Shown in pieces: positions 1 through 64,000 of a DNA stretch of 64,000 nt. How positions within the stretch are numbered: the stretch's first letter is position 1; the number at the start of each line of letters is the position of its first letter. The stretch is from Phoronis australis (Eukaryota; Animalia; Phoronida): positions 1,206,618 through 1,270,617 of the forward strand of contig NMRA01000013.1 in assembly GCA_002633005.1 (NCBI GenBank), written 5' to 3'. Below the pieces are notes generated by a model, which saw only the letters and a program-made list of their open reading frames with translations, ran no database searches and was not told the DNA's origin. Both the position numbers and the translations under genes were made by a program.

Positions 1-190
1 CGGTTTCACTTACCTAGGACATGGGATAGGGCGCTGAAGAGAATCCCGCGTAAACTGTACTACAGATCACATGACAAGTCACGTTACAACTCAGTGGCCT
101 GATGAAGTCCTCGAGAGGAGGACGCAACGTAGCCATAAATCTCCACGTACCGTAAGTCCAGTAATAGATTTATTGATTCTTATACTAGAA
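1..190 (+). mobile_element. 3' end of a Penelope-like retroelement (GIY-YIG endonuclease C-terminus plus hammerhead-containing terminal region)
   Basis: Frame 1 reads RFHLPRTWDRALKR...SVA* (stop 100-102), resembling the L-P-x-x-W-x-x-x-L tail of Penelope GIY-YIG domains. The stop lies inside a CTGATGA hammerhead core. The right boundary is approximate. Confidence 0.65.
95..135 (+). ncRNA. Minimal type-I hammerhead ribozyme motif, probably inactivated (GAAA>GCAA)
   Basis: TGGC-CTGATGA-A-GTCCTC-gagag-GAGGAC-GCAAC-GTA-GCCA: stem I TGGC/GCCA, 6-bp stem II, palindromic ACGT stem III. Confidence 0.65.
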
Positions 191-324
191 TATTGAATTG
201 CTTACTGTTTTCGTGGATGTTGTAATTACAAAAAAGATGCTGTTTTTGCTTTTGTCGTCACTTGTGTTAGCGTTCCTAATATCAGAGTCTGTTAGAGGTC
301 TCTGTATTATTGTAGAGTATGCTT

Positions 325-600
325 ATAGAGTGTTTTCATACGATGTCATCAATTAGGTCATCCGCCATGTTGGAGGACAAACATTTCAATATGGTTGTAG
401 TATCGTGAAGCAAAGACACATTATTTCTTTGCTGAATGCCCGGCAGAATTTACTCAGCATAATTGTGCAGTAGTTGGCTGCTCGAGAAGGAGTGATGAAG
501 ATGTTATGTCGTTGTATCGTCTTTTAGAAATTATTGAAGGTGAAAAGACCAAATAGTTGTCTCTAAATAAGACAGTCGAACAAATTTGTTTCGTTACGAA
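325..600 (+). mobile_element. Degenerate THAP-domain relic of a DNA transposon (Harbinger/ISL2EU-like)
   Basis: 464-570 translates CAVVGCSRRSDEDVMSLYRLLEIIEGEKTK*LS, matching a THAP N-terminus (CxVxGC...SFYRxP), with an in-frame stop. Confidence 0.5.
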
Positions 601-1133
601 GAAATTCTTCTATATCATCGCAAAGATAACACGTCCCACACCTCAAAAATTTAAAAATATCAAAATCGGATTAAGCTGTATAAAGTTATTATAACTTTTT
701 ATGCCCAATTTTGAGCCACTTTTTTGATCGGGTTGGCCTGCTTGGACGACAGCGACATAAGTAACGAGTTTAAATTTTATTATAAATTATTTTCACTGAT
801 ATTTTACAAAGAAATTTAGTGAGACATATCTTTACCACCTATTCTGTACGATTCAACATTTTTCACCAGAATATTGTCACGCATATGGTATTCATTGAGT
901 GATAACGAGCTCACAATTCCGGCAGCGACAGCATGGCTACTTTTGCTGAACTTGAAAAACATGTTCATCCGGGTACTTCAATTGTGAAGATATAACTATG
1001 ATACACTTTGATAAACGCTGTTATAAAAAGCAACGATGTGCAACTTCAGGTTTTGTGCAAAAAAATATAAGGAACACACGTATTTCAATAATTTCACTTT
1101 GAAATGCAGTTGAAAGTAGAGATTTCAAAAGCG

Positions 1134-1574
1134 TCAAACTTTGTCTTTTGCTCCCACAACTCTGTAGTTACATTTGCATAACGATTGGTGTGATCCCTTA
1201 GTCTGTGTCTCCTTTAAATTGAGTTCATTTTCCCAAGGGTTACTGCTCGCTAACAGTGCCTTCATGTGGCTACTCCAGTGGACCTCTGCGTCAGTCACCA
1301 GTTTTCTAGGATCCAGCTTTGCTGCTTCAGATGCCCTATGTTTTCGGTTTTCTAGGTTTGTCCAGGTTGGGTGAGAACAGACATGGCAGGACCCAATGCC
1401 AAACTGACACCAGATGAAGGTACGGTACGGACTCATTAAACTCATAAGTGTACAATTACTGCCACTTGCACGACTGTACAAAACGTACCCCTTTTGACCA
1501 CCATCCCCTAGTTCAAAATACGTGAAATTTTTTGGTAAGCCATTGATAACGTAAACTAAGGCAATTGGTCTCAA
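1134..1574 (-). mobile_element. Possible degenerate hAT transposase fragment
   Basis: PRKLVTDAEVHWSSHMKAL resembles the hAT KLxxDxxTRW(N/S)S motif; nothing else supports the call. Confidence 0.25.
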
Positions 1575-2986
1575 GTGACNGCATTTAGAAAGCGAAGTAA
1601 ATCTGAAAATTAAACGCTTTTGATAGTTTTGGTCTGACTATTTTCATTACGGCAACTTTGTCTTTACCTAAAACCTCTGTTTATGCCAGCTGAGTTCGTT
1701 AAGAAGTTTGTTAAGAACTTTACAGGCGCAAACATAGTCTGAATGAAATAAGTATCACACGCTGAATTAGGGCTACATGTAGTTAATGATCTTGATAATG
1801 AATAAATTCAATGTAAACTCAATATTTGTGATTTCATTCTCAGGGGCTCTGTATTACACGGCCATTCACGTACAAATGAACCATAACTTACTCGAGCAAA
1901 TACTAATAGACACTTAACATGAGTCCTAAACAAAGTAGAAAAGGAAAATTTTAAAAAAAAATATTTCGAGTAAAAAGTAGGAGCCGGGATCTAATCTTTG
2001 TGCTCGAAAATGAACTCGAACTTATTTTTAACATTTTCCCGTCTACTTTTGCTCAAACCTATGGTAAGTGTCTATTGTGTCTATTATTCTGTGCTCGGTT
2101 ACATCAGGATTAACGCGGATGAGTTTTTATTCCAAGTTCGCACTTGATGACTCTGAAATTAGAGCTACAAACTCAAAGAAAAATTCGAGATTTCGAGTAA
2201 AATTTCGAGATTCCGAGTTCAAACTCGAACTCATAGCATACTGCATTAATGCTGGGCTCATCAAGTGCAAACTTGAACTAAAACCTACTCCGAATCGTGT
2301 TCCAAGTCGTGAGCGCTTCAGATTTCAAAGGGTTGATACCCTCGGCATTCGACACGCGACGAGTCAATGGCAAAACTCGGTATTAATAACACAACCTGAT
2401 AACGCAAATATTTTGATTACAAGGAAATCATATAAAGAAGAGCGCCTTTTTAGTGCAGAAATAAAGAACCATCTGTCCTTCCCATTTCTTGCCCATCCAA
2501 CCCCTTTTGAGTGGTTGTTGCCATTTGATGGTGCGTCTTTCCCACACGGAGCTCTTTCTTTCTCATCCAAGGTCCATGCTTTCCATTTCATCATCAAGCT
2601 TGATACCGTGATCTCGGGCAACGTGCATGCGTACAGTGCTGTTGTGGCTCGAGACGAAGTTTTTATAGACAATGTTAATTCAGACGCCGAATCATATCAT
2701 CAGACGAAGTAAGAATTTTCGTAAGTTGCTGAAAAAATTACAAATGATAACTTAAAGACAAATGATTTCTTGGTGGTAGTGTTTCAACAATGTTCTGTTT
2801 TCTCTTGTATTATGATTTAAAGTGGTCAGTGCAAAGACCAAGCGATGTTGAAGGATTCGGTCGCAGATGTAATGTTGATGGTCATTCACTCTGTTGGCTT
2901 AATTTTAGTTAAAATCTCCGTGAAATAAAACAGACTGATCAAAACAAAGGCGCTCGAATTTCCTGATGACTCATAGCCATGTATGA

Positions 2987-5900
2987 GAAACATAAAGGTT
3001 GGACACTGAAACTTTGCCGAGCCGAAGCTCCCAACTTCAACTGTCCCAAATCCAAATAAAATCTGTGTGCATCTCCCTCAGACTGGTATTAGCGGGGAGG
3101 AAATATATGCAGATTTGCAAAAATTGGGCACTTTGTGACAAGTTTTTGAAGTTTGGTACAATGTTAGGTATAAGCAAAGGAAATTCAAAAAACACCGCAA
3201 ACAAAGTGTGCTAGCCCCCTGGTGGTCGCCACCCGCAAAATTCAATATGGCCGCCGCCGAAATTGGAAATTGGCGTATCTCAGTAATTATTATCACTAAA
3301 CCAAATTCTGATATCATATTTTCATTGCTTTTGGGGTGCGGAGTTCATTTCTGGTGTTAGTTTTATGTTTTGTGGCCAATTCCAATGCAAAATGATACTT
3401 TTAAGGCAAATGTCATTTACAAATAAGTCAAATTTATGTTTGCCCTCACAGAAGTTAGTTTGCTTAATTAATGTCGTATATCGACATGATTCGCAGCACA
3501 AAATCCTAAAATTACAATTTTTCAAAACCAGATTTACACAAAATAGGACTTTGTCTAGCTGACAATGACAGTACTTCTAGACTGATATATATAGAAACAT
3601 AGATAACAACTGAAGGAACACTGAGAATGGTCTACCAAATACTGCTTGCTGCTAGTTTGTATCACGAACTTATAAAGCAACCAGACATTGAGAAAGATGA
3701 CATTTCAAGAGTCATTGCTGGTGCATATAGCGGAAAGGGTGTCTCTCCTTTCGTTGATAGATGGTAGTTTGTTTTGCTAGCTTCGTTTGCGGCATTGCTG
3801 CATAACTGATGAGAGATAGTGCAAACGATTTCATTCTGGCGCTTAGGTTCCCTTGGGTCTTCTGCCATTTTCTCCTCAATAGAGTTCGAACTCTGAAGTA
3901 AGACATCTAGAAGAGTCAGAAGAGGTTTCGGAACTGGCCCACTGGAACAGTTTGAATTCAATGACCCATTGAGTGGCACTTGTAGTAGAATACCTTCACG
4001 ATGCAGGACACCAACTTCAGCAATCTTCTTAGTTTCGTCTTCCGTAACCTAGACATGTGCAGTCTCTGTCACAGCGGCGCTAACTTTGTTCTTACGAGAG
4101 ATGTAAATATCTCCACCCATTGAGTATTCAAACCAATCACACCTTAGCTTTTCTATAATATGTTCTTTGAATCTTTTGGGTGCACGTACACACCAATTCA
4201 ATCAGAGTCCAGCTGCTCCAGCCGACGATCATGAAGCTTTCTCAACTCAGCAAGCTTGAAAGTGCAATGGCTGAACTTCACCAACGCTACTAGCTGAGCG
4301 ATTACCAAAGGATCGTATTGCTGACTAACGTAAGTTTCCTTGGCATATGACGTTTGGGCTGTTCGAACATCGTTGTTCAGATTATAACATGATAAGTGAT
4401 AATGGACATCACCAGCCTTAGGGTCAATAGCAGTGTTTAAAAGTACAAGAGTCACCCAGTTCTTGGATTCTGTAGCCTAGCTGTTCAGGTGTTTGCTACA
4501 GTTTTGACTTCTCGCTCTGTATATTTGTTCATGGTCTTCATCTTGAAACTTTCCACCGCAGGCGGCACTGCATATTGGTGCGATCCACCGTTTTTTCGGA
4601 CTCGATTTCTTTTCACTATCAGAGATGTTCCTGGTCATTTTTTCCAATTCCCGCTGTATAATGTATGAGTGGAAGAGTCGGCGGCATCCGTTGTGGTATT
4701 TAGCTCCATTCTTTAGCAGTTTGTTTGCTATTCCTGAACCATCATTCAGGCTCAACAAGTTCACTCTCATTGGTAAAGGTACACCATTGTCGGCAAAACG
4801 TTTCAAATTGTTTTCAGGGTTGGTACGCACTGTATTGACCCTTCCTTTTAAATAGGCATCGTAATTTTGTGTGAGATTGTACTTGGCGAAGGCAACATAA
4901 TGACCAGTTGGTGACCTTTCTTTTAGAAATTTTGAAGGGACTGTCGTCACTTATGTTGAGGTATTGTTATCAACACAAATGGGCTGAGATATGTCTTAAA
5001 TAAGTTAAAATAGGTTAAAATAATTACTAATTACCTTTTCAGGCATTATATTCGGCCTGATTCCAAGCAACAAAAATAATATATGTAAGAGTGAAACTCC
5101 CCGGGACCAATTGTTTGACATTTTCTATCCGGTGACAAGCTTTTGATATTTTCAGTCCAGAGACAGTTTACGAAGACTTAAATAGCCTCAAAACATAAAA
5201 CTATCATCAGAAATGAACTCTTCACATCCAAAAATATTGAAAACATGGTTTTCAATATGCTCTAGTGATAATAATAGCTGAAATACGCCAACTTCCATTT
5301 TCGGCGGCGGCCATATTGGATTTTGTGCCTAGCGGCCACCAGGGGGTTAGCATAGTTTGTTTGCGGTGTTTTTTAGAAATGCTTTACCTATCCCTAACAT
5401 TTTACCAATTTTCAAAAACTTGTCAGAAAGTGCGCGATTTTTATGAATTCCCTCTCCGCTATATTGGACAAACCTACGAAGCCTTGTCTTTCCTTGATCC
5501 CATTAAGTCATTCATGTGAGTGATGAATTTGCAACGGAATTTTCAAAATAATCTAAGAACTCTGAATTCAAGGACCTAAAATAGTTAATATGGCGGATTC
5601 CAGTTGTGCTTTAACTTGCAGGTCAGTCGAAGATAAAATTTCGAATTTGAGCAAACAACCCCCATGTAAAAGTCAAGAAATTTATCCCCAATTTAGATGA
5701 TTAAGGGTAATGAAAAAACTTTCCACTTATGTGTAATGTGTTTCTTCTAATAGCTAATTTTATCACTTAACCTAGAATTCAATTGTAAGATCTTGACATT
5801 ATGCGCTACTCTTTGTTGAAGCACAACGAAAACTCGTTTTTTGGCAGAGATTTCCGATATTTGACTGCACGTTTAGTCGTGGTAAATGACCTATCGGCAA

Positions 5901-6317
5901 CTGCCGGATTTCGCAGTAGGCCAGCGTTAGTAGTCACTTCGGTTATATACAACTATGTCATCACCAGAGTTTAACTACATTCAACTTGATGCTAAATTAT
6001 GTGGAGGGCACTCAAATAACATTCGTAGGCGCGCGAAAACAGAGCTTCGAAATTGCTTCGGGAGCGTCCGCCAAAAACCCGGATGCTTGACGGTCGTCTG
6101 CCATGAACATCATACGTCACAAAATAAGGTCTTTGAATTTATGATTTTGGCGTTTTTAGACATTTTTGTCGTCAAATCACCACTTGAAGGCAATTTGAAG
6201 AGATCAAATGAAAGAAGGTATTCAAAGATTTGTTCGATACTAGTTTCGCGGAGTTCCATGCACATTTGAGTAGAAAATTCTGAGCAAACATAGTTGAGTG
6301 TCCAACCTTTATGTTTC
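2987..6317. mobile_element. Non-autonomous TIR element hosting the Academ-like insertion
   Basis: Perfect 21-bp inverted repeat GAAACATAAAGGTTGGACACT (2987-3007) / AGTGTCCAACCTTTATGTTTC (6297-6317). Confidence 0.6.
3090..5461 (-). mobile_element. Academ-like DNA transposon, internally deleted and degenerate
   Basis: Imperfect TIRs of about 290 bp (about 3090-3380 and 5180-5461), with 5'-TAGCGG...CCGCTA-3' termini and a 3-bp TAT TSD (3087-3089 and 5462-5464). Broken minus-strand ORFs carry AKYHNGC, DVHYHLSCY and ETPFPLY motifs, which I associate with Academ proteins. Confidence 0.75.
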
Positions 6318-6772
6318 CTTAGTAGTGAGCGACGTCAGTTATGATCGAGGAACAGATAAACTCAAGTGCCTCTGGATCAAAACGTATTCCCAAATGATGC
6401 TGTTTCAAAATGATACTCTATCAAATGAGCGGAAGTGTGTGTAAAAATTTGGATGCATGTAACCAATAAACAAGGTTGGAAGTTCGTACATTGAAAGCGT
6501 AGAGATTAGTGTCATACATACGACACTAGAATTGCACATGAAATACATATATAGGTTATACAACGTACGAGGGCGAAGCCCGAGTTCAAATAGAGCTATC
6601 TAGCTGGTTAGGTTTATTGCGGGTTTATATTAAAGCCACTCTGTCGATATGTCTTCACGTTAGCACCTATGACCAAAAAACCGTTTAGATGTAAAGTGAT
6701 CTTGTACTTCATCACGTTTGTTTTCTTCACAGCTTTGTCATCAGTCGTCATCCGCGGTAGTGGTAACCTGCA

Positions 6773-6781
6773 ATGCCACAG
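6773..6781 (+). CDS. Calponin-homology (myophilin/transgelin-like) protein, coding exon 1 (MPQ)
   Basis: Acceptor ttttcttcacAG at 6732, in-frame stops upstream of ATG 6773, donor CAG|GTACGT. Phase 0 matches the next exon. Confidence 0.6.
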
Positions 6782-7207
6782 GTACGTCACGAGTTATTTT
6801 GTCATTTCAAATCATTAGCCGATTCTAACCTTGCATCACACAGTCTTCCAGGACCAATCCAATCTCGCGTTCAATTCAAACTCCGTGGACTTCGGTAAAA
6901 GTGGTGGTTATCGGATGGGGCGGTGAACTTGGTATCGTCCAAGAGAGGGCTAAGTCCCCAATTATTTTGATCGAATGAAGGGCTCAGCTTTTATGTTATT
7001 AGAAAATGAAATTAGTCGAAAAAGAGCTCACAACAAATATAAAATGATAGGAAAAATAATACATTTGTGAGTAAAGAAAGAACCAAATACGCAAAAGATT
7101 CAGAGAACTCAGTTGAGTTCCGGGCACAGATACATCATGTGTAAGATTTCCACATGTCGGCTTTTCTTGATTGTGGCAGCAGGTGTTACTAATTTGACTT
7201 GTTGTAG

Positions 7208-7270
7208 TGGAACATCAAGCTGGCTCGAGCGGTTCTGAAGTGGATAAACTCCACGCTAAAAGAACAGGCT
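7208..7270 (+). CDS. Calponin-homology protein, coding exon 2
   Basis: ttgtAG|WNIKLARAVLKWINSTLKEQA|GTAAGT; helix A of a CH domain with the conserved WI. Confidence 0.8.
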
Positions 7271-7579
7271 GTAAGTATAACACCCTCACGTATTTAAGAC
7301 TTGTAGACAGAAATAAGATGCACGTGATTATTTTAGAAAATTGACTGAATCTCACTTGAGCACAAGTATAAAGTCTCTGAAATTATAGCGCACATAACTG
7401 CTAGTTACGGAGATGATTCCTATACCTTACCTTTAGACTGACATCCGATCAATGTTTCTTGGCTGAACCCTTTTCGGCAATTGTGAAGAGCTTCATTGTC
7501 GCATAATGTGTATAAAGGTCTGTATGACGTGCTTGCGTTTTACGTGTTGGCATTCAATGTATGGGTATGAAGCGTCAAG

Positions 7580-7855
7580 GGGTTCTTAAACGAGTACATT
7601 TCTACGCGATGAAATGTGCTTTTGCTTGATCTACGTACATTTAATCAGTTCATATAGTCCAATCACGCGCGTGCTTTCAATTTAATTGATTAAGAGCAGA
7701 ACGATGATGGTTTAAGAACTAAAAGTACGCATAGATTAAGCAAAAGCGCGCGTAAATTAAGCAAAAGAACACGTATATTAAACAAAAGTACACGTAGATT
7801 AAGCGAAAGTACGGGTAGATTAAGCACATTTCAACTCGTACTCGTTTAAGAATCC
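7580..7855. mobile_element. MITE with internal 21-bp tandem repeats
   Basis: 17/18 TIR GG(G/A)TTCTTAAACGAGTAC (7580-7597 and 7838-7855); about 5 copies of AAAAGTACACGTAGATTAAGC at about 7721-7825. Confidence 0.65.
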
Positions 7856-8202
7856 TTTGGCACTTCGTATATGGCCAGCGTTGACGTGTGTCGACGTGCA
7901 CATGTTTACAGGACGATGTGGCGATCGGAGTGTGTGTGTATGAGTACCATTGTCTCCTGGGATTCCCCTGGCGGTCTTGCTTCCTCAACGGCTGAAACTG
8001 GACGTAACATGCCGTGACAAGTGTAACTTAACTAGTCTGCCGCAACGACAATCCATCAGTTCTTCCCAAGCTTCGAAATCGTTTCCAATTTGAATAAGAA
8101 ACACGGTAAAATGTAACCAATACTCAGGGTTCGTTAGTTACAGTCTAGGTAGGATAGATTTTGAAACGGCAATTGGCCTCTACGTTACAGAACTAAGGTC
8201 CT

Positions 8203-8354
8203 GGGCTGAGTTGCATAAAGCTTCAAAAGATATCCGCTGGATAAGTTTGATTGTTGCATGATGTCATGTGCATTGTTCAACAATAACAACGTGACGCGTG
8301 ATAATGCGACGTCATTGTTGCTATACGGCGTATAACTTTTATGCAACTGGGCCC
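8203..8354. mobile_element. Short MITE (GGGCCCAGTTGCATAAA-type TIR family)
   Basis: GGGCTGAGTTGCATAAAG ... TTTTATGCAACTGGGCCC. Related termini occur at about 13842-14188 and 62871-63006. Confidence 0.55.
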
Positions 8355-9019
8355 TGGTTTATATCTCCTTCGAGATCTCTTATTGCGCCACCTAACGGCA
8401 GGCTCTAACGTGCCAAGTGCGCAATACGGCAATCAGCGCTGGCGTTATGATTGCACATCGGGAGTGCACTGCGTCCGGTATTTATTTTGAACTACATTAC
8501 ACAAGATAGATAACTAAAGGGGCAATAAAACCTTACCATCTATCCAAAAAAGCACCTTGATTTAGCCCACATGTCATTACATACTCGTATTAGAAATGAT
8601 TTGGAAGCGTGGAAAGAACTGCTGAGACAACGCTCCCGGAGACAACTTGTTTCAGTCGCAAGGCCAGTAAGGCAGTCATAGTAATTAATTCCAGGAATCT
8701 TATTGCGACCAAATTCAATTCAAGCAAAGGCGAAGAATACGATGACCTTGCCTTGCAAGAGCAAATTCGCCTGAGAGGAAAATTGTTTTTGACACCAGAA
8801 TACCCATAAAATTTCACCGTGGAAATGCATTCTACTATGGTAACTACTAATATACATATCTTGTTTACCTTCCTGGTTTGTCAGAAATCCCATCAGAATA
8901 ATAAAACAGAAAAAACGCACATGTATAAACTTTACAATTTCTCCACAGAGATGTGCATAAGTCAAAATCTGACTTGACACGGACCTCTAGGGTTTTGACG
9001 TTCGTCTATCAATTCGCAG

Positions 9020-9087
9020 GTAGACCAAGACAACACGTCAACGGACTACTTTCAAGAGGTTTTGAAGAGTGGTATCCTCATATGCAG
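9020..9087 (+). CDS. Calponin-homology protein, coding exon 3
   Basis: tcgcAG|VDQDNTSTDYFQEVLKSGILIC(R)|GTTTGT; matches the CH motif FxxxLKDGxxLC. Phase 0 to phase 2. Confidence 0.85.
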
Positions 9088-11277
9088 GTTTGTAACAGTC
9101 ATGTGCAATTATTGTTCACCATAGACCATATACAACAGATTCGCAATTCCCACATTTTTCATATGGAATTCCCAGAAGAGTCGCCACTTCCCGGTTAGCG
9201 GGCAGGCGAACTACTTGCCCGCAGTAAAACAGTGACTCACACCAGGCGCCGCTAGTGAACAATGACTACTCGGTGTTCGTTGCGCCTTACACATACGGTC
9301 GCCTATTTTGTTCATTGAGAGTTGGCGTTCCATGTACTAGAATATGCTGTTCACTGAAATGCTTTCAGACCCAGCTATAGGCAATACTCAGGTTTTAAAC
9401 ACAGCTGAAGGTCCACCGGAGGGCTTTTCACCACTTGGTGAAATGCATATAAACCAAAAGAATGGGAGAAAATTTCTTGTTCAGTGTGTTAGTACTTTAA
9501 GCAAACCAATTTCCTTTGACACGTTTAGAAAATGGCAAACGGCCTTATCGGTTATATTTGCCTCTCTTTACCTTTCTCTAACAAAAGAGAATCAAATCGT
9601 CTGCCATCTTCTACCCTAACTGTATGAAGACTATCGTCAAAAAGCTGTATATTTAGTATACAGCTTTGTACCAAGGCTAAGTTACTTCGCGCGACCAGTG
9701 GTAAGATGTGCGCGTAAATGCTATCTGACAGCGATTTGTTTTCCAATTGAGACTAAATGTTCTCTTTACTACTAGTCGGTAAACTAACACTTAACTAGGG
9801 TTGGAAGTACGCACATCGAAAGTGTAAATTAAAATCATACATATCACACCCGAATTGCACATCAAATAATAACCTGCACAAGTCGAAATTGCTCGCGTGA
9901 ACACATTTATCGGAAAATAAATAAATAAATATGGCGAATATAACTGCACAGAAATCAACTCTTTCGAAAGATCTTATTCACTTTAAGATTCGACTGTTTG
10001 CTATTTGCTTATTACTTCGTCATTTGCATTTTTGTTAACTTGTGAACTGAAGCATTCAGTTGGCTGATTGGCTGGCGTTCAGGTCACTACGTGGCGCCAT
10101 TGGGTCAAAAACTGAGATAACTCGATGGCAGATGATTTGATTCGTCATTTCTAGAGAAAAGTAAAACAGGCGAAATATAACTAGTAAGACCGTTTGCAGT
10201 TCCTTAAATATGTCAAGGCAATTTTATTTGGTTAGTACTAACAAATTTTGGTTTATGCCCATGAAAGACGCTCCAATGGCCCTTCAGCTCTGTGTAAGAG
10301 ATGAGTATCGGCTACTTTACTACCTGACGGAACAGTAAATGTAGCGAAAATGAGCTCCCCCTTGCAATGAAAAATGGAAAAGTATTGTGCATGTATCTAC
10401 TACCTACAGACCTTCCCATCTCTTAGGATTGTGGGAAGGCGAGACGAAACGAAAATATATTAGCGGCTGAAAGCTCGCCTAATGGTTACACGAACTCAGA
10501 CCACTGAGTTCGGGAAACTATTTTTCCACCCGCCATTAACCCATCGCGAGTGCGCAGACTGGGCTGCCGCAATTTCCAGATTTCAGTTATACAGCACATG
10601 CTCAGCCGACGTATTTTACAGTTAACTTCTTTTACATTCCTTCGCAGCACCCTCTTGTGACCAGAAAGAAAACGTTTGTCATCAACAAAATGGCGACGCT
10701 TCGGCGAAAATTCTTGCTTCGCTTTTTCTTTTGAAATTCTTATCACAAAATATGAAAGTCTTTAACCGGTAGTCACTGGAAATGCTCTCGTGCATTGGTC
10801 GGTGCTCAAAAGTGACCTAATCAGACGTTCTTCAAGACACATTTGGTTGAAAAGTCAATTAGCAATTTGAACGTGACTTGATGCCACCTCTGTTTTGTTC
10901 CTTTAAGCCATTGACTGTATTTTTATTTTGCCACTGACTTTAAGTCAAGATTTCTCTTGATTATTTATGGGAAAATCAGATAAATACAAATTCTAGACTT
11001 AAGGAAAAAGATATTTCTTAGTCTAAGGAAAATTTAAACGAAATTGTCAAAAGATAAGGAAAAACGTCTTAACTTACAAGGAAAAACCAGTATACGGCCC
11101 CAGATTTGAAACGCATTGATTTGTCAAACGATGAACAAAGCTCTGAAGGAATTTTGACAAAAACACTATTTTATGGCGACAAATAGGTTAACGCAATCTG
11201 ACACAGTTCTGTCGACGTCCGTCCGCTTCATTTTGAAAACTACTCTACACTCTAAATGTTCCTACAAACACTCACAG

Positions 11278-11479
11278 GTGCATGGAAGCGGCCGGTGTGA
11301 CTGTCAATTTCAAGAAGAATGCAAAAATGCCGTTCCACATGATGGAGAACATTCAAATTTTCACGGACAAGGCCAGAGAGATCGGCGTCCCACCGGAATC
11401 CTCATTTCTCACCGTCGACCTATACGAAGGAAAAGACTTGTCACAAGTTGCTCTTGGTATACGGAATGTCGCCAAGCAG
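11278..11479 (+). CDS. Calponin-homology protein, coding exon 4
   Basis: tcacAG|(R)CMEAAG...MPFHMMENIQIF...IGVP..SFLTVDLYEGKDLSQV...VAKQ|GTATTT; MENI and FxTVDLYE signatures of calponin/transgelin. Phase 2 to phase 0. Confidence 0.9.
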
Positions 11480-11509
11480 GTATTTCGAAACGGCTTTCAA
11501 GTACTTTCT

Positions 11510-11959
11510 GTACCTGGTTCCAAGAAACAGTCCCAAATAGGGACTCAAATGAGTTCCCTAAATCTACTGCGTATTCGTGGGTTTGTGAAAACACCGATTG
11601 TCCTTTCATATGTTGTTTGAGTGAGTACCATTACTTAGTGAATTTTTGGTTTTGATACAAATCGAGAGTTAACTCTTAAGTTGAATTCTCAATATTATTG
11701 AAAATAAGTAGGGATCTTTTCATGCAACGCCCCAAATTTAAGGACTATGTCCCTAATTATTTTGATTGAACAAAGGGCCCAGTTTTAAGTTACATCATTT
11801 GAAAATAAAATATCAGTAGTCAAAGAGGAACTCATAATAAAGACAAAACGATAGAAAAATATTACATCTGTGAGTAAAGAAAGAAACAAATACGCAAAAG
11901 ATTTAGGGAGCTTAATATAGTTGAGTCTCTATTTGGGACCGTTTCATGCAACCGGCCCC
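11510..11959. mobile_element. MITE, with a partial second copy at about 6950-7120
   Basis: TIR-like ends GAAACAGTCCCAAATAGGGACTCAA / TTGAGTCTCTATTTGGGACCGTTTC. The internal TGTGAGTAAAGAAAGAAxCAAATACGCAAAAGATT is shared with 7066-7100. Confidence 0.6.
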
Positions 11960-12489
11960 TGAGGTCTAAGTAAAATGAATTAAGCACTATGACGGTTTTT
12001 GAACCAAGCGCAACTAAAGGGCCTTAAATATTTTTCATTGTGCCAAGTGTGGTCGTACACTTCGAAATAAGCAAAGAGCATTTTTAAACCATATGAGTTG
12101 CAAAATGTACCTTTTAAGTGCGACCAAGGAGTTCAGTTGTGGGACATCCGCAGTGGATTGCAGTAAGTTGCCACTCAAGGACGAATGATACCACAAATGA
12201 AACCAGAGAATGTACATTCACCTTTAGCGAAGAAGACAGACAATTCACAAATCTCCAGGCGTAAAATTTCATTGAGAGCCAGTAGTAGACGTGCACCATC
12301 TAGCCCAGCATGGCCTTTCACTTACTTTCACTGTGCATTGAAGCTACCGTATACGATACGTCTTTTCATCGCCGGTGGTGTTGTCAATAAAAAGTCGAGT
12401 CATATGCGCTGCTTCAGCTACACAAGCGCAAGTTGTCGGGGAATATCAATCAGAAAGATGTTGTGTCATGCTTTGTCGTACGTGAATAT

Positions 12490-12880
12490 CAATATGTTGG
12501 CATTAGAAGTGGAATCAGAGAGGTTTTCGGCCATTCCATTAAATGAAAGATTGTGTACAGCATGCAACCAAAATTTAATTGAAGACGAAATGTTTTTTTA
12601 TTTTCGTGTGCACCACACATAAAATAGTTTAAAAAACGGAGTTTCCAATTGAATGCTCCCATATAGACGTGTTTCTAAATTACCCGGATGCTCTTTCGAG
12701 GTTTTTGATTAGGGCACTAGATTGTCGCAGGAATTACCTACATTGTGTGTAACCGAATGGGTCTTTATAGGTATTCAGGTGACTTATAAGCCCAAGAGGC
12801 TGGGGATGTGTTGCAAATTTTATTTGTTTTTCTGTTGCATTCTGTAATGTATCCATGTCACTATAATAAATAGTAAACAC
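12490..12880 (+). mobile_element. 3' fragment of a CR1/L2-group LINE
   Basis: LALEVESERFSAIPLNERLCTACNQNLIEDEMFF matches the C-terminal LxIExGR...ERxCxxC...EDExHF motif; an AATAAA-rich tail follows at about 12866. Confidence 0.65.
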
Positions 12881-13201
12881 AAATAAATATGATTTCAAAT
12901 ATAAGAGGAAAAATGAAAGCTCGACCGTGGCAGCTTGTCACGTTCGAACTGGACATGAGAGATAAAGGCTATACCGAATGTTAGTTTCTAACCCTAGTAA
13001 CTGTGAACGAAGCCGCTGTCAAGCGCCGCAGTCACGGCAAAAAACATGTATCAGGCGCGCAGGTATAGTTGAAACGGCAACTTATCGTCGATGGAAAACC
13101 GTGAGATCTCCGGCAAAATGTATTATCGTGTGCACCGGTCTTTTCTGTGTTGATATTTTGACAGACAGGTTCGCTTTATTTTGTCTTGCCTTGCCTTTCA
13201 G

Positions 13202-13243
13202 CTTGCAAGTCGCGGCTTCAAGGTACCGCAGATCGAATACTGA
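13202..13243 (+). CDS. Calponin-homology protein, terminal coding exon (LASRGFKVPQIEY*)
   Basis: Long pyrimidine tract ending tttcAG, phase 0. GFxxPxI resembles the post-CH segment of the family. The joined CDS is 384 nt (127 aa). Confidence 0.75.
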   Translation, partial: LASRGFKVPQIEY

Positions 13244-13841
13244 AGTGGGCAGACACGAACCCAAAGAGAACTTTTTACGCTTTCTTGGCGTACCTAAGAA
13301 AAAATCGCGCCGGCACCGAAATTCAACAACTCTGTAATTAAATTCTTAATATTTGATGCATCTGTTAGTCTTCCGGTCGTTGTGATGTAGACGCAAGTAT
13401 CCATAGTCGGGGCCGTTTGAAAGGTTTTAGATGGTATTAACAAAAAGAAATCATTTTCAATAGGAATGAGTCGACGTAGTAAATTGTAGTGGAAAAGTGA
13501 CGCCATGTATTTTGCATAGCTTGTGCACAAATGATTCCGTGTTGAGCGTACACCACAGACATCCAGTAAAATATGATTATATCATGTACACAACAAAGAC
13601 CACAGAATAACAAATTTAAAGTTGCAGGGTTGCAACTAACATTTTAATTGGTTGTGTTGTTCTTAATCCTGTTATTGGATAGAACTTTGTAATACCAACA
13701 ACACCCACCAGCGAACTTAATTTGGCAACATTATTTGTTAGAACTGTGTAACTTTTTGGTTGTCGTAGGTGTTCGAATGCGAGCACCGTCAACACGATAT
13801 CAGTGACGCCGAAACAGAAGAATATATACAATACATACATA

Positions 13842-14188
13842 GGGCCAGTTTCATAAAAAGTGACTTAACGACGCCAGGAACGTGAAAAGTCATAAAAATA
13901 CACTTTAAACGGGTCGTGGCGAATCTTACTTCTTGTAGATGCAAACGTTAGGGTTATTCACTTAAAACATTGCACCAGTTTGCTACTCTTAAATTTTGAT
14001 CATTTAGATCAAAAGTCCAATCATCAGCCTATTCCATACCAGGCTAACTTTCGGTCTTAGCTCAGACCCATTTCACTCGTAAATTTGAACGTAAGAAATT
14101 TCATAAAACAGGAATAAGACATTTTGGTCTTAAGTTTGCTGAATTACGGCCTAAGTTCAGACAGAAAAAAATTCATGAAACGAGCCCC
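13842..14188. mobile_element. MITE
   Basis: GGGCCAGTTTCATAAA ... TTCATGAAACGAGCCC inverted termini. Confidence 0.5.
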
Positions 14189-14439
14189 CGGTGTACCAAA
14201 ATGAAACTTCCAAAATTCAGGGGCCGTAATTTCGACAGTTTAATATGTGACACAGTATGATATAGCTGTATATCAGACATAGTGTTATACTGTTAAAATA
14301 CGAATATGAATGATTATCGCGGACCCTGGTTCTTTGTATGAATAGAGTAGGTAACCCCCCCCCCCTCCCCCCCAGAGCCGTATGTATCACGTGACGTTGT
14401 GATAACGAGTCTTATTAGATTTCTGTGTTCTACCCTGCG

Positions 14440-14511
14440 GTCCCGATGTTTTAATGGATAAGCGTTTACACCGATTGTATAAGGTTCCGGGTTCGAGGCC
14501 CAATCGGGGCA
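14440..14511 (+). pseudogene. tRNA-like sequence (tRNA pseudogene or tRNA-derived SINE head)
   Basis: 72 nt with acceptor-like GTCCCGA/TCGGGGC, A-box-like TGTTTTAATGG and B-box GGTTCGAGGCCC. The anticodon arm is imperfect, so the isotype cannot be assigned. Confidence 0.5.
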
Positions 14512-17500
14512 ACAATCTTTACAGAGTTACAATGACACATGTGACTCTGCAGGGTAACGACTCTAAGCCAACATAGAACCAGTTGATAATATAACTAATG
14601 CTAAAATTTAACATGAAGATAAATCCAACTCAAGCTAAATAATCCTAAAATATAAAATACAAACAGGTCCAACCCAAACAATATGTACAAACTGTGTAAC
14701 TATGCAGCTACAAGTAAATAATGAAAAGTTGCTTGTTCCAAAGTGCACGAATTGCAGAAGAAAACCTAAGATCAAATTCGTTTGTAACACATTGCCAAAG
14801 AAAGGGTACAGTTGATCGATTTTGTCGGTTTCGCCGATTAAACTGCCTAAGATGTGATTGGTTCTCGTTGACGACGCCTGGCTTTTAAGCCAATCAGATG
14901 TCTTAAAGGGTTGACCCGTTAAAATCGGCGAAGTCAATCAAGTGAAGTCAATTAGAGTAATTATTTCTGTGTGAAGGCAAACGTTTTTGCAAAGCTAGTT
15001 TGTTATAGTAGTAATAAGTATAACGAGATTCGCCAGACTCGTGCTGCATTTCGCGTAGCTTTTAAACAGAGCTCCTTCTTATGGGTTGGTTTACTGACTA
15101 AATTTCGCCTCGTTTGGCTGGCTAAAAACAAAAAGCGAATTGGGCCTTTTACTTCCGTAATGCCGTAGAGCGTTCACAACGCTTGACACTAAGCTAAACG
15201 CAAAGTCGCATTGGACCAAAGAAAAGGTCGAACGACCGCAGCGCCACCCATTCTCTCTTCCATTGTCCCCGTAAATGCCTAAATGTACTAAATTAAAATG
15301 TAGGCGTACGTTAATTCTTAATTCTCTAACTCGATTACTCCTGCCGATGAACGGACATAGAACACAGACGACCGCATGGGCTGGTGGCGCGAATTTCACC
15401 GATTTTGTCAAAAAATTCCGACTTCTATCTGGTCACTATACCTGTGGTTTTAAAGTCCTTCTCTTACGCGTTGTTAACCCTTATTACATGGTTAGAGGAT
15501 GTTATAAGGATCCTAGAAGTACTTACCCCATAACTAATACACAATCCGTACTCGAAAAAAGTTTAAATGAACGCGCCACTCACGATTCGCACCCGAAGAA
15601 CCGCCGCCATTTTGAACTTGCCGCGAACCCGGAAGTACAATTCATTCAGGAACTCAGGCCAAGAAAACGCCGTCAGTGCGACTGGACCAGTGCCAGTACT
15701 GTTACCAGCCAGCAAACGGGGATAAGATAATCGACAGCGCGCCTTAATTTTAATGAAATCAAAATACGGACAATTTTATCGAATTTGCTGAAGAAATGTG
15801 GCGAAAAAATTTTGACAGAAATTATTTTGCCAGACTCGGGACCGCAGCCTATCGCACTCGGTGCGGATCGAGACCAGACACTGGCGAACGGTAAATGCAT
15901 TCGGTTGCAAGCTGTTTTGTCGAAGTAAAATGGTCAAATCATAAATGCTGCATATATTCAAGGGTAGTTTCAGACACTTGCATGAAATTACGGGCTAGTT
16001 AGTCCTGTGTCACACTGCCGCGGCAGACCTTAGTTAGCCTCAGTCACCCGCTACCAGTAAAGACTATCGTCAAAATAAAGCTTGTTAGTAGGCCTATACA
16101 GCTTTGCGCCAAGGCTACCTTAGGCCTAACTGGTCGCTGGCCACAGCGCTCGCTCAAACGAGGTTTATTTAGAACTTGGGTACTTCTGGCGAACTGTGCA
16201 AAGTTGTTGGCTTTCAGTAGAGATTTTCCCAGACTTTGTATGAGCGCACCAAGCCTAAAAGAATGGGGGGCTGGAATTTTTGGGAATGTCTATCTTTTAC
16301 TATAAGATTCAGTGGGTATGTTCAGAGCTATGAATAGCAGACTCTAACTTTTGGAACTTCCTGTGTTCTAGTGGAATATTGTCTCATTTTCTACTTTTTT
16401 CGGAATTAGTGCTTCTGTGACTGAGGCAGACCTTTTTCCAGTTCTCCAAAAAGGGGGCTCGTTCGAGCACATAAGTATGACAAGTCCAATACAACATGTT
16501 ATCATTTTTTATTCATTAAGTCAAAATGATTCAAACTTTTAGCACAATAAGTAACTTAAAATGCACAATACTTTACAACATTTAGCATTATAAACACTAT
16601 TCAATAGCAACAGTTTCCATGATATGAAAGTGGACATACATGTAACTATTACCATGGTGACGGAATAATGTTTCCTTACACCAGAATTTGACAAGCATCA
16701 TTTAAAAAAATATGAAGTTGCAAGGAACAAGAATTAGAGGCTTGAAGCTTCACAATCCAACATAGCTTATTTCTCAAATTAAGATTATTTATATTGTTGA
16801 CTTGATAACCTGAATTAAGAAGCAATAAGTTACAAAACATGACTTGAAAGCAATTGAGACTTAAAATTTTGAAAAATATGAATCATTTTGTGACACTGAA
16901 TCAAGTCTTGAACAGCAGTTGACAGTCAAACAAAATTATTTCAACTATTTTTTAGCTTAGTGTAAGATCACCTGAATGTAAAATAAATCGAATATATCTT
17001 ATATTTTTGCACAAAAAACACGAAAATTGAACAAATTTTCTTTTTTAGCAACGTTTGTCAAAATGTATCAACGTTAAATCTTCACAAATTACAAAGTAGC
17101 CGATTGAACATGCCTTTCAGTTCAGCAAAAGTCGCCATGTTGTCGGTGCCGCCAGAAATGAGACGAAGTCCAACGGGAATTGTGAGCACATTTATCACTT
17201 AATGAGTAACACCTGCGAGGCTGAAATTTGCTGAACACTGTTAAATCGTGCAGAATAGTAAGTAAAGATATGTCTAACTAAATTTCACCGTAATTTGTTG
17301 GAGAAAACAATTTACACAAAGTTTTAAACTCGTAACTTATCCCACTGTCCTCCAATATGGCCGACGCGATCCAAACGGAGTGACCCAAATTTCGCCACAA
17401 AACTTGCAATAACTTTAGACTGCTTGCACCATTTTGATACTTTTTCGATTTTTACTGAGTAGAATGCACTACCTTTGCGATGATAGCAAAGTACTTTTTC

Positions 17501-20178
17501 AAAACGAGAAAAAAAATAAAACCGAAAAAATTGGTTCGACCCATATTGGTTCCTAGGTTCGACCGGCCTACGTAAGGAACTAAACACCAATGCTATTTTA
17601 ACATAATAAGTACGCATAACATTCCAAAAAAAAGTCAACGACCACTAACTACAAAATATAAATACACTACATATGCAAACGAATCACGAGATATTACTAA
17701 TAAAACAAAATAATGAAGACTTTTCGAGCAAGCGATTCAGTTACAAGGAAAAAATGTCGGCTTTCAGGACAAGTTCCTAAACTGATGAGCCGGAAATGTG
17801 GGTACGGAAATAACCGATGACAGCCGGTAATTATACGCTCACAGAGAAGGGTCAAATACTGTTAAAAAATCGCTTTCGGCAAGAAAGGCGAATAGAATAT
17901 AAAGAAAGGGTGTCGAAAATAAGATTTTATGTAGTAAGTATTTTCGGATACTGGAACCACATGGGCAGTTTGAGAGAAGGACTTTAAAGAGTGGTGCCAA
18001 ATGTGCTGCATTCAGCGTAACAGTTGCTAATCAAATGTTATAAATCTAGGAGAACTGTTCACGAAATCTGAAATGAATTTAGAGGGAATTATTGTCCGAC
18101 TTTGATACTCGCACTGGCGACCAGGATTTTTCCCCAGGTCACCAAACGCAATCTGAGGTGGCATTGGTCGCTTAATCGAGCGCTGTTTCAGTAACGCTAG
18201 GACCTACGCTAGTACCTCGCTAAAATAAAGATCACGTGTTCTCATTTGAAGCACACGACAATATCTCACGTAATTTCGTGAAGACGTGATTTTTTAGCGA
18301 GACCCTTGTGTTAATGAACTCTACTCCGGTCTCATAAAATTCTTCACTGTTACAAACTCAAGTCACAGGCAATGTGTATATCTGTCGTTTTCAAATTCCT
18401 AATTTCAGGGTTGGTAAACCCAAAATAACTCTTGAAGCGTTTTATTTTTTAGTCGGTAATGAATCATTGTTTGTAACGGCAAAATAAATGCACACTCAAA
18501 TGTACAGAAAAGTAAGGCGCTTAATTAAAACAAATATTGGTTAACAATAAAATATACTAGCGTCTGAAGTTAAAATCGCCCCCCCCCCCTTGGGTGCCGC
18601 AAGAAAAATGAAAGAGCAATAGCGTGACGCGAGGGTAAATACTGAGTTCAGTTCAGTAACTACGACCGGTAGCGGATGAGTATGGGGCTCAGACCCCAGA
18701 TCTCGGCGGCATCGTGTTCCCGTGTTTTTTTTTTTATTTTTTTCAGTCCACCGAGATAAGTTTTCCGATCAAAAGGTCTACATTCTACATTCCCGCCCCC
18801 CACAACTTTCGGGACGTCTATGCATATACAATCGCGCCTTTCCCAATTCCCCGAGGCAACATGTTGGGCCCCCCTTATAGTATCCTAGATTCGCCACTGT
18901 GGGAATATCCCTCCGAGCTAGATCTCTGGGTACAACCGATCTGGCATTATAAGTACCTGGCGAGTTAACCACGGGAAGTACTATTAACGCCATGCCATTT
19001 TTTGGCTTCGTAATAAATCGAGGTTTACGATACTGGCCCCAATTCGTTAAAACAGGCCGTTTTAATACAAAGCCGAAACAACTAGAGCCCCGATTCATTA
19101 CAAAGACCTGTTTAGTTGCAATTGTATTAAAAACGGGTCAGTTTTGACTGTTACAGTTGTAACAAAACGGGGCGTTGCATAAAGGCAGGGCTTATCAGGG
19201 CTGTGTCTCGCTAGACGACAGTAGGGTCGAGAAACAAAGCGGGCGCCTGGGCAACACGACACCCTGGCCCCCTGACCTACTACTTTTACTCTACAATAAC
19301 CCCATGCACACGCATCCGCCATTTTAGGCAGGTGGAGACAAACAATGCCAATAGCTTTTATTGTAAAATAACAAATAAAAATAATTAAATACAATATATA
19401 AATAATATTTTTATTCTGACTCTTCATTTTCATAAAAATTCGATTCATTCAGACCTCCCACATAGAGAGTTCTTATATTGTCAGTCGACTTCGGCACGTG
19501 GTGGAACACATAACAGTCTTCATTCTTAAGGTACTGAAAAGACTCACCAGACCAGAATGCATAGAAGGAGCAAATATTTTTAGGGAAAGACGACAAATTC
19601 TTTACATTGATAACGTTTTCGACTTGCAAAGTTCTACGGTCATTTTCAAAGTGAAACAAAGAGTTTGAAAATGTACGCCGGACCTTGGAGGTCGAAAACG
19701 TTAACAAGGTAACGACTTTATCGCTGGTGTCTAAAGAATTTTGCTCATCGAGTGATCTCCCTGAGCAACCGTCACAGGAACGCTACAGAAACTCCTCAGA
19801 GACATGCAAAGGTTTGCGATAAGTTTTACCTCACAAATCTGGTGCACCTCCCTTATTGGCTGTATGTATCACCTTCAAGCGCTCATGTGGGACACATCAA
19901 CGCTGTACTGCTAGCAAAGCCATTGAGCGTATGCTCGTAGATGCCGCACATATAGCATTGGATATCTTCACAGCACACCAGACATCCTCTCTAACTGCGT
20001 GACTGATTGGTAACATTGTCGATAACACGATAATCGATCAATGAACTGAAGAAAGAGATACTCTTCTTATGACTTCTAATTCTGAATCTGGAGACTTAAT
20101 TAACCTTTGTCTATCTGAAGACGAATAGCAAAAATCCTTGAAAACTTCTATATTTATTTTGCTGTTTTGTTTGCTTTT

Positions 20179-21747
20179 TTACTGTGCCGGCGGACCCCGT
20201 GACTCAGACTGGCCTCGGGGTTGCTCCCCCTTCCCCCTTCTCTCGACGCCACTGGACGTGCATGCATTACGAGACCACACTACAGAACGACATTGATTCA
20301 AAATACGTTTTTTGGCTACGAATGCCAAAAATAGATTGAATCCCTGTGTGTTGTTAAAGACAATGAACAGATAAGCGAAGACGTCATGCGGATACCAAGA
20401 ATTAAGATAACCAAACACCCAGGTGATACCGCTAATTGCGATCAAGCGACAGCTGATGAGCAGCAACCAGTACTCGTTCTTTCTTCTTGATTTCAAGCCA
20501 ACTTGTAGCCGGTAAAAGCATACCACGCTTGCAGTAGCTAAAAGTGAGGCAATTACCACACATGTGGCGATAGGAATCGCAAAGAAATACAAAATAGCCG
20601 CATGATTGGAAATCCAGCAAATCTCGTTACCGTAACCGATTGATAAGGGGGTGTTGTCAATAAATTCAAAGACCAATGCAACACCAACAATAGGAGCGGG
20701 AAACAGGAACCCCATGCTGAAACGGAAGAATAAAAACAGTGACATTGGTTCTCGGTATTGTGTTTCCTGGGCGCGCTGGTTGAACTGAGACACCAAGACC
20801 GATGTAGTTGAAAACGAGCGAAAGAGTTGACAGTTAAAAATCAAAATCCATGCAAAATAGGACAGCCATGCAAAGTGAGTGACCACAGCAACAACTTTGC
20901 AGAGAATTTTAAAAGGAAGGGCATGCACACCAAACTGAAATGATAACTGAGCCAGAAGAAGGCTGGCCATCAAGTTTATCGTAATTTTGCCGATATAGCT
21001 TCCCCTCATGTCTTCAAGCAAAAAGTAGGTCGTTATGGTAACCAGCAAAGAACTGCCTGAAACCACTGTTAATGAGAGCGAAACTATACCTTGATAGGAA
21101 GACGAAATCTTTTTCATATCCTTCAATTTCAGTTCTGTAAGCTTAAGAAATTCGTCAACGCATATAAACCCTGTGCTCTCTAAAGTTCCGTTGGACATGC
21201 TTGAGGTAATTTTCGTTGAGTTGCTTAACCGGACCATGGGACAAGTGACAGTGTCCGTATTTTTCATGCCAGTGACGTTTACAAAATAAGTGTGGTTTGA
21301 CAGAGATTTGGAAAGAATGTCCAAAAACTGATACAGCGCACGTGCGTCTCCCTTTACGCTCATATGGGTTTCCATCTTCAGAAACACTCCATTTTCAATC
21401 ACTGTCGCGGAACAGTATATCGTAGCTTTACCTTTGAACATAGCAAAGAAGTGTTTTTCAAATCTATCAGTCCACGGAAACCAATAGGTTGATTTAAAGT
21501 CACTTTGTTTTACTTCTATGTCCATAGTTTTGTTGTACTTGACTAACACAGTTCTTCTGGGAATTCCATACCTCGTGAAAATATTGACTCTTATGAAATT
21601 TGAGTCAAAATTCGATGTGCTTTGAGCTATTGTACGGAAGGTATACGTGATCTTTCTCAATGTGCCAGCAAGGGAAACGAGAGGATCTTGACACTTGTCA
21701 CCGTCAGCATACAATCCGGTGGGACAAACGAATGGCTGACAGATGTC
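20179..21747 (-). CDS. SMB/Cys-rich secretin-class (adhesion/Methuselah-like) 7TM GPCR, exon 2
   Basis: Acceptor ttttctAG|GAC in frame with the 511-aa ORF. Seven hydrophobic helices with class-B motifs (NLMASLLLAQ, CKVVAVVTHFAWLSYFAW, YGNEICWI, GITWVFG, FIVFNNTQG). Confidence 0.9.
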   Translation of the reverse strand, partial: DICQPFVCPTGLYADGDKCQDPLVSLAGTLRKITYTFRTIAQSTSNFDSNFIRVNIFTRYGIPRRTVLVKYNKTMDIEVKQSDFKSTYWFPWTDRFEKHFFAMFKGKATIYCSATVIENGVFLKMETHMSVKGDARALYQFLDILSKSLSNHTYFVNVTGMKNTDTVTCPMVRLSNSTKITSSMSNGTLESTGFICVDEFLKLTELKLKDMKKISSSYQGIVSLSLTVVSGSSLLVTITTYFLLEDMRGSYIGKITINLMASLLLAQLSFQFGVHALPFKILCKVVAVVTHFAWLSYFAWILIFNCQLFRSFSTTSVLVSQFNQRAQETQYREPMSLFLFFRFSMGFLFPAPIVGVALVFEFIDNTPLSIGYGNEICWISNHAAILYFFAIPIATCVVIASLLATASVVCFYRLQVGLKSRRKNEYWLLLISCRLIAISGITWVFGYLNSWYPHDVFAYLFIVFNNTQGFNLFLAFVAKKRILNQCRSVVWSRNACTSSGVERRGKGEQPRGQSESRGPPAQ

Positions 21748-22824
21748 CTAGAAAATAAATAGTATATTAGTGTAGCTTCGATTGAAATGTGTATGAAATA
21801 ATTACACAGTTAGTCCAAGTAAGTAACTTGAAGAACACTTAAAGTTGCATTTTCCCTGTTCAACTGGCCGAATAACGAAAATTTTAATAGACCTTTTACT
21901 CCAACGAAATCAGCCTGAAAGTTTAGTTTCAATTATAAGAATAGTTTAGTGTTATCTAGAAGAACATACAGTACTTAAAAAAGTCAAAAACAAAACGCGT
22001 CGGCCAACACTGAAATTCTAAAATTGAAAAACAATCAAAATAGGTCAGTCACCAGGCAGACCAATGATCATTTCCCATCAGTATATTGCACATCTGTTGT
22101 TGCTTCGGTTAATAACTCGAACTGTGTTTAAAGTAACCGATTAACAGTGATGACTGAGGGAAGTGCACTATTTCAACTTTGTGTTAAAATTCCGCTTCAC
22201 GTGCAAACAAATGGCCAAAATTTTGGACATTACGCGACTAAATCTGAATAACCAAATTATAACGGTCTTAAGTAACGTGGTCTCAATAGTTCCAACCACA
22301 ACATGGCCGCCACCCAGGAATCGTTCCTGAACTAATGTGCGGGGAACTCAGGTCACGGAAATAGACAAGAATCGTGTAGGATATTCTGAATTCGGCGGAG
22401 GTACAAAATTTTGTTCAAAATGGCCTGTAGTTTGATAGAAAAAATAGGAAAACGCTGTAGCATGTTACGTTATCACTTACATGTAGTTTGCATGTATTTT
22501 CATATGTAGGAAAACCCCTTAATACAAGGTCTTTTAATAAACTAATTGACAAATGTTGAAGAAGGTACCTTGCCAAAGGCCGGAAGATAGTGCTACACAG
22601 ATGTTGGTATTGGCGTTTTTTATTTTTACAGTCGAGAGTTGTTACTAGGATTATTTCGTAATTTAAAGTCCTACAGGTATTTACTGTTTTACTGTGAAGT
22701 TCAGTGCTGTTTATGTGCGGCGGCCATTTGGAGTGTGTACCTCAAAAATCAAAAGGCATTCAAAAATTCCATAGCAAATTGTGGTTATTTTAAACACATT
22801 TGATTGTTTATTTGTTCAAAGAAC

Positions 22825-22990
22825 ACAGCGCAGGCCCAAACTGGCACAGCGTCCCAAACTGTCACAACTTCAAAACTGTGACAATTTTGCTCAGCAGTGC
22901 AAGCCCAAATTTTCCAAAATTGTCTTAGAACAAGGCACAAATTGTCTATAGTACAGGCCCAATTTGTCACGATAGCCCAAACAGTCACAA
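22825..22990. repeat. Degenerate short tandem repeats (GCCCAAACTGTCACA-like)
   Basis: Several imperfect copies visible, inside the GPCR intron. Confidence 0.5.
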
Positions 22991-23179
22991 TGGTTCAAAT
23001 TGTTAAATCAACGTAAGTTCTGCCAGTAGAATATTCTAAGCTACTGCGATGAAATTTCCACCAAAAATACGTGCTGTAATATAAAGATACAGTAGGAAAT
23101 TTGAGAAGTTCATGAATACAGGGTTAACAATAATTGTGGAGCTTAGGAGCGGGACAGTTGAGAAGAAAATCTTGCGAAA

Positions 23180-23545
23180 CCTAATGGGATACACACTTCG
23201 GCAGTATGTGATCCCCAAGTAAAGGGTATCTAGTCTTCCCTGCCAGAGCATAAAGTTCTTTTGTCGCAGAATATCTGATGCTATTTTTGTGTTACAGACC
23301 CATCTTCCACGGTTCCGCCCCACTTTTCTCCTCGCAGGAAACGATGTGCTGGAGCATAGTTATTGTGCCCTGCTGGTCAACAAATGTCAGCTCTAAAGAA
23401 AGGGATAGCTACCTAGAGAGAAGAATTTTGTTCGCGGGCAGGCCCGAGTTGAGCTCGAGCAAGGACGTGTGGGTATCTTGAAGTAATGGACTGCCCCCTC
23501 TCCCGCGTGGCTGTGGCGCCGGACACCTTGATAACAACAGTGTAC
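23180..23545 (-). mobile_element. Degenerate THAP-domain relic
   Basis: HCCYQG...AVHYFKIPT ... RGRWV ... (T)LCS ... SVYP, with stops and frameshifts. Confidence 0.35.
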
Positions 23546-24979
23546 TTATTCAATAAAATTGAAAGATTTCCTGAAGTTTTGCGGTGCCCTTCATTTTGAT
23601 CATTAATCAGATCAGAAAGCAAAACACTCTTTCAGACAAGTTCAAACAGTTGCTCAAAAGTCGCTCATTGTCGTTTCTGGTTGTCGAAAAAGCTCCCAAG
23701 GCGCATGTTTGGCCAGTGGCTGTCGGTCATATTTCAGAGTGCCTCGGTGGGCAGATAAGGAAATTTCCGGTAGGAAAGCAACTGAAAAGTTTATATTTAT
23801 ATAAAACGTGCGGCAGTTTGATTCATAAAAAACCTTGCAGAAAAGAACTTTTACCGTAAAGTAAAGCATTTGATTCAGTTAGTTATGGACCAGAGATGGC
23901 AAAAACATGAAAATTTGAGACTGGACCGGAAGTGACGGCTTCGTATGGGAATAAAAGTCACAGCTATCACACTTGAAAGGTTTCCACAAAATACTTTACT
24001 TCACTTATCAGGTATCTTTGAGAAAAAGGTTCAAAATTAACCCGACAAACTTCCTTTATCCACTTACTAAGCATTTTCTTTTCTTTGATTGATTTCGAGT
24101 AGGCTACAAACTTGACATAACGCATCCACGGATATTTTTCAAATTCATCTAACTTTCTCTCGTCGGATTTGCAGCCTGCTCTGCAGTAGCAATACGTCGT
24201 TGGGAATGAAAGGAGGCATAGAGGAATTCATCCTAGAAAAACGTGTAACAATAACGCCAAAACGACAGGCTTTAAAAGTGCTATGCTGATATTGCGGCAT
24301 TGTGGTTGAAAACGACAATATTTGAAAGTCGCATGAGTAGTTTTTCGCATGATGGATGAAAACTTTGATCAGTAAAAAGTGCTTCTTCATTCTGGCAATG
24401 TTTTAAACGAAAATTCCCAGTTTAAAAAATTATGCAAGGAATTTTGTTCCAATTCCGTTAAGGAGATTATTTTGTTTGATAAGTTTTATATCATTAAATA
24501 ATTGAAACATAATCTTTTCTTCATTTGCAGCAGTGCAGAACACACTAAAGATTTCGTTAATTGTGATATGTCACTAAAATAAGAAAATTTCGCAGATTAC
24601 AGTCTTGTATGTAACTGCGTTTTCACTGGCAATTCATCAAAACCAAAGTTCACTACCGTTCACCTGTGGCGGAAATTTTGTTGATAGACATTTGAGCATG
24701 TGTTGATGTAGCAATATTTGTGCATAGCTGTAAACTGGGTTCGTTCGCGATTAAACTCTATTTTGTTTTTTTATTGAAAAGTGGTGGAAAGAATATCTCT
24801 AAACAATTTGAATCAATTCCAAGTGATCTAAGATAATTTCTGTTCTTCCAAACAAGAACAACGGGCAAAGAGGTAAAAAATGTGGATTTGTGGTCCTTAA
24901 AGCGATAACGCGGAAACTGTTGCTAGAGGAAGAGCACGTATTAGTTAAAAAAGTTGTTGTAATGAAAGCATCAATTTAC

Positions 24980-25945
24980 CTGGTATGGATTGTAGAACTG
25001 ACCCCTTGGACATTGCGTCGTGCCTCCTCTAAACACAGAGCGAAAATTTATAATGGCGGTAAAGGATGGCATGTATTCGCCTGGCCGGTAAGGGTTCCAT
25101 TGTATAATATCATTACACCTCGCCGTCTTGTCCAGATTTTTACCGTTGCAAAGAGCACAATGAGGATTTCTGAAAAGCTGAAGTTGACCAAAGTTAGGAA
25201 TTGATACATGTCTGACGTACGACTTGCACGCCTTCTCAACAAAAGGCTCGGTGATGATGCTACAATCCCTTACTTCCCAATCAAAGCATACAATATTAGC
25301 AACAGAGCTGTCATTGCGAGGGAAAAATTTTAAGAGTGGAATATTCAGAAAGACGTCCAAGTTGTCATCAAGTCGATCGCTAAGTAGCTGGATGGTCTTT
25401 CGTAGCTGCGAATTCTCCGGCTCACTGGGCCAGTACAGAGCAATTGTCCAGGGAACTACGTCCGTTTGACTGTTGCACAAAGCGCAAAACTTGTTCTTGT
25501 ATGTTACCGCGTCATCTGACGAGCTCACGGGCAGATGATCCGCGATTGATTTCGGTTCGTTCTCGCATCGCTGCCTGATAAGTGGCAAACTAAATTCTCT
25601 AGGACATTTTGTAATCATGCCATAGGCTATTTTATTGGTCAGTATGTCGTAGAACGTGTCCAACAATCTTTCATTCCAGTATTTTTTATTGATCCAGGTA
25701 GGTTCGTGACAGCTTGAGATGTTGTTTAACTCAACAGTAGAAACGTTGTCCAACATGTAACAGTCGAAGCAACAGTTCCCTAAGTCAATGCAGTGTTGCG
25801 TGCACTGACAACTGCGTGCGTTGTATGTAGGACCACATAAAGCGCTGACTAACGTCGAAATGTTCCGATTCTCACCGTGTAACGCGACTAACTGATAATG
25901 AAGAACAATCGCCAGAACAAGATACCTCGCGATAAACGAACACAT
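24980..25945 (-). CDS. SMB/Cys-rich secretin-class GPCR, exon 1 (signal peptide and ectodomain)
   Basis: N-terminal signal peptide, somatomedin-B-like CQCTQHCIDLGNCCFDC, two NxxCALCN repeats and donor CAG|GTAAAT. Phase 0 joins exon 2 to give 844 aa. Confidence 0.85.
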
Positions 25946-26479
25946 GCTTCAGGTTAAGTTCCACTCCAAGTTTATGACTAACGCTCCAAATCACATGATA
26001 CTTATGCATCCAAACGCCAACAGTAAAACAAAGACACGTAGCAGGTGGATATGAATGTGGTTATTTTTTAAAGTGATTGGACTGTACCATTCTGCTGCCT
26101 TGTTACTGTTACACAGTTGATAACTAAAGAACCAATCAACCCGACTTCGGTCATCAAATACTAATTTTTGCATCACAAAATTTTTTCTATAAAATTGGTG
26201 ACAACTTGTTCCTTATTCAGATGAGGCTGTAGAAGAACTCTCTGTGACCAGCCAAATTATCGAGCCGTAAGGAACTGTCAAGATATTTCCCAGGCTCAGA
26301 AGTCGTTTCTAATACAAGTAAACAACAGGTTAACCCGGATTTACAGCGGTAAGCACCTTCAAATGAAAGGTATTTTTTAAAGGAGTTTTATTAACGCCTT
26401 AGGAATGGGGTTCTGTCTCGTAGATAGATCACACGTAGTACTTTTTCACGACTGCTGGTACATCGGCAGTTAGATCCAT

Positions 26480-27066
26480 CCGAAAATAGTCGTCGTCCGT
26501 TGTCAATATCAAATAAACACACTTGTTAAATTTAGTAAAGATCCTGCAAACGGCCATGGGCGTAAAAAACGAAACTGCCTCTAGGAGGCGCCACAGTAGT
26601 CAAAGTCGGAAAATCATCGTCAACTGTCCTCTTCATATAGTAAAAACATACATGCCAATTTTCAGTCGTGCTTACAGCGGTTTGGTTGATAGAGGGGTGG
26701 GCGCTAAAAACAAGACTCGAAAACAGTAAAAATGGTCACTAGTTCGCACAAACTACGTCGAATCCATCCGAAAACGGGAGGATACCGTAGTCTCACTAAT
26801 AGATGCCTATATACCAAATTTTATGAAAATACGTTGAGAACCTTTAAAGAGGTAAACGTAAAAAACTAAAATTGCCACTAGGGGCACACCGGTAGTCCGA
26901 TCGCTCCGAAAGTTCGCTCATGCCGTCCCATCCATGAAAGGAACACGTGCTAATTCCATGAACATACATAAATCGGTTTTGGAGATAGAGCAGCGGACGC
27001 CCGACGGATGGACGGACGGAGATGACGCCTAATGCGTCCACATTTAAATATGTGGGCACATAAAAA
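26480..27066 (+). mobile_element. Helentron-associated/DINE-1-like interspersed element (copy 1)
   Basis: Internal tandem units with CCACTAG(G)nCGC and CAAATTTTATGAAAAT, a (GGAC)n microsatellite at about 26995-27020, a 3' hairpin CCACAT-ttaaat-ATGTGG (27038-27055) and an A-run. Confidence 0.55.
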
Positions 27067-28707
27067 TTATAATCCTGGCGTCATAATCAAGTGACGTAAC
27101 ATAATAGTGCATACAATAAATTTATTCGGTTGTTTGCCTCGTTCGAGATATCATCAAAAACGCTGTTCAGGTTAGATGAACGTTATTTTCTACAGAAAAA
27201 TATAGGCGTAATAACAACAACAACAACAATAAAATAATAACTTCATTTGAACGATTGGTCACCGGCCTACAGTTCAAAATAGAGTATACAAACTATATAT
27301 GTACGAACACAGCTGTAAAAAAATAACATTTCGTTTCTTTTAACTATACTTTGAAATTTTTTTAAAAGTGTTTGCTGTTTTCTCGTAAAAAGAGACCTCA
27401 TATCGTGGCAGCAGGGTATGAATCCATTTCTCAAATCTACCGTTATTGGACAATGTACATGTAGCATGAAATGCGTTCTGCCTCAATGTCTCCTTATTAG
27501 AAATGTTACGTCTTGTTTCATTTCAAGAATACCATTTCTTGTGCCGTTTTCAGTTTCTAATGTGTGAGTTGAACATCTAATGTTCGCTCTGCAAGAAATT
27601 TGCTCCGGCGTCATCTCCCCACATACATGCTTTTCGCAAGACAACTTAGACTTAACTCCCCTGCAAAATTCACACATTTATTTTGTGTTTTCTAATACCG
27701 GAAACCAACTTTGAAATTGAACATCTCTCAGCCTTTGTTTGAATTTCGACAGAAATATTGTACATCACCGACTCCCTATTTCAAACACACATGACCGAAA
27801 CCAGTTGTATCTGACAAATTTTTAATACAGTTACACCAATTATTTTCATATAACATCAATGAACATAGTTTTGGAAATCTATCATTTTGCCTTTTCAATA
27901 TTTTCAAAAAATATTTTATAAGCCTACACATATAAGATACAGACAAGTCATGCCGGCTACATTACCCCTTCGCCATCACGTTGGTCGTCTTTATAACACT
28001 AGACAAAATTTTGTTTGAACATTTTCAGTTTTTTTTCTGTGGCTAGTACCCCATATTTCTGTTCCAAAGAATAAAATGGGTGCTATCATTGTATCAAACA
28101 ATTTAAAAGCTACCAATGCATTTCTTCTTGGTCCCATTCGTCACAGAAAGTGTTTCACTAAATTCGGCGCTTTTCATGCCTTTTGTACTAGTGTCCTGCA
28201 GCACGTTGTCCAACTTAATCTATTAGAAAACACAATCCCCAAATACTTATAGTAACTGCAAGTCTTCAAATCAATACCCCTGTAATACCATTTTCGGCTC
28301 TTTTCAATTGTCCACTTTTCTTGAAAACCCGGTGTTTGACGTCTGGATGTTTACAGACATTTTCCACTTTAAACATTTTTTTCTAGCCATCCAATCGTCT
28401 CGGTAACACAACAACATTGTCGCCAACTAGAATAACATCGTCGGCGTATAGTAATAAAAACACATTTTCAATGGCGGGGTCAACTTGAATATGCATATTA
28501 CTCAACTTTCCAGTTTTCATTTCAAAAGCAAGCTCACTCATGTACAAATAGAACAATAATGGGCTTAACATACAGCCTTGTCTAACTCCAGTCTTGCACT
28601 AAAAAAGGTTAATATGTTTTTTCCAATTCAGTTTTTATTTTAACATTTATAGTTCAATACACACTCTGTAGAATTCTTAGCAGTGGTCCAACCAAACCTT
28701 TTGATAT

Positions 28708-30508
28708 TTATCTAAAAATCATTCAACAAAGAATGGACTCACCGGAGACAGCCCAAGAGTTGTTATCTCTGCGGCGAAAGATGTTAAAGTTGAGTCCCGA
28801 TGAGTTGCCAGCAGTCACTGGTACGGTGCGCGGCTTTAGACGCTCTGCGGCTGGGTTAAAGATCTTTTATAGGCCTAACTATCCCCAATTCCCGTACCAG
28901 TATGAATTTCAAAAAATAACTTGACTTGGCTGCGTCAGATGTGATATGCGACGTTGATGTTGAAATTGCGCCATATTTTTTATGTTGATTTCCTTTGTTG
29001 GTTTATAATTCATATATTGCAATGTAGGCATCCTGGGGAGGCTTGGATGTACTTGTGACTGTAGAGTCGTCAAAATTTATCCATTCCCATGCTGACGATT
29101 TAACACAGCATGTATAATGACCACCCGTCGTCTTTCTTCCATGGTGTTCAATGACTGCTTTTATTTTGTAGCCGGAGAGGTCATACGAGGAAATCTTTGT
29201 GTTGATTTTTTCACCATTAGTCGCGGTACGTAAGATATGAATACAAAGGTATTTTGGCGGTTTTACTAATGACCATGTGAGCTGGCCACTGAGACTATTA
29301 CAGTTTGGGCAACTAAAGTCCTCGATGTCCAACGACGTCCACAAGCTGTGCCACAACTCCTGCATAGTTATTTCTTTCCTTAGCGTTGGGAGGTAGACGG
29401 TCAACTCCCAGTCTATCTGTGTTTTTTCCTTTGTTGTTGTGCAGTTATTACAGCTCCTAGTTTGCTTCTTCACGTGTTGGAAGGTACTAGTAACCTCAGA
29501 CGTTACATTATCAGCGTTGTGAGCAAGTGTGTCAACGTGCCATTGGTTCAGTAACCATAGTAAAAATTCATGGGCATCCTGTTGACTTCCGTTGCCAAGA
29601 GAGTTGTTCTGTAATCTTAGTTTATTCAAAATTTCAGACGGAGTTGATGTATACCTTTTAGTTGCTTCATATGTGTTCACAAGGATGGTTTTCATATTGT
29701 TTTTCTTGTTGATATTGTATTTGTGCCAGTTGAGGTTGCATGAAAAGATAGCTTGAAGTGTAGAGTTCACAAAACACGTGTTTCCAATATTGCAAAGACC
29801 AAATCTTTTATCTTTTGTTGATTTTTCGTTTGTCTTCCTTGATATCGGGGATGACGAAGTAGCTAATTGTGTTTCAATCTTGGGCTTAGAAATGTTGCAG
29901 AGTTGCCATTCTGTAAATTGCTTGTTATTTCTTGATAAATATATTGTATAGCTACATCTAAGAGCTGTCTGAGATGCCGTTTGGTATGTTTGTTTTTTGA
30001 TTTCTTTGGGGACCTCGAGGAAATTCATTAGCTTCTTTAATGATTTGTAGATGAAGCCTCTACTTCCAACTTCAACAGGGAACAGAACTGTTTGCCATCC
30101 TGCGTTTTTACATTCTTCGACGAGATTTGTATATTTCATTCTTTTTCTCAGGTGTGCTGATTCCATATTGTCTTCTGCTGGTATTGTAAGTTCTATTAAA
30201 ACTGCTATTTTTGCCTGAATTGACCATAACACAATGTCAGGTCTTAATGCCGAATCTGTTATTTCAGATGGGAATATAAGAGGCGTTTCTGTACAATCTT
30301 TAATTAGTTTCCAATCGTTGGTCTTGGCTAGGAAGTGGGTCTGTTCTTTGAATTTCGGCTCTGTTCTGTTATTGTCGAAGTACAAACCGTTCTTTGACTT
30401 AAATCTGATTGCTGTTTCAGTTATAGGCTTTGGAGGGTGTTGAACTACTACATTGATAGCATCAAATATTATTGCTAGGACTTGGTCATGTCGCCAAGTG
30501 TAGCGACC
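28708..30508 (-). mobile_element. 5'-truncated HERO-clade (RLE) non-LTR retrotransposon carrying a C-terminal USP domain
   Basis: Begins at GRYTWRHDQVL, followed by RLE motifs RPDIVLWS, IELTIPAE, RKRMKY and FPVEVGSRGF. About 295 nt of 3' UTR. The host LINE frame rejoins across it (…KMFYIL | ISKGLVGPLLRILQSVY). Confidence 0.8.
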
Positions 30509-30523
30509 TAGTATATAGAACAT
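29003..30523 (-). CDS. Restriction-like endonuclease fused to a ubiquitin-specific protease (peptidase C19), 506-aa open ORF
   Basis: Cys box GLCNIGNTCFVNSTLQ (C250), QQDAHEFL, CxxC...CxxC, His box HHGRKTTGGHYTCCVK (H469), WINFDDSTV (D485/D486) and terminal AYIAIY. The first five codons (MFYIL) derive from the host LINE. Confidence 0.85.
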   Translation of the reverse strand: MFYILGRYTWRHDQVLAIIFDAINVVVQHPPKPITETAIRFKSKNGLYFDNNRTEPKFKEQTHFLAKTNDWKLIKDCTETPLIFPSEITDSALRPDIVLWSIQAKIAVLIELTIPAEDNMESAHLRKRMKYTNLVEECKNAGWQTVLFPVEVGSRGFIYKSLKKLMNFLEVPKEIKKQTYQTASQTALRCSYTIYLSRNNKQFTEWQLCNISKPKIETQLATSSSPISRKTNEKSTKDKRFGLCNIGNTCFVNSTLQAIFSCNLNWHKYNINKKNNMKTILVNTYEATKRYTSTPSEILNKLRLQNNSLGNGSQQDAHEFLLWLLNQWHVDTLAHNADNVTSEVTSTFQHVKKQTRSCNNCTTTKEKTQIDWELTVYLPTLRKEITMQELWHSLWTSLDIEDFSCPNCNSLSGQLTWSLVKPPKYLCIHILRTATNGEKINTKISSYDLSGYKIKAVIEHHGRKTTGGHYTCCVKSSAWEWINFDDSTVTSTSKPPQDAYIAIYEL

Positions 30524-33339
30524 TTTTTCTGTTTTAATTTTATCGAATCAAATGGCTTGCTGAGTCATGACATTTTACTGTAACAGTCGATCTGAATATT
30601 TTTAAGCCAGTTTCAAAATTTGTAGCCTCTGCGAGGTTGGTTTGTCAAGAGCTTATAACACTTGTTAGTCGCTGTGAACGCGACAGTTACAGAAGGTATA
30701 ACTCATTAAGTGACGACTGTTGTCAAATTTCGCCAGTCGATATAAGCACAATAACATGGTTTTGATTTTTGTCTCGATCAATATCTTCCAACCAATGTTG
30801 TCTACCGTTGAATACTGTTCTCTGAAGCCAGTTTGCTTTTCTACCAATAATTTCTTTACATACACCCACGGTTTTAGTCTTTTATTCAACACTGACGTAA
30901 TAACTTTTCTTACAACACTCAACAGTGTTATACCAGGTTCTGCTGCATTGCCAGATTTAAATGAAGGTAAAATTATACAAGTTGGCCATTTCATAGAAAA
31001 GTAACGTTTGAAAGTATACCGATAGTCTGTAACAGCAGACCATTAATTCTATCCATCGAAAATTTATAGAATTCTACTGGGATTCCGTCTACACCTGGAC
31101 TTTTACTGTTTTGCATACTTTCAACCGATTCACCAACTACATCTTCTGGAATATCTTTTTTAAATGGAAACATATCCTCTCTGTTATTGTTTACATCTAC
31201 AGTTCGTAATTCTCCCGACCTCATAATCAAGTGCAGGTTCTGACACAAATATAGATAGGTATTTATGTACGAGTACAGAAGACGTGAAATATAATCTGGA
31301 ATGTCCCGTCATGACGGCTGAGTACAAGCGGTAGAGTTTCCAATCATGGCGCTGGACTCGAAATTCACCATCACAGGCGACGGGAAAAGGAGATTTTATC
31401 TGGTTATTTATGGGGTGCACTACATTTTTCAAGAACGGTGTTACATGAAACGAGGCTGCACGCCTTTTCCAGCGTGCCACCAGTGAATGTCCCAAACTAA
31501 GGTGTTTAGACACATAAACCAACGTTTTGTGACTTGCACTATGAAATAGTCGTCGTGTGAGTACAATTTGTTTACCTCAAACCAGCTTCGCAAACCGGTT
31601 ATAAACTGTGCGATGAAGTGGAAGTGGGTCTCAGATGTGTTTTTGTCAAAACAGCGAGTGTCGTGCTAGATGGCGGTAAGATGGAGAACCACAGAGTAGG
31701 TTTTTTGTAGTTATCTAATTAAAGTGATGGAACTTCTAGTGAGCTATGACGTATTTGACAGAAAAGTCGTGAAAGTAATATCATTACGACATTAGTTTGG
31801 GTTGTCAAAAATATCAAAAAACCAGCAAATGCTCTGTATGAATTGTCTTAAGAGATTACAAAAAAAATAAAAAATGCGACGTTGTTGGACGAGTTGACAT
31901 TGGAAAATTTTGCAAGATTGAACTCTTAAAGCTGCTATATGCCTGTCCTCTGTTAAAAATTTTATCGAATACTTTACTTACAGTTAAAATGGTTTCAGTT
32001 TAATCCTTACTGTGATTAGAAGTGACTTCTGGTATTCGAAAAACAACAACTCGATACCTTTCAGGGTCAGGGACCTGTCTCTCTAAAACGTATCAAATTG
32101 ATTCAAAAACATTTTAAATGGAGACTTACAACCAGTCTTACACATTCAATGTTGAAAAAATGTAGTAAAGTTTCGTCATTTAAGTGAATCTCAATTCATT
32201 GGCTTGACCAGGTGTCGAGTATTGACTCAAACAATAAGGAGTTGTCACTTCCTGAGCCCGATAGTCCCTTCTGAACTGAAAATTCTAAACTAAGAACAGT
32301 TCTACAGCGGAAGTTGTCTAAATTACAATCCAATCGTTTTTGGCAGAAGGCAGGTTTATAAAAGGTTGAGAGCAAATACGGATGGTGGTTCTACATCGAC
32401 CGTCACTGATCTTCCTGAAACTTAATGAGGTACTGAGTCTCCCCTAGATATGGACTACATGTAAGTCACCTTGAATTTTTCTGGCACAAGCCTCGTTTTC
32501 GTTTCTAAGCTGATCTTGCACACATGGCTTTTCCAATACTTATTTCTGTGAAAAAGTCCCAATTTTCAAGACTATTGAGACACCAACTTTTAAAAAAGTT
32601 AAGAGTAACTATGTATTCTTCTGTAAACTTTTCTGACCTTAAGATCCAGAAACACGTCTGATATTTAAGATAGAAATTTTAGTGTTTTTTTACTTAAAGT
32701 ACTGGTTTTTCAAAAACTGAGTTTACGAGAATTTTCAATAGGAAATTTTTAGCCGTTTCCAATGATAAAGCAAGCAAATAATATAGCATTTGTGAATATC
32801 AAACCAGTGTAATTTGACAGCATTGAGCTACTTTAGTACATACATCAAGTCAAAAGTTTGGTCTTTTCTCCGCTTAGTGGTTAACGTGTACATGTACTTT
32901 TACTGAGCACACCGTGCGCTATTTGACTATTCAGGTGCAGTGATTAGATATCAGTTTTGTAACGAAAATGCAGTACAGACATCACGATTTGTATACGTAT
33001 AGTGGGTTTGAATGTATTTAGAGGGTCTTGGGATCATCGGAAGCCCAAGTAGGGGAGATTGGGGGAAGATGAGCCGTTGTCCTTCCTAAGTATTCTGGTC
33101 ACAACATTCACACAAAGTAGCACAAAAGGGGATGGCAAGATTGAAATTCGTGATGGTTGTGGAGGTTCGGCGGGTGGAGACTTTGGTCTGTCAACAAATT
33201 ACGAAGCGTGATTATACAAATGAAGCGAGGCCTTCGTGTGTAAAATACATTGCATTAGAGTGTGGCGTGAAACTAGAAAACATACAAGAGCAACGCGGAG
33301 CGCTCAAATGCGCCCACGAATGCACCGCAAACGTGTGCT

Positions 33340-34175
33340 TCTAGGGGTGTTTATTTGGAACATAAAAATGGCAACTAGATGGCGCAAAATATGTCGAATC
33401 CATCTGAAACCTATTTTATCAAAGTTCATAAAAATCCGTCAAGGAGCTTCTGAAAACCCCAGGAAAACGGAAAAATGAAATTGCCACTAAGAGGCGCCAC
33501 AGTAGATAAAGTCGACGGAAAAGCATCGTCAGACTTCCTCTTCATGCCAGTTTCCACAACCATCCTTAGAGTGGTTTGGTTGACAGAGGGGTAGACGCCA
33601 AATAACAAGACTCGAAAACAGTAAAAAAGGCCACTAGGTGGCGCAAAATACCACCAATCAAACCGAAATCCAGAGGATAGCGTCAACTCACTAATAGATA
33701 CCTATCTGCCAAATTTTATGAAAATCCGTTGAGGACCTTTGAAGATAGAGGTAAAAGTAAAAACTAAAATTGCCACTAGGGGGCACACCGGTAGTCGGAT
33801 CCATCCGAAAGTCATCGTCGATTGTTGTCAAGTTCATAAAAATACATTTGCTAAATCTAATAAAGATCCTACAGAGGGTTTAGGAGATACAGCCATACGC
33901 GTAAAAAACTGCCACTAGGAGGCGCCACGGTTGTCAAGGTCGTCAGAAAATCATCGTTAGCCCTCATCTTCACATTAGGAACATACAAGTTAATTTCCGC
34001 AATCATCCTTAGTTTGGTTGACAGAGGGGCAGATGCCTAAAAACGGAAACGAAAATAGTAAAAATGGCCACATGGTGACGCAAAATGCCTCGAATTTAAT
34101 TAAAAACCAGATGATAGCGACACTTCGCTAATTGATGCCTACATGTATTAGTTCTGCCAAATTTTATGAAAATCG
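33340..34175 (+). repeat. Interspersed Helentron/DINE-1-like family (copy 2)
   Basis: Shares AACAAGACTCGAAAACAGTAAAAA, CTCACTAATAGAT and AAATTGCCACTAGGGGGCACACCGGTAGTC with 26480-27066. Confidence 0.7.
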
Positions 34176-35559
34176 ACGAGAATACTGGGACATCAGAATT
34201 CTAAAGGTGGTCTTTCATGAATTTTTTCAAAAATACAATATTCACAGACTGTTTAACGTTATACCTTAAATTTCAAATGAAGCTTGGAATGTTTCTTTAA
34301 TGCATTATTTATGTGCTAGAGTAAGTTGCAAGTTGTTTTGGACAGCTCCGACTGATTTCAATTAATCGACAAATTTTAGGCCTTTTAATTTTCGATGCTT
34401 AAACATGCCCTGAATATACAGTGCATGTGGGTTTGTGTGGACTTACATGAGCTTGAAACATAACGTGCGGGCATAAGAATCATACTTGTTGTATAAGCGC
34501 AATATTTACGCTCATACATACCCCATTATGGAAATGAGATCTTTTTCAAAGAAATTTTTTGTCCAAGTCTTTCGCAACGAAGCGCATGCACCTAAGATTT
34601 TTCCATAGGTAGTCAGCAATTCCTCATCAAGAATGTGCATGTGATAAACTGAGTGTTTTTGTACCTCTTTTATCTGTTCAGTACCTATCATTTAAATCAC
34701 GAATTACTTACTATAAGTCTGAAGTTTGAGAAATACGATGAACAGCAAAATCGCCCATGTCCCAATTTAAGAATCAACTTGTCTAACTTCAGAACATCAT
34801 ATCTCAAAAATGGCTGATCGGATTCATATGAAACGCTCAGGTACTATTTTTATGCATGTTTCTGTAAAACTACATTAGGAATTGTTTTCAAATTCTTCCA
34901 CTTATGCATGACGCGTTATCAAAAATAATGGCTTTTAATTTTTATAAAAAAAATAAAAGTTGCATAAAATGAAACCAAATGATAATATAGAAAATTTTAA
35001 CAGTGCCTATGAGTTATCCTGTTGATAATTTATATCAACTGAACACTGGTCATGTTATTTATACCATTATTATGAATATACATCTCTTTTTGCTAAATTC
35101 TGCTGAAAATGCATGGATGGTCATGTGACCCAATTAATGGAGTATAGGTAAAAAGTCATTAATCAAATTGCGCTGCCTATCTACTTTCAAAATGGGTTTT
35201 GTAGATATTCTGCAAAACACTAAGTCTTGCCATTAGGTCCAACATAACCTTAAATTTACAAAGATGAAAGTCAAGGACTGAGAAAAAAGATGCATTAAAT
35301 GTCTCATGCAAGATGTGTATATGTTCACGGGACCCACACGCACTAAACTGACTTAGCGCAAAACCGCGACCAATAAAAATACCTTAATTTGCATTTAACT
35401 GTTATAATGTATGTAATATTTTTGATGCTCAGATATAAAGCCTTCTACTTTTTTCTGGGCTTAACTCTTGTTAATGTAATTGCGTTTTTTATAATAAAAA
35501 TTAAAAAATAACAATGCCGAGCGTTGAAATGCACACACAGCAGCAACGCAAACAGTGAA

Positions 35560-36035
35560 ATTCTAGGGTGTCAAAAAGTGCACCCTTATGGCGTAGAATA
35601 TGTCAAATCTATCCCAACATTGATAGATGCCATCTCCATCACAACAGAAGCTTGCTTGCCACATTTCAATGAAAACTGTCAAAGAACTCTAAAGATATAT
35701 ATATACAATCATAAAAACGTTAACTGCCACTGAGGGCACAGCGGTAGTCACAACCATCCAAAAGTCGTAGGTAGCCATAGTCGCAAAAAACTTATTCTTG
35801 CAAAATGTCACAAAGATCCTTCAAAAGAGTAAGAAGATACATCAAGGAAGCAATAAAGACAAAAATCGCAACCAAGAGACACCACAGTTGTCACATCCGT
35901 CTAAAATCAATGATTCCTTAACAGGAGAAAAAATTAATTCTGAAAAATAAAATAGCCACTAGGAGGTGCAAAATTACATCAAATCGACAAGAAACTAGAA
36001 GACGATAGTCCTCACTTTAATAGAACCTACATGCG
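35560..36035 (+). repeat. Same interspersed family, diverged (copy 3)
   Basis: TGCCACTGAGGGCACAGCGGTAGTC, ACCATCCAAAAGTC and GCCACTAGGAGGTGCAAAAT units. Confidence 0.55.
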
Positions 36036-36329
36036 GCGGACATTAAAATCCAAAGCGAGGCTCACTGTTTAATTTGTTGATCAAGAATATTAAAATCAAG
36101 CATAGCCTGATCCTATGCACTCCCTGTGACTAACAGTTGATTTGTCATTGATCTGAAAGAATAATTGATGTTATTAAATATATTTTTTATTAAAATAATA
36201 AACCAGACTCGTAATTGAAAATAAAAAATATTTGACCACCAATTCTGCTTTCTTGGTTGTAATAATTCTTACGTCTATTTCATGTGTTAGATTTCAAGTA
36301 TCAATTTGGACCAAGTTGAATTTTAAAAT

Positions 36330-37037
36330 NNNNNNNNNNNNNNNNNNNNNNNNNNNNNNNNNNNNNNNNNNNNNNNNNNNNNNNNNNNNNNNNNNNNNNN
36401 NNNNNNNNNNNNNNNNNNNNNNNNNNNNNNNNNNNNNNNNNNNNNNNNNNNNNNNNNNNNNNNNNNNNNNNNNNNNNNNNNNNNNNNNNNNNNNNNNNNN
36501 NNNNNNNNNNNNNNNNNNNNNNNNNNNNNNNNNNNNNNNNNNNNNNNNNNNNNNNNNNNNNNNNNNNNNNNNNNNNNNNNNNNNNNNNNNNNNNNNNNNN
36601 NNNNNNNNNNNNNNNNNNNNNNNNNNNNNNNNNNNNNNNNNNNNNNNNNNNNNNNNNNNNNNNNNNNNNNNNNNNNNNNNNNNNNNNNNNNNNNNNNNNN
36701 NNNNNNNNNNNNNNNNNNNNNNNNNNNNNNNNNNNNNNNNNNNNNNNNNNNNNNNNNNNNNNNNNNNNNNNNNNNNNNNNNNNNNNNNNNNNNNNNNNNN
36801 NNNNNNNNNNNNNNNNNNNNNNNNNNNNNNNNNNNNNNNNNNNNNNNNNNNNNNNNNNNNNNNNNNNNNNNNNNNNNNNNNNNNNNNNNNNNNNNNNNNN
36901 NNNNNNNNNNNNNNNNNNNNNNNNNNNNNNNNNNNNNNNNNNNNNNNNNNNNNNNNNNNNNNNNNNNNNNNNNNNNNNNNNNNNNNNNNNNNNNNNNNNN
37001 NNNNNNNNNNNNNNNNNNNNNNNNNNNNNNNNNNNNN
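36330..37037. other. Assembly gap (708 N)
   Basis: Run of N. Confidence 1.
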
Positions 37038-38111
37038 GCGACAAAATATGATCTAACTTTTCGAAAACATTTATTTTACACGGACATATTTTGCTTCGTC
37101 GGCGTATGGCAACGACCCAACGCTTCCGAATCTAAACGTCTTTAGAGATTGTGAAGCGTGTCCGTATTTTTTCTAGCCGTTCGGGGAACAACACGGACTG
37201 AGACACAGACTCCTACAGTGTATGCCGATAAGCTAACAGAGCTATCGTAGCGAGCCTCGTTTTGGAACGCGCCTCCTGTCGGCGTGAATAGGGTCTATGG
37301 TCTATCCCTGAGAGAACCATGTCTCAAAAACTTTTTGTGACAACATCGGGAGTGATTTTAAAAGGAGATTTTCATGAGACTAGGCACTTTGTGTAATGAC
37401 AGAAGAAACGTTCAGTCAAAACTTGAAGGCATCAGCATTTTATTTTTTTAGAAACCAAAAATGATAATTTTCACAAAAACTACCAATTACGTGACGATAT
37501 GTAATTGTGCGATATTTGAAAGCCTGCATTAAGATTTTCAGTAATTGAAGATTCAGGAATGCTGAATGTAGACCTTAACTGATTGAAAATGAAGGACTAA
37601 AAAGTTTTTTTGGTGAAAATTGAAATGAATTCACAAAAGCTGACAAGTGCTAGAGAAAACTTAAGGTACGCAAGAAACCAAAAACATCATATCAGGATGC
37701 GCAGATATAATGAACAATTTACATTTAAAACGATTCTAAAAATTCAAACACCAAACTGGAAAATTCTGTTGAAGTTTTTTGCATTTCTTTGAAAAAATAT
37801 GTCATGCTATCAGCACCACATGAAAATTCGAGTTCCTTTTAACGTTACATGTCAAGTGTTATCAAGATTATAATGAACAGGAAGGCGTAGAGATTATAAT
37901 GCTCGCTGCTCAGTCCCACTCCATTTTGACACAGTTTTCATATCCTGTAACAAATGCCATAATTCTATTGGGTACTAGCTATCAGGAAGTGTTTGTTATT
38001 GATAAAAAATCACCATAAGTAACATCAAGACAGATTACATAGACATTACCTGAACTAGATGGCAGGGGAGTGGAATCACTAGCTTCTAGCAACTAAAAGA
38101 CTGAGATTAAC

Positions 38112-40322
38112 ATGGAGTGTTTGTACATCTTTGTGATACTACTGTGTCTTATCACAGAAGTGAGCTGCAACTGTGTGGTTATACGGAGCAATGATACGAG
38201 TGAATGGAAAAAGTTAACTACTAAACAGCCTCTTGTGAAATGCTTTCAGGCCACGAGTCTCGGTCTTGAGAGGTTATCAAACACAGGGCAACTGTGCACC
38301 AGTTTGGCAAACGTCACCACCATAGACGTATCAAACAACAGCTTTCGCAATATTGAGGATATCAAATGCTTCGTAAAAGTCCAACATCTAAATTTATCCT
38401 GGAATAACATGGAGAGCTTACAAAGACACGATTTTAGAAAGTTTGGGGAACTGAAAACTGTCGACCTATCTTGGAACAAGATTAAGCGTATTTCGCCAGA
38501 GGTATTTCCATGGCAAAATCTACAGAAACTGGAGTGCATAAATTTGACGCACAATAAATTGACAGAGCTGGACACGTGGTACCTAATGCTCAACAAGAAC
38601 ACATTCAGATATTTAAATGTATCCTACAACAACATTAAGATATTTTCCAACTCCTACAAGTGGGATCTTAAAAATTCAACGCGCACCACAAGGAAACATC
38701 CGAAGTTATGTCTCGACTTGTCTTACAACAACGTAAGTCAAATCAGCTATGAAACAATACTGTCTTTTAAGTTCCAAGATCTTTTTACTGATCCTTACCG
38801 CACTTTGTCCGGAACCGACTTATTTGACATTGATGCAACATTTGGAAACAGTATACAGACATTATTTACAGGACACAAATGGAAATGTGACTGTGACATG
38901 TACCTTTTTTACCACTTATTTTGGGAAGCAATGTGCAGGCATTTAATAAAAGTACAGCGAACGGTAAGTGAAACAAGATGCGTTTCTGTGTGGGGAAGTA
39001 AACAAGTAACTATGGAGACACAGTACGGAAACTGTCCAAGAGATGTTCTATGTCAAAAGTATTCTAAAGGAGAAGCACGTGATTTGTTACAGTGTTTATT
39101 GAATTATGCGACCTCCATCGTATGCAGCGATACCTCAGAAAACTTTGGAGGCAAACGTTTGATAAATCTGAATAAATCGGAACTTTATGCAACATGTACC
39201 GTGAGGCAAAATTGTCCAAATGCCTGCTCATGTATTAAAGATTATAAAAATACATCAATCATAAGTGTGAACTGCACTGGTCAACACTTGACTGATCTAC
39301 CTCATCAAATGCCTTCAGGAAATCTAAAATTATACATGAACAAAAACGAGATAAAAGAACTTACACAAAGCAGAAACTACTGGAAGCAAGTTATTGTTCT
39401 GGATATATCATTTAACAATATCAGCCAAATGAGTGATTCTGTTTTCTGGGATATGACCAACTTGAGAGAACTTTATCTGCACAACAACAAAATAAATGAA
39501 ATCAGCAAGAAAATCCAAGATGTTTTGCAAGAACGGAAATTGAATATGTTCCAGATATATGAAAATCCACTAGAGTGTGATTGTCGTCTTCAAAATTGGT
39601 TGAAAAATCTGAAATCTGTACATAATGACTTTGTTACTGTTACATGTGGCTTCACTGGTTTACAAAGTCTGATGGACTATGACTGCAGTATCGATGTCAC
39701 AGGAATAATCCTTATAGTTACGTTTCCTGTTTTTATTACTGGTGTCCTGCTGTTTTTCGGCTACAGATACCGACAACAAATAACAATTGTGCTGTATAAT
39801 CGCATTGGTGTTCATTTCGGTCACATGCTAGAAGAAGTGCATGAATACGAGGACAATGACGCGTTCGTGTTCTATCACTCCGATATCGATGACCAACGTA
39901 AATTCGTCAGAGAGAAATTTTGCGCAGATCTTGAGAATGGCGCAACGCCCTATAAGCTAATCATTCCTGACAGAGATTTTGAACTAGGGATTTCCTTTCA
40001 GGAAAACATCAACGTAGCAATCAAGAAAAGTCGGCGTTGTATACTGATCGTTTCAAGGGAATTTATCAAGAGTAAGACTTGTATGGGCGTGTTTCAGCTA
40101 GCACATGAGAAAAACGGTGACAGGAAGGGGCGCTACCTCGTGATAGTCAAGTACAACCAAATCTACAGAAATGACTACCTAGACAGTGCTTTGCTTGCAG
40201 AATCAAATGTTCTATATTACCAGTACATGCACCTGGGTTGTTTCACTGACAGAGCAAGCAAACAATTCACAAGGAAATTAAAGTACATGATGCCAAAGCC
40301 TAAGAGAGAGAGAGAGAGATAG
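38112..40322 (+). CDS. Toll-like receptor, multiple-cysteine-cluster type, intronless, 736 aa
   Basis: Signal peptide, LxxLxLxxN LRRs, internal WKCDC cluster, LRRNT CPNACSC, second LRR block, LRRCT NPLECDC, TM helix and a TIR domain (DAFVFY, DRDFELG, SRRCILIVSREF). Confidence 0.93.
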   Translation: MECLYIFVILLCLITEVSCNCVVIRSNDTSEWKKLTTKQPLVKCFQATSLGLERLSNTGQLCTSLANVTTIDVSNNSFRNIEDIKCFVKVQHLNLSWNNMESLQRHDFRKFGELKTVDLSWNKIKRISPEVFPWQNLQKLECINLTHNKLTELDTWYLMLNKNTFRYLNVSYNNIKIFSNSYKWDLKNSTRTTRKHPKLCLDLSYNNVSQISYETILSFKFQDLFTDPYRTLSGTDLFDIDATFGNSIQTLFTGHKWKCDCDMYLFYHLFWEAMCRHLIKVQRTVSETRCVSVWGSKQVTMETQYGNCPRDVLCQKYSKGEARDLLQCLLNYATSIVCSDTSENFGGKRLINLNKSELYATCTVRQNCPNACSCIKDYKNTSIISVNCTGQHLTDLPHQMPSGNLKLYMNKNEIKELTQSRNYWKQVIVLDISFNNISQMSDSVFWDMTNLRELYLHNNKINEISKKIQDVLQERKLNMFQIYENPLECDCRLQNWLKNLKSVHNDFVTVTCGFTGLQSLMDYDCSIDVTGIILIVTFPVFITGVLLFFGYRYRQQITIVLYNRIGVHFGHMLEEVHEYEDNDAFVFYHSDIDDQRKFVREKFCADLENGATPYKLIIPDRDFELGISFQENINVAIKKSRRCILIVSREFIKSKTCMGVFQLAHEKNGDRKGRYLVIVKYNQIYRNDYLDSALLAESNVLYYQYMHLGCFTDRASKQFTRKLKYMMPKPKRERER

Positions 40323-43300
40323 AGAGATAGAGAGACACCTGCTTAAAAGTTATCTCAAACCTTCTTTAGTGGCCTCCATTCTAATTCGTATATCAAAATC
40401 TAAGCTTTGTCAACTTATAAAAGTACATATTTTCTGAAAGAAAAAAATCAGGGAAAATAAAAATATGTTTTATATTCATGTATCATTATTAATATTACGT
40501 AAGCACTTTTTAAATCATAATTTCATTTTTAAGAAACTTAAGGTATATTTCATAGCAAAATAACCCCTAAATTGATTTTAATGAAACCTATTTTAAATGA
40601 AAACTCCACCATTTACCTTAAAAACGCTACTATGAATTTCAGATTAGTCTTTTCATTTGGTTTCTATGACAAATCAACTCGTAAAACATAACGTATTTTT
40701 GTAAAAAATAGAAGTTGCATTCGTCTGTGTTAAAGTACGGGAAAAATTGGCCTTTATATCGAAAATCCTAATGTTAGCGTTAGATTGATGAATAAATATT
40801 AAGTTTGGAATGTTTCAGCGAAATCCACGATGCTGTTTTCGAGAACTCGTGTTCCTAAGTTCAAATAAAGACTTTTGTCGAAGCCAAGAAAAAGTCAATT
40901 AAATTGGGACGAGTGAAAATCTCACAGTCTTCGATTAATTTTCGTTCAATATAACCTATACATGCCTAAATCATGTTAGCTATTCCAACATTCACTCACA
41001 ATGTCAACTGAATTTGCAGTGCGTAATTAACTTAATTATCATTAAAACTTACCACCCACGAGGTGCGATCAATTGTTGCTGTTGTTTGACCTACTTTTAA
41101 GTAGGTCACAGTTCATTGTTATGCACCTAGTCGGTACATGTCACGTGCCAGGAGACTGATACCAAACCAATTAAGAAACGGTGGTTAAAGCATGTCGTTA
41201 TAATGAGATCATAACACCAAAATGTCAATTTACTTAATATTGAATTACGGAAGTTGGGTGAGGATTTATCTCTTTTCACAACTTGCTTTGTTTATGACCA
41301 CAGAGGCGTGAGGCGACTCGTAGCATTCATTCTCAACAGTTGTTTGCATGTAAACCCACAACTCCCCAGGATCAAAACTACGTTTGTCTTAAGCACTGTT
41401 CTATCATAAGTACACATCGTTGACTTAATATCATGGCGACTCAGTGAATGAAAGGATTGAAGGTACATACAAAGCCGCTCTGTACCTGGCGGGAGATTCG
41501 ATATGAGTGACAGCCCTGTAACTTTCGACCTCGGATAAGTAGTTAAAAAATATCCACGCGGTTGTGTGGTTCCAAGGTGGTTCTGCAAAACCTTTTTTTT
41601 CTTGCTAAACGGTATATATTTTGTATTTGAAGTTCCCTGAGAATCAAGATAAAGTAATTTGCTAGACACATGTGAAATATTGTAAAAATGGCTAATTTTG
41701 TAAATAAGGTTTGAGGTAACCTTAGCAATTTTTAATCCCCTGTTATGACGTCAAACGTTAAGTGCATGCGGATTAAAGAGAAATAAATTGTGAGTGTGAA
41801 TAAATGATCACAATTCTCATTTTATTGAGTTTGCCAAGAGTTTATGCAATTTTTGTTCCCACCAGATTAAAAGGTTCAGATCAGGATAAAGAATCATGAA
41901 CTTTGGTCTTGATGGTAATAACTTTATTCTTGTCCGGTTCAATCTGTACCCTTTTACCTTTGATGTTTAAATACTGATAAACCGAAAAGCAGAATTAGTG
42001 CTTCACAGGTATTCACTGATATCACGTTGAATCATTTTTACAAAAATGTTGTACAGGCAACGAGCCCACATTCCATCAAGGAAACTTTTGATCTAGACCA
42101 CCATGCACTGTTACACCAATGGTCTAAACTTGATAGATGAGGATTTTAAATCTTGAAAAATCCCGACTCAGGTTTGATGAACACAAATTCAATTACTAAA
42201 CAGTGGTTCATTAACTTTTCACAGTGGGAAGTGTATGGAACATGGTGTACTATCCATTGATATTTTAAAAGGTTTGCTCCTTCTGATTGACCAGCAGTGG
42301 AAATTTGCTGTCATTATGACAGGAGAGGTGTTAAAACGTTGTTTATACCAGTAGCACAGTAGCTCCTGTCCGCATTACACGAGATTCAGGTGGCGCTGAA
42401 TGCCTGTCCACCAAAGACCAGTGATCGCAGTCTGGCGGGATAGTGAATTTCAACATGACGTGGCTATTTTGAAATTCAGCTATATGATAATACAAGGACT
42501 CTTTGGTTGGTAATTGCTCTATTATGTTAGGAAGTGTAGCAGAATTATAGCAGAACTACTAAAACACTGACTTCAGACTACTTTCTACATTTAGGTCATG
42601 TAGTCTGTTACCTACATATATCAAATTAAGTTAACTAAATACATAAAATGACATGAAAATTTAAAAAATGCTACAGTCGCTCCCAGTGTTTAGGACCTTG
42701 TTTATGATGACCAATTTTGCATCTGATTACGCAACTTAATCTCCAGAGAGCCATAACATCAGCTGAGGCTGGATGATTTCTTTGAAGACAGCAGCTGATT
42801 TTAAGGTCAGCGGAACTGGTCATGGAGCTCAAACTCTCCCGACTGGTGAGGGTGTCAGCATAAGATTCATTTCATTGCAGAGAATGATTTCAAACATCAA
42901 CAAACTGTTGATTATCTTCAAGCCCAGAAATCACACTAAGAAACAATTTGAAACTAATTTCATACTGCCGAGTGATCTAAATCAAATTCAATTGATAAGA
43001 GGTGTCACTGTTTCAATTTATATTTTATTTGAGAACACGTAAGGGTGAACGAATTTGACCTGAACTAAAAATGATAAATAGATGTGTATAAGTGGCACAA
43101 ATTGGTCGAAAGAAGTGGCAAGCATTTTTCTGTTTGTGCATTTTAAATAAAGATGATATCCTTGTTTAAATTGGTGCCCAATACCATGGCAAGAATTGTA
43201 TGACAGTTGGCTTATCTCAAAATCCAAGTGCTTCCTGCAAGTTTGGTCATTGGCCCAATTATGTTAGACATCCAGCAAAATTAAAGAGAAGCTTTCATAT

Positions 43301-43809
43301 AGCTACATTGTACAAAAGTTTTAGGTTATATAAGCAACATTTCTTGTCCGATTTTCAAAATTTGAGAACGTATCCTTGTATACTTTTTACGAGCTTTAAA
43401 TTATGCTATTTAAAGACTTTGAAAACGATCAATCAAAAATTACTTCCGTAACCTCACAGAGTGTTTATGATGGGTTTGCTTATCTATAGCACGATAACAC
43501 CAGCAGCCGAAGGCAATGTAATTAATACAACTGCAAGGTGTCTCAGATCAACGAAGTAGACTTTGAGTTACGCATACCAGTCAGTTGCCCAATCTCGACC
43601 AGTGAGGCGGTCAACGTAGGATTTTTCATCACCACCGATGATAATCATAAGGTATATGCCGCAATCAATGTCGCGTCTCCCTTTATAACCTATCTATGTA
43701 TGTTGTTAAAATGTCAACGGCAACCTCGTGACTTCTGTGAAGCTTTTAGTGTTCCAAATGTAACTCATTGTCATTGTATTTTCGCGTACGTAACTTACAT
43801 CTGGTAATT

Positions 43810-45755
43810 TGTCCAAACCTAATACTTGGTTGTCTGGCGTAGTCGGCTACCGTTAATGGTTATCCTTGCCAATGTGACCGTCTTCTACGAGTCAAGCATT
43901 GGCTTGACCAAGTCAAGTATACCATAATACATGTCATCATCACCGACATCATCAACAAAAACAACGCGCAGCTTTGAAATACCCCCACAAATGCACCTTA
44001 AAGAGTGTGCTTCGAAGGGGTGAATTTAGTATCATAAAAATAACCATTAGATGGCACAAAATACATTGAATTCGTCCAAAAAAACGGGAAGGTGCCGTCG
44101 TCTCTCAAAGCTATATGCCCAATTTTATGACAATCTATTTAAAATCTCCAATTAGAAACCATTTGCCTCTAGGAACCACAGCCACAAATGCAAAACATGC
44201 ACTAGGAGGTATCACCGTAGTCGGCGCCATAAAAAACTGTCGCCAACTGTCCTCTTCCCAGTAAGAACATATATGACAAATTTCATAATTATCCTAAAAG
44301 TCGTTTCGCTAAAAACAGACTCAAATATCATGAAAATAGGTGGCGTGCACTACGTCAATTCCATCCAAAAACAAATAGATGTTAGCGCTTAACTCCAAAA
44401 ACACCAAAGAAGACAGAACAAATTTACATATATCCTGCAAAGGGTCTAGGAAATACGGCCACGGGCACAAAAAACTGCCACTCGGAAGAGCAGATATACT
44501 TGGAACTGTCTGAAGATCATCGTATACCATTCTTTTCTCAATACAAACAGTTTTCATAATCATAATCATACTTAAAGTGGTTTGGCGAATAAAAGAGGGC
44601 ACATGGTAAAAAACAGGATCGAAAACAATAAACACTAAAAATTACCATTAGGTGGCGCAAAATATGACAAATCCCTCGAAAGTGAGAAAGTGTTATTGTT
44701 TCTTTAATAGAAACCCGTTTACCAAGTTGCATAAAAATAAGTCCAGGAACTCCAAAGAAACAGAGGAAAACAAAAAAAAAATAAAATGTCACCAGAGGGC
44801 GCACAACGTTTGTTGGATCCGTCAGAAAGTCTTCGTCGTCGTCTGACTCGTCAACTTCATATGAATACACTTTCTTGCTAAATTAAGTAAAGATCCTACA
44901 GTGGACTTAGGAGATACATTTATGTGCGCAAACAGTAAAAATGGCCACAAGGTGACACAAAATACCTCGAATCTATCCGAAAATAGAAGAATAGCGTCAT
45001 CTCACTAATTTAGGTGCCAAATTTGCTGAAGATACAGAGGTAAACGTAAAAAATTAAAATTGCCACTAGGGGACTAACCAGTAGTTGATTCCGTTCAAAA
45101 TTTGTTGTCATCCATTGTCAGCTTCATAGGAACACATCTGCCATATCTCATCAAGGGAGAGGGATTAAGGAGACATAGCTGTGGACGCCAGACACCTAGA
45201 CGTTCGGACGCCCAGACAATATGCGTCCAATTACATTATATAAAAACACAACTTTCAAGAGTTAACAGATAACAAATGCTTCATCAAAAACGAGCATCTG
45301 AATTTTTCTTGGAACAATATGAGGCAATTTTTGACATTTAAATGTGAACTGTGAATCGGTTTTGTATATGTTAACACACATCTCCCCAAAGGTGTTTCCG
45401 TGGAGAGACCTTAAGAAGAGGGAGATCCTAAATTTCGAAAAATAATACGCTGACAGAGACTCTTGCTATCTAAAGCACAATAACAACACATTAAATGTTA
45501 GGTATTTAAATGCGTAGAACAGCAACACTGAGATAGTTCCAACTATTACAAGTAGCATATTACAGATTCAATGCGATCTATTTATGTCTTGACTTGTCTT
45601 ACAATAACATAAGTCAACTAACTCCATTATACAACAGACAGAGTTTCGAGATCAGAAAACTTCATTTTTAACAGTATAAAAACGTCCCTTGCAGGCCACA
45701 AATGGAAATGTGACTAATGACATGTACCCTTTTTACTGGTTATTTTCAAAGCAGT
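43810..45755 (+). pseudogene. Degenerate tandem duplicate of the TLR ectodomain, split by a ~1.3-kb repeat insertion
   Basis: 45240-45755 is colinear with TLR 38330-38930 (CAAATGCTTC, TTATGTCTtGACTTGTCTTACAAtAAC, CACAAATGGAAATGTGACT, GACATGTACC) and has stops and frameshifts. 43863-43900 (LANVTV) weakly matches TLR LANVTT. Confidence 0.8.
44030..45235 (+). repeat. Same Helentron/DINE-1-like family (copy 4), inserted in the TLR pseudogene
   Basis: Repeated CCACTAG/CCATTAGGTGGCGCAAAAT units, AAATTGCCACTAGGGG and a GGACG-rich 3' end. Confidence 0.65.
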
Positions 45756-47319
45756 TCACAAGTATCAAGGCCCTTTTATTGACTTACAGGAGAATGCCAC
45801 CCAAAAACAACCTATTTTGTATCAATTTAAATCGAGTAGTTCCACTCGAGATCAGCAACTTTAGTTGTTTTACCTAACGGCAGACGGAGGTGATGAAATT
45901 AATCAATGACGTAATCCGTTCGAAGATAGTCTGGTCAGCCGTTCACAACACGCTTACTGGTGTCAACTTATCGCTTGAATTCATCGTTTTACACCCATCA
46001 ATCAAAATTCTATGTAAACTACTTAACATACATCGATTTCTTGAACAAACGTGTTGTTTTATTTCACTGTTACGGATTTATAGGTATTTGAACGTACCGT
46101 TAGCCTAAACAGTTCGGTGAGGCCAATTTACCGTGGTCGATCGCGGGAGTTTGGGTCTGTTTGGTGATAAATTCGAATCATTCTTCCGTGAAATACAGAC
46201 GGGGGAGCATAGCTGTGAGTTGTACTTTTAGAATTGCGATTTTTTTCAGTTCTAAACACACAAAAAGCTTACTCCCCGCCAGTGGCTCGGAACCCGATCA
46301 GACCCGTCACGGCCGCCTCGACTCGACATCATGAACATAAATCAGCTTAAGTTGGAAACTAAACCTCCAATTACGAAAAGACTATAATAGTGAGCCATAG
46401 AAATAATGAGTACGTAGTTATTTAGGTGAATTAGCCACGAAACTGAAAATCTACTTACTTGTCAGGGGCCGCGAAGTCAGGTTCCCCTTCCACTGAATCG
46501 TCAGGGCAAAGGTTGTACAGTAACAATGATTTGAATAATGTATTTGTATATCTAAATAAAGATTCACCTAACATGTGACCATAGCATATAAAATCGAATT
46601 ATTGTTTCACAGCAGCTTTCTCCAGCAAACACTGAATTAGCATGCACTTAAACGGCCTCGGTGTCCGGTCTGTTGCTGTTGTGTATCTTACTTTGTCAAA
46701 TAAAGTAGACACTCCATGAACTACGCAGTGAAACGAACAGAATTGAACTGAACACTGAACTGATTTATTCTACATATCACAACAATATATATACACACAA
46801 CTACATAACAACATATGATGCGTTACCTATGACACACTTCCTATACTAGGAATCGCATGACATAATACCAATTAAACTACTAAACTCATAAACAATAACA
46901 ACCTACAAACATCCTGTTATTGTGTGACTAAGTACACAACAAAAGCCGATAACGCAGTGGTTTAGGGGTTGGCTTCTCAAAACATTTGCACTTATGAATA
47001 CTCCAATGGCATTACAAATTGTATCTTATGAGACAGACTTTGTTTCGGTTTTATATAAGCATTAGATAGGGTGAGAATAATTCATTTTGAAACAGAACGC
47101 AGAATAATAAACGTCTACATGGCAACTCGCCCGGCGCCAATCCTGACATAGTCGAGAGTTCATCCGACTAAGACTTCACGGGTCGGATCCTTAGGTTTCA
47201 CAAGCAATCAGTTCGTACCGTAATACACTGATCAAGAAGTCCTAGAGAGGCGCCGTGAACATGCACAGGCAACGGTACGTGTGGATAGTTTTTCGGTAAG
47301 CCGGAATTCGTCAATGAAA

Positions 47320-47528
47320 TCACGGTCGGACAGTGATTGCTCTGACGAAATGCCGGCCACAGGCATGGAAATATTTCATACTTGCTATTAACAGCGTATC
47401 TTTTCATTCTTCACCACCGCATGCCACTTCCTAAGCGTTTCGGGCTCTCGAGGAAGTTGAAAACACCATATACCCGCTTTCTTCGTAGTTTCATAGTTCG
47501 GACAAGCGGGAACGATGCACTGCAACAT
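47320..47528 (-). mobile_element. THAP zinc-finger relic with one frameshift, probably transposon-derived
   Basis: MLQCIVPACPN...FQLPREPETLRKWHAVVKNEK / ...HACGRHFV: all four C2CH ligands plus P, W and F are present, with a frameshift near 47400. Confidence 0.65.
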
Positions 47529-50419
47529 AGCGCATTCACTCTGCAGATGAACCACTGACGTCGCTTCGTCCTTTCACACCTTCCATACAGGTTAACGCGA
47601 CACTTTTTGGCAAGATAAGGTCGACCGTACAAGAGGCGATGTGGAAATAGACCGATTAAGACGATAAAAAAGACTAATGAAATCGGGTGGCATTCTCCTT
47701 TAAGCTACTATTTTTCTCCATATTTGAGAAGCGTAAGTTAGACTTCTTGGAAAAGAGTCTGAGTCAGAGTGGAACTCACTGTCTTCATGATACCTAAAGA
47801 CTTATTAATGACCTCTATCTCCAGGAATCAATTAAGCAACAAATAACAGCATTGAAAGCTTTACAAAAGTCAACAAGCCTCACTCTCGAGACTTCCGGCT
47901 TTAGGGACCATCGAAACAGTAACGCAAAATATCAGAACCTTTACAAAAGTCATCTAACTAAATTATGTGCGACTTCATCTCCAGTGAGGCAACATCAAAA
48001 AAGTAACTGTTCTCAAATTCTTTTTCCAGAGGACACCGGGACAGTAACGTCCAATATCAGGGGCTTCAGAAAAGTCAGCACAGTAATTCACAATGTCACA
48101 AACTAGGAATGACTTCCAATTTACTTTCATGACTTCTATCTCCAGGAATAATCGATATAATAACGGAAAACTACGTACATTAATGTGTACGTCTATTGTA
48201 CAATTGGTTGTGCTATTTTAACAACCGTATTCTCCCTAACGACCGCTCAGGGCGCCTAGAAAAATTCGTTTCGGGAAGGGGGCGTGCTTATTGTAGCCTA
48301 AGAGGGTTGAAACATGGTCTCCGAAACGGGTGAAGTCGTAAGCCAGGTATCATCACATTTACGCTCTGCGACGTATCTGTAACCTGTGACAGTCTATCTA
48401 AAAAACTGTAGTGCATTGCTATCAAACTTCCTTGTTACATTACGATCATTTTTTTAAGAAAATTATGCTGAAATTCCAGAGTGAAAACTCGCCGACTGAT
48501 GAGTCACTGCCTCGCGATCGTCGATAGGGCAACTTGAATTCTTCAATAAAAATACATATTCGACTGAAAAACTTAGCTGAAGTCCTCCTGAAGTTTTCAA
48601 AATAGCATCCCTATGATTTTTGAGATCCTGTGAAGTCGGGATTAACTGAATATAAATTTCAAATCTACGCTCGTGAACTTCTCTATACAAGTCCATGCAG
48701 GCTGCACATGGGCACAGCCAATACATGTATGATGCTTAACTTGCACCTTCAACAGTTTAAGTTGGCTTCGTTTTGAGAACACTGGGTTGTCCCATAGAAT
48801 ACTGGTGAATGACGGTATTGGATTGGTATTCATTTATGAAGTCTTTCAGTCAAATGAATGATATAGTGGTGGACAATTCATTCCTAACTTTGTTAAAATT
48901 AAAGATGTATTTGCATGCTCCTAACTATGCATAGCGGAAGCTAAACTACAATGCTCTTTTGACATAATCTACTCTGAACAAAGTGCAAGTGTACTCATTG
49001 ACAACTTGTAAATGTAAAAACAAAAAATACTGCAAATAAGTGATCTTTGCACTAATGACGTACTTCACGTGCTCACATTGCCTGCATCATGCTGTGTTAT
49101 TCTCCAACACCATGACACGATACTCACTGAACATGGTTGTAATGTGTTTTTGTAACTACGCACTTTTTATCACTTAATGTCGCCTGGGCAACAATATGTA
49201 TTGGGTTCGACAATAGAGAGATTTCGCAGACGATATGTTATAGCACACCACATACTGCATGGGTATTTGTAAATGAAAACGCAAACTAAACAGGGGGAAA
49301 TGGCCACCACGGTGCCACCTTAAGTCTGATTTTAACCAAAAATATTAGGCTTAGATCCATTCACGTAACACACATGTAAATTTCAGGTTGATCTGATAAG
49401 AATTGCGATCTGTAGAGAGACAGAAACATACAAACAAAAAACAATTTCATTTCACCAAGTGTGTAGTTTTGTCACTAAGTAATAAGAGTTGTGTGAGGAC
49501 GAATGATGAAATAGTTAGAGTTGTATGATGAGCACCAAAATACAAATTACGTAATGTGAGAAACGCTACCTTTCGGTGGTTAAATTTCTCAGTAGAAAAG
49601 AGAACAACACATTTAATATTAAAAAGCTAATTAAAAAATTCCTTGAATCATAAATAAAACAAATTATTGGGGACAAATAAAACAACAAGAATAATAAATT
49701 AAAACAAATTATTTAAAACTAACGAAGCCATTTTTTTTCTAACAGGGATCCTTTCCCAAAATCTAAGGCAGTGCACAATAAGTGTCTGGTGCAGAGGATT
49801 CAGGGCTGCATTCCGGTCACCTGCTTCGCTTGTAACGCACACGTGATCCTCGAATGCAACCCAAGTCAGGGCAATGTTTTGCAACCTTTCAGTGGCTCGT
49901 AAAACATCTAAAATCAACTAGCATCAGATACAGTTTGGCGTTTCAAAATTATGAGCAATAAAAATAACGGACAGGAAATTTCAAACAACCAAATCAGGAG
50001 TGTTAAACGTCAGGTTACAAGGAAGTAATAATATATCTATCTTACATCTATGCAAGTGCTAAGTGGGACACAAGCACTTAATCTTGACTAGCACTAGGTA
50101 AATAACTTTATCTGTAATATACGTTAACTTGTTGTCATATCCACGAGGAAACACGATAACATGAAGGGTGAGCAAAAATAGGTTACACTTATGAAATGCA
50201 CTAAAAGCTCATACTGCGATATAAAAGAATAGCAACAGCACTCACATGGCATCCATTTGTAAAAGAAGGTTAAGGTCTTTGAACCAGTGTTTGTCAAGAG
50301 TACTTGGTGAATGAACATTTAACTTCAGATTTGCAAACATCCTTTAAAAGCCTCTGGTTACAAAAGCACCAGACCAACCAAAACAGTCTCACAGGTTTAA
50401 TTTCCCATTCTCGACCGTC

Positions 50420-51240
50420 ACAATTGCATTCCAATGCTGTGAGTTTAGCACTAATTCTAGAATCTTCTGTATTCTTTAATAGTTTATTTGAGGCTGGTGT
50501 TATTTTTGTGAAGGATCTTTTGAATTTTAAAAATAGATTTCTGACATGGGAGGTTTTGAAAAATAGATGTAAGCTTTCAAATTGGATTCATTATACTGCT
50601 TTGAGACATGCGGTTAAGTTGAAAGCAGATCATTTGATTTCAAACTGCATACATACCCCAGTCAACCCAAGTTATTAATGTTTTTTCTAGAAATATTTTG
50701 CTTTCCAAAATTCTTTCGCCTCCTGATATAGAGTACAGCTTAACTGACATTTACTCTAGACAACGAATTAAAAAATTTATGTTCTTCCACACAAATTCTT
50801 GATACCTCCTTATGCTAAAACCTTTAAATATTTCAATATTCATAGAAAAGTGTTTACAAAACTTAATATGAAAAAGATGAACTTAGTAAGTGATGACAAG
50901 TGTGCATCTTATGGAACAGTTGAGACATTTAACCATGTTTGCGGAATGTGGTTCTGTGAAAACTTTGTGGTGTGAAATTCAGAAACTTTTAATTTACTTA
51001 ACTGCACAACACGATTTAATCTTAGATAAAAATGTTATTTTGACTGCATATTTTCGATGTAATTTTGAAGATATCAATACCATATTAACTGTTTGCCAGT
51101 ATGTATTTCATGAATGTTCTAGAGACCAGATTATTCCTAGATATTCACAAGTTCAATGTTTCTTGTATAATTATTGTAAAGTAAGAAATATGACAAGCCC
51201 GTAAAACTGCTTTTTGGGAAACCCTCAATACTTATTTAGA
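50420..51240 (+). mobile_element. 3' fragment of an L1/Tx1-clade LINE (zf-RVT region)
   Basis: LFEAGVIFVKDLL...FLTWEVLK...YTALRHAV, then IHRKVFT...KMNLVSDDKC...ECGSVKTLW, broken by stops and frameshifts. Confidence 0.7.
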
Positions 51241-51271
51241 TTAGATCAACCGTGAAGTTCTATTATTTAGA

Positions 51272-51301
51272 TGTGTGCGTGTATGTGTGCGTGTGTGTGT
51301 G

Positions 51302-51338
<37 letters not shown>
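51272..51338. repeat. (GT)n microsatellite, with a second tract at about 51480-51505
   Basis: Directly visible. Confidence 0.95.
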
Positions 51339-51341
<3 letters not shown>

Positions 51342-52589
51342 TATTTGCGTCAAAGTCAGGACCTAANGGTACTTGTCAAGGAACGTTGACACTCGGCAAG
51401 AATCCTCCTGGATATTTGGGAAGGTGGGTCCCCACATCGTGGTTTCTGTATATGGTCCTGACTTCGCATGCAATACGAGTATGTGTGTGTGTGTGTGTGC
51501 CTGTGTTTCATTTGCATATATCTCACTGTTGTATATCTTAGTGTATTTAGAAATAAAATGTTATATGAAAAAAGAATCTTCTTTAGCCATGTAATCGAGA
51601 ATTTCTTTCTCTGTGATTCAATTAGATTCTTATAGAGGTTAGTAGTTGTTGCCTCAACTGGTGCGCCTCCTGGTGAGAATATGCCTCACTGTCTTCAAGA
51701 AGATCTGAAAATAAAAACACAGAAAGCGTACTCTTGACGATCCAATGAACAATATCCACCACTTACAGTACATAGTGCTCCGTTCATTTTGCACAAAATA
51801 AATTATATATATTTTCCTGATATTCAGGGGCCAAATAAACTGAATGACTTCTACAGACTTCATAGTTGAGGCTTGTGTGAAATTAACAGAGTGGTCAAGC
51901 ATCGCCAAATGCCTAAATAGCTGTCACGAAACAAGTCCTAAGAAAATTTTGATTAGTAAGCCTTCAAAACAAAAATTTAAAATGAATTTGGCAATCAGTT
52001 TTGTGTGAAATAACTAGTGACTAACTACAGCCCAAACTGTGAAACTTGGTTTACTTTTACTGTTCATGGAAGCAGACCAGTTTTACACAACTAAGTTTTC
52101 TCAAGAATCACTTTTCGATGACACTAAACAAAATTCACAGAAAATTTTAAAAGTTCTTGTTACGAAGTGTGTTTCGCACAAATTAATAATTTGAAATACA
52201 ATATCATTAATAACAATAACAATAACATTAACATTCCAATGACTCTGGTTGGACTAATTAACTCAAACATTATTTCCACAAGTTATGTTGTATCTTCCTA
52301 CTTCCTATCCGAACCAATGAGGGCTTCCTCAATTTTAAAACCAGCGCATATGTAAAAAAACGACAAAGTGATCAATGTTTCAGTTTATTGTTTCTAAATC
52401 ATTCTCAACACAAACGTTCACAATATTTCAACCACGTGACACATATGAATCACCCTTTATTTATTTATTTATTTATCTACAGTAGTAATACTTACAACGA
52501 GGGAAGCTCCATCAGTTCTCACTGCTTTCCAAGAGTACCCTGCTGAGGACTACTCTCGAGTTCCAGGTTCCGAATAGTTGGAGAGACAG

Positions 52590-52990
52590 CAATAATAGTA
52601 TAGACCGGAAATTTTCACGATTTCTAATAATAGCAGAGACTCTAATTATCGTATAGACTCAACATTGTTGCCAATAGAAAAGTAGAATAATAGTATGGAC
52701 CGGAAATTTGCGGACAAATTAATAATATAATGAAATAGTGGTACAGACAGATTACAAATTTGAGTAAAATCTAATAATGACATAGAAGAGAATAATAGTG
52801 CAAAATAGCAAATTCTATGGAATAATGGAATAGACCGGAAATTTGTGGAAAATTAAAAATATTATAGACTGGAATAATAATATTGATAACAAATTTGCGT
52901 AAAATCTAGTAACGGTAGATGGAAATAGTAGTGCAAAATCTAACAATGATACAGATGGAAATAATGATGCAAAGAAGCAAATTCTGTCTG
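52590..52990. repeat. Degenerate minisatellite-like array
   Basis: Recurrent (T)AGACCGGAAATTT, AAAATCTAATAAT and GAATAATAGT motifs. Confidence 0.5.
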
Positions 52991-55900
52991 ATTTACCAGC
53001 GTTTTAAGTAATTGTTTCAAAGAAAAACCTTTAAACTGAACATTAGCATAGTTATTATTACCTTTTGTTCTTATTCAGTACGCAACATAACAGAGAGACC
53101 TTTTCTCTAAATAGTTGACCAGTCGCCAGCCAGATGTCAGCTTAAGTTTAGTGACCGACCAGTGGCACGGAGAAGTGTGGCCGGCCTCCACTACCAACAC
53201 GCAGGGCGTACAGGTGTTTACAAATTGTGTACCGTATGGTGTACCAACAGTAATAATCACTTTTCACTGAGAACGCCAAAATGCTTAATGGGAATTAAAA
53301 CGAATCAAAACGAGAATTTTTGGGTTTGCGGAAGTTTTGATAAATGTTAGGTCATAATATGTCTTTTAAGAGACTTCGGAATATCATTTTGGAAAATAGT
53401 CGACCATTTACGGAGCAGAAAATTGAAATCACAGTAACATATCGCTATTGTTCACCTTGTTCGCCAATTGTTAAGTTTTCACTTTATATCGTTTATTGAA
53501 ATGTCCATAATTTAAAACATTTCAAGCACAAACCAAAATGACTAAAACATTTGCGCACTGGTTCACTCACAAAATCTCACACAATAGCACTTACCTAACT
53601 AATGAACAGCGACATTAGGGGAAATCGAATGAAAAACTTAGAATTGAAGCTGACAATGAAAACAATTATACACTTTTCGGTAATGATCAAGATAGCGGTG
53701 AATTTTAAATCAGAATTTTACATCAATCCCATCAGAAATGCAACCGGTAGCACGCGTACAAAGTGCAGCGATAGAGAGTAATCAATAAAAGACGTGTAAT
53801 CTGACCAAAAAATCTCGAATACTTTGAGAACGGTAAATCAAAACGAGAAACCGATGGCACAATGCAGCTGAAGCTTGACGAGATCCACTCACGTGTCGAT
53901 TTTAAGAAAAATTCGACAAGAGACGCTGGAGATATGGCAAGAAACAAACAATCAATTATAGAGCTGTAACCAGAAAGGTATATTGAAGCTGTCATAAATT
54001 TTTTGAATAACCCGAGAACGAAACATCGGATAAAAAGCGGAAACATACTCTCAAAGATTACCTCAATATCTGTTTAAATAATGAGTTTCAAAGGAATTTA
54101 AAAAAAGTCATTTAAAAAAGGCACAAATATCTTAAAAACCGAGAGTCTTAGATTAAAAATGTTACAGTTCATCTAGCAGAGTATTTCATACTGAATCCAT
54201 CGACCAGTTTTTGTAATGTTTGTTCAATCAGTTTACAATACACCTCTAGGTCAAATGAAAAACACAAAATGGCAGCCAGAGTCGTCATTTTGAATGTAAA
54301 GTTCACGTAAAAGTAAACCATTGCGCATGATCATCAGAGAAATAAAATACTTCCAAACTGCAATCATTGCAAACATATCGGAGAAAATGTGTTTTGGGCA
54401 AAAATAGAGGTACCTCATTAAAAAGGTAGCAATATCCACTTGAAAAGAGACTGAAACTTCGAATATCTGTAGCAAGCGTGTTATTTGATATACGTGGAAA
54501 TTTTGAGAAAGATGTGATAAAAATGCGGGCTTCAGAATCCTTCAAGTGTGATTTTGATAGCAAAATGGTCGCTACGTCCACCAACTTAAATCTGATCGTG
54601 ACAAAAAACTTCGAGCCATTCACAAAACAGTACCTGTGTATAAATTTCATGTCGATCGAATAAAAAATGCCACCTGTGCGTGCGAACTAACAAAAAGCTA
54701 ACGACAACACAACACACTTGAAGAAATTTGTAGAAATTCAATTCTACGAGTAATACGTTTTCAAACTATCAAAGGATGGAGTTTGTATAAGCCATTGTTT
54801 TTTCGTCGTTCTAGTAATACCTGACGTATTTCATAAAAGCGTTAAACCACAATTTCAAGCTCATACATTTGGCACTTTAATTAAATTGCACCCAAATAGT
54901 ATCAAAATATCTTGTGACACTTGCTGTTAGACTCGGGTGGCAAGGTCAGTAGAGGATTAAGCAGGCTGTCCTNCCCCCCCCCCCCCATTAGGTCAGTTGA
55001 CATTAGATTTTTTTAAAAGTCAAAGACAAAATCATTATTATTAAAGTTCGAGATCACGCGCAAGTTCAGAGAAGGATTTTGGACCCAGATAGATTGTTCA
55101 TGTCAAAAGCGAATATGAAGCCAGCTGGCGATCAGCGTTGGCAGAACCGCAAATCTCAATTGATTTGGAAAAATCTTGATAATTTGATTAGATGCTAAGG
55201 CATAAAAAAATTATCTACGGTAATGAAATTGCTGGTAAGTGAAAAACTGGCGTTTTTGACGGAATTCTCGTCAAACTTATGCCATAAAGCAATTAAATTT
55301 AAAACAATTAATGCCTATCGCGCTCGACCGTCAATGAAGATTAATTAAAGATACTTTCTCCGCTTCTTTTCGTTAAAAACTTCATCAGCGGAATTTGACT
55401 GAAAAGCAGTCTGGGACATTCCTCCGACCCGTAATGTTTTCAAATAAACTAGAATACGTAATTATCAAAATAATTTGTTGGTGTACCAACACAATTGAAG
55501 GGCAATGATATTTAGCTTTTATGTATTGCCAGTAAAAACGCAGTTTGTAATTTAGTAAATCTTCCTAGTATTTTAGTGATGAGAATCTTTCCATGATTTA
55601 AATTGGTGAAAACGATGGAAAGAGTACGTACCTTTAAATTCTACAATAAACATGCCAGGTATCTTTCCTGAGCAGGTACAAGTACACTCCGTAGATACAA
55701 AAGCGCTCGCTGCGCTGAACATGCTCGATACGAAGTTCGCCTATTTCCGTGTGACGTTATCATGTACATTACTACATAGAGTAGTATCAGCAGACCTTTG
55801 AAACGTATTTGGCGGGATTTCCTTATTATCGAATAAATTGAAATACTTAGGCTATCCCGTCAATCTCCGAGGCTATGCGGATAGGCACTGAGATCGTGGC

Positions 55901-57819
55901 AATCGTCTCCATCGCATCTCCGGTTCAATTAATTAACAACAGATTTTAAAGGTTACTGTGAATCTTGTTCACCAGGTTGAAATAAGTGCAAATATCTTAT
56001 ATTCTGTTAGCTCTAACTCCTACAATGTATATATTTTCTGAAAGGTGAATAATTTTCCTAACACAATATATTTTTCTTATTTACTTGTCTTTACTTTTTC
56101 ACGAGATCTGCGTTTTTAGTAAAAAATTGAACAGATTTTAAAAATATTGTTACACCGTTTATATTGGTTTTTTGTTAACATGTTGATAACGGCTGTTTCA
56201 AGGGAACTGTGTCTCAGATTTTTGAAATGGGTCTTAATTTTTGATTATCGACTTTTTAGAGCATTTTGACCAAAAAACGGCCGTACCCTTGATTTTTGAA
56301 GACTTCTTTCCGAAAGACTAGGATCTATTTTGCAAACTTCGCACTAAGAATTAGTTCTCAAGGTCACAACGATAATCTCGCGGTACAATATATATATTTA
56401 TGTTCGAAGTATGTCCCGAAAATAATAGGTAGGTAGGTTACAATAAACAGCGCTTGCATATCACTAAATAAATGTTTCATAGCGCGTATGTTTGACAAGA
56501 ACTGAGTTTTAGTGCAATGAAAGCAGGGTGTCGTGAAAATGGCGTTCTGGCTTTCAAGGTAAGATTGATATGATTGGTTCAAAAGTGTATTGCCTGGACA
56601 CGAGTTTCTTCCAAGTTTTCAAGAAGTGGCGAGGAGGTTAAAATGTCTGAACAATTTTAAAACTGGCCGATTGATCGTTTGAATACGGCGGGCAGTGAAG
56701 TTAGTGGTGAATGGTCCCAGTGGAGGAAAGAAATTGTGATCTTCAGTACATTCGCCGTTATGTTTTTAGGTCATTGAGAACTGTTCTAGTTCCTTAAAAT
56801 TCCGTTAGAAAAGAGGAAGGTGCCATTTGGCGCCAAAAACGCTTCTCAAGCTCCACTTATTTTGCATTATTACGTTGTACGGAAAATGCCGAATATTGTA
56901 TCGAATGAGCGTGGTGCTGACCTATTTGTTGAAATCATCATTTTGTCATATATCAACAACACTAGGATTTCATATACTTTCATTTATTTAACCATAAGTC
57001 CCATTCACGCCAGTGAAATTTTTGCAAACAAATGTTTTTTTTTCAGAAAAAAATCACGAATTAGAGTGTGCTCCTGAAACTGTATTATATAAAAGTCTGC
57101 AATCTATTGGTTTTTGAAAAACCAAATTGAAAACAATTGCACTGTATAGTAGATGGCAATCAAATGTGCCAGTGTAAAGCTTATTTTGAATATTTGAGTC
57201 ATTTGTTGGTATCCGCCGATATATTGCAAAGACCACATTGGGCTCTGGAATAAAATTTGCTTTTTTGCTTATAGACCTGTGCAGGCGTCAAAACCGGGAG
57301 ACTGCCATTACGTGATCACGTGACCACGCGACATTAAGGTACTGAAACCAGTCCAGTTCAGCACCAGCGATAGCGTAGAGTTGAAGCATATTTAAACCAT
57401 TTAAATCACGGCAGAGTCGGTCCAGGGGAGATAACTCTGCGGGATCGCTTGGGAGAAAGGTTTCTACACAGGAGTGCACACGCAGATAAAATATCCATAA
57501 GTGAAAAGTGAAATACACACGTACTTTTGGGCATTAATTGTTGTTTTACAATGGACTATCACTAATTCAGTGCTTCGCAAATTACACCTCCCATAAGTCA
57601 CGACCCCTTAGGCTGCCCCAGAAATCATCTCGACTACTTGTCAACAGTATACAGTGAGGTCTTGTAGAAGTTGTAAACAACATCAAGGCATCACAGGTGA
57701 GAAGCAAAAGTGCACATTTTGCAGTACCTCATCTTATGCATAATTCTCACACTACCGTACAAATGAAAGAATCAGTTCTATACGATTATTATAGTACAGA
57801 GAAGTCCACTTGTGTCTCC

Positions 57820-57966
57820 ATAGGCAGATCCAAGGGGGTCCGGACCACTTTTCCCCTTGATTTTAGTGATATCAAATCTAGAATTTTCAAATTGTTGACT
57901 TGGACCCTTCCTTTCTAAAAAATACTTGATCCGACCCCTCCTTTTAAAAAATCCTGGATCCGCCCT
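57820..57966. mobile_element. Short MITE
   Basis: GGCAGATCCAAG ... CCTGGATCCGCC inverted termini. Confidence 0.5.
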
Positions 57967-58475
57967 GGTCTGTAACAGTAATTCACTACTTATTACTGAA
58001 AAGGTGCTAAAACATCACCAATAACTAGTCCGTTGCATAAAAATAATTTCCAAGATATTCCATTTTTAAAAGCTGATTACAGTATTGCAAGTAATCCTGG
58101 CTATCCCAAATGTTGCATTGTGATATCTAAAATGCATAAGTCATTTTTGTCATGAAATTTGATAAAATAAAATTCCACTTGATGGCCATGTGGTGTGTTA
58201 AATAAGAGAAGAATATCTGTACAGTGTGTATGGGTCCACCTTATTGACTACATAGCAGTACAAGGGAGAATGGGTTGGCCCATGAGACGGTGCGGTGAGT
58301 TTTGCTTGTAGCTTTCACAGAAGCACGCAGATGTGATGTGCAGTTACAACAACCTCAAATCAAGGTTTTCACATTTTGCGGCACACGTTTCAACGAAACA
58401 TTTGAAAAAAGTGACTATTGCTTGAAGCAAAGGTCATCTGACATAGTGTTAACCATCATCTGACAGTTGACTTAG

Positions 58476-58604
58476 TCACACCTTGCCACTAGGTGGCATG
58501 CTGGATTCACACGACACAGCCCACGGGAGACGTTCACGCCTCCCAACTTCCATTATGCTGGCAAAGTTCTCATCACGATTGAACAATCCTCCAAAGATGT
58601 ACGG
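58476..58604 (-). CDS. GRAMD4: GRAMD4-like, terminal coding exon
   Basis: ttcttttAG|PYIFGGLFNRDENFASIMEVG...GKV*; matches PxxFGxxxxRDExFxxI. Confidence 0.85.
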   Translation of the reverse strand, partial: PYIFGGLFNRDENFASIMEVGRRERLPWAVSCESSMPPSGKV

Positions 58605-60115
58605 CTAAAAGAAAACAGTGAACTTAGAATCAGTGCTTTGTTTCATGAAGAGGGACTCATGCTCCAAACAGCTATTTCTGAAAAATAATCAAATCTCACT
58701 TAAGCAAAAGTACAAAGTTTCTAAGTATACCTATAACTGCTACTGAGATAACTTGTATAAATTACTTCTACTGTGTGATGTGCTATAAATAACATGGCTA
58801 AACCTAATTTTCAGCACGCAAGTGAAAAGGGGACATTAGACCAAATTTCTTCAGTCACTTTTCATGAAATAGACCCCAGATTGTTCAAATCTAGCTCAGA
58901 CAATCTAAATTCATAATTGTTAGCTGTATCCTCGATCAATTCTCACAACAAATATCTCAGTTCATTTTATGAGGGGATGAAATTTCCAATTCTTAAAGAT
59001 TCTTGAGATTCACTAGAAAGGTGGCAGACGTTAGTACTAGATGAAGGTGAACATAGCAGCAAATGCATTTATCCCATACGCCTTGAAATAAGTTGAGTGC
59101 AATACGACCATGTGATATTGTTTTCCGTATTGCACTTCCGGGACTACTTTAAAGGTGTCCTCTGACATGGAAAGTTCAAAAGGTAGGTCAATGTCAACTC
59201 GTCGTCATTAGCCAGCTCCATCATCAAACTTTCCCAAAATAGTTTAAAGTAGTAAAATAGCAGCACTATAAATAACACTCAACACGCAATCAGGTCCCAA
59301 ACGTAACATCTGGTACAAAACTGATAATTTTATGACACTTCTGTCTCAGTTTTATTGAGTTGCTGAATATTATATCGTCAGCAACTCAGGCACTGATTCC
59401 TCGGTAACTACAATGTTAAATATTTTTTATTTAATTATTTTCAGGAAATGTTACAAGTTCAATGTACAATTACTGTTGTTTTCATATTTGTTAACTCTTT
59501 TTAAGTAATAGATGTCTTTTTGTAGAAAAAACTTGAAACCTAATACGCAAGCACATACATATTGGATGTGATCCACATCCTAAACAGTCTGGTGAAGTAT
59601 TAAAAAAATCTGCCGAATAAATGAAAGAAACTTAAGAAGAATTTGAAGCGTATGGGATAAATACAAAATGTACCACGACTGGCATAGATAACTTAATATC
59701 CCACTCAACATTATTAGGTGTATCGACCTTGACCTTCCATCTCAGTCGATACATGGAATAATGTCTCGTGGGACATTACGCCACACTCGGTACGTTTTGT
59801 GTATTTCCTTCAGGATTTTCTGGGACAAATTTGCAGACCGACCTAATCCTTTGTCTGGGAATGTTGTCAACAGGTCAAAGATCACAGTATTGTCAGTGAA
59901 TGAAAGGCATCCTGTTCGTGATCCTATTCCACACTTTACAAACACAGAGACTTGCAAAGTTGAATAGTCAAGGAATATACCTTTACAAAAATGTCTAAGT
60001 TTGCTACGTCACATTATGTTCCAAATGGAAAACTGCTTGGAATACAACATAAGAAACATCTAAATGAAAAATTTCTCATCAAAAACAACTTTTTATTTAG
60101 CTTTTTTAAGTTCAC

Positions 60116-60184
60116 CTTTTCTCTGCTGGCGACGCGGACGAGGATGGCCATTCCACTTCCAGGGAGTATAGCAAAGGGTTTATA
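60116..60184 (-). CDS. GRAMD4: GRAMD4-like, penultimate coding exon
   Basis: ttccAG|YKPFAILPGSGMAILVRVASREK|GTGAAC; matches GRAMD4 YKxxxxLPGSGMGI. Confidence 0.85.
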
Positions 60185-61368
60185 CTGGAAATACAATGCA
60201 ATCTGGTAAACAATACGATGAACAGCGCAATACAATATAAATACAATACAAACATACTTGATGACACACAAAATAATCTACAAGAAAGTAAATCAGAACA
60301 AAACAGAACAAAACAAAGCTGCATTTTCAGAAGGTCACAAAGGTTAGTATGCCATCAAATGCAAAAATATATATTTAAAACAGAATTTCAGAAATACCCC
60401 ATTAAATACGTATTACTGGCCAATCGTAGCTTCAAATAGTTAGCATGATGTCATATAGTAATGAGTAGCAAAGTTCATGACCAGCGCAAAAATGTCATGG
60501 CTACCAGCATGAAATTCCATCGTTGGTTCCCGCCTCAAAGGATATTTTTAACTTCTTAGACTTTTGGCTTTTTTTTGGGTGGCATGCAGTCAAAAATGGT
60601 TAAAACATTGTTTTCTGCAACCTTTGAACTTCATTAGCATCTTCTGAACATTCTAAAATAATTTTCCAAGAAAGCATCCAAAAATGACAAAATTTGGTTC
60701 AGATATGACAATTTCAGCTTGCCATAGTCTATTTTAAGTAAAATGTCAAGCGCAGCCTAGCAATGAGGGACCATCAGACGTTTGCAAAATAAAAAACTTC
60801 CGCAACTTTTAACTTTGAATGATCTCAAATTTTACCCAGGTCAGCACTTATGACTTCTGTGTTCTCTCAGCACCAAACCTTGAAACAATTTACTTTTTGC
60901 TCGTCTAGTGAAGAAATAGAGAGGACACTGCTGGAAGAGGACCTATCACTCAATTGTCTAAAATTTTTAAAAATTTTAGTAATCCGGTGTTGTCAAATGC
61001 TGCCAAGTTGATGACATTAAAAAAAGTTGAAAGTTGGGATGAGTGCGTGAGATTTGTCGGAGTGCAGCTCTACTTTAAACTATTTAAACCTAAATATTTA
61101 CGAGTTAAAGCCCACTATGAACGGCGACAGAAAATTTAACTTTGCATTTAGCATGGTTTATATCGTGTAGCTATTAGCATACGGATTTGGTAAAATCTTA
61201 ATGAGCACTTGCATCAATGTGTTAAGCATCTGAGAAATAGAGATAATGCAATTCTAGTAACTATTTTTGTCTCAAATTGTGTTCTACTATGTTTTTAAAG
61301 TATTGCTTAGAACACTGTTGAGTCCAGTAAAACACCAAAGCAAGTGGATCACAAATTTCCCTACTGAC

Positions 61369-61453
61369 CTTCTCTAAAGCCTCTATCTCTGCTAAAGGTA
61401 GCGTCAGTGTCTGGTTCTGTGATGCTACGCCAGTCTTTTCCCAACACAGAAAG
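61369..61453 (-). CDS. GRAMD4: GRAMD4-like, internal exon
   Basis: ttttcAG|FLCWEKTGVASQNQTLTLPLAEIEALEK|GTCAGT; GRAM core. Phase 2 to phase 0, consistent with its neighbours. Confidence 0.8.
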
Positions 61454-63086
61454 CTGAAAAACAAAATACACCTAGGACTGCATGCCATGTAAACAAACAT
61501 CTCATTCTTGTCAATTGAAAACTGATGCTTCTTCACAACATGGGAGTTAGTGGCTCCACAGAAAGTGCAGCACTCACCTAAAGTAATTGGACTAGACATG
61601 GTTTCACCATCACCATGACGACTAATTCTGTTTACCATGAAAATAAGGCAATGGCCTTCCATGACTCACCCTTGTGTCAAAATTGTTAGTGTAGAACAGC
61701 AGTGCCAACTTGTCAACTTTCTGGTGAATTCCCAGACAGTTCAATAATGATTACTACTGTGACCCTGAATTTCACTTGCACATAGCCAACATGACAGGGA
61801 ATGAATTCTGTGTCATTTCATTTCATTACTTTTGGCGTGTATCGTAGCTTATACCCCCTCCCCCTCTGCCATCACCCATCATTAAGATATAAATCCCCCT
61901 GTCCAGTCTCTAATTACGTCATCACAGCCAACACCCCCTATTTAGACAGTGATGGTGTGGGGCTCGTTTGTCTGCACATGTTTATAGGGTAAGCCCAGTG
62001 AAGTATGAAATCTTGGAAGCATAAAATAGCGGGTACTGGTTTTGAAATTAGTCCACTAGGCTGGAAGGTGAACCAGTTTTCGAATTGCGAAGGGCATATT
62101 GTTATAAACTAATGCGTCTAACCCCCTCCTCCTTGTCATAAATCGTCATCTTTTCCAAACCCCTTCTACCCATGAGTGATGACATAATATGTGAACACTA
62201 CTTCAGTAATCTGTGGCACGTACAATTTGTCCCAAAAATGCTCACATGAAGGTTTGACCGTTACAACATAATGCAAGATCACAATAATTTGCAGACACTG
62301 AAGACATCAGTCATAATCTAATTCTGGTGAGATCTGGAACTAGTTCTTTTTTGCATTCCGGTTAGATGCATTAAGCACATCTTTCGAAATTTCAGTCTTA
62401 ACAAACTGGTAAAAAGTTGGTGAAGGTATGCAAAAACCTCATTGTATGGTAAAATCTCACCAATTTAGGACCCAATACAGTGGACAGTCAAGTGAAATTT
62501 CATTTTCTCAGTTTTTAATAAAAGATGTGTAGCACCAAATAGACGTTTTCTATATTTAACATTGTGCTCTTTGGTTACCTTTGGGCAGGACTTCCTATAT
62601 TGATATAGGAAGGCCCTGATCATAGGTAATCAAAGAGTGGGTGTCCAATAAAATTACAAAGGGAGTGAACAACAGAGGGCACTGGCATTAATAATATAGG
62701 CAGTCACAATTTTGAGACTAAAATTGTTTCAGAATTGCTTGCCAATTTTATTTCAATAAGAATGAGTCATTTAAAATGGCAACCTGTTTAACATTCTCAT
62801 GTCTTCTGGTTGAAAAAAATCGGAAACAATATTTTCTACAAAAATTGTTTTTTATTTGTATACTTCAAGACTGGGCTGCATAAAACTTTGAAACATAAGC
62901 TGGACAAGTTTCATTGTTGCACAAATTCAACAAAAGCAACGTGACACAAGCCAATGCGATGCCAGTGTTGCTATCCAGTGTATAACTTGTATGCTACAAG
63001 GCCCAGTCTAATTAAACCTCATACTGAATACAGAAAACCCTGAAGTTTGTCAGTGCTGATGGCTAGATGGATTTAAAAAACCTTAC

Positions 63087-63177
63087 CTTCTTGTAAGATA
63101 CAACAGACCCGGTTTCACCGCACTTGGTCCCATTTTATCTTTATTCAACATCAGGCACTTTTTTCCTCGACTCCAGC
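63087..63177 (-). CDS. GRAMD4: GRAM domain-containing protein 4-like, internal exon (gene continues upstream, probably beyond the window)
   Basis: ttgtAG|(G)WSRGKKCLMLNKDKMGPSAVKPGLLYLTR(S)|GTAAGG; resembles GRAMD4 CxLINRDRKM...GVLYVT as I recall it. Confidence 0.8.
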
Positions 63178-64000
63178 CTACAAACACATCAAATAAGACA
63201 TTGATACGCATCAAAAATAGCCTGCCTGCCATTTTTCAACCACTAAAATCAACACGACCAAGTAAAGAAAAATTTCAGACTGGATCACATAATAGTCAAT
63301 ATCTGACAGACAGGCATCAACCGGATGTGTCTTGTTGCTAGGTGACAACAGAATACTAAGTGGCCAGCGTTCTGCATTATTCACTTCTTGCTCAATTTAT
63401 TGGTGCTGCAAAATACATTTGTTGTGTGTATTGTACAAGCAAAGGGGAAAGCAGGCCTGTTCCAAACACGCAGAATCATAGTTGAACACAGCACCTCGTT
63501 TTCAAGCATAATAGCCAATTTGTGCAAGTAGTGAATTAAATAAAAGTGAGATTTCCCAGTGTTCTTTTATAAAATCTGTGAAACCATCATGCAGTCAAAT
63601 TGCCACCGTTGGGTGGTGGTCCAATCAAATGAATCAGACCAGTGACATACAGATGACTCATCTCATGGGACTCACATTTTAAGAGAAAAGGACGGTGCAA
63701 AAGAAAAATTACCATTTTGCGAATAAGTACTACTGTATACAGGGCTTGATTACGAACAGCCATGCTTTAGGATCAACTTATTTTACATTCTCTAGTTGCA
63801 GGAATTTGCCATAATGCTTGTAAACTAGGTCTTGTGTCCATATGGTTTTTCGTGTTTTGGATACACATTTGGGTTGTTAAAGATGATGCTAATACAAAGC
63901 AGTGTATCCTAAACAGCTGTGCATTACAATCATTTTTTGCTCAACCAAAGCGTACAGGCAGTGAACTGCAAAGATTTCAAGGTAAGGACAAAACAGACCA

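Follow-up and report, generated by a model that had tools for sequence, protein, structure and literature searches.

A ubiquitin-specific protease domain follows the restriction-like endonuclease in HERO-like non-LTR retrotransposons of Phoronis australis and other sources

A multicopy non-LTR retrotransposon of the restriction-like endonuclease (RLE) type in Phoronis australis has an open reading frame in which the RLE is followed, within the same protein, by a ubiquitin-specific protease (USP, peptidase C19) domain, and the same architecture recurs in many other RLE proteins. The copy described here is HERO-like and, judged by a step in depth and by loose ends, 5'-truncated; it lies on the minus strand at 28707..30508 of the window, the 64,000-nucleotide stretch of contig NMRA01000013.1 that was analysed. 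On the conservation of its sequence, the USP of this element family is likely to be active as a deubiquitinase.

The minus-strand frame at 29003-30547 is free of stops and yields 506 amino acids when counted from the ATG at 30523. It encodes the end of a CCHC region and the RLE (residues 6-205; 29909..30508, minus strand), recognised by identity to the RLE of the full-length relative P0002 and by conserved motifs; an S/T/K-rich linker of approximately 35 amino acids (29807..29908, minus strand), predicted from its low pLDDT to be disordered; and the USP catalytic domain with the stop codon (residues 240-506; 29003..29806, minus strand), recognised by Pfam UCH, Foldseek, and conserved residues. 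The 3' UTR of approximately 295 nt (28707..29002, minus strand) was delimited from contigs and reads of other copies. An earlier note on this DNA had described one 506-codon stop-free frame joining RLE, linker, and USP, and the ORF, the Pfam match, and the AlphaFold2 model bear this out.

Two RVT_1 pieces, on the same strand as the 506-aa ORF, lie on either side of it. The first, at 30668-31042 (E 6e-4), belongs to the upstream part of an older broken non-LTR reverse transcriptase (RT; 30509..31308, minus strand), and the second, at 28386-28598 (E 5.4e-9), to its downstream part (28383..28707, minus strand). Excision of 28708-30508 restores a single reading frame between the two pieces, which indicates that the element inserted into the older RT; this junction test revealed neither a target duplication nor a target deletion at the insertion site. 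Other copies depart from the window sequence at 30508, and the 5' end of the element is therefore 30508 and not 30523. Codons 1-5 derive from the older host RT, and thus the start ATG of the 506-aa ORF is accidental. Of the extent given earlier (28708-30523), the fusion frame is real, but the upstream boundary has to be moved accordingly. The 30-letter loose end at 30508 is, by manual reading, in frame through the last zinc-knuckle Cys. At the other end of the element, at about 28705-28708, reads and contigs of other copies enter unrelated flanks, and a poly(A) tail is absent after the 3' UTR of the window copy. A blastn comparison of the element with the 64-kb window returned only the self match. 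The window itself is animal DNA, with a Toll-like receptor gene (38097-40322, plus strand; intronless, LRR-TIR) and a secretin-family GPCR (7TM coding region at 20179-25948, minus strand) nearby; an ORF upstream of the latter weakly matches somatomedin B. Additionally, a dispersed repeat family, rich in diverged internal repeats, is present at 26434-26913, 33363-34182, and 44035-45155.

All of the RLE motifs previously named for this protein were located: RHD at residue 11, RPD at 94, IELT at 110, KY at 130, and PVEVG at 149. RPD, E111, T113, E151, G153, and R155 are kept in 42-43 of 43 fusion proteins, and P95, D96, and E111, which belong to the PD..E-x-T/K catalytic motifs of the RLE, are present in all 43. 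The window RLE is 45% identical to that of P0002, and its closest match is P0081 (47%), whose 203-aa ORF is without a USP. In the usual HERO layout, no further domain comes after the RLE. Here, in contrast, the window ORF continues for 301 residues C-terminal to the RLE and ends in a USP. That the RLE normally ends the ORF in this group, as had been stated, agrees with the 2-9 residues that follow it in Branchiostoma, Seriola, and Danio elements. Many RLE relatives terminate at the RLE.

The earlier designation of the element as HERO-type is plausible on sequence similarity: full-length relatives have RT-CCHC-RLE in a single ORF, and unlabelled elements of Branchiostoma and Danio, presumably HERO, share 34-35% identity with the window RLE. 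It requires qualification with respect to lineage: the window RLE groups with P0002, P0078, and P0081 (SH-aLRT 90) and lies outside the strongly supported fish/lancelet clade, in a tree without labelled HERO sequences or an R2/R4/NeSL/CRE outgroup. HERO targets are mostly non-specific and in some cases microsatellite-specific (PMC4640811), and likewise the flanks of the present copies are diverse and the window copy sits in an old RT without target duplication. PMC13580325 refers to an inventory of RLE elements, Hero among them.

The C-terminal domain is a USP of peptidase family C19, as judged from its Cys box, His box, and predicted whole-domain fold. The Pfam UCH profile matches residues 242-504 with an E value of 4.4e-34 and over positions 2-254 of 254, and each of the 40 PDB sequences that match the window protein is a USP. 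The catalytic and structural residues were located as N245, C250, Q314-Q315-D316, C358/C361, C405/C408, H469, D485, and D486, so that the intact-looking C250, H469, D485/D486, QQD box, and two CxxC pairs reported earlier are confirmed. A single-sequence fold of the USP gave a pLDDT of 38.9, and an alignment-based AlphaFold2 model (residues 6-506, 49-row alignment) was used instead. With a pLDDT of 88.7, this model predicts two folded domains, RLE and USP, separated by a low-confidence linker in which pLDDT falls below 50 at model residues 213-231 (ORF residues 218-236). The top Foldseek matches in the PDB were USP46, USP12, and USP36 (E about 1e-21; USP46: E 3.9e-22, target TM 0.74), and USP18-ISG15 was also among the fold matches. 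The Cys, QQD, and His boxes, the zinc finger, and the fold are shared with cellular USPs (USP46/12, USP36/42, USP8) and with giant-virus USPs. In comparison to cellular USPs, the element USP is a minimal core without accessory domains and is intronless in the window.

Contigs of four runs, as well as three RNA runs and one DNA run, were compared with the region; runs X1-X3 come from one study, perhaps the source of the assembly, and depth in these data is not equal to copy number. Contigs of the flanks had depths of 28-34 in X3, 2.5-5.2 in X1, and 2.4-3.3 in X2, and RLE contigs had depths of 155, 30, and 33, respectively. An X1 contig that runs from the end of the RLE through the linker into the USP (29472-29944) had a depth of 48.5, and the 3' UTR was the deepest-covered part of the element, with bins up to 1833 in X3. 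The gradient from RLE to 3' UTR fits a 5'-truncating non-LTR family. So does the pattern of loose ends, which are spread over many positions on the 5' side and coincide on the 3' side, where the copies run into flanks that disagree with one another (agreement 0.48-0.79). In X5, which belongs to a separate study, a 780-nt contig covers the RLE-USP junction (29220-29971). Beyond 30508, contigs of X1, X2, and X3 and 16 RNA reads of X9 extend upstream into knuckle sequence; therefore, longer copies exist in the genome. These can be followed as far as the CCHC region and probably reach an RT. A second frequent 3' end, with many unlike flanks, occurs at 28741-28743, and the adjoining 28741-28850 has very high RNA and DNA depth, with a read strand opposite to the ORF in X8 and X9. 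This segment may represent a short non-autonomous partner or a subfamily.

Among the best-supported rows of the variant table, from which all variant counts were drawn, the window copy differs from the majority at about six ORF sites and is thus young. Variants seen in DNA were synonymous in 15 of 20 cases, in comparison to about 27% expected (p 1e-5). By domain, these were 10/10 synonymous in the RLE and 5/9 in the USP, the latter a weak excess (p 0.065). Among variants confined to RNA or to X5, 8 of 20 were synonymous. RNA covers the ORF; however, diverged or truncated copies account for much of it, two truncated copies supply many of the reads, and frameshifting indels are present. First mates over 29003-30508 are mostly of the minus strand, which is antisense if the library is of the commonest stranded type; in that case, antisense transcription of the ORF is possibly a source of small RNA. 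The earlier suggestion that 5'-truncated copies would spread the USP holds for its DNA, but the RNA-only variants look neutral, and selection is therefore likely to act on full-length copies. Overall, multicopy junction contigs and conserved catalytic residues point to a recently active family of which the USP is a fixed C-terminal ORF part, as had been proposed.

Three word-indexed searches and one exhaustive search supplied database proteins, each of which was screened against profiles for the RLE and the USP. In 56 of 212 RLE proteins examined (the window protein and 55 others), a USP lies C-terminal to the RLE, which is not an estimate of frequency, because the queries favoured fusions; members of look-up clusters were excluded from this count. 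The 56 fusions, window included, form 39 single-linkage clusters at 50% identity. When cluster members are counted, 28 of 72 RLE-USP proteins are longer than 1000 aa and contain the YxDD-type motif of an RT. Many relatives have full RT-CCHC-RLE-USP frames, and full-length examples with both RVT_1 and UCH include P0002, P0004, P0006, P0008, P0237, P0250, P0256, and P0407; in P0002, RVT_1 has an E value of 1.4e-21 and the best PDB match is the R2 protein (E 1e-33). Most of the RLE-USP proteins are encoded on assembly contigs of 3-7 kb, approximately the size of one element. The linkers of relatives are 35-272 aa long, and the USP cores of the elements measure 259-328 aa. P0079, P0099, P0173, and P0179 carry 3 to 10 tandem USP domains per protein.

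The USP is complete in 43 of these fusions and cut short in the remaining 13. The oxyanion Asn of the Cys box and the catalytic Cys are present in all 56, and the catalytic His and second Asp in all 43 complete domains. The position equivalent to window residue 485 is D or N in 41 of the 43 and S in two; the zinc Cys residues are kept in 42-43, and the QQDAHE box retains both its Asp and its Glu in 42. These invariant residues, in USPs only about 23-27% identical to that of the window, argue against a neutral, dead domain, which the earlier note had named as a possible outcome.

The relationships of the USPs show more than one acquisition. RLE and RT-RLE trees were midpoint-rooted without an outgroup, and USP trees were built from 91 rows and from 36 of these. 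In the RLE and RT-RLE trees, USP bearers fall into three clades and isolated rows: clade A (P0003-6 and kin), clade B (window, P0002, and P0078), and clade C, near the fish/lancelet elements. In AU tests on the 36-row set (LG+G4), a single clade for all 17 element USPs was rejected (p-AU 0.0005), and the union of the window and clade A as one USP group, named post hoc, was rejected more weakly (p-AU 0.028). Clade A USPs nest with malacostracan USP8 (support 100/99), share 40-53% identity with the catalytic domain of Palaemon USP8, and retain only USP8 residues from about 713 to 1045, the N-terminal part being gone. For P0003-P0006 and P0264-P0275, the donor of the captured domain can be traced. 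The USPs of clade B form one group at 95/82 in the 36-row tree, matching their RLEs, and are not resolved in the 91-row tree. The window USP groups only with those of P0085, P0002, and P0078, and the trees point to no particular donor for it or for clade B; P0085, a 373-aa ORF without an RLE on a 2-kb contig, has the USP nearest to that of the window (32%). Sampling of host USPs is thin and branches are long, and thus these trees are taken to indicate only that RLE elements acquired a USP at least twice. Because clades A and B adjoin each other in the RT-RLE tree (SH-aLRT 93), it is possible that an older USP was replaced by USP8 in clade A. Of the previous proposal that an active family had captured a deubiquitinase, capture therefore stands, but the domain is widespread and repeatedly gained rather than confined to one family.

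A giant-virus donor was also considered. No relative of the window USP was detected in viral contigs by exact peptides, and an alignment scan of viral contigs gave 80 loci, nearly all of them USP-coding by profile and none with an RLE. The best viral loci are about 26% identical to the window USP, no better than host USPs, and none of 22 viral tree representatives groups with it, despite a language-model feature score of 0.96. Therefore, this donor is unsupported.

Ubiquitin-family proteases on transposons are a known theme. In PMC4640811, an N-terminal Ulp1 is described in NeSL and Utopia elements. NeSL and Utopia-1_TSP resemble the present element in being RLE-type non-LTR retrotransposons with a cysteine protease for ubiquitin-like tags in the RT polyprotein, but their Ulp1 (C48) is N-terminal, whereas the USP (C19) is C-terminal to the RLE. 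Similarly, PMC2836005 describes transposons of the Ginger1, Mutator, and Helitron types that carry Ulp1 or OTU, together with a Trichomonas transposase-Peptidase C19 protein (XP_001314237.1), and proposes a role linked to ubiquitin and DNA repair for transposase-borne Ulp1/OTU proteases in transposition. All of these cases, on that account, likewise fuse a transposon protein to a ubiquitin or SUMO protease; they are DNA transposons, however, with C19 in one protein, in contrast to a retrotransposon architecture in dozens of families. The earlier proposal is limited by the fact that a C19 domain on a transposon had already been noted, in the Trichomonas protein of PMC2836005. For non-LTR elements, no published report of a USP or C19 domain was found in the full-text literature, a scope outside which Repbase/Dfam and most subscription journals lie. 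As far as searched, a C19 domain after the RLE of a non-LTR element is new, and it seems unlikely, although by no means far-fetched, that the architecture is already catalogued somewhere.

The USP is not the only enzyme found in this position. A domain similar to the ssDNA ADP-ribosyltransferase DarT (PF14487, E 1e-20 to 1e-26) was detected in P0234, P0088, P0184, P0155, and P0380. It follows the RLE in P0184, P0155, and P0380, and P0234 (1738 aa) has the order RT-RLE-DarT-USP. A metagenome scan with P0088 gave 31 loci, of which 16 have a DarT-like domain, in 10 cases in the same ORF as the RLE; Pfam confirmed DarT in 4/5 loci checked, the other (L082) being without DarT by both methods. Further RLE-element loci with a DarT-like domain are L083, L084, L090, L094, and L104. 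No published report of DarT in non-LTR elements was found in the full-text literature. Additionally, the HERO-like P0200 and P0382 have a C-terminal NADAR domain (E 7e-31, 15-member cluster), P0382 (1378 aa) being RT-RLE-NADAR. The HERO-like P0023, P0025, and P0026, nested among fish/lancelet-type elements, instead have an N-terminal Ulp1 (Peptidase_C48), and P0080 has a weak Peptidase_C98 match. By analogy among these lineages, the HERO-like C-terminus could be a position in which elements repeatedly take up, as cargo, enzymes that alter damage signals where the DNA is nicked: deubiquitinases, a DarT-like DNA ADP-ribosyltransferase, a NADAR eraser, or DarT and USP in one protein. This generalisation is possible but doubtful at present.

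The function tentatively proposed for the USP is that of a tethered, active deubiquitinase that works on the insertion complex at the nick and thereby aids insertion. The single protein of the family would be RT-CCHC-RLE-linker-USP, with the window copy a recent, 5'-truncated derivative. Tethered beside the endonuclease and acting in cis, the USP would remove ubiquitin at the nick, both from the insertion complex and from repair or chromatin factors of the host, which would let target-primed reverse transcription finish. A tethered, cis-acting enzyme is suggested because catalysis is conserved, the fusion is in frame, and a bare catalytic core was captured. The location of the substrate at the nick is the most speculative part; it is favoured over protection from turnover because the slot adjoins the endonuclease and is occupied in other lineages by enzymes that act in DNA ADP-ribosylation, although DarT and NADAR, coming from other lineages, are an analogy. 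The USP is dispensable for this class of element, since P0081 and many RLE relatives are without one, and a place beside the RLE need not matter, since related elements carry Ulp1 N-terminally.

The in-frame fusion and the bare catalytic core suit cis action equally well if the USP chiefly deubiquitinates the element's own protein and shields the RNP from proteasomal or autophagic turnover before it reaches its target. Viral polyprotein deubiquitinases, which stabilise their own polymerase, provide a precedent, and the slot is filled by USPs of different origin, so that a generic activity may suffice. Self-protection leaves the occupancy of the same slot elsewhere by DarT-like and NADAR domains unexplained, however, and as the chief role it is considered somewhat unlikely.

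It is improbable that the USP works in trans against silencing or immunity, for example on histone H2A ubiquitin or on small-RNA or innate pathways, with truncated copies helping. USP-coding 3' ends are indeed the most numerous parts of the element and are transcribed, and by language-model features (0.96) the compact domain is like giant-virus USPs. Against this, variants seen only in RNA are near neutral (8/20 synonymous, as above), the RNA contains frameshifting indels and may be of the antisense strand, no RNA reads were present over 30562-30900, upstream of the window copy, and a benefit shared with non-carriers would give no reason to keep the fusion.

Still less probable is an action on another ubiquitin-like tag (SUMO or NEDD8), or cleavage of the element's polyprotein. 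The USP fold does include Ubl-specific members, such as the USP18 matched in complex with ISG15, and both the weak Peptidase_C98 match in P0080 and the SUMO-type Ulp1 of related elements fit such a role; the near-universal retention of the QQDAHE-box Asp and Glu speaks against another tag, and none of the 56 linkers contains an [LR]xGG site for polyprotein cleavage. Finally, although none of the contigs covers the stretch from end to end and only 30 letters bridge the 5' junction of the window copy, a one-off chimera, misassembly, or neutral passenger is barely credible and is refuted at the family level by the multicopy RLE-USP junction contigs, the X5 contig from a second study, the 55 other RLE-USP proteins, and the invariant catalytic residues.

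With this architecture, the repair idea put forward in PMC2836005 can be tested directly, by a single point mutation in a natural element. A tethered deubiquitinase could also bear on R2-type gene-insertion tools, and minimal USP cores of 260-290 aa are useful for deubiquitinase biochemistry. Retrotransposition is believed to be held in check by host ubiquitin signalling, both at DNA breaks and on the proteins of retroelements. That RLE elements have captured a USP more than once and have long kept it intact suggests that this check is severe enough to favour a counter-enzyme. Should the C-terminus prove to be a recurrent cargo slot, RLE retrotransposons would change the ubiquitin and ADP-ribose signalling at the sites where they insert, which would constitute a counter-defence layer not described for non-LTR elements.
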